Below, piece after piece: positions 1 through 24,068 of a stretch of 24,068 nt of DNA. This DNA is from a plasmid. Location of the stretch: the sequence record NZ_CP116716.1; one strand, given 5' to 3'. A model generated the notes under the pieces. That model was not told where the DNA came from. It did not search any database and saw only the letters and a list, made by a program, of their open reading frames with translations. A program made the translations under genes and the position numbers. Positions within the stretch are counted from its first letter, which is position 1. Each line of letters starts with the position of its first letter.

Positions 1-1377
1 ATGGGACAGGCACAGCTACGACTTTTCAGCCCAGCCGATGAGGCGGGTTGCTATCACGACACAGCCCGGCAGGGCTTTTTCTCGTTGCTCATGGCGACGG
101 GCGAGGGCAGCGGCAAGAAGCAGGACAGTTACCGGCTGTCACAGATGCCCGTGGTGCTCTCCATGCTCGACCACAGCCGGGATACCTGGCTGTCTCAGGC
201 TGAGTTCATCAAGCCCAATCGCCGCGTGGTCAACTTGGCCCGCATCGGCTTGCTGTTCGCCGATCTGGACACCTACCGCGAGCCGTGGGCGCAGGGGCGC
301 AGCCCCGAGCAACTGGCCGCCGCTGTCATGTTCCGCTGCTACGACGAAGGCGTGCCGCCGCCGTCGATCCTCGTTTTCTCTGGCCGTGGCGTGCAAGCAA
401 AGTGGCTGCTGGATGGCACCTTGCCGCGTCAGGCGCTGCCACGCTGGAATGCCTGCCAGCGTTACCTGATCGACCGTCTGGTCGGGCTGGGCGCTGATCC
501 AGCGGCCAAGGATGCAAGCCGCGTGCTGCGGCTGGTCAATACGGTGAACAGCAAGAGCGGCGAGGTTTGCCGCGTCATCCACGTTGAGCAAGGCCCGGAC
601 GGCGAGCCGATCCGGTACAACTTCGAGTATCTGGCCGAGGCGCTACTGCCGGTGGCCCGCTGGGACATCGAGGCCGACCGCAAGGCCCGCGCCGACCGTC
701 GCCAGTTCAAGCTGCTGCCGGGCGGCCAAACCGGCAACCTGCGCACGCTCAACGGGCGGCAACTGGCGTGGGATCGTCTGGAGGACTTGCGCACGCTGGC
801 CGCGCTGCGCGGCGGCGTGGCCGAGGGCGAGCGGATGCAGCACCTGTTTTGGCGGCTGAATTTCCTGCTGCTGTCAGGTGCGACGCACACCGGCCAGATG
901 TACCACGAGGCCGCCGCGCTGGCCCGTGAGCTTGACCCACGGTGGAACTACCGCAGCGCCGAGCTTATGACGCTGTACGCCAAGGCCAAGGCCCACGAAG
1001 CCGGGGAAAAGGTGGAGTTCGGCGGCAAGCAGTTTGCGCCGCTCTACACGCCCAAGAACGACACGCTTATCAGCCTGTTTCACATCACCGACGACGAGCA
1101 GCGCAAGCTGCGCACGCTCATCAGCCGGGACATGGCCGCAGAGCGCCACAGCGAGCGCGAGAAAGCCCGCAGACGTGCCGCTGGGGCTGTCGATCGTGCT
1201 TCCTATCTGGAAGCAGCCAGCGCCAAGCAGGCGCAGGCTTTGGCCCTCAAGGCGCAGGGTCTGAGCGTGCGGGCCATTGCTGCACAGATGGGCATTAGCA
1301 AGACCGCTGCCGGGCGCTACATCGCAGAGCCGGGAGAGTGTCCCAAGTCCATGCGTATTACAGGCGGGGAGGGCTGA
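1..1377 (+). CDS. Plasmid replication initiator (Rep). It has a candidate PriCT-like motif and a C-terminal HTH. It may be 5'-partial because it starts at the window edge.
   Basis: 458-aa ORF. The C-terminus carries an HTH (LSVRAIAAQMGISKTAAGRYI). A central segment 'GERMQHLFWRLNFLLL' looks like a primase C-terminal (PriCT)-type motif, as found in plasmid Rep proteins. The gene lies directly upstream of the tandem iteron array. Assignment is by pattern recognition, not a search. Confidence 0.55.
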   Translation: MGQAQLRLFSPADEAGCYHDTARQGFFSLLMATGEGSGKKQDSYRLSQMPVVLSMLDHSRDTWLSQAEFIKPNRRVVNLARIGLLFADLDTYREPWAQGRSPEQLAAAVMFRCYDEGVPPPSILVFSGRGVQAKWLLDGTLPRQALPRWNACQRYLIDRLVGLGADPAAKDASRVLRLVNTVNSKSGEVCRVIHVEQGPDGEPIRYNFEYLAEALLPVARWDIEADRKARADRRQFKLLPGGQTGNLRTLNGRQLAWDRLEDLRTLAALRGGVAEGERMQHLFWRLNFLLLSGATHTGQMYHEAAALARELDPRWNYRSAELMTLYAKAKAHEAGEKVEFGGKQFAPLYTPKNDTLISLFHITDDEQRKLRTLISRDMAAERHSEREKARRRAAGAVDRASYLEAASAKQAQALALKAQGLSVRAIAAQMGISKTAAGRYIAEPGECPKSMRITGGEG

Positions 1378-1470
1378 TCGTGAGGTGTTCAAAGTCCGTC
1401 CGTATTACTAATGGCGGAGCCTTCCGGGCGGGTGTCCCAAGTCCATGCGTATTACTAATGGCGAAGCCTA
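1338..1470. repeat. Second repeat family at the rep 3' end and oriV: three copies of AAGTCC(A/G)T(G/C)CGTATTAC, two of them extended by TAATGGCG(G/A)AGCC.
   Basis: A 24-bp stretch GTGTCCCAAGTCCATGCGTATTAC is identical at 1338-1361 and 1432-1455. A 31-bp imperfect copy lies at 1391-1421 versus 1438-1468. Spacings are 53 and 47 bp. Confidence 0.6.
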
Positions 1471-1481
1471 CGCCCGGCGCG

Positions 1482-1796
1482 TAGCGCCTGCCTTTGAGTA
1501 GCGCCTGCCTTTGAGTAGCGCCTGCCTTTGAGTAGCGCCTGCCTTTGAGTAGCGCCTGCCTTTGAGTAGCGCCTGCCTTTGAGTAGCGCCTGCCTTTGAG
1601 TAGCGCCTGCCTTTGAGTAGCGCCTGCCTTTGAGTAGCGCCTGCCTTTGAGTAGCGCCTGCCTTTGAGTAGCGCCTGCCTTTGAGTAGCGCCTGCCTTTG
1701 AGTAGCGCCTGCCTTTGAGTAGCGCCTGCCTTTGAGTAGCGCCTGCCTTTGAGTAGCGCCTGCCTTTGAGTAGCGCCTGCCTTTGAGTAGCGCCTG
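1482..1796. repeat. 18 perfect tandem copies of the 17-bp TAGCGCCTGCCTTTGAG plus one 9-bp partial copy. Candidate oriV iterons or copy-control array.
   Basis: Direct counting gives 306 bp = 18 x 17 bp with no spacers and no mismatches. The array is immediately downstream of the rep gene. The 118-aa ORF called on the minus strand is a repeat artefact. Confidence 0.9.
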
Positions 1797-1827
1797 AACG
1801 GCGCGGCCCCCTCGTCCAGTTCATCGG

Positions 1828-2136
1828 GTGGCTGTCATGAGTCGCGCCCGTCGATCCTTTCCGCCCGCGCTGCTGGATTCGTTGCGGGCAATGACGGTGC
1901 AGGAAACGCTAGACCGGCTGGGCCTGTACTGGAAACGTGAACCTGGCTTTGTGCCGGTGAAGGACAAGGCTACGGTGCGGCTGAATGTGTCCATTGGTGG
2001 CGGCGGTGTTGAGCTACTGGCGACCGGGCCGAAGTGGTACGACACGCGGAAAGAGCAGGGCGGCGGTGCCATCGACCTGACCATGCACCTGTTCAGATTG
2101 TCATTTGTGGATGCGGTCAAACGGCTGTCGCCTTGA
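1828..2136 (+). CDS. Hypothetical protein. The start may be GTG at 1828 or ATG at 1837.
   Basis: ORF of 102 aa with high GC3 consistent with coding. A weak GGGTGG Shine-Dalgarno precedes it. It sits between the iterons and kfrA. No confident family assignment. Confidence 0.4.
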   Translation: MAVMSRARRSFPPALLDSLRAMTVQETLDRLGLYWKREPGFVPVKDKATVRLNVSIGGGGVELLATGPKWYDTRKEQGGGAIDLTMHLFRLSFVDAVKRLSP

Positions 2137-2339
2137 TCGTGTTTGCAAGATGCCCCCGGCAGGGCCGCCGGAGGCCACTCGCCGCCGTGAGGCTCTGGGG
2201 GCAGGGTGGCGGTCTTCGCCCTTCGTCCTGCCCCCTTTCTTACCCTCTCAAAACGCGCTGTAGGCCCGTTTCTGGCCGACAACGAGCCGAAGGCGAGGCG
2301 TCAGCACGGTGTTTCACCAAAAACGAGCAGCCGACCGGG

Positions 2340-2441
2340 CAGCGGTACGTTACGAAAACCGCTCGCATATCGTATCTGTATTGCGTATCATATCTGTATT
2401 GGTACGATTTACGCTGATATGGTACGAAAGGAGCAACGATC
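2340..2441 (+). promoter_or_regulatory. AT-rich kfrA upstream region with short direct repeats (TATCTGTATTG x2, GGTACGA x2). Candidate kfrA promoter and operator, and/or the oriV AT-rich part.
   Basis: A local drop in GC and the repeats are seen directly. KfrA proteins are known autoregulators. AAAGGAG lies 8 nt before the ATG at 2442. Confidence 0.35.
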
Positions 2442-3353
2442 ATGGCACGTCAGGGCATCACTTTTGAGCAGGTCGCCGCCGTCGCTGATGCGCTGGCAGG
2501 CGAGGGTCAGCAGCCGACCATCCGGGCGGTGCGGGAGAAGCTGGGCGACACCGGCAGCCCGAACACTATTCACAAGCACTTGACCGCGTGGCGCGAGGCC
2601 CGCCCGGTGGCCGCAGCCGCTGCGCCGGAACTGCCGCAGGCGCTGACCGCTGCCATTGCCGCCGAGATCGAGCGGGCCGCATCGCGGGCACGCGGCGAGA
2701 TCGAGGGCCGTCTGGTGCAGGCGCAGGCGGAGGCCGCCGAACTGGCCGCCGCTGGCGAGGTGCTGGAAGGCGAACGCGACGAGCTGGCCGAGCAGGTGGC
2801 CGTGCTGACCACTGAGCGCGACACGCTGGCAGGCAAAGCCGCCCAGCAGGCCGCCGACTTGGCCGAGGCGCAGCAGCGCATCGAGCGCGAGCAGCAGGCG
2901 GCAGAGTCTGCCCGGCTGGAGGTGGCAACCGCCCGGCACAAGATCGAGGCGCAGGCCGAGCGCGTGAGCGAGCAGGCCGCCGAGCTTGAGCGCCTACGCG
3001 CCGCACTGGCCGAGGCACAGCAGGGCCGCACCGCCGCCGAACAACAGGCCGCCGTGCTGGCCGCCAAGCTGGAGGCGTGCGCCGACCGTGTGAGCCGCGC
3101 AGAGGCCCGCGCCGAGCAGATCGAGCAGCAGGCCGCCAAGGCTGCACAGGCCCACGACACCGCCCGCGCCGCAGCAGCGCAGGAAACCCGGCAGACGCAG
3201 GCCGAGCGTGACGAGGCTCGCAAGGTGGCAGCAGAGGCCCGCGAGCAGGCCGCACGACTTACCGGGCAGCTTGAGGCGCTGCAACGGCAGCAGGACAAAG
3301 CCGAGGCCGCCGAGAAGGCCACGAAGGCACCGAAAGGGAAGGGGGGCGAGTGA
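2442..3353 (+). CDS. kfrA: KfrA-like DNA-binding protein: N-terminal HTH plus a long Ala/Glu/Gln-rich coiled coil.
   Basis: The N-terminus MARQGITFEQVAAVADALAGEGQQPTIRAVREKLGDTGSPNTIHKHL matches the KfrA N-terminal DNA-binding domain. The remaining ~250 aa are low-complexity A/E/Q/R heptad-like sequence typical of KfrA. There is a strong RBS. Confidence 0.85.
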   Translation: MARQGITFEQVAAVADALAGEGQQPTIRAVREKLGDTGSPNTIHKHLTAWREARPVAAAAAPELPQALTAAIAAEIERAASRARGEIEGRLVQAQAEAAELAAAGEVLEGERDELAEQVAVLTTERDTLAGKAAQQAADLAEAQQRIEREQQAAESARLEVATARHKIEAQAERVSEQAAELERLRAALAEAQQGRTAAEQQAAVLAAKLEACADRVSRAEARAEQIEQQAAKAAQAHDTARAAAAQETRQTQAERDEARKVAAEAREQAARLTGQLEALQRQQDKAEAAEKATKAPKGKGGE

Positions 3354-3544
3354 TGCCAAGCGCCGCAGAATTTCAGGCGCTGTCCGATGAGTTGCGGCAG
3401 CTTGGGGCGGTGATCGTGCAGGCTGCGAACCTGGGCGATCAGGAGCTTGCATTGTGGGCCGTGGGGGCGCTGTCATCCGCAGCCGCCCGGCCTGCATGGT
3501 GGGCGAGAGAGGCCGCAGACAGCGAAGCTGTGGGATGCAAATAA
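3353..3544 (+). CDS. Small hypothetical protein, translationally coupled to kfrA (TGATG overlap). It sits in the position of kfrB/upf54.8.
   Basis: ATG at 3353 overlaps the kfrA stop codon at 3351-3353. A GGGAAGGGGGG Shine-Dalgarno lies upstream. 63 aa. No recognisable domain. Confidence 0.4.
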   Translation: MPSAAEFQALSDELRQLGAVIVQAANLGDQELALWAVGALSSAAARPAWWAREAADSEAVGCK

Positions 3545-3676
3545 AGTCCCATCCTAAGCTACGCCAATTTTCAGGACTGTTTTGAAAGACTCAGGCTTGG
3601 CAGGCGGGTAAAGTGTCATTCTGAAAGGATCGCGTGGCATTGGGCGCGGCCTGAATCGTGAAAATAAAGTCTCATA
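3544..3676 (+). repeat. Two direct copies of the AT-rich 16-bp motif AAATAAAGTC(C/T)CAT(C/A)C, at 3544-3559 and 3661-3676, upstream of the exonuclease gene.
   Basis: Seen directly. The motif is AT-rich within a GC-rich intergenic region. Confidence 0.6.
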
Positions 3677-3738
3677 CTTTCGAGCGTCTGAATCGTCGCC
3701 CACTACCGCCGGGACTGAGACACCAACAAGGGGGGCGT

Positions 3739-4566
3739 ATGCCCAAAACCCGAAAACACCTCACCCCGACCGAAGCAGAGGCCAAGGGGCTTCTATGCCG
3801 TAAGCACCTCAAGGAACGCCTCCGCCTCATGCCGGGACTAAACACCAAGCCCGCTGGCAGTGTCTGGCAAGGTCAGGGGGCTTATGATGTGTACAACCCA
3901 GCCGAGTGCGTGCCGTGGCGCTGGATGCCTGGGCGTGCCCAAGTCCGTCGCCAGCACGTCGCAGCGCAGGCAAAAGACCTGATCGCCGCAGGCTGCATTG
4001 TGCTCGACACCGAAACCACCGGCCTCGGTGATGACGCCGAGATTTGCGAGATAACCATACTCGACGTGACCGGCGCACCGATCCTCGACACGCTGGTACG
4101 CCCGACCCGGCCAATCCCGGTCGAGGCGACAGCGATTCACAAAATCACCGACGCCATGGTGGCCAGTGCGCCGAGCTGGCCCGAGGTGGCCGAGCAGTAC
4201 GCCGCCGCCGTTGCTGGCCGAACCGTCGTTGCCTACAACGTCGCTTTTGATGCGCGCTTGCTGCGGCAGACCTATCAGATACACGGAATCACCGCGCCAG
4301 TGTTGACGACCGCTTGCGCGATGCTGATGTATGCCGAGTGGCATGGAGAGTACGACCGGAGCCGCGACCGCTGGCGATGGTTGAAGCTGATCGAGGCTGC
4401 GACCGACTGCGGCGTGGCAGAAGACGGCGCACACCGCGCCCTTGCCGACGCCCGCATGACGCTGGGTGTGCTGCGATACTTGCAGCGCCGCACGAACGGA
4501 CGGCGACCGGCAGGGCCGAAAGTGGCCACCGTCCCGCAGGAGGCTTTGCCCTCTGTTTTAGGATGA
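3739..4566 (+). CDS. DEDDh-family 3'-5' exonuclease (DnaQ / DNA polymerase III epsilon-like domain) with an ~85-aa basic N-terminal extension.
   Basis: Exo I motif VLDTETTGL, Exo II VAYNVAFDARLL and Exo III H-x4-D (GAHRALADARMT) are all recognisable. ATG at 3739 has a GGGGGG RBS. The upstream GTG at 3658 suggested by the ORF track overlaps the repeat motif and is less likely. Confidence 0.8.
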   Translation: MPKTRKHLTPTEAEAKGLLCRKHLKERLRLMPGLNTKPAGSVWQGQGAYDVYNPAECVPWRWMPGRAQVRRQHVAAQAKDLIAAGCIVLDTETTGLGDDAEICEITILDVTGAPILDTLVRPTRPIPVEATAIHKITDAMVASAPSWPEVAEQYAAAVAGRTVVAYNVAFDARLLRQTYQIHGITAPVLTTACAMLMYAEWHGEYDRSRDRWRWLKLIEAATDCGVAEDGAHRALADARMTLGVLRYLQRRTNGRRPAGPKVATVPQEALPSVLG

Positions 4567-4615
4567 AACTCTATTTCAAAGAATGAGACTTTATTTGTAC
4601 GGATGAATCTTTATT
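4562..4615 (-). repeat. Three inverted copies of the same 16-bp motif (4562-4577, 4580-4595, 4601-4615), immediately downstream of the exonuclease gene.
   Basis: The reverse complements are AAATAGAGTTTCATCC, AAATAAAGTCTCATTC and AATAAAGATTCATCC. They match the upstream motif at 12-15 of 16 positions. Spacing is about 19-21 bp. Confidence 0.6.
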
Positions 4616-5313
4616 CGCATCCCACACATGGCTTCTAACCACGCTTCGTGCATCCAGAATGGGGCTATTTTTCCGTGCTGAAGTGTGCAAAGCGGATTGA
4701 GCACCCGGCGTGGGTTCTTCCATGTCTCGACGGAGAGCAACAGGCCGTCCGCATGGACGGAAAAGACTGGTAGTGCTTTCGGCTGGCCCTTCTTCTTGCC
4801 TTGCGTTTCGGTTGGCTTGAGGTCGTCCCAAACGCCTTGCACGGTTTTGTTCAGTTCGTCGATGAAGCGTTCCGGCATGGTTTTCAAGAGTTCGGCAGTG
4901 ATTGCGTTCGCGTCCTCAAATTGCTTTCTTGCTTCGGCTTCCTTTTTCCGTCGTTTTTGCCGCTCCTGTTCGTATTCGTCTAAGGTTTGCCTGTGTCTGC
5001 GCTGTGCTTCAGCTTCCGCTTCTTCAGCTTGCCTTCGTGCTTCCTCTTTGGCTTTCTGTCGGCGTGCTTCACCCTCTGCTGTGAGTGCTGGTTTTACCAG
5101 TTCGCCAGACTTGGCCTCGATGGTGATCGAAAGCGGTTCGCCGCGATGGTCTACCAGATCGAAAGGCAGACCATCCGCATCGAATGCCGTGAGGTAAAGA
5201 TTGGCCCCATAGACCTTGTGCCCCGGCCTCACAGCTTCGTATTTTTCTGCTGCTGCGTGCAGTGCTTCCGCTAGGCGTTCTGCCGTGATTTCTCCTTTGA
5301 TCTTGATTCTCAT
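4591..5313 (-). CDS. Hypothetical protein with a central highly charged (K/E/R/Q-rich) segment. It is the last gene of the traK/L/M-like operon.
   Basis: 241 aa counted from ATG at 5313, which has a GGAGG RBS and an ATGA overlap with the upstream gene. The longer ORF start at 5382 lacks an RBS. Confidence 0.6.
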   Translation of the reverse strand: MRIKIKGEITAERLAEALHAAAEKYEAVRPGHKVYGANLYLTAFDADGLPFDLVDHRGEPLSITIEAKSGELVKPALTAEGEARRQKAKEEARRQAEEAEAEAQRRHRQTLDEYEQERQKRRKKEAEARKQFEDANAITAELLKTMPERFIDELNKTVQGVWDDLKPTETQGKKKGQPKALPVFSVHADGLLLSVETWKNPRRVLNPLCTLQHGKIAPFWMHEAWLEAMCGMRIKIHPYK

Positions 5314-5960
5314 GGCAACCTCCATCCGTAGGTGCCATCCGATGCGGGCTTGACGTAGCACACGCCTTTTTCGACGTACCACCCCGGCCTATCGCACTTC
5401 GCCAAGCTGGCGAGGCTTCCCGTTTGAGCGAAGCGGTAGGCCAAGCGCCCCTCTGGCGTGTTGGCCCATGCCGCCGCCGCTTTCTCGTCCTTGGCTTCGG
5501 TGTATCCCGCGCCGTATCCGGCGCCGTATCCGGCCTGATAGCCCGAATCCTTGCCGCTGCTGTGCATGTACCAGCCGAACAGGCCGACGCACAGGAAGGC
5601 CACGGCGATGCAGCCCGCCGCCCACTGCCACATCTGCTTTGCTGATGTGTTGTGCGCGACCTCTTGCGCTGCTGCTGCTACCGCTTGCGCCAAATCCGCC
5701 TTGGCTGCTTCCGCTGATGCTTTCACGGTTGCATCCGCCGTTACCTTGAAATTGACCAAGGTATCTTTGGCTGCTTGTGCTATCGCTTGCGGGAACTTCT
5801 CATACTGGCCTTGGTAGTGTTGCAAGGCCATGAGCACCAGCCACAGCGCATCATTGTTTTTCAGGCCGAGTGCATCCCGAACCCGGTAAAGACTTTGCCG
5901 CTCCGCGTCACTAGGTTGCCTGCCGAGCAGCTTTGCAAAGCTGTCGTCTAGGTCACTCAT
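5310..5960 (-). CDS. TraM/MobE-like membrane protein (putative). It has one predicted transmembrane helix and a GYGAGYGAGY repeat.
   Basis: It occupies the position of traM/mobE downstream of the traL-like gene. The hydrophobic segment is WAAGCIAVAFLCVGLFGWY. It overlaps the upstream gene by 8 bp and has a GGAGG RBS. Confidence 0.5.
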   Translation of the reverse strand: MSDLDDSFAKLLGRQPSDAERQSLYRVRDALGLKNNDALWLVLMALQHYQGQYEKFPQAIAQAAKDTLVNFKVTADATVKASAEAAKADLAQAVAAAAQEVAHNTSAKQMWQWAAGCIAVAFLCVGLFGWYMHSSGKDSGYQAGYGAGYGAGYTEAKDEKAAAAWANTPEGRLAYRFAQTGSLASLAKCDRPGWYVEKGVCYVKPASDGTYGWRLP

Positions 5961-6636
5961 GGACTACGGCCTCCAATACCTTTTTGGCCTCGTTGCGCCA
6001 CCGCGTAAGCTCCGCACGGTTGCCAATGGGTAATTCCTTGAGTGCTACCGCAATGCTCATGCGCTTGCTGTAAATGTCATCGCTCACACGGTCGGCCATG
6101 TCCGGGAATGTCACCGATTTCCCGCCGCGTTCCTCTACCGCCGTGCGCAGCTTGGAGCCGTTGTAAAGCTCGAACTTATTTTCTTCCCCGAAGTGTCCAT
6201 TGCGTACCACATGAACATCCGCATTCGGAATTGCGTCCATGTATTCCTTGAGCAGTTCGAGGCTATCCCGTTGGCGGTTAATCACCCACAGCGTGACCAG
6301 CTTCCGCTTGAGTTCTTCAAGCGTGCTATTCAGTGTTTCACCGTAGGCGCTCACGCCCTTGTTATTCCGTGCTGCCGTGTTGATTACCACGACGCTATCC
6401 GGCTTGCTATCGCACAAGTTCACTAGCTGAATCCATCCGTCCGCCTCATCCAGATTGATAAGCTCCGTTTCCGTGCTTTCTTTATAGGCCTTCCATACGT
6501 CCGGGTTAGAGGTGTCAGACTCAATCAGCAAGACGCTTTCGCCGCGCTCTTGCAGGTAATCAACCGTTGCCATCGTGACAAGCGACTTGCCAACGCCGCC
6601 CTTGCTGCCACCGATCAGGTAAATGCTTTTCGCCAT
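5953..6636 (-). CDS. TraL/MobD-like P-loop ATPase (IncP Tra1 TraL family).
   Basis: The N-terminus MAKSIYLIGGSKGGVGKSLVTMATVDYL carries a deviant Walker A motif. It resembles RP4 TraL (MAKIHMVLQGKGGVGKSAIAA..., recalled from memory). There is an AAGGAG RBS. Confidence 0.7.
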   Translation of the reverse strand: MAKSIYLIGGSKGGVGKSLVTMATVDYLQERGESVLLIESDTSNPDVWKAYKESTETELINLDEADGWIQLVNLCDSKPDSVVVINTAARNNKGVSAYGETLNSTLEELKRKLVTLWVINRQRDSLELLKEYMDAIPNADVHVVRNGHFGEENKFELYNGSKLRTAVEERGGKSVTFPDMADRVSDDIYSKRMSIAVALKELPIGNRAELTRWRNEAKKVLEAVVHE

Positions 6637-6648
6637 GTTGCTTACTCC

Positions 6649-7005
6649 TTAAATGTCGTCGCTGTCAGGTTTCGGGGTGAATGTCGCCTTTGATGTATCC
6701 GCAGGCTTCTTGACGGCGGGGCGGGGGCGGGGTGTGTCTCCCGGTGCTTGCACCGGAGCTTTTTTCGCTGGCTTTGCTCTCTGCAGGTAGCTCTTGAGTG
6801 TTGGAGTTGCGATGCTCAGACCTTCACCGCGCAGCGTCTCGGAAATCTGGTCAAGCGTGTATCCACGCTTTTGCAACAAGGCGATTTCCTTCGAGAGTAT
6901 GCGCACGGCATCTTGCTTGCTGTGCTCTTGCTTCTTTTTCTCGACTGGCGGCATCTCTCGCAGCTTTGCAGCGATAGCCTCTAGCTGTTCTGTCGTGCAC
7001 TTCAT
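6649..7005 (-). CDS. TraK/MobC-like oriT-binding accessory protein (putative).
   Basis: 118 aa counted from ATG at 7005, which has an AAGGAG RBS. The C-terminal Pro/Lys-rich tail '...TPKPDSDDI' and the overall architecture resemble IncP TraK. It is the first gene of the operon that diverges from the relaxase operon. Confidence 0.55.
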   Translation of the reverse strand: MKCTTEQLEAIAAKLREMPPVEKKKQEHSKQDAVRILSKEIALLQKRGYTLDQISETLRGEGLSIATPTLKSYLQRAKPAKKAPVQAPGDTPRPRPAVKKPADTSKATFTPKPDSDDI

Positions 7006-7086
7006 CGTGCTAACTCCTTTGCTTACTTGTTGCGGAGTTGACAGCATAGCGCCATTTGTGCTTGTTGCAAAGTGCGTCCCGTGCAC

Positions 7087-7316
7087 CTAAACTGCTGATA
7101 CGATAGTAGAGCGGATGAGCTTAACAGGATGGCCGTTGTAACACACATGGCTTCGCCACGTGGTTCCAACGGACGCCAGACCATTCGGCGCTTCGCTTCT
7201 CACGGTCTGGCTCATCCTGCAAGGGGCAAGCCCCTTGACCCCGGACAGTGCGGCGCTTCGCTTCTTACTTTCCAAGACACCCCGCCCCCCTCGCTCCCCG
7301 GCTAGAAGGAGACACG
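7087..7316. promoter_or_regulatory. Candidate oriT with divergent promoters.
   Basis: This is the divergent intergenic region between the traK-like and traJ-like genes. There is an IncP-type nic-like motif ATCCTGC at 7213-7219. Directly adjacent is a perfect 8-bp-stem hairpin, CAAGGGGC-AA-GCCCCTTG, at 7220-7237. There are 15-bp direct repeats CGGCGCTTCGCTTCT at 7186-7200 and 7251-7265. Confidence 0.5.
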
Positions 7317-7628
7317 ATGCCATTTGAAACGCAGGGGCCGGAACCGCTGGACGCCGTTATCAATGTACGGCTGACCGCAGCGGAGAAGGCCAAGTTGAAG
7401 GAGGACGCCGACCTTGCCGGGTTGAGCATGTCCGAGCTTGTCCGCCGCCGCTACTTTGGCAGACCGATCATTGCCAATGCGGACGCTGTGATGCTCAAAG
7501 AGCTGCGCCGCATCGGTGGGTTGCTCAAGCACATTCACAACGAAAGCGGAGGCATTTACAGCAAGGACACAGCCGGGGCGCTGCTGGCAGTGAAAGCCTA
7601 CATCGAGAGGTTGAGCCGTGATCGTTAA
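7317..7628 (+). CDS. Relaxosome accessory protein: MobC / TraJ / MobB-like ribbon-helix-helix.
   Basis: VRLTAAEKAKLKEDADLAGLSMSELVRRRYF is a typical MobC-family RHH motif. There is a strong GAAGGAG RBS. The stop codon overlaps the relaxase start. Confidence 0.7.
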   Translation: MPFETQGPEPLDAVINVRLTAAEKAKLKEDADLAGLSMSELVRRRYFGRPIIANADAVMLKELRRIGGLLKHIHNESGGIYSKDTAGALLAVKAYIERLSRDR

Positions 7629-10287
7629 GAAGGTGCCGAACTCAAAAACCAAGCACAAGACGGGGAGCATCCGCGACTTGGCCGACTACATCCGCGAGCC
7701 TCACAACCAGAACCCGGATGAAAAGGTGCTGTACGCCAACGGGCGCGGTTTCCTCTGTGACGGCCACGCCGCACAGCGTGAAGAAATGGTAGCCCTTGCC
7801 GCTGAATCCGTGCGCAGCAAGAACCCGGTCAATCACTACATCATGAGTTGGCGAGAAGGCGAGCAGCCCAGCCCGGAGCAGGTCGAAGAAGCGGTAAGCA
7901 TTTTCATGGATGAGCTAGGTGTTAAAGACCATCAAGCCATCTATGGTTTGCACGCCGACACGGACAACTTGCACCTGCACCTTGCCATCAACCGCGTGCA
8001 TCCTGAAACGCTCAAGGTGGTGAAGATCAATAACGGCTTCGACATTGAGGCAGCGCACAAGGCGATAGCACGAATCGAGAACGCACAAGGCTGGCAGCGT
8101 GAGCAGAACGGGCGTTATCAGGTGTTGGAGAATGGTGAGTTAGGCCGGGAGCACATCGACAAGGACAAGCCGCGCCAGCCAGCCCAGCCGAAGCGCGACA
8201 TGGAAAACCGCACCGGGGAGAAATCCGCCGAACGCATCGCCATTGAGGACGGCGCACCGATCATCAAAAAGGCGCAGACGTGGGAGCAGTTGCACCGCGA
8301 GTTAGCAGCCAAGGGGATGCGCTACGAGAAAACAGGCAGCGGGGCGACGCTCTTTGTCGGTGATGTTGGCGTGAAGGCCAGCAGCGCAGACCGGGACGCG
8401 AGCCTATCCAAGTTACAAAAGCGACTCGGAGCTTACCAGCCGCCGCCGCAGCGTCAGCAGGTAGCACAGCGCGAGCCAGAGCCGATCAAGCCAGACGTGC
8501 CGGGATGGAAGGATTACATCACCGGGCGCAAGGCGCACTACGCGGAAAAGAACGCGGCCAAGCTGGCACTGGACAAGCGGCAGGAGCAGGAGCGCAAGCA
8601 GATTGCCGAGCAGCAGAAAGCCCGCCGCGATGAACTCATGCGCGGCAACTGGAAGGGTAAGGGCGAAGTGCTCAACGCCATGCGCAGCGTGATTGCCGCC
8701 GAGCAGGCCGCAGAGAAAGCAGCCTTGAAAGAGAAGCACCAGAAGCAGCGCGAGCAGCACCGGCAGCAGTTCCGGCCCTATCCCGACCTGGAGCAGTGGC
8801 AGCGGATGCAGAAAAGCCCGGAGCTTGCCGAGCAGTGGCGGCACCGCGCCAGCGAGCCGCAGCGCATCGAGGGCGCGAGCGGCGAGCCGCCGACGCCGCG
8901 AGACATCCGCGCCTATCAGCCTGAAATCGTGGGCCAGCAGGTGCATTACAGCCGGAAGGAAGAAGCGGGGGCGGGCGGGGGTGTGTCTTTCGTGGACAAG
9001 GGAAAAAGCATCGATATTCACGACTGGCGCAACCGGGACAGCACGCTTGCCGCCTTGCAGCTATCGGCGCAGAAGTGGGGCAGCTTCACCGTAACCGGGA
9101 ACGACGAATACAAGGCTATGTGCGCGAAGTTAGCAGCAGAGCACGGTTTCAAGATCACGAATCCTGAGCTTCAGGAGCGCATCCAGCAGGAGCGGCAGCG
9201 GATACAGCAGGAGAGGGCGCAGGCGATGAAATCGGAGCAGCTAAAGCAGTTTGAGCTGTACGCGGAAGCGGTAGGCGCGGAGCGCTACCGGGTAACGTCC
9301 ATCAAGATGCAGGCAGACGGAAGGAAGCAAACCTTCATCCTCGACAAGAAGGACGGCATCACGCGGGGCTTCACGCCGCAGGAGATCGAGCAGCGCACGC
9401 CGGAGATGCTGCGCCTACAGCGCCGGGGCGAAAACCTCTACTACACGCCACTATCGGACAAGAAGCATCACATCCTCATCGACGACATGAACCGGGAGAA
9501 GCTGGAGCGGCTTATCCGTGACGGCTACCGGCCCGCCGTTGTGCTGGAATCAAGCCCCGGCAACTATCAGGCCATCATCACCGTGCCGAAGCTGGGGACG
9601 GCCCACGACAAGGACGTGGGCAACCGGCTGAGCGATGCCCTGAACCGTGAATACGGCGACCCGAAGCTATCGGGAGCCATCCACCCGCACCGCGCACCCG
9701 GCTACGAGAATCGCAAGCCCAAGCACCAGCGCGAGGACGGCAGCTATCCCGAAGTGCGCTTGCTCAAGGTCGAGCGCCGCGAGTGCGTCAAGGCGCTGGC
9801 CCTGTCCAGCCAGATCGACGCTGAGTATCAGCGTCAGGCCGCCTTGAAGGCGCAGCAGCCAGAACGCAGCAAAGCCAAGCCCGCCTTGGAGCTTGCAGCG
9901 GCCAGCGGCAGCGCGATCGACGCTTACCAGCGGCATTACCGCGACGAGATCAAGCGGCAGCGTGGCGGCGAGGTGGACTTGTCCCGCGTGGATTCCATGA
10001 TTGCCGTGCGGATGCGCGTTACCGGCCACGATCAAGCCGCCATCGAGGGCGCTATCCGCCAGTGCGCCCCGGCCACCCGGCAGAAGGACGAGGGGCGCGA
10101 CTGGAACGACTACGCGCAGCGCACCGCCCGCTATGCCTACAGCGCCGCAGGCGACCGGCAAGCCGCCGAGCTTGGGAAGTACCGCCAGCAGTGGGAGAAG
10201 CTGGAAGGGCGCGAGCCTGTACGCCAGCAGGAGCAGGCCAAGGCGCAGAAGATCGAGCGCGACAACTCACCCGGCATGAGTCGATAA
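7618..10287 (+). CDS. MOBP-family relaxase (TraI/MobA-like) fused to a C-terminal RepB'-type primase-like domain.
   Basis: The N-terminal HUH 3-His motif HADTDNLHLHLAINRVH matches RP4 TraI (HTDTDNLHIHIAINKIH). The C-terminal half contains ILIDDM...PAVVLESSPGNYQAIITV, which resembles the RepB'/MobA primase catalytic motif. GTG start at 7618 with a GAGAGG RBS. Confidence 0.8.
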   Translation: MIVKKVPNSKTKHKTGSIRDLADYIREPHNQNPDEKVLYANGRGFLCDGHAAQREEMVALAAESVRSKNPVNHYIMSWREGEQPSPEQVEEAVSIFMDELGVKDHQAIYGLHADTDNLHLHLAINRVHPETLKVVKINNGFDIEAAHKAIARIENAQGWQREQNGRYQVLENGELGREHIDKDKPRQPAQPKRDMENRTGEKSAERIAIEDGAPIIKKAQTWEQLHRELAAKGMRYEKTGSGATLFVGDVGVKASSADRDASLSKLQKRLGAYQPPPQRQQVAQREPEPIKPDVPGWKDYITGRKAHYAEKNAAKLALDKRQEQERKQIAEQQKARRDELMRGNWKGKGEVLNAMRSVIAAEQAAEKAALKEKHQKQREQHRQQFRPYPDLEQWQRMQKSPELAEQWRHRASEPQRIEGASGEPPTPRDIRAYQPEIVGQQVHYSRKEEAGAGGGVSFVDKGKSIDIHDWRNRDSTLAALQLSAQKWGSFTVTGNDEYKAMCAKLAAEHGFKITNPELQERIQQERQRIQQERAQAMKSEQLKQFELYAEAVGAERYRVTSIKMQADGRKQTFILDKKDGITRGFTPQEIEQRTPEMLRLQRRGENLYYTPLSDKKHHILIDDMNREKLERLIRDGYRPAVVLESSPGNYQAIITVPKLGTAHDKDVGNRLSDALNREYGDPKLSGAIHPHRAPGYENRKPKHQREDGSYPEVRLLKVERRECVKALALSSQIDAEYQRQAALKAQQPERSKAKPALELAAASGSAIDAYQRHYRDEIKRQRGGEVDLSRVDSMIAVRMRVTGHDQAAIEGAIRQCAPATRQKDEGRDWNDYAQRTARYAYSAAGDRQAAELGKYRQQWEKLEGREPVRQQEQAKAQKIERDNSPGMSR

Positions 10288-10328
10288 GACTTGATGTAAC
10301 TACAAAAAGACGCCACAATAAGAACACA

Positions 10329-10607
10329 ATGGAACTTGAATGGGACGCCGATAAAGCGGCACGAAACCTGAAAAAGCACGGCGTTTCCTTCGAGGATGCC
10401 GAGCTTGTTTTTTACGACTCCGGGCGGGTTGAAGCCTACGACGGACGCGAGGACTACGGGGAAGATCGTTGGGCAACGATTGGGCTTGCCTACTCGGCTG
10501 TCCTGTATGTGGTCTACACCGTCCGACACGAGGAAACCATCCGCCTTATCTCTGCGAGGAAAGCAAATGCCGACGAAAGAAAGCAATATCGTGAAGCGAA
10601 CTCTTGA
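10329..10607 (+). CDS. brnT: BrnT-family type II toxin (ribonuclease).
   Basis: 92 aa. The KHGVSFEDAELVF...IRLISARKA pattern is typical of BrnT (DUF497). It is followed by an overlapping brnA-type antitoxin gene. Confidence 0.75.
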   Translation: MELEWDADKAARNLKKHGVSFEDAELVFYDSGRVEAYDGREDYGEDRWATIGLAYSAVLYVVYTVRHEETIRLISARKANADERKQYREANS

Positions 10608-10887
10608 CCTCAAGAAGCCGCCACAGTTGAGCGCCGAGCAGAAGGCGCGACTGGATGCCGTGGCCTCGATGCCGGATGAGCAGATCGACTATAGCGATGC
10701 ACCCTATCTGCCTGATGCTGTCTGGATGAAGGCAGCGGAGCAATTGCCCCACACCAAGAAGCAAATCACGCTGCGCATTGATGCCGAAGTGTTGGAGTTC
10801 TTCAAGCACACCGGCAAGCGTTATCAGTCGCGCATGAATGCTGTTTTGCGCTCCTACGTTGAGGCGCACAAGGCGCACGCGAAATGA
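10567..10887 (+). CDS. brnA: BrnA-family antitoxin (CopG/RHH-like C-terminus).
   Basis: 106 aa counted from ATG at 10567. The C-terminus ITLRIDAEVLEFFKHTGKRYQSRMNAVLRSYVEAH is BrnA-like. It overlaps the brnT 3' end by 41 bp in a different frame. Confidence 0.7.
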   Translation: MPTKESNIVKRTLDLKKPPQLSAEQKARLDAVASMPDEQIDYSDAPYLPDAVWMKAAEQLPHTKKQITLRIDAEVLEFFKHTGKRYQSRMNAVLRSYVEAHKAHAK

Positions 10888-11306
10888 GCGGCGACGACAA
10901 GCAGCTTGAGCTTGAAGCCCTCGCCGCCGTGGGCGAAATGCTCTTGTTCGACCAAGCCAGAGGCAACCCGGAAGAAGCCGCCCGCATCCTGCGATGTGCG
11001 CGGCTTTTTGCTCGTTCAGAGGATGCCGCGCAGCGTCTCAGCGAGCTATGCAACGAGGCGGGCAGTGATGCGACTTGGCGCGAAAACATCGTGGAGGAAC
11101 TGCAAGACCGAGAGGACTTGCAAGCCGCCGAGGCAGCGATGGAAGCCCGCCGACAGGCCCAACTTGTTGCGCAAGCGGATAGTGCCGACACGGCCTTGCA
11201 GACCCTAATGGACGAGGTAGCGGCGGACACCTTCGGCAGTCTCGATGAAGGATATGCGGCACAGGCGCAGGCCGAGGCCGTGAAGGCGTGGCAGGGCAGG
11301 CAGTGA
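10884..11306 (+). CDS. Hypothetical acidic protein, translationally coupled to brnA (ATGA overlap).
   Basis: 140-aa ORF. The ATG overlaps the brnA stop codon. No recognisable domain. Confidence 0.45.
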   Translation: MSGDDKQLELEALAAVGEMLLFDQARGNPEEAARILRCARLFARSEDAAQRLSELCNEAGSDATWRENIVEELQDREDLQAAEAAMEARRQAQLVAQADSADTALQTLMDEVAADTFGSLDEGYAAQAQAEAVKAWQGRQ

Positions 11307-11390
11307 GCGGCATTTGTTTGTGTTTCATCGTAGCCCTGCCGACTGTTCAGAAAACGGTGGTTTCTCAGGCATCCGAGAAGCGGGCATAAA

Positions 11391-11490
11391 TGTCATTTTC
11401 AGAAGACGACTGCACCAGACAACGCGGTTTGAAGGCTGTTGTGCAGTCGTCTATTGAACGAACAGTATCAGGAGTCCGCTGCACGAATGA
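11391..11490 (+). repeat. Tn402 / class 1 integron IRt-type terminal inverted repeat with internal TniA-binding-like repeats. The outer end is at 11391 and the interior is to the right.
   Basis: The stretch TGTCATTTTCAGAAGACGACTGCAC at 11391-11415 equals the 25-bp IRt of Tn402-family elements. Additional GTGCAGTCGTCT and CTGCAC repeats lie downstream. Confidence 0.8.
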
Positions 11491-11689
11491 TGACCTCAAG
11501 CCGGTTCTGGTCGCGCTGGCGACCGATCAGCCCCTGGATGTGCGATACCGCGACCACGATCTTTCCGGCGATTGGGCGGGCTACCGCGAATGCCACATCA
11601 AGCCCGACCTGCTGCTGATCTACCGCAAGTCCGACGCCGACACCCTGCGACTGGCGCGGCTTGGCTCCCATAGCGAGCTGTTCGGCTGA
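11441..11689 (+). pseudogene. yafQ/relE-family toxin gene remnant, probably 5'-truncated. No antitoxin gene is adjacent.
   Basis: The C-terminal ~60 aa match YafQ (DHDLSGDWAGYRECHIKPDLLLIYR...LGSHSELFG). The N-terminal third is replaced by IRt-derived sequence. The only in-frame starts are GTG at 11441 or ATG inside IRt. Confidence 0.45.
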
Positions 11690-11699
11690 TGCCAGTCGC

Positions 11700-11817
11700 C
11701 TTGTCCGCCAAACGATCATTAGTCGGCCATGCCGGACACTGTCCAGCAAAGTTATTGCACAACGGGTTGTCGGACATTAAGATAGGCGGACGGAATGACG
11801 GACAAGAGAGGCGGCAA
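11700..11817 (+). promoter_or_regulatory. Candidate res site upstream of the resolvase gene.
   Basis: GGACA/TGTCC half-site palindromes are present, for example GGACACTGTCC, GTCGGACA and GACGGACA. Confidence 0.3.
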
Positions 11818-12381
11818 ATGGCACTGATCGGCTATGCGCGGGTATCGACGGCGGAACAGGACACCGCCTTGCAGACGGATGCGCTACGCAAGGCAGGCTG
11901 CGAGCGCGTTTTCGAGGACACGGCTTCCGGGGCCAAGGCCGACCGCCCCGGCTTGGCTGATGCGCTGGCCTACCTGCGCGACGGCGACGTGCTGGCCGTC
12001 TGGCGGCTGGATCGGCTCGGGCGCTCTATGCCGCACCTAATCGAAACGATAGGCGCGCTGGAAGCGCGAGGCGTCGGCTTCCGTTCTCTGACGGAAGCCA
12101 TCGACACCACCACGCCAGGCGGGCGGCTCATCTTCCACGTGTTCGGCGCGCTGGGCCAGTTCGAGCGCGACTTGATCCGCGAGCGCACCAAGGCCGGGTT
12201 GACTGCCGCCGCCGCTCGTGGGAGGAAGGGCGGGCGAAAGCCGGTTGTCACCGCCGACAAGTTGCAGCGAGCGCGGGAGCACATCGCCAACGGGCTTAAT
12301 GTCCGAGAGGCCGCTACACGGCTCAAGGTGAGCAAGACGGCCCTGTACACCGCGCTGCAATCCACCAGTACGCGCAGGTAG
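11818..12381 (+). CDS. Serine recombinase of the resolvase/invertase family.
   Basis: MALIGYARVSTAEQDTALQ... has the catalytic Ser motif. There is a C-terminal HTH. GAGAGG RBS. Confidence 0.85.
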   Translation: MALIGYARVSTAEQDTALQTDALRKAGCERVFEDTASGAKADRPGLADALAYLRDGDVLAVWRLDRLGRSMPHLIETIGALEARGVGFRSLTEAIDTTTPGGRLIFHVFGALGQFERDLIRERTKAGLTAAAARGRKGGRKPVVTADKLQRAREHIANGLNVREAATRLKVSKTALYTALQSTSTRR

Positions 12382-12682
12382 ATGCGTGCGACTTTCATGC
12401 GGGCCTCCTGGTCATTTTGGGTATAGGGAAAATGACCATTGTTTCACGCCTAGCCAAAAAGGGAAGGTTCCCGGTTCAAATGTCGTTTTCAGAAGACGGC
12501 TGCACTGAACGTCAGAAGCCGACTGCACTATAGCAGCGGAGGGGTTGGATCCATCAGGCAACGACGGGCTGCTGCCGGCCATCAGCGGACGCAGGGAGGA
12601 CTTTCCGCAACCGGCCGTTCGATGCGGCACCGATGGCCTTCGCGCAGGGGTAGTGAATCCGCCAGGATTGACTTGCGCTGCC

Positions 12683-13696
12683 CTACCTCTCACTAGTGAG
12701 GGGCGGCAGCGCATCAAGCGGTGAGCGCACTCCGGCACCGCCAACTTTCAGCACATGCGTGTAAATCATCGTCGTAGAGACGTCGGAATGGCCGAGCAGA
12801 TCCTGCACGGTTCGAATGTCGTAACCGCTGCGGAGCAAGGCCGTCGCGAACGAGTGGCGGAGGGTGTGCGGTGTGGCGGGCTTCGTGATGCCTGCTTGTT
12901 CTACGGCACGTTTGAAGGCGCGCTGAAAGGTCTGGTCATACATGTGATGGCGACGCACGACACCGCTCCGTGGATCGGTCGAATGCGTGTGCTGCGCAAA
13001 AACCCAGAACCACGGCCAGGAATGCCCGGCGCGCGGATACTTCCGCTCAAGGGCGTCGGGAAGCGCAACGCCGCTGCGGCCCTCGGCCTGGTCCTTCAGC
13101 CACCATGCCCGTGCACGCGACAGCTGCTCGCGCAGGCTGGGTGCCAAGCTCTCGGGTAACATCAAGGCCCGATCCTTGGAGCCCTTGCCCTCCCGCACGA
13201 TGATCGTGCCGTGATCGAAATCCAGATCCTTGACCCGCAGTTGCAAACCCTCACTGATCCGCATGCCCGTTCCATACAGAAGCTGGGCGAACAAACGATG
13301 CTCGCCTTCCAGAAAACCGAGGATGCGAACCACTTCATCCGGGGTCAGCACCACCGGCAAGCGCCGCGACGGCCGAGGTCTTCCGATCTCCTGAAGCCAG
13401 GGCAGATCCGTGCACAGCACCTTGCCGTAGAAGAACAGCAAGGCCGCCAATGCCTGACGATGCGTGGAGACCGAAACCTTGCGCTCGTTCGCCAGCCAGG
13501 ACAGAAATGCCTCGACTTCGCTGCTGCCCAAGGTTGCCGGGTGACGCACACCGTGGAAACGGATGAAGGCACGAACCCAGTGGACATAAGCCTGTTCGGT
13601 TCGTAAGCTGTAATGCAAGTAGCGTATGCGCTCACGCAACTGGTCCAGAACCTTGACCGAACGCAGCGGTGGTAACGGCGCAGTGGCGGTTTTCAT
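12683..13696 (-). CDS. intI1: Class 1 integron integrase IntI1 (337 aa).
   Basis: Canonical IntI1 sequence ([44 protein letters not shown]...). Confidence 0.95.
13581..13609 (+). promoter_or_regulatory. Cassette promoter Pc, strong variant: -35 TGGACA, 17-bp spacer, -10 TAAGCT.
   Basis: The hexamers are seen directly inside the intI1 5' region. Confidence 0.7.
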
Positions 13697-13770
13697 GGCT
13701 TGTTATGACTGTTTTTTTGGGGTACAGTCTATGCCTCGGGCATCCAAGCAGCAAGCGCGTTACGCCGTGG

Positions 13771-13841
13771 GTCGATGTTTGATGTTATGGAGCAGCAACG
13801 ATGTTACGCAGCAGGGCAGTCGCCCTAAAACAAAGTTAGGC
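13771..13841 (+). promoter_or_regulatory. attI1 recombination site, copy 1.
   Basis: ...GCAGCAGGGCAGTCGCCCTAAAACAAAGTTAGGC, with the core GTTAGGC at 13835-13841. Confidence 0.8.
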
Positions 13842-14016
13842 CTCGCCGAAGCGAAGGTTTGCCACTTGAAGTGTTGACGCCTTTGTTTTAAAGTTTGGCG
13901 TCTATCTTTCTGATTTTGTTGATAAATCAGATTTTTATAAATCATGTTAGGCGTCAGACGCTTTTTGACTTAAACGCATCTGAGGCCGAATTAACGTTAG
14001 CCACCAAGAAGGTGCC

Positions 14017-14817
14017 ATGAAAACATTTGCCGCATATGTAATTATCGCGTGTCTTTCGAGTACGGCATTAGCTGGTTCAATTACAGAAAATACGTCTTGG
14101 AACAAAGAGTTCTCTGCCGAAGCCGTCAATGGTGTCTTCGTGCTTTGTAAAAGTAGCAGTAAATCCTGCGCTACCAATGACTTAGCTCGTGCATCAAAGG
14201 AATATCTTCCAGCATCAACATTTAAGATCCCCAGCGCAATTATCGGCCTAGAAACTGGTGTCATAAAGAATGAGCATCAGGTTTTCAAATGGGACGGAAA
14301 GCCAAGAGCCATGAAGCAATGGGAAAGAGACTTGACCTTAAGAGGGGCAATACAAGTTTCAGCTGTTCCCGTATTTCAACAAATCGCCAGAGAAGTTGGC
14401 GAAGTAAGAATGCAGAAATACCTTAAAAAATTTTCCTATGGCAACCAGAATATCAGTGGTGGCATTGACAAATTCTGGTTGGAAGGCCAGCTTAGAATTT
14501 CCGCAGTTAATCAAGTGGAGTTTCTAGAGTCTCTATATTTAAATAAATTGTCAGCATCTAAAGAAAACCAGCTAATAGTAAAAGAGGCTTTGGTAACGGA
14601 GGCGGCACCTGAATATCTAGTGCATTCAAAAACTGGTTTTTCTGGTGTGGGAACTGAGTCAAATCCTGGTGTCGCATGGTGGGTTGGGTGGGTTGAGAAG
14701 GAGACAGAGGTTTACTTTTTCGCCTTTAACATGGATATAGACAACGAAAGTAAGTTGCCGCTAAGAAAATCCATTCCCACCAAAATCATGGAAAGTGAGG
14801 GCATCATTGGTGGCTAA
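14017..14817 (+). CDS. blaOXA: OXA-10-family class D beta-lactamase (266 aa). It carries Ser at position 73, where OXA-10 is recalled to have Asn. This resembles the OXA-17-type substitution.
   Basis: The sequence is recognised by recall as OXA-10 (PSE-2); no alignment was run. The S-T-F-K active-site motif (STFK) is present. The sequence is AT-rich, typical of a cassette. Confidence 0.9.
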
Positions 14818-14848
14818 AACAAAGTTAGGCATCACAAAGTACAGCATC

Positions 14849-15403
14849 GTGACCAACAGCAACGATTCCGTCACACTGCGCCTCATGACTGAGCATGACC
14901 TTGCGATGCTCTATGAGTGGCTAAATCGATCTCATATCGTCGAGTGGTGGGGCGGAGAAGAAGCACGCCCGACACTTGCTGACGTACAGGAACAGTACTT
15001 GCCAAGCGTTTTAGCGCAAGAGTCCGTCACTCCATACATTGCAATGCTGAATGGAGAGCCGATTGGGTATGCCCAGTCGTACGTTGCTCTTGGAAGCGGG
15101 GACGGATGGTGGGAAGAAGAAACCGATCCAGGAGTACGCGGAATAGACCAGTCACTGGCGAATGCATCACAACTGGGCAAAGGCTTGGGAACCAAGCTGG
15201 TTCGAGCTCTGGTTGAGTTGCTGTTCAATGATCCCGAGGTCACCAAGATCCAAACGGACCCGTCGCCGAGCAACTTGCGAGCGATCCGATGCTACGAGAA
15301 AGCGGGGTTTGAGAGGCAAGGTACCGTAACCACCCCAGATGGTCCAGCCGTGTACATGGTTCAAACACGCCAGGCATTCGAGCGAACACGCAGTGATGCC
15401 TAA
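14849..15403 (+). CDS. aacA4: Aminoglycoside 6'-N-acetyltransferase AAC(6')-Ib.
   Basis: Canonical ...[32 protein letters not shown]...[10 protein letters not shown]. The start is the GTG at 14849 usually annotated. An in-frame GTG at 14795 inside the blaOXA 3' end is also possible. The 5' boundary is TTAGGCATCACAAAGTACAGCATCGTG. Confidence 0.9.
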
Positions 15404-15468
15404 CTTTGTTTTAGGGCGACTGCCCTGCTGCGTAACATCGTTGCTGCTCCATAACATCAAACATCGAC
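15398..15468 (-). promoter_or_regulatory. attI1 recombination site, copy 2 (inverted). Its core GCCTAAC overlaps the aacA4 stop codon.
   Basis: The reverse complement of 15398-15430 is GGGCAGTCGCCCTAAAACAAAGTTAGGC. Confidence 0.8.
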
Positions 15469-15542
15469 CCACGGCGTAACGCGCTTGCTGCTTGGATGCC
15501 CGAGGCATAGACTGTACCCCAAAAAAACAGTCATAACAAGCC

Positions 15543-16556
15543 ATGAAAACCGCCACTGCGCCGTTACCACCGCTGCGTTCGGTCAAGGTTCTGGACCAGT
15601 TGCGTGAGCGCATACGCTACTTGCATTACAGCTTACGAACCGAACAGGCTTATGTCCACTGGGTTCGTGCCTTCATCCGTTTCCACGGTGTGCGTCACCC
15701 GGCAACCTTGGGCAGCAGCGAAGTCGAGGCATTTCTGTCCTGGCTGGCGAACGAGCGCAAGGTTTCGGTCTCCACGCATCGTCAGGCATTGGCGGCCTTG
15801 CTGTTCTTCTACGGCAAGGTGCTGTGCACGGATCTGCCCTGGCTTCAGGAGATCGGAAGACCTCGGCCGTCGCGGCGCTTGCCGGTGGTGCTGACCCCGG
15901 ATGAAGTGGTTCGCATCCTCGGTTTTCTGGAAGGCGAGCATCGTTTGTTCGCCCAGCTTCTGTATGGAACGGGCATGCGGATCAGTGAGGGTTTGCAACT
16001 GCGGGTCAAGGATCTGGATTTCGATCACGGCACGATCATCGTGCGGGAGGGCAAGGGCTCCAAGGATCGGGCCTTGATGTTACCCGAGAGCTTGGCACCC
16101 AGCCTGCGCGAGCAGCTGTCGCGTGCACGGGCATGGTGGCTGAAGGACCAGGCCGAGGGCCGCAGCGGCGTTGCGCTTCCCGACGCCCTTGAGCGGAAGT
16201 ATCCGCGCGCCGGGCATTCCTGGCCGTGGTTCTGGGTTTTTGCGCAGCACACGCATTCGACCGATCCACGGAGCGGTGTCGTGCGTCGCCATCACATGTA
16301 TGACCAGACCTTTCAGCGCGCCTTCAAACGTGCCGTAGAACAAGCAGGCATCACGAAGCCCGCCACACCGCACACCCTCCGCCACTCGTTCGCGACGGCC
16401 TTGCTCCGCAGCGGTTACGACATTCGAACCGTGCAGGATCTGCTCGGCCATTCCGACGTCTCTACGACGATGATTTACACGCATGTGCTGAAAGTTGGCG
16501 GTGCCGGAGTGCGCTCACCGCTTGATGCGCTGCCGCCCCTCACTAGTGAGAGGTAG
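15543..16556 (+). CDS. intI1: Class 1 integron integrase IntI1, second copy.
   Basis: The 337-aa translation is identical to the first copy. Confidence 0.95.
15630..15658 (-). promoter_or_regulatory. Second PcS promoter (mirror copy). It is oriented antisense to aacA4 and blaOXA.
   Basis: Mirror position of Pc within the inverted 5'-CS copy. Confidence 0.6.
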
Positions 16557-16758
16557 GGCAGCGCAAGTCAATCCTGGCGGATTCACTACCCCTGCGCGAA
16601 GGCCATCGGTGCCGCATCGAACGGCCGGTTGCGGAAAGTCCTCCCTGCGTCCGCTGATGGCCGGCAGCAGCCCGTCGTTGCCTGATGGATCCAACCCCTC
16701 CGCTGCTATAGTGCAGTCGGCTTCTGACGTTCAGTGCAGCCGTCTTCTGAAAACGACA

Positions 16759-17109
16759 ATGGAGGTGGTAGCCGAGGGTGTGGAAACACCCGACTGCCTT
16801 GCGTGGTTGCGGCAGGCGGGTTGCGACACGGTGCAGGGTTTCCTGTTCGCCAGGCCGATGCCGGCGGCGGCCTTCGTCGGCTTCGTCAACCAATGGAGGA
16901 ACACCACCATGAACGCCAATGAACCGAGCACCAGTTGCTGCGTGTGCTGCAAGGAAATCCCGCTCGATGCCGCCTTCACGCCGGAAGGGGCCGAGTACGT
17001 GGAGCATTTCTGCGGGCTGGAGTGCTATCAGCGCTTCCAGGCGCGGGCCAGCACTGCGACCGAAACCAGCGTCAAACCGGACGCTTGTGATTCGCCGCCG
17101 TCAGGTTGA
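16759..17109 (+). CDS. tnpM: TnpM, the C-terminal EAL-domain fragment of urf2, as in Tn21.
   Basis: [35 protein letters not shown]... starts immediately after IRi. Confidence 0.8.
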
Positions 17110-17238
17110 GGCATACCCTAACCGGATGTCAGGTTAAGCCATTTGGAAGCGTCAGAATAGAGCCATGTTTCCAATTTCTTGACGGCTGCCGCACAAGGCC
17201 ATAGATTCCTTCCTGACACTTTCAGCTCGGGAGGCATC
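17110..17238 (+). promoter_or_regulatory. res site of the Tn21-subfamily transposon.
   Basis: The position between tnpM and tnpR is the expected one. TGTCAGGTTAAGC and CGTCAGAATAG-type subsite sequences are present. Confidence 0.6.
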
Positions 17239-17799
17239 TTGCAAGGGCATCGCATCGGTTACGTCCGCGTCAGTAGCTTCGACCAGAACCCGGAACGGCA
17301 GCTCGAACACGTCCCGGTGGACAAGGTGTTCACCGACAAGGCGTCGGGCAAGGACACGCAGCGCCCGCAGCTCGACGCGCTGCTCGCCTTCGTGCGCGAG
17401 GGCGACACGGTGGTGGTGCACAGCATGGACCGCCTGGCGCGCAACCTGGACGACCTGCGCCGCCTGGTACAGGGGCTTACCCGGCGCGGCGTGCGCATCG
17501 AGTTCGTGAAGGAATGCCTGACCTTCACCGGTGAGGACTCGCCGATGGCGAACCTGATGCTGTCGGTGATGGGCGCGTTCGCCGAGTTCGAACGCGCCCT
17601 GATCCGCGAACGTCAGCGCGAGGGCATTGCGCTCGCCAAACAGCGCGGAGCCTACCGGGGCCGCAAGAAGGCCCTCGCGCCTGAGCGGGTGGCCGACTTG
17701 CGCCGCCGCGCTGCCGCTGGCGAGAAGAAGGCGCAGCTCGCCCGCGAGTTCGGCATCAGCCGAGAAACCTTGTACCAGTATCTGAGAACGGATGACTGA
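17239..17799 (+). CDS. tnpR: Tn501/Tn1721-type resolvase TnpR.
   Basis: [23 protein letters not shown]... with a TTG start after a GGGAGG RBS. Confidence 0.9.
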
Positions 17800-17801
17800 C
17801 C

Positions 17802-20771
17802 ATGCCTCGCCGCAATTTGCTGACGCCCGCCGAGCGCACCAGCCTGCTTGCCTTCCCGGCTACTGACGATGAATTCATCCAGCATTACACCTTCTCCGAG
17901 TCCGACCTGTCGGTGATTCGCCAGCGGCGCGGCAGCCACAACCGGCTCGGCTTCGCGGTGCAGTTGTGCTACCTGCGCTACCCCGGCTTTGCCCTGCCGA
18001 CTGACGCGGAGCCGCCCGCCTCCCTGCTGAAGATCGTCGGTCGCCAGTTGCGCATCGAGCCGGACATTTGGTCGCAGTATGCGCAGCGGCCTGAAACCCG
18101 GCGCGAGCACCTGTTGGAGTTGCAAGCGTGGCTGAAACTGACGCCGTTCGCTGTCGCCGACTATCGGCACTTCGTTCACCAGCTCGCCGAACTGGCCCAG
18201 CAGACCGACCGGGGTATCGTGCTGGCCGAGGCGCTGGTCGAGTTGCTACGGCAACAACGCATCATCCTACCGACCGTCGATGTCATCGAGCGCGTGTGCA
18301 GCGAGGCGCTTACGCGCGGCACACGCCTGGTCTACGAAACGCTCACCGCGCCGCTCGGCGATTTCCACCGCCGTGCGCTCGACGGGCTGCTGGCGATCCG
18401 CGAGGGCACCAAGGGCAGTGGGCTGATCTGGTTGCGCCAGCCGCCCGGCCCACCGAAGCCCAAGCATGTGCTGGCCCACCTGGAGCGGCTGAAAACCATC
18501 CGCGACCTGTCGCTCCCGGACGGCCTGGAGCATGCCATCCACCAGAACCGTCTGCTGAAGCTCGCCCGCGAAGGCGGGCAGATGACGGCCCAGCACCTGC
18601 GCGACCTGGAGCTGAACCGTCGCTATGCAACCTTGGTCGCGGTGATCCTCGACACCCGCGCCACGCTGATCGACGAGATCATCGACCTGCACGACCGTTT
18701 CATGGGTTCGCTGTTCAGCAAGGCCAAGCGTAACCATGCCGACCGCTTTCAGCAGTCCGGCAAGGCGATCAACGACAAGGTGCGGCTGTACTCACGCATC
18801 GGCCGCGTCCTACTGGAAGCCAAGCAGTCGGGCGGCGATCCGTTCGCCGCCATCGAGGCGATCATCTCTTGGGATGCGTTCAGCGAAAGCATTACCGAAG
18901 CGGAAACGCTCGCCCGGCCGGAAGACTTCGATTTCCTGTCCCTGGTCGGCGACGGCTTCACCCAGCTCCGGCGTTACACGCCGGCCCTGCTGGACGCGCT
19001 GACCATGAAGGCTGCGCCGGCAGCGCGCGAACTGCTGTCCGGCGTCGAAGTGCTCAAAGGGATGAACTTCCGCCAAGCGCGCAAGGTGCCGGACGACGCG
19101 CCCACGTCGTTCGTGCGCAAGCGCTGGGAAAGCCTAGTGCGCACGGAAGATGGGCTTGACCGGCGCTTCTACGAGCTTTGCGTTCTGTCCGAGCTGAAGA
19201 ACTCACTGCGCTCCGGCGACATCTGGGTCCAGGGCTCGCGTCAGTTCAAGGATTTCGAGGACTACCTTTTGCCACCGCCGCGATTCGCGGCGCAGCGTGA
19301 CCAGCGGGAATTGGGCCTGGCTGTCGATACCGACTGCGACCGCTTTCTGGACGCTCGTCTTGCGGTGCTGCAAGAGCAACTGGCGACAGCCGAGCGGCTC
19401 GCCGCTGCCAACGAACTACCCGATGCAGCCATCACGAGCACCGGGCGAATCAAGATTACGCCGCTGGACAATGCCGTGCCGGATGAGGCCAAAGCGTTGA
19501 TGCAGCAGGCATACAGCTTGCTGCCGCACCTGAAGATCACCGAGCTGCTGCTGGAAGTCGATGGCTGGATCGGCTTTAGCCGCCACTTCAAGCACCTCAA
19601 GAGCGGCGCGACGGCCGAAGACCAGCACCTGTTGCTGACGACCATCCTTGCCGATGCCATCAACTTGGGCCTCTCCAAGATGGCTGAGTCCTGCCCTGGT
19701 GTGACCTACGCCAAGCTGACGTGGTTGCAGGCGTGGCACATCCGCGACGAAACCTATTCGGCGGGTCTGGCCGAGCTGGTCAACGCCCAGTTCCGCCAAC
19801 CCTTCGCCGCCTACTGGGGCGATGGCACCACGTCGTCATCGGACGGCCAGAACTTCAAGGCCGGCGGCCGTGGCCAAGCTGCCGGCCAAGTGAACCTGAA
19901 GTACGGTCAGGAGCCGGGCGTGCAGTTCTACACCCACATCTCCGACCAGTACGCGCCATTTCACACCAAGGTCATCAATGCCACGGTGCGCGACGCTACC
20001 CACGTCCTGGACGGGCTGCTGTATCACGAATCTGACCTGCGCATCGAGGAGCACTACACCGACACAGCCGGCTTCACCGATCACCTGTTTGCGCTGATGC
20101 ACCTCTTGGGCTTCCGCTTCGCCCCTCGCATCCGCGATCTGGCCGACAAGCGCCTATATATCCACGGCGACGCCAAACAGTACCCGACGCTCGCCGGTTT
20201 GATCGGTGGCAACGTCAACGTGAAGCACATTCGCGCCCATTGGGATGAAATCCTGCGGCTGGCAGCCTCGATCAAGCAGGGCACGGTGACGGCCTCGCTG
20301 ATGCTCCGAAAGCTCGGCAGCTATCCGCGCCAGAACGGCCTGGCCGTGGCCTTGCGCGAGCTGGGGCGCATCGAGCGCACGCTGTTCGCGCTCGACTGGA
20401 TGCAGAACGTCCAGTTGCGCCGCCGCGTGCAGATCGGTCTGAACAAGGGGGAGGCCAAGAACGCGCTGGCCCGAGCCGTGTTCCTGAACCGGCTCGGTGA
20501 AATCCGTGACCGCAGTTTCGAGAACCAGCGCTACCGCGCGAGCGGCCTCAACCTAGTGGTGGCGGCGATCATCCTGTGGAACACGGTTTACCTGGAACGG
20601 GCAGTCCAGGCGCTGCGCGACTCGGGCAAGAACATCGACAAGGGGCTGCTACCGCATCTTTCGCCGCTGGGCTGGGAGCACATCAACCTGACCGGCGATT
20701 ACATCTGGCGGCAGAACAAGCAGGTCGAGCAAGGCAAGTTCCGGCCGCTACGAATGCTTGCCGAAGCTTAG
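17802..20771 (+). CDS. tnpA: Tn3-family (Tn21 subgroup) transposase TnpA, 989 aa.
   Basis: Full-length ORF ending inside the 38-bp IR (...[11 protein letters not shown]). Confidence 0.95.
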
Positions 20772-20804
20772 CGTACGATTTTTTCCGTTTCGTGAGCTGA
20801 CCCC
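20767..20804 (-). repeat. 38-bp terminal inverted repeat of a Tn501/Tn1721/Tn1696-like transposon.
   Basis: CTTAGCGTACGATTTTTTCCGTTTCGTGAGCTGACCCC. Its inner 21 bp are identical to the Tn501-type IR. Confidence 0.85.
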
Positions 20805-20805
20805 T

Positions 20806-20916
20806 ATTTGTCCCCGCTGGGGTGGGAGCATATCAACCTGACCGGCGATTACCTATGGCGCAGCAGTGCCAAGGTCGGTGCGGGGAAGTTCAGGCCATTG
20901 CGACCGCTGCCACCGG
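20806..20916 (+). pseudogene. Remnant of the Tn21 tnpA 3' end (...[36 protein letters not shown]).
   Basis: It is a second, divergent copy of the tnpA C-terminal coding sequence. It lies directly after the 38-bp IR and reads into the Tn21-type IR. Confidence 0.7.
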
Positions 20917-20933
20917 CTTAGCGTGCTTTATTT
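20917..20933 (-). repeat. Tn21 IRtnp, inner 17 bp, separated from the remainder by an IS insertion.
   Basis: CTTAGCGTGCTTTATTT. Confidence 0.8.
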
Positions 20934-22260
20934 AATGAGATGGTCACTCCCTCCTTCCCAGTACTATGCTGAGGACAGGCTTTCATTCGGAGAACCATCA
21001 TGGAAAACATTGCGCTTATTGGTATCGATCTGGGTAAGAACTCTTTCCATATTCATTGTCAGGATCATCGTGGGAAGGCCGTTTACCGTAAAAAATTCAC
21101 CCGACCAAAGCTAATCGAATTTCTGGCGACATGCCCAGCAACAACCATCGCGATGGAAGCCTGTGGCGGTTCTCACTTTATGGCACGCAAGCTGGCAGAG
21201 TTAGGGCATTTTCCAAAGCTGATATCACCGCAATTTGTCCGCCCATTCGTTAAAAGCAACAAAAATGACTTCGTTGATGCTGAAGCTATCTGTGAAGCAG
21301 CATCACGTCCATCTATGCGTTTCGTGCAGCCCAGAACCGAATCTCAGCAGGCAATGCGAGCTCTGCATCGTGTCCGTGAATCCCTGGTTCAGGATAAGGT
21401 GAAAACAACTAATCAGATGCATGCTTTTCTGCTGGAATTTGGTATCAGCGTTCCGCGAGGTGCTGCCGTTATTAGTCGACTGAGTACCCTTCTTGAGGAC
21501 AGTAGTTTGCCTCTTTATCTCAGCCAGTTACTGCTGAAATTACAACAGCATTATCACTATCTTGTTGAGCAGATTAAAGATCTGGAATCTCAGTTGAAAC
21601 GAAAGTTGGACGAAGATGAGGTTGGACAGCGCTTGCTGAGTATTCCCTGCGTTGGAACGCTGACTGCCAGTACTATTTCAACTGAGATTGGCGACGGGAA
21701 GCAGTACGCCAGCAGCCGTGACTTTGCGGCGGCAACAGGGCTGGTACCCCGACAGTACAGCACGGGAGGTCGGACGACATTGTTAGGGATTAGCAAGCGG
21801 GGCAACAAAAAGATCCGAACTTTGTTGGTTCAGTGTGCCAGGGTATTCATACAAAAACTGGAACACCAGTCTGGCAAGTTGGCCGACTGGGTCAGGGAGT
21901 TGTTGTGTCGGAAAAGCAACTTTGTCGTCACCTGTGCTCTGGCAAACAAGCTGGCCAGAATAGCCTGGGCACTGACGGCGCGACAGCAAACTTACGAAGC
22001 ATAAAGGCAGAAATACACCAGTTTAAACAATCATTCATCTGGTTTTGCGAATACTGATATTGATGATACAAACGGCCCACCGGCCTGTTGAGGAACCTGT
22101 AAAACGGAAAGGCTCGCTGAAGCCGTATATTTTCTGGAGGTTCATCAGGCGCGGAACTCATCGAGGCGCGGGAATAAAATCCCATTCAGACGCCGGATAG
22201 ATTCAAGCAAGCCAACTTATCGTCAAAATCGGTGTTGCAAAAACGGGAGTGACCATAGAT
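20934..22260 (+). mobile_element. IS4321/IS5075-like insertion sequence (IS110 family, IS1111 group), 1327 bp, inserted in the Tn21 38-bp IR.
   Basis: The length is exactly 1327 bp. It contains an IS110-family transposase gene. Subterminal inverted repeats ATGGTCACTCCC / GGGAGTGACCAT are present. Insertion in the IRs of Tn21-family transposons is the hallmark of IS4321/IS5075. Confidence 0.85.
21000..22004 (+). CDS. IS110-family transposase (334 aa).
   Basis: MENIALIGIDLGKNSFHIHCQD... has the typical N-terminal DEDD motif region of the IS110 family. Confidence 0.95.
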   Translation: MENIALIGIDLGKNSFHIHCQDHRGKAVYRKKFTRPKLIEFLATCPATTIAMEACGGSHFMARKLAELGHFPKLISPQFVRPFVKSNKNDFVDAEAICEAASRPSMRFVQPRTESQQAMRALHRVRESLVQDKVKTTNQMHAFLLEFGISVPRGAAVISRLSTLLEDSSLPLYLSQLLLKLQQHYHYLVEQIKDLESQLKRKLDEDEVGQRLLSIPCVGTLTASTISTEIGDGKQYASSRDFAAATGLVPRQYSTGGRTTLLGISKRGNKKIRTLLVQCARVFIQKLEHQSGKLADWVRELLCRKSNFVVTCALANKLARIAWALTARQQTYEA

Positions 22261-22281
22261 TCCGTTTTCTGAGACGACCCC
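22261..22281 (-). repeat. Tn21 IRtnp, outer 21 bp (TCCGTTTTCTGAGACGACCCC). The transposon outer end is at 22281.
   Basis: Joined with 20917-20933, this reconstitutes the 38-bp Tn21 IR. Confidence 0.8.
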
Positions 22282-22284
22282 CTG

Positions 22285-22470
22285 ATGGACGTGCAAGACT
22301 GGCAGCGCATCGCCCGGCAGGAGCTTGAGCGCCGGGCTACCAGCATCGTGCAGGCGCTGGATGATGCGACCCTTGAGGCCATCGCAGCGGGCACGCTCGA
22401 CATGCTGGCCATGTCCGACAGGTGGCCGACGAGATCCACCAGGCCGCCTAAGCCCTCCCCTCCCCTGCCC
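22285..22470 (+). other. 3' fragment of an unidentified gene truncated by the Tn21 end.
   Basis: The ORF has no plausible start. It begins at the transposon boundary and runs to a strong terminator. Confidence 0.3.
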
Positions 22471-22479
22471 TGCCACCGA

Positions 22480-22503
22480 ACCCCGCCGCGTGCGGGGTTT
22501 TTT
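22480..22503 (+). terminator. Rho-independent terminator.
   Basis: CCCCGCCGCGTGCGGGG followed by TTTTTT. Confidence 0.75.
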
Positions 22504-22504
22504 A

Positions 22505-22610
22505 TGACTTCAAACCCTCAAAAGGTGCATTTACTCAAATCCTCAATATGCTATACTGCGCTTGAGTAATTCCTTTTTTCCTCAAACGCTCAATAGCTCA
22601 AGGAGCGCAT
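22505..22610 (+). promoter_or_regulatory. Candidate parA operator/centromere: ACTC/CCTC/GCTC tetramer boxes separated by 4-bp AT-rich spacers (TP228 parH-like).
   Basis: ACTC AAAT CCTC AATA ... and CCTC AAAC GCTC AATA GCTC AAGG are seen upstream of parA. TTGAGTAAT recurs after each of the three adjacent genes. Confidence 0.4.
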
Positions 22611-23249
22611 ATGCAAGTCATTGCTGTACTGAACCAGAAGGGCGGGGCGGGTAAAACCACCATCGCCACCCACCTTGCCCGCGCCCTGCAACTCGACGGC
22701 GCAGACGTGTTGCTGGTTGATTCTGACCCGCAGGGCAGCGCCCGCGATTGGGCCGCCGTCCGCGAGGATCAACCCGTGCCCGTGGTTGGCATCGACCGGC
22801 CCACCATCGAGCGCGATCTAAAGAGCGTGGCCCGGAAAGACTTTGTTGTGATCGACGGAGCGCCGCAGGCTCATGACTTGGCCGTGTCGGCAATGAAGGC
22901 CGCCGATTGCGTGCTGATCCCGGTGCAGCCGTCGCCCTACGACATTTGGGCAACCTCTGACCTCGTGGATTTGGTCAAGCAGCGCATCGAGCTGACCGAC
23001 GGCAAGCTAAAAGCGGCTTTCGTGGTGTCCCGTGCGATCAAGGGCACCAAGATTGGTGCGGAAGTCTCCGAGGCGCTGGCCGGGTACGGCCTGCCGATCC
23101 TGCAAACGCGCATCACGCAGCGCGTCATCTACCCGAGCAGCGCGGCCAGCGGCACCACGGCCATTGACCAAGAGCCGACGAGCGAGGCCGCCGAGGAAAT
23201 CCGGGCGCTGGCTGAGGAAGTGCGCCGTTTCCTCAATTGCACCATTTGA
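22611..23249 (+). CDS. parA: ParA-type partition ATPase (type Ib, 212 aa).
   Basis: [23 protein letters not shown] carries a deviant Walker A motif. The ParF/ParA-like size fits. There is an AAGGAG RBS. Confidence 0.9.
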
Positions 23250-23270
23250 GTAATTAAGGAGTAGGTGAAA

Positions 23271-23492
23271 ATGAGTAGCGGGAAACTTGGCATGAAAGCA
23301 GGCCGCCCGAGCGCCGCGAAGGCTGGCCCTACCTTGTCCGACCTTGCCGACAAGGCCGCCACCGTCCGGGTGAATTTCGACCTCGACCGGGCCGAGCACA
23401 CGAAGCTGAAGATTTACGCCGCCAAGACCGGGCGCAGCATCACGGACATTCTGCGCGAACTGGTGCGCTCACTTGATGAAAAGAGTGATTGA
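23271..23492 (+). CDS. ParG/ParB-like small ribbon-helix-helix centromere-binding protein (73 aa).
   Basis: A small basic protein immediately after parA. The C-terminal RHH-like segment is RVNFDLDRAEHTKLKIYAAKTGRSITDILRELV. There is an AAGGAG RBS. Confidence 0.65.
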   Translation: MSSGKLGMKAGRPSAAKAGPTLSDLADKAATVRVNFDLDRAEHTKLKIYAAKTGRSITDILRELVRSLDEKSD

Positions 23493-23525
23493 GTAATCAC
23501 TTAACCGGCTGGACGGGTCAAAAGC

Positions 23526-23912
23526 ATGGACTATAGTCCATACATTTTTGATTTGGCGAAATTTAATAATGTTGATGAAATACGGCGCGTGGGGTATAAA
23601 GTGATGGTTGAAATGGAACCGTTGAGTCTGGAGGTACTGCCGCCCTCTCATTTCAAGGCGTTTGCGAAGAACGCACCGCATGAGATCAAGGGCGCTGTCA
23701 TCGAGAACACAGAGCGCGGGCTGGTGATCGTGCTGCACGTTGGCAACGAGCGGCGCATTCTCGGCCAGTACCGGGGAGGCATCCGGTTTTTTCGCTCTTT
23801 CGATGGCGCGGCGGCAGTGCTGCGGCAGCATGGCGTGCTGCACTGGACGGCGAATGCAAAAGGCTGGATTCCGCGAACTTTGGAAGCGAAGGAGCGGAGT
23901 TCAGATGGATGA
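23526..23912 (+). CDS. Hypothetical protein, AT-richer than its surroundings.
   Basis: 128-aa ORF. Its start codon is embedded in the perfect 16-bp palindrome ATGGACTATAGTCCAT. Confidence 0.5.
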   Translation: MDYSPYIFDLAKFNNVDEIRRVGYKVMVEMEPLSLEVLPPSHFKAFAKNAPHEIKGAVIENTERGLVIVLHVGNERRILGQYRGGIRFFRSFDGAAAVLRQHGVLHWTANAKGWIPRTLEAKERSSDG

Positions 23913-23920
23913 AAAAGCAA

Positions 23921-23943
23921 AGCCCCGCGTGGCAGCGGGGCTT
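23921..23943 (+). terminator. Candidate stem-loop terminator.
   Basis: GCCCCGC-GTGGCA-GCGGGGC. It has a weak T-tract. Confidence 0.4.
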
Positions 23944-24068
23944 GGCAGGGGGCGGGACTAGTCAGGTGGCACTGGCTAGAACCCAAAGGCGCAACCTATA
24001 CAGGCAACACCCAGACATGGTTTGCATTGTAGCGCCCCACCTCTTGCCGCACAAGCGGAAAGAAGGTT

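Follow-up and report, generated by a model that had tools for sequence, protein, structure and literature searches.

Two complete class 1 integron 5'-conserved segments in mirror image around one cassette array of an Rms149/IncP-6-type plasmid: a probable fusion of two integrons

Canonical clinical class 1 integrons, exemplified by In2 in Tn21 and by those of pJF-786 and CP115730, share IRi, intI1, Pc/P2, and attI1 with the locus described here at identities of at least 99.6%. Among the known variations are the ΔattI1-type cassettes (blaOXA-10-ΔattI1-11; Partridge 2000/2009; Gonzales Machuca et al. 2026), in which attC is likewise lost at R'' and attI1 sequence stands in its place. The ΔattI1-11 site is defined as a 17-nt attI1 fragment with the consensus AAACAAAGTTRRRY that replaces attC directly after the ORF; recombination of attI1 with R'' by IntI1 was proposed as the origin of such cassettes, attI1 × R'' crossovers being known from nature in this form (PMC12901181). 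Recombination of the attC top strand has been studied in suicide-conjugation assays, which yielded experimental single-cassette insertions (Bouvier 2009, PMC2727003; Nivina 2016, PMC5027507). Cleavage of the top strand within the AAC of R'' inverts the cassette (PMC5027507), and the authors of these assays stated that such products were unobserved in mobile or chromosomal integrons (PMC2727003, PMC5027507). Furthermore, IntI1-dependent plasmid rearrangements at off-target GTTRRRY-like sites were demonstrated experimentally (Souque 2023, PMC10127599), and duplex attI-type sites were found to be recombined and resolved by second-strand exchange (Escudero 2016, PMC4792948). These events resemble the one proposed below, but they involved secondary sites in the backbone or two attI1 sites, and a junction between attI1 and R'' of a cassette attC is not among them. 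Two complete, inverted 5'-CS copies within a few kb are also present in pSCH909, pPSJ-36_1, and pb1-2L-1, where IS26 separates two facing IRi ends and each integron has its own outward array.

The window, meaning the whole stretch of DNA analyzed, is one complete circular plasmid of 24,068 bp. Its rep-mob-traI-par backbone is collinear with pJF-786, CP115730, and NC_007100, which places it in the Rms149/IncP-6 type as judged by backbone sequence and gene order. pJF-786 and CP115730 align with it end to end, and the main backbone blocks are 99.4–100% identical to those of pJF-786. Unlike canonical class 1 integrons, the locus features a second full 5'-CS facing the first, no complete attC, and a last cassette that ends in R'' joined to an inverted attI1. 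Neither a 3'-CS (qacEΔ1-sul1-orf5) nor IRt or a tni remnant was found in the entire 24,068-bp plasmid, the 3'-CS being present in the relatives L001, L004, L005, and L009. In contrast to the pSCH909-type plasmids, the attI1 ends face each other, one array is held in common, and IS26 is absent. The features of the locus and its surroundings are as follows:

11391–11415, plus strand: 25-bp Tn402/Tn5053-type terminal inverted repeat TGTCATTTTCAGAAGACGACTGCAC, a 92–93% match to IRi
11441–11689, plus strand: YafQ/RelE-type toxin gene (TIGR00053/TIGR02385), also annotated in pJF-786
11818–12381, plus strand: serine recombinase (resolvase) with a 3' end changed by a 48-bp deletion specific to the window (12369|12370)
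12481–13841, minus strand: left 5'-CS arm, with IRi 12481–12505, intI1 12683–13696 (minus strand), predicted PcW (−35 13581–13586, −10 13604–13609), predicted P2 with GGG insertion 13700–13728, and attI1 about 13780–13841 (crossover G13835|T13836)
13836–13994, plus strand: 159-bp segment without an ORF, between left attI1 and the bla cassette
13995–14830, plus strand: OXA-10-family bla cassette of the ΔattI1-11 type, CDS 14017–14817
14825–15404, plus strand: aacA4 cassette cut at the inverse core, CDS 14849–15403, AAC(6')-Ib4
15398–15404, no strand assigned: junction core GCCTAAC, formed by the aacA4 stop codon and R'' of attC-aacA4
15398–16758, plus strand: right 5'-CS arm, mirror of the left, with attI1 about 15398–15459, intI1 15543–16556 (plus strand), IRi 16734–16758, and predicted P2 (15511–15539) and Pc (15630–15658), both directed leftward, antisense to aacA4 and bla
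16759–17109, plus strand: tnpM/urf2 remnant (EAL C-terminus and DUF3330), a Tn21-type IRi flank starting with ATGGA
17096–17135, plus strand: hybrid res subsite, left half Tn21-type, right half as in the resident transposon of L009
17239–20804, plus strand: Tn3-family transposon other than Tn21, with tnpR 17239–17799, tnpA 17802–20771, and 38-bp terminal IR 20767–20804
20805–22281, plus strand: remnant of an older Tn21-type tnpA 3' end with 38-bp IR, the IR being split by an IS110-family element (IS5075/IS4321-like; about 20934–22259, transposase 21000–22004)

A base-by-base comparison of the arms (12481–13841 against 15398–16758) yielded a perfect inverted repeat of 1361 bp with 0 mismatches, and a repeat search of the window reported one long inverted repeat. 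The two identical, inverted 5'-CS copies recognized in the earlier note were thus confirmed, including the full identity of the arms, with a corrected length (1361 instead of 1355 bp); the six additional bp (TTAGGC) result from the fact that the left cassette start and the right aacA4 inverse core both carry the 7-bp core. Each arm comprises IRi-intI1-Pc-attI1, with the attI1 crossover (...GCAGGGCAGTCGCCCTAAAACAAAG|TTAGGC) adjacent to intI1, and the arms are identical precisely from the outer end of the 25-bp IRi to the attI1 core. Between the arms lies a unique spacer of 1556 bp with aacA4 and the OXA-10-family bla gene. The two intI1 genes encode intact proteins of 337 aa, each reaching 799 bits against the integron-integrase model NF011946, for which the cutoff is 435 bits. 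The encoded IntI1 is of the R32/H39 form, which is linked to PcW. The predicted Pc promoter, located inside intI1 and reading into the cassettes, has the PcW sequence (TGGACA-N17-TAAGCT) in place of the PcS claimed before, and is accompanied by P2 (TTGTTA-N17-TACAGT) with the GGG insertion, its predicted active form. The GGG insertion is present in both arms, but for either context the closest relatives (L009, L008, L001, L004, and L005) are devoid of it, which requires gene conversion, a parent that has not been sampled, or polishing of a collapsed repeat. The right arm is 100% identical, GGG included, to the 5'-CS copy of pSCH909 residing in the tnpM context.

The left attI1 is followed by the cassette array, as had been stated, but the 159-bp segment intervenes. 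This segment contains two additional core-like sites (GTTAGGC at 13946 and GTTAGCC at 13995) and accompanies the OXA-10-family cassette in some arrays, being present in L001 and L002 and absent from L004. The β-lactamase corresponds to the protein annotated as OXA-17 in NZ_CP050076 and differs from OXA-10 by N73S, so that the allele previously named blaOXA-10 had to be revised. Its cassette is devoid of attC and carries the ΔattI1-11 site CTAAAACAAAGTTAGGC (14814–14830) instead; the sequence GGCTAAAACAAAGTTAGGC at 14812–14830 agrees with the ΔattI1-11 definition, and bla cassettes of this type are known and widespread. Consequently, with the bla cassette ending in ΔattI1-11 and aacA4 retaining R'' only, the number of complete attC sites (R''-L''...L'-R') in the array is zero.

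The junction of aacA4 with the inverted attI1 reads ...CGCAGTGATGCCTAAC|TTTGTTTTAGGGCGAC. As the earlier note had proposed, it coincides exactly with both the attI1 crossover core and R'' of attC-aacA4, the rest of attC being absent: the GCCTAAC at 15398–15404 doubles as the complement of the inverted attI1 core GTTAGGC, and the crossover took place somewhere within these 7 bp. In a relative, the identical aacA4 end runs on (...GCCTAACCCTTCCATCGAGG...) into a 72-bp attC, from which it follows that the aacA4 cassette of the window has kept R'' only. This anatomy fits the product predicted for top-strand recombination of attI1 with attC, in which attI1 is joined at the AAC of R'' and the inverted cassette faces Pc. 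Compared with the top-strand assays, two whole integrons are joined here, and the other half of attC is gone. Compared with the ΔattI1 cassettes, where an attI1 fragment of 14–18 nt is joined in direct orientation at the L box, a whole 5'-CS is joined in inverted orientation at the R box. No reciprocal junction and no remainder of attC-aacA4 were found in the complete plasmid, and a simple inverted cassette insertion is therefore not an adequate description. The junction was absent from all other records of PLSDB, the E. coli complete genomes, the GTDB species representatives, and the JGI metagenomes, meaning that the database search suggested previously did not reveal a described configuration.

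The outer contexts of the two arms differ, with the 5-bp IRi flanks being TCAAA on the left and ATGGA on the right. The left arm occupies the same backbone insertion point as the integrons of L001, L004, L005, and L009, and its IRi flank is common to the window and these four relatives. It adjoins a small toxin-plus-resolvase element, of which the TGTCATTTTCAGAAGACGACTGCAC repeat represents the left end; the matching right repeat is kept in relatives and lost from the window. The exact resolvase protein was detected in only one other contig, Logan SRR23190728_487, an independent short-read contig with the same 48-bp deletion; it stops 30 bases into IRi, as would be the case with IRi occurring in more than one context in that sample. 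The right arm, as in canonical integrons of Tn21, resides in a Tn21-type tnpM site with the ATGGA flank, and the tnpM remnant is 100% identical to that of pSCH909 as far as res. The Tn21 flank reported earlier on this side holds for tnpM and half of res: within ATACCCTAAC..GATGTCAG, inside subsite I, the sequence switches from the Tn21 type to the L009 type. The Tn21-type portion is limited to tnpM and the left half of res; the following tnpR/tnpA module shows at most 85% identity to any PLSDB record, and its IR differs from that of Tn21. These differing contexts, already noted before, argue for a real joining of two integrons of separate origin and not for the fold-back of one.

Two relatives support this reading. 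L009, an IncP-6-type contig whose backbone segments in common with the window are 100% identical, has the Tn3-family transposon of the window in an identical position, together with a normal integron and 3'-CS. L008 features the attI1-intI1-IRi-tnpM-res-tnpR-tnpA module as found in the window, with a normal blaVIM-2 cassette. Taken together, the structure is probably genuine, a fusion of two separately derived class 1 integrons brought about by IntI1 and a second crossover, although the junction is known from one assembly. An IntI1-catalyzed, non-canonical event, as the earlier note had assumed, is still the best reading of the junction.

The anatomy, the exact position of the junction, the differing contexts outside the arms, the hybrid res, and the relatives were observed directly; the enzyme, the strand used, and the order of events are inferred as follows. 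The starting molecules would have been an Rms149/IncP-6-type plasmid, whose integron lay beside the toxin-resolvase element, and a second integron, which occupied a Tn21-type tnpM site beside a res site. IntI1 would have joined attI1 of the latter to the R'' end of attC-aacA4 in the resident integron, giving a plus strand in which, at the junction, the 5' portion of the attC-aacA4 top strand (...GCCTAA) is followed by the 3' portion of the attI1 bottom strand (CTTTGTTTTAGGG...). Read along the minus strand, the core of the right attI1 and the complement of the aacA4 R'' both appear as GTTAGGC in the same orientation, so that a single exchange would delete DNA if the sites were in cis and form a cointegrate if they were in trans. 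A second crossover between directly repeated res/tnpR-tnpA modules, by TnpR at res or by homologous recombination, would then have eliminated what was left of attC-aacA4 together with the 3'-CS and the partner replicon, the 24-kb plasmid being the product. That this crossover took place in res or tnp is indicated by the hybrid res and by the presence of the transposon at the same spot in the near-identical plasmid L009. The 1361-bp arms may have been identical already or become so later, with gene conversion as a likely cause.

An assembly or library artefact, in which the true plasmid has a normal aacA4-attC-...-3'-CS arrangement and the inverted 5'-CS stems from a chimeric read or a collapsed-repeat path, is unlikely. 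The uniqueness of the junction in the collections searched, the known difficulties of assemblers with long inverted repeats, and the complete identity of arms whose nearest relatives differ by GGG, as collapse or polishing would produce, are in favor of it. However, only 7 bp are common at the join, too few for a k-mer or overlap mis-join, and the breakpoint coincides exactly with two recombination cores, not with some arbitrary position. Moreover, the unique spacer and the different outer flanks are not those of a true palindrome, the backbone of the closed plasmid is coherent and collinear with those of the relatives, and the independent Logan assembly graph branches at IRi.

The inversion suggested in the earlier note, namely IntI1 recombination on one molecule between attI1 and the inverse core of attC-aacA4 in an inverted integron, is quite unlikely. 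It would create the same junction anatomy, and IntI1 can invert DNA between inverted attI1 sites (PMC4792948) and secondary sites (PMC10127599). By core sequence, however, the sites are direct and not inverted; the reciprocal junction (attC-aacA4 remainder plus TTAGGC-cassette) and the 3'-CS are absent from the complete plasmid, so that a further large deletion would be needed. In addition, attI and a folded attC in inverted orientation would lead to abortive replicative resolution (PMC4792948), and the backbone to the right of the Tn3-family transposon is oriented as in the relatives.

Slippage and microhomology deletions happen in plasmids, and the 7-bp microhomology at the junction would also be compatible with an IntI1-independent deletion between two GCCTAAC direct repeats. 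Such an illegitimate event is highly improbable: regions of several kb share roughly 1000 7-mer pairs (estimated as length squared / 4^7), a chance event hitting exactly the crossover core of attI1 and the initial 7 bp of an attC is unlikely, and two intact intI1 genes of the R32/H39 type, predicted to be active, are present. Finally, an inverted duplication of a single integron by template switching between GTTAGGC (attI1) and GCCTAAC (aacA4 R''), which form an inverted pair within one integron and would account for identical arms, is barely credible, as a fold-back copy would not end at IRi but include the left flank as well, whereas identity stops exactly at IRi, and TCAAA on the left is confronted with ATGGA and Tn21-type tnpM on the right.

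Within the fusion of two integrons, the join resembles a rare cut made by IntI1 on the wrong strand or at the wrong end, all of its components being well known. It may have proceeded by exchange of the folded attC top strand or with R'' serving as a duplex GTTRRRY secondary site; either route would leave an identical product sequence, which by itself neither separates the two events nor proves the role of IntI1. Both strands of attC-aacA4 are predicted to be able to fold into the hairpin, that of the top strand being less stable (−17.4 vs. −22.6 kcal/mol for the bottom strand). The finding that top-strand recombination is 10^3–10^4 times rarer than bottom-strand recombination in assays counts against the former route (PMC5027507). 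We consider it possible, but doubtful, that the locus is a natural footprint of IntI1 top-strand attC × attI1 recombination and an attC-free array invertible under integrase control. If true, it would be the top-strand product predicted by integron biochemists and reported as never seen in mobile or chromosomal integrons. The array contains one natural ΔattI1-11 instance of its own.

One PcW/P2 pair is predicted to transcribe the array in sense and the other in antisense. Flipping of the array is also to be expected, either by RecA-dependent recombination of the arms or by IntI1 acting on attI1 × attI1. The hybrid res is an ordinary feature, relevant only as the likely second crossover; Tn21-subgroup hybrid transposons formed by res recombination show the same type switch in res subsite I. 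The Tn3-family transposon itself is inserted in the older Tn21-type remnant, and a second IR belonging to it was not found within the window.

A base-by-base comparison of positions 12481–13841 with positions 15398–16758 revealed a perfect inverted match of 1361 bp (0 mismatches), confirming the proposal of the earlier note that two identical 5'-CS copies lie in inverted orientation, and a repeat search identified this match as the only long inverted repeat of the window. Considering its length and precision, the arm repeat cannot have originated by chance. On both sides, the match starts at the outermost base of the 25-bp IRi, and its inner limit lies 6 bp past the attI1 crossover, because TTAGGC is common to the left first cassette and the aacA4 inverse core. 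Both arms encode an intact IntI1 (337 aa, 799 bits for the integron-integrase model) of the R32/H39 form, and each arm carries the Pc and P2 promoters and a full attI1. The cassette promoter had previously been called PcS, which was wrong, as the sequence reads PcW (TGGACA-N17-TAAGCT) plus P2 (TTGTTA-N17-TACAGT) with the GGG insertion (13719–13722 in the left arm and 15517–15520 in the right arm).

The spacer between the arms is 1556 bp long and contains four features:

13836–13994, ORF-less segment of 159 bp between attI1 and the bla cassette
14017–14817, bla gene of the OXA-10 family, N73S relative to OXA-10
14814–14830, deltaattI1-11, a 17-nt attI1 fragment (CTAAAACAAAGTTAGGC) that replaces the attC of bla
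14849–15403, aacA4, product identical to AAC(6')-Ib4

The bla product corresponds to the protein annotated as OXA-17 (extended-spectrum) in NZ_CP050076, and 844 blocks of the assembly collection list exactly this protein. The stop codon of the bla gene leads straight into the deltaattI1-11 site CTAAAACAAAGTTAGGC (14812–14830), a feature overlooked in the earlier note, whereas the same gene in CP115730 continues into GGCTAACAAGTCGCTC. The bla–deltaattI1-11 unit represents a known and widespread, albeit unusual, cassette (PMC12901181), and its fusion to aacA4 was also detected in plasmid pPALO532. The 159-bp segment accompanies the OXA-10-family cassette in pPALO532 and in L001, a relative with an integron in resolvase context, and is missing from L004, another relative of this kind. 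Extra core-like sites are associated with the segment (GTTAGGC at 13946 and GTTAGCC at 13995), as is a small stable hairpin, but their arrangement does not follow the R''...R' order typical of attC sites.

At the other end of the array, aacA4 terminates in AGTGATGCCTAAC, and attI1 follows directly in reverse complement (TTTGTTTTAGGGCGAC). The same gene end in CP115730, by contrast, proceeds with GCCTAACCCTTCCATCGAGG through a 72-bp attC, the normal continuation of aacA4 into attC being CCTTCCATCGAGG. The gene in the window therefore retains R'' only, and the earlier claim that aacA4 is joined to an inverted attI1 with loss of its attC was borne out by this comparison. The number of complete attC sites in the window array is zero. 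In general form, a junction of this class would read RYYYAAC followed by TTTGTTTTAGGGCGACTGCC, preceded by 30 nt matching the 3' end of a known cassette in sense orientation.

To trace this junction in databases, as had been suggested, a 121-bp query was compared with PLSDB (0 places at ≥80% coverage) and with the E. coli complete genomes (no match), and an exact 32-mer as well as an allele-tolerant 29-mer gave no match in the GTDB representative genomes and the JGI metagenome contigs. For the whole structure (4.7-kb query), no PLSDB record was covered to at least 80%, and the ORF crossing the junction (15167–15613, minus strand) is not on record. Literature searches on head-to-head or face-to-face integrons and on two intI1 genes in IncP-6 yielded no description. 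The best-matching plasmids with two intI1 genes are IS26-mediated and show a back-to-back arrangement, whereas the copies in the window are face-to-face. All individual parts are known, namely the class 1 5'-CS, the deltaattI1-11 cassette, aacA4, the Tn21-type tnpM context, the res hybrid, and the IncP-6-type backbone, while the joining of a complete inverted attI1 to a cassette R'' was not found elsewhere among the records searched. The outcome of this join is two platforms facing each other across one shared attC-free array.

The outer contexts of the two arms indicate that their histories differ. The left IRi adjoins the same backbone base as in CP115730, pJF-786, NZ_CP050076, and L009 (ABKTUQ010000034), the latter being a contig of the IncP-6 type that matches the window at 100% identity wherever backbone segments are shared. 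The right IRi adjoins ATGGAGGTGGTAGCC, a remnant of the EAL/DUF3330 gene 'tnpM'. From here to the left half of res, the sequence shows 100% identity to one of the two integron copies that plasmid pSCH909 harbors across IS26, namely the copy in tnpM context. Res subsite I (17096–17135; ATACCCTAAC..GATGTCAG) is Tn21-type on its left and L009-type on its right side, the sequence switching here to 100% identity with another Tn3-family transposon. A CG at about 17120–17121 is unlike both res comparators, which have TT at this place.

The tnpR/tnpA module of this transposon (17239–20804) showed at most 85% identity to any PLSDB or E. coli genome record, yet the assembly collection lists the exact TnpA in 65 blocks. 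Among the contigs concerned (including L006 and L010–L015), many are chromosomal, the module lying beside a flagellin/FlaG/FliD/FliS cluster and an ABC-ATPase gene. L009 holds the same transposon in full, bounded by both of its IRs and located at the identical site, and the integron beside it is normal (dfrA, aadA, qacEdelta1, sul1, and orf5). The 38-bp IR of the transposon ends at 20804 within an older Tn21-type tnpA remnant (remnant region 20805–22281), whose own 38-bp IR is interrupted by an element of the IS110 family (IS5075/IS4321-like, about 20934–22259); L009 features the same remnant without the IS. In contig L008 (JAXABR010000016), the order attI1–intI1–IRi–tnpM–res–tnpR–tnpA was recovered with 99.9% identity to positions 15401–20806, the first cassette being a normal blaVIM-2.

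On the junction strand, 5'-...aacA4...GCCTAA|CTTTGTTTTAGGGC-3', the attC-aacA4 top strand contributes its 5' part on the left and the attI1 bottom strand its 3' part on the right. Cleavage by IntI1 is known to take place at 5'-AA|C-3' in attI1 and in the folded attC, and the attC top strand has that triplet in R'' (PMC5027507). Since the triplet falls in R'', the junction is exactly the one predicted for a top-strand attI1 × attC event. Recombination of the top strand leads to an inverted cassette, and the authors of that study stated that no cassette facing the promoter had ever been seen in a mobile or chromosomal integron (PMC5027507). Folding of attC-aacA4 yielded a hairpin in both strands (bottom −22.6 vs. 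top −17.4 kcal/mol); the lower predicted stability of the top strand would be consistent with a rare top-strand event, but is not decisive. A duplex R'' acting as a secondary site, for which it is eligible because its complement is a perfect GTTAGGC, would give an identical junction, and the two routes are therefore indistinguishable by sequence. It was reported that IntI1 rearranges plasmids at GTTRRRY-like sites (PMC10127599) and that its recombination of duplex attI-type sites involves second-strand exchange (PMC4792948). Moreover, deltaattI1-11 cassettes have been ascribed to recombination between the L-box and R'', blaOXA-10-deltaattI1-11 being the commonest of them with 65 out of 96 cases (PMC12901181). 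Crossovers of R'' with attI1 are thus not hypothetical, one of them being present in the window's own array. The structure, known from one assembly, is likely a natural example of a reaction that was described in vitro and said to be unobserved in nature.

Read on the minus strand, the right attI1 contains GTTAGGC in the same orientation as the GTTAGGC complement of R'', and a single exchange between these direct repeats leads to a deletion in cis or to a replicon fusion in trans. Across the whole plasmid, no 3'-CS, tni, IRt, remaining attC-aacA4, or reciprocal junction was found. Because the L009 transposon occupies the same site, res is a hybrid, and a reciprocal junction is missing, the most economical history comprises three steps. 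An L009-like plasmid would have come together with another replicon, whose integron lay in a Tn21-type tnpM–res context, IntI1 would have joined attI1 to R'', and a second crossover may have followed, either a TnpR-catalyzed one in res or a homologous one within the shared tnp module. According to our topological reasoning, the cointegrate of the second step would contain two res sites in direct repeat, and directly repeated res sites are the preferred substrate of resolvases. Since the transposon of L009 is located at exactly the same site, replacement by recombination is more likely than a fresh transposition of an integron-bearing transposon with subsequent deletion.

An inversion in cis, the model of the earlier note, is disfavored, as it requires an additional large deletion, and replicative resolution after attI × folded attC recombination on inverted sites is abortive (PMC4792948). 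Neither the direct orientation of the cores on the minus strand nor the missing reciprocal junction bears out such an inversion-type event. An assembly artefact, for which the restriction of the junction to this record among those searched could be cited, is improbable: the 7 bp common at the join are insufficient for an erroneous k-mer or overlap join, each breakpoint coincides with a recombination core, the structure departs from a true palindrome and has unlike outer flanks, and the plasmid backbone is coherent and closed. Furthermore, run SRR23190728, assembled independently by Logan, contains a contig identical to positions 11334–12510, including the window-specific 48-bp deletion; this contig ends after the first 30 bases from the outer end of IRi, as would fit a de Bruijn branch at an IRi with more than one neighbor. 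An IRi–IRi composite transposon was ruled out because the 5-bp outer flanks (TCAAA on the left vs. ATGGA on the right) are no target duplication, and a fold-back duplication of a single integron was ruled out by the differing flanks.

The weakest point of the record is the identity of the arms. Among the 5'-CS copies compared, every polymorphism lies within the Pc–P2 region (13582–13722). The GGG insertion is absent from all resolvase-context relatives compared (L001, L004, L005, L009, and the second pSCH909 copy) and also from the 5'-CS of L008; it is present in the tnpM-context copy of pSCH909, which matches each of the window arms at 100% identity. Since a simple flip only swaps differences between the arms, their identity needs a further cause. 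Of three candidates, gene conversion acting on the inverted 1.36-kb arms is plausible, the other two being a GGG-bearing, unsampled parent and a repeat collapse in assembly or polishing.

Since the array is devoid of a complete attC, canonical excision by attC × attC or attI × attC recombination would be closed to its cassettes. Such architectures were excisable in one study (PMC12901181), but of deltaattI1 type, and the bla unit could be released by attI1 × deltaattI1-11 recombination. The array could also flip via the two facing attI1 sites or via the arms. In either orientation, one PcW/P2 pair would be sense and the other antisense to the genes, and a flip would only change the outer context linked to the 'normal' junction. 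Because the spacer can flip, either of the two integrons could have been the original carrier of the bla–aacA4 array. The right PcW/P2 promoters (15511–15658, minus strand) aim at the 3' end of aacA4. Judging from their position, they should cause antisense transcription over both resistance genes and thereby oppose the left promoters in a convergent manner.

Two resistance platforms are fused here in one structure, whose parts and resistance genes are ordinary in themselves. If real, this means that in nature the integrase can join an entire second integron at the 'wrong' attC end, and the same array bears a second R''-type junction that is already known. For integron biochemists, attC-aacA4 offers a natural substrate for tests of strand selectivity. 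With sul1 and qacEdelta1, the 3'-CS marker much used to detect and type class 1 integrons is gone, and annotators should be aware that intI1 copy numbers and cassette PCR with 5'-CS/3'-CS primers may mislead.

The 48-bp deletion (12369|12370) is specific to the window in comparison to pJF-786, CP115730, NZ_CP050076, and L009. It takes out the right 25-bp Tn402-type IR of the toxin–resolvase element and alters the C-terminus of the resolvase, and the exact altered protein was found elsewhere only on Logan contig SRR23190728_487. The Tn402-type IR at 11391–11415 and the right IRi (16734–16758) form an inverted pair (92% match) bracketing a 5.4-kb unit of toxin, resolvase, and double integron. 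As the element's own right IR is lost, the IRs at 11391 and 16734 are the outermost Tn402-type ends.

The window comprises the entire 24,068-bp plasmid, which can be classified as a mobilizable plasmid of the Rms149/IncP-6 type, because it is collinear with complete relatives including NC_007100, which we take to be Rms149. It aligns from the first to the last base with the complete circular records pJF-786 (KX912255) and CP115730. For pJF-786, this alignment passes through the start coordinate of the circular record, and identities reach 99.4–100% in the main blocks of the backbone, with lower values near the iteron region. The gene order is rep with 17-bp repeats, mob and traI, the toxin–resolvase element, the double integron, the transposon, and par. 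Just 3' of rep, the 17-bp unit GTAGCGCCTGCCTTTGA is repeated in tandem in 18.6 perfect copies (1481–1796), flanked on both sides by degenerate copies (wider extent 1413–1871), and these repeats are probably iterons. Their copy number seems to vary between relatives, since this region aligns with them only in fragments.

Follow-up and report, generated by a model that had tools for sequence, protein, structure and literature searches.

OXA-17 has been known since 1999 and has both a solved structure and a published mechanism. In the relevant part of the review PMC4790369, it is defined as OXA-10 with the substitution N73S, citing Danel et al. 1999 and giving GenBank AF060206 as the reference, and in the 2024 structural paper PMC11497580 it is tabulated as the same single-residue derivative of OXA-10 together with the crystal structure PDB 9IXQ. 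According to the latter, residue 73 lies below the active-site loop L2, and in the N73S enzyme W154 is located farther away and L2 is looser, with K70 still being carbamylated; in vitro, ceftazidime hydrolysis goes up and ampicillin hydrolysis is similar or lower. The effect of OXA-17 on ceftazidime is disputed between these sources: the review lists raised MICs for cefotaxime, ceftriaxone, cefepime, moxalactam and aztreonam but not for ceftazidime, whereas the structural paper reports a 4-fold rise in the ceftazidime MIC, which is far below the 128-fold effect described there for G157D.

As regards the genetic setting, an unusual gene cassette designated blaOXA-10-delta-attI1(-11) has been described (PMC12901181). 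In cassettes of this type, attC is missing from R'' onward, its place being taken by the 11 nt of attI1 that precede the crossover point, and in the portion of PMC12901181 that follows Partridge et al. 2000, their origin is attributed to a recombination event in which attC took part with its R'' and attI1 with its L box. A plasmid carrying OXA-17 as well as blaGES is mentioned in a paper on GES plasmids from sewage (PMC10469963), but it is not evidently the plasmid analysed here.

The window, by which we mean the whole 24,068-bp stretch of DNA that was analysed, starts and ends exactly as the complete IncP-6 plasmid NZ_CP115730 does, so it probably represents an entire plasmid. Its features around the beta-lactamase gene are listed in Table 1.

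Table 1 Features of the window discussed in the text. Slashes within sequences, here and below, mark boundaries or joins.
Feature	Position	Strand	Remarks
Left 5'-conserved segment (5'-CS)	12481..13841	-	IRi, intI1, PcW, P2 and attI1; promoters directed rightward into blaOXA-17
IRi, left	12481-12505
intI1, left	12683-13696	-
PcW, left	13581-13609
P2, left	13700-13728		with GGG
attI1 simple site, left	13822-13841
161-bp non-coding cassette-like element	13836..13996	+	between attI1 and the blaOXA-17 cassette; bounds G/TTAGGCC and G/TTAGCC
blaOXA-17 cassette	13997..14824	+	unusual delta-attI1(-11) type; normal 5' boundary G/TTAGCCACC; no attC of its own
blaOXA-17 CDS	14017..14817	+	266 aa; from ORF list, alignment, NCBIfam and exact-sequence look-up
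Codon 73	14233..14235	+	AGC (Ser); AAC (Asn) in OXA-10; sole differing base G14234
aacA4 / aac(6')-Ib4 CDS	14849..15403	+	GTG start as annotated in identical records; AAC_6p_Ib (NCBIfam), 432 bits
Inverted attI1 simple site	15398..15417	-	fused directly to what is left of the aacA4 attC, its R'' core; crossover between 15403/15404
Right 5'-CS	15398..16758	+	perfect inverted copy of the left one; promoters directed leftward, antisense to aacA4 and blaOXA-17
P2, right	15539-15511
intI1, right	15543-16556	+
PcW, right	15658-15630
IRi, right	16758-16734
IS110-family transposase	21000-22004		inside the repeat of the second tnpA-end remnant

Identity of the beta-lactamase gene

The first-pass annotation had taken the product for an OXA-10 variant with serine in place of asparagine at position 73 and had linked this substitution to OXA-17, and both statements were borne out. 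In the peptide translated from the ORF, the STFK motif occupies residues 67-70 and serine is residue 73. The residue-by-residue alignment with the full-length OXA-10 chain 6skp_A (PDB 6SKP), the top match in a search of all PDB chains, confirmed asparagine as the reference residue at this position, which was the only one of the 266 to differ. The next PDB entry, 6skq_A, has two further changes, T26M and V117L, which we take to be those of OXA-655, and this supports 6skp as the wild-type OXA-10. Likewise, the stretch 13836-14817 differs in a single base, G14234 versus A, from its counterpart in NZ_CP115730, in which blaOXA-10 is called by AMRFinder at 100%, and the same single mismatch separates the gene from blaOXA-10 of pPALO532.

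The link to OXA-17 agrees with the definitions in PMC11497580 and PMC4790369 as well as with the database matches. The exact protein, looked up among about 15 billion proteins, is named by NCBI as the OXA-10 family extended-spectrum class D beta-lactamase OXA-17, with identical copies on 560 contigs in that look-up and in 844 blocks of the assembly index. The 801-bp gene shows 100% DNA identity to blaOXA-17 (WP_032491804.1; AMRFinder 100%) in NZ_CP050076 and NZ_CP137509, carriers of the identical DNA including an Enterobacter kobei plasmid and a P. aeruginosa plasmid, and the identity holds across about 12-13 other loci. Residues 21-265 are 100% identical to 9ixq_A, the crystallised OXA-10 N73S (PDB 9IXQ), and the NCBIfam model NF000386 (blaOXA-10_like) covers residues 1-266 with 623.1 bits, its curated cutoff being 580. 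All the class D motifs are found at the positions expected for OXA-10, namely S67, K70, S115-A-V117, Y141-G-N143, W154 and K205-T-G207. Residues G157, A124 and N143, at which further extended-spectrum derivatives of OXA-10 are mutated, are those of the wild type; since Gly157 is kept, the protein is without the loop mutation responsible for the 128-fold ceftazidime effect. We conclude, with a probability of about 95%, that the ORF is blaOXA-17 coding for an acquired class D serine beta-lactamase of the OXA-10 family which differs from OXA-10 in Asn73Ser only.

The 90% identity cluster holding OXA-17 also contains many GES class A beta-lactamases and has a GES representative, which looks like a clustering artefact.

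Based on established knowledge of class D enzymes and on the structural paper PMC11497580, the effect of the substitution is explained as follows. Ser67 of the S67-T-F-K70 motif is acylated by the beta-lactam, with carbamylated Lys70, held by Trp154, acting as the general base. Residue 73 is situated on the helix just under L2, an omega-like loop containing W154 and G157, and the replacement of asparagine with the smaller serine increases the distance to W154 and renders L2 more flexible, which lets bulkier oxyimino-cephalosporins fit with little loss of penicillin hydrolysis.

The blaOXA-17 cassette and its neighbours

Positions 14809-14830 read GGTGGCTAA/AACAAAG/TTAGGC: the stop codon of blaOXA-17 is followed by AACAAAG from attI1 and then by TTAGGC, the start of aacA4, which is the delta-attI1(-11) signature. 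In the alignment with the canonical blaOXA-17 cassette of NZ_CP050076, about 90 bp of attC_oxa10 are missing, showing the cassette not to be of the canonical form, and attC_oxa10 had no match anywhere in the window by blastn-short. The cassette therefore belongs to a known unusual type and carries a new allele here. Its junction with the attI1 remnant is identical to the blaOXA-10 junction in pPALO532, NZ_CP115731 and other records, and all seven PLSDB records in which the aacA4-linked junction is matched in a single piece carry OXA-10 with N73 and none carries OXA-17. The PLSDB records annotated with OXA-17 are matched in two pieces only, which indicates the canonical cassette, and neither the 161-bp element nor the delta-attI1 junction is present in any of the 13 other OXA-17 loci examined. 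NZ_CP031216, where the RGI label "OXA-17" could have meant Ser73 in a delta-attI1-aadA1 context, was discarded as its gene is 5'-truncated and lacks codon 73.

The exact 161-bp element was found in one other PLSDB record among those listed, NZ_CP115730, where it is located upstream of blaOXA-10 and is 100% identical; a variant with about 90% identity is present in 244 PLSDB records and is always unannotated. No promoter was detected in the element, and a terminator-like hairpin at 13949-13963 is within chance expectation.

Downstream, the aacA4 DNA is 100% identical to the pPALO532 gene annotated as aac(6')-Ib4 / AAC(6')-Ib9. From a GTG at 14810, AAC(6')-Ib can be extended in frame at its N-terminus, which gives the AAC(6')-Ib9 form of CARD, and since this GTG overlaps the end of blaOXA-17 including its stop codon (14810-14817, within GGTGGCTAA), translational coupling of the two genes is possible in the fused cassette.

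Two inverted 5'-conserved segments

The two arms, each 1361 bp long and running from IRi to the attI1 crossover, form an inverted repeat with 0 mismatches, and the 1556-bp segment between them holds blaOXA-17 and aacA4 as its only genes. Each arm possesses intI1, attI1, Pc and IRi, so the 5'-CS of a class 1 integron is present twice in inverted orientation, and the encoded IntI1 (337 aa) scores 796 bits against the integron-integrase model PRK15417. The 3'-CS (qacEdelta1-sul1) of locus L001 found no match in the 24-kb window, the structure thus not being of the clinical sul1-type, and no attC was detected anywhere in the 24,068 bp.

The Pc promoter is the weak variant PcW (TGGACA-17-TAAGCT), and P2 has a 17-nt spacer owing to a GGG insertion. 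In class 1 integrons, P2 with this insertion is an active promoter. The sequence AAGAAGGTGCC precedes the ATG of blaOXA-17, which is the first coding cassette and, judging from the arrangement of these elements, should be transcribed from the weak Pc together with the activated P2. The promoter and terminator scan of 13500-15700 revealed nothing of the kind beyond shuffled expectation. As identical Pc/P2 pairs converge on both genes, antisense transcription is likely, and the opposing pair could lower the expression of blaOXA-17 and aacA4. The GGG is present in P2 of both arms and absent from every related 5'-CS examined (pPALO532, NZ_CP115730, pJF-786 and the contigs L020 and L021), suggesting either gene conversion between the arms or their single origin.

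The junction of aacA4 with inverted attI1

The sequence across the end of aacA4 (15393-15417) reads GATGCCTAA/CTTTGTTTTAGGGC, where the R'' core GCCTAA/C is joined to the inverted attI1; the aacA4 attC is absent from the window. With blaOXA-17 and aacA4 both lacking attC, their canonical excision is no longer possible. The join falls exactly on the IntI1 crossover position of both partners (GCCTAA/C). The aacA4-inverted attI1 junction was not found in PLSDB, GTDB representative genomes or JGI metagenomes, no record was found for an ORF across it, and none of the genes called in the assembly index extends across it. A short motif of the junction hits ordinary attI1::aacA4 junctions as well (loci L003 and L004), on their reverse complement, and only a longer pattern with CGCAGTGATGCC is junction-specific; the latter was used for the GTDB and JGI searches. 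The junction is apparently undescribed and so far unique among the collections searched.

The junction may be a non-canonical IntI1 deletion product or an artefact. Under the former reading, two integrons would once have faced each other on a plasmid resembling contig L021, and the R'' core of attC_aacA4 would have recombined with the R box of attI1 of the facing integron. Because both cores are GCCTAAC on the + strand and hence are direct repeats, strand exchange at the usual cleavage position of IntI1 would delete everything between them, in this case presumably both 3'-CS, the remaining cassettes and the other end of the transposon. This would leave an immobilised blaOXA-17-aacA4 pair, devoid of attC, between two perfect inverted 5'-CS that converge on it. 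A simple inversion between the two integrons was rejected, since aacA4 cannot be brought next to the intI1-proximal side of attI1 in this way.

Plasmid backbone and surrounding transposon

In the rep, par and yafQ-recombinase segments, the window shows 100% identity to the IncP-6 contig L021. Just downstream of the replication gene, at 1481-1796, a 17-bp unit (GTAGCGCCTGCCTTTGA) is repeated 18.6 times in perfect tandem order; the repeats are presumably iterons. The region 1207-1877 containing the array has no counterpart of at least 150 bp in NZ_CP115730 by BLAST, and the corresponding gap there is much shorter. A 25-bp IRt-like repeat (TGTCATTTTCAGAAGACGACTGCAC), oriented like IRi, is located at 11391-11415, about 1.1 kb further left. 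Its position relative to pJF-786 places it before the yafQ-type toxin gene and the serine recombinase beside the integron, and it appears to have been left behind by a former Tn402-like insertion.

The right arm is inserted in a gene with an EAL domain (urf2/tnpM-like) that belongs to a Tn21-subgroup transposon. In the region beyond the arm (16759-22260) there are a fragment of the EAL-domain gene, tnpR, tnpA and the terminal repeat of the transposon. Together with urf2-tnpR-tnpA, the right arm makes up a 5.4-kb block that is 99.93% identical to contig L020. The tnpR-tnpA part reaches only about 85% identity with the nearest full-length PLSDB match, and the same TnpA was found both on IncP-6 contigs and in chromosomes, there in the neighbourhood of flagellar genes. 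The terminal repeat, which ends at 20804, abuts a second tnpA-end remnant whose own repeat is interrupted by an IS110-family element.

Origin of Ser73 and alternative readings

At 6001-6801 of locus L011 (GCA_024234215.1, JACKOQ010000002.1), there is a blaOXA-17 cassette that is complete, has kept its attC and shows 100% DNA identity to the gene of the window. The contig, 499 kb long, belongs to an uncharacterised environmental gammaproteobacterium, and the cassette lies on it between genes for an FAA-hydrolase and a glyoxalase. No integron was found within 6 kb of the cassette, and the nearest relatives of a flanking gene are only 57-59% identical. This cassette is either an insertion at a secondary (attG-like) site or part of a chimeric contig. 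The possibility that it represents a native progenitor with Ser73 as the ancestral residue was rejected, as the complete DNA identity, the mobile cassette boundaries and the retained attC point to a recent insertion.

In the window, both flanks of the gene, i.e. the rare variant of the 161-bp element and the delta-attI1-aacA4 fusion, are known elsewhere only with OXA-10. The presence of Ser73 on a background that is otherwise Asn73 suggests an independent A-to-G mutation, which we favour, or gene conversion. Canonical cassettes of blaOXA-17 are found widely among integrons of the same bacterial communities, including those of wastewater Enterobacter and Pseudomonas, so a donor for copying Ser73 by homologous recombination or gene conversion could have been available in the same cell, and with the 801-bp genes being otherwise identical the conversion tracts would be traceless. 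Nevertheless, given these flanks, such a transfer would need two crossovers inside the gene, and a single A-to-G transition under cephalosporin selection is a simpler event, which makes the transfer possible but rather unlikely. It might also be supposed that the plasmid truly carries blaOXA-10 and that G14234 is a sequencing or consensus error, as one base separates the alleles and N73 is found in all other records with the same flanks (NZ_CP115730 for the 161-bp variant and the seven PLSDB records for the fusion). This is hardly credible, however, as OXA-17 is common and well documented, the change is exactly the known A-to-G transition, site 14234 lies outside any homopolymer, and the mismatch-free 1361-bp arms point to a clean consensus.

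The face-to-face copies of intI1-attI1 around the two genes could themselves be an assembly artefact, in keeping with the absence of the junction from the three collections and of any called gene spanning it. Moreover, the last 12 nt of aacA4 (GTGATGCCTAAC) recur, as the reverse complement, at the start of the aacA4 cassette. Such an inverted microhomology could give rise to chimeric joins, which makes an artefact or a non-enzymatic origin conceivable. We nonetheless regard an artefact as quite improbable, as the join is located precisely at the IntI1 crossover of both partners, the outer flanks are distinct and each is found in real relatives (L021 for the left arm and L020 for the right one), the window closes as a complete IncP-6 plasmid with ends matching the related record NZ_CP115730, and the total loss of 3'-CS and attC fits a single deletion. 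The chances seem even that the junction is the product of a non-canonical IntI1 reaction and that, in addition, Ser73 arose independently on the OXA-10-delta-attI1 cassette and does not descend from the classical OXA-17 cassette. As to the consequences for the host, expression of the gene and extended-spectrum resistance are predicted here from the sequence. The intact blaOXA-17 might add little to such resistance, being placed behind a weak PcW and distal to it because of the 161-bp element, with convergent antisense promoters: PcW and P2 are present in both orientations, face to face across 1556 bp, with no excess of terminators between them. Against this, P2 with the GGG and its 17-nt spacer is an active promoter in class 1 integrons. 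Furthermore, OXA-17 is classed by NCBI as extended-spectrum and the N73S enzyme hydrolyses ceftazidime faster in vitro (PMC11497580), so a merely small contribution to resistance appears unlikely.

Implications

For annotation and surveillance, the gene is to be recorded as blaOXA-17, an extended-spectrum OXA-10 variant, and not as blaOXA-10, which alters the cephalosporin phenotype to be predicted for a small mobilisable plasmid of the IncP-6 type, common in wastewater Enterobacterales, Aeromonas and Pseudomonas. The allele itself opens no new biological question, and its surroundings are of modest value to integron specialists. The OXA-17 substitution on an otherwise OXA-10 cassette background fits the idea that this ESBL mutation has emerged repeatedly, and the aacA4-inverted attI1 junction, if real, would document a natural case in which IntI1 recombined an inverted attI1 with the R'' side of attC.

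Comparison with known systems

The enzyme of the window shares all 266 residues, and its gene the complete DNA sequence, with OXA-17 (WP_032491804.1), the difference being that the canonical cassette has its own attC whereas the window has an attI1 remnant instead. With OXA-10 (PSE-2) it shares 265 of the 266 residues, the fold, the catalytic motifs and the family HMM, and records with OXA-10 also carry the 161-bp element and the delta-attI1-aacA4 fusion; OXA-10, however, has Asn73 and belongs to the narrow-spectrum class, while OXA-17, as in the window, has Ser73 and belongs to the extended-spectrum one. OXA-142 (N73S and G157D), a member of the same family, has N73S in common with the enzyme of the window, whereas in OXA-14 (G157D), also of this family, the residue is changed at which the window keeps Gly157.

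The blaOXA-10-delta-attI1(-11) cassette, as presented in the part of PMC12901181 citing Partridge et al. 2000/2009, has GGCTAA/AACAAAG/TTA after the stop codon and has lost attC at R'', exactly as in the window; the main text of PMC12901181 contains no mention of OXA-17, which is the allele carried here. The sul1-type class 1 integrons of the IncP-6 GES-5 plasmids pJF-786 and pMRY16-414SMA_2 resemble the locus in the backbone position, IRi, intI1, attI1 and Pc, but the window, unlike them, has neither the qacEdelta1/sul1 3'-CS nor attC and ends in an inverted 5'-CS belonging to a Tn21-subgroup transposon. In contig L020, the attI1 corresponding to that of the right arm is occupied by a metallo-beta-lactamase cassette, whereas in the window the same attI1 is joined to aacA4.
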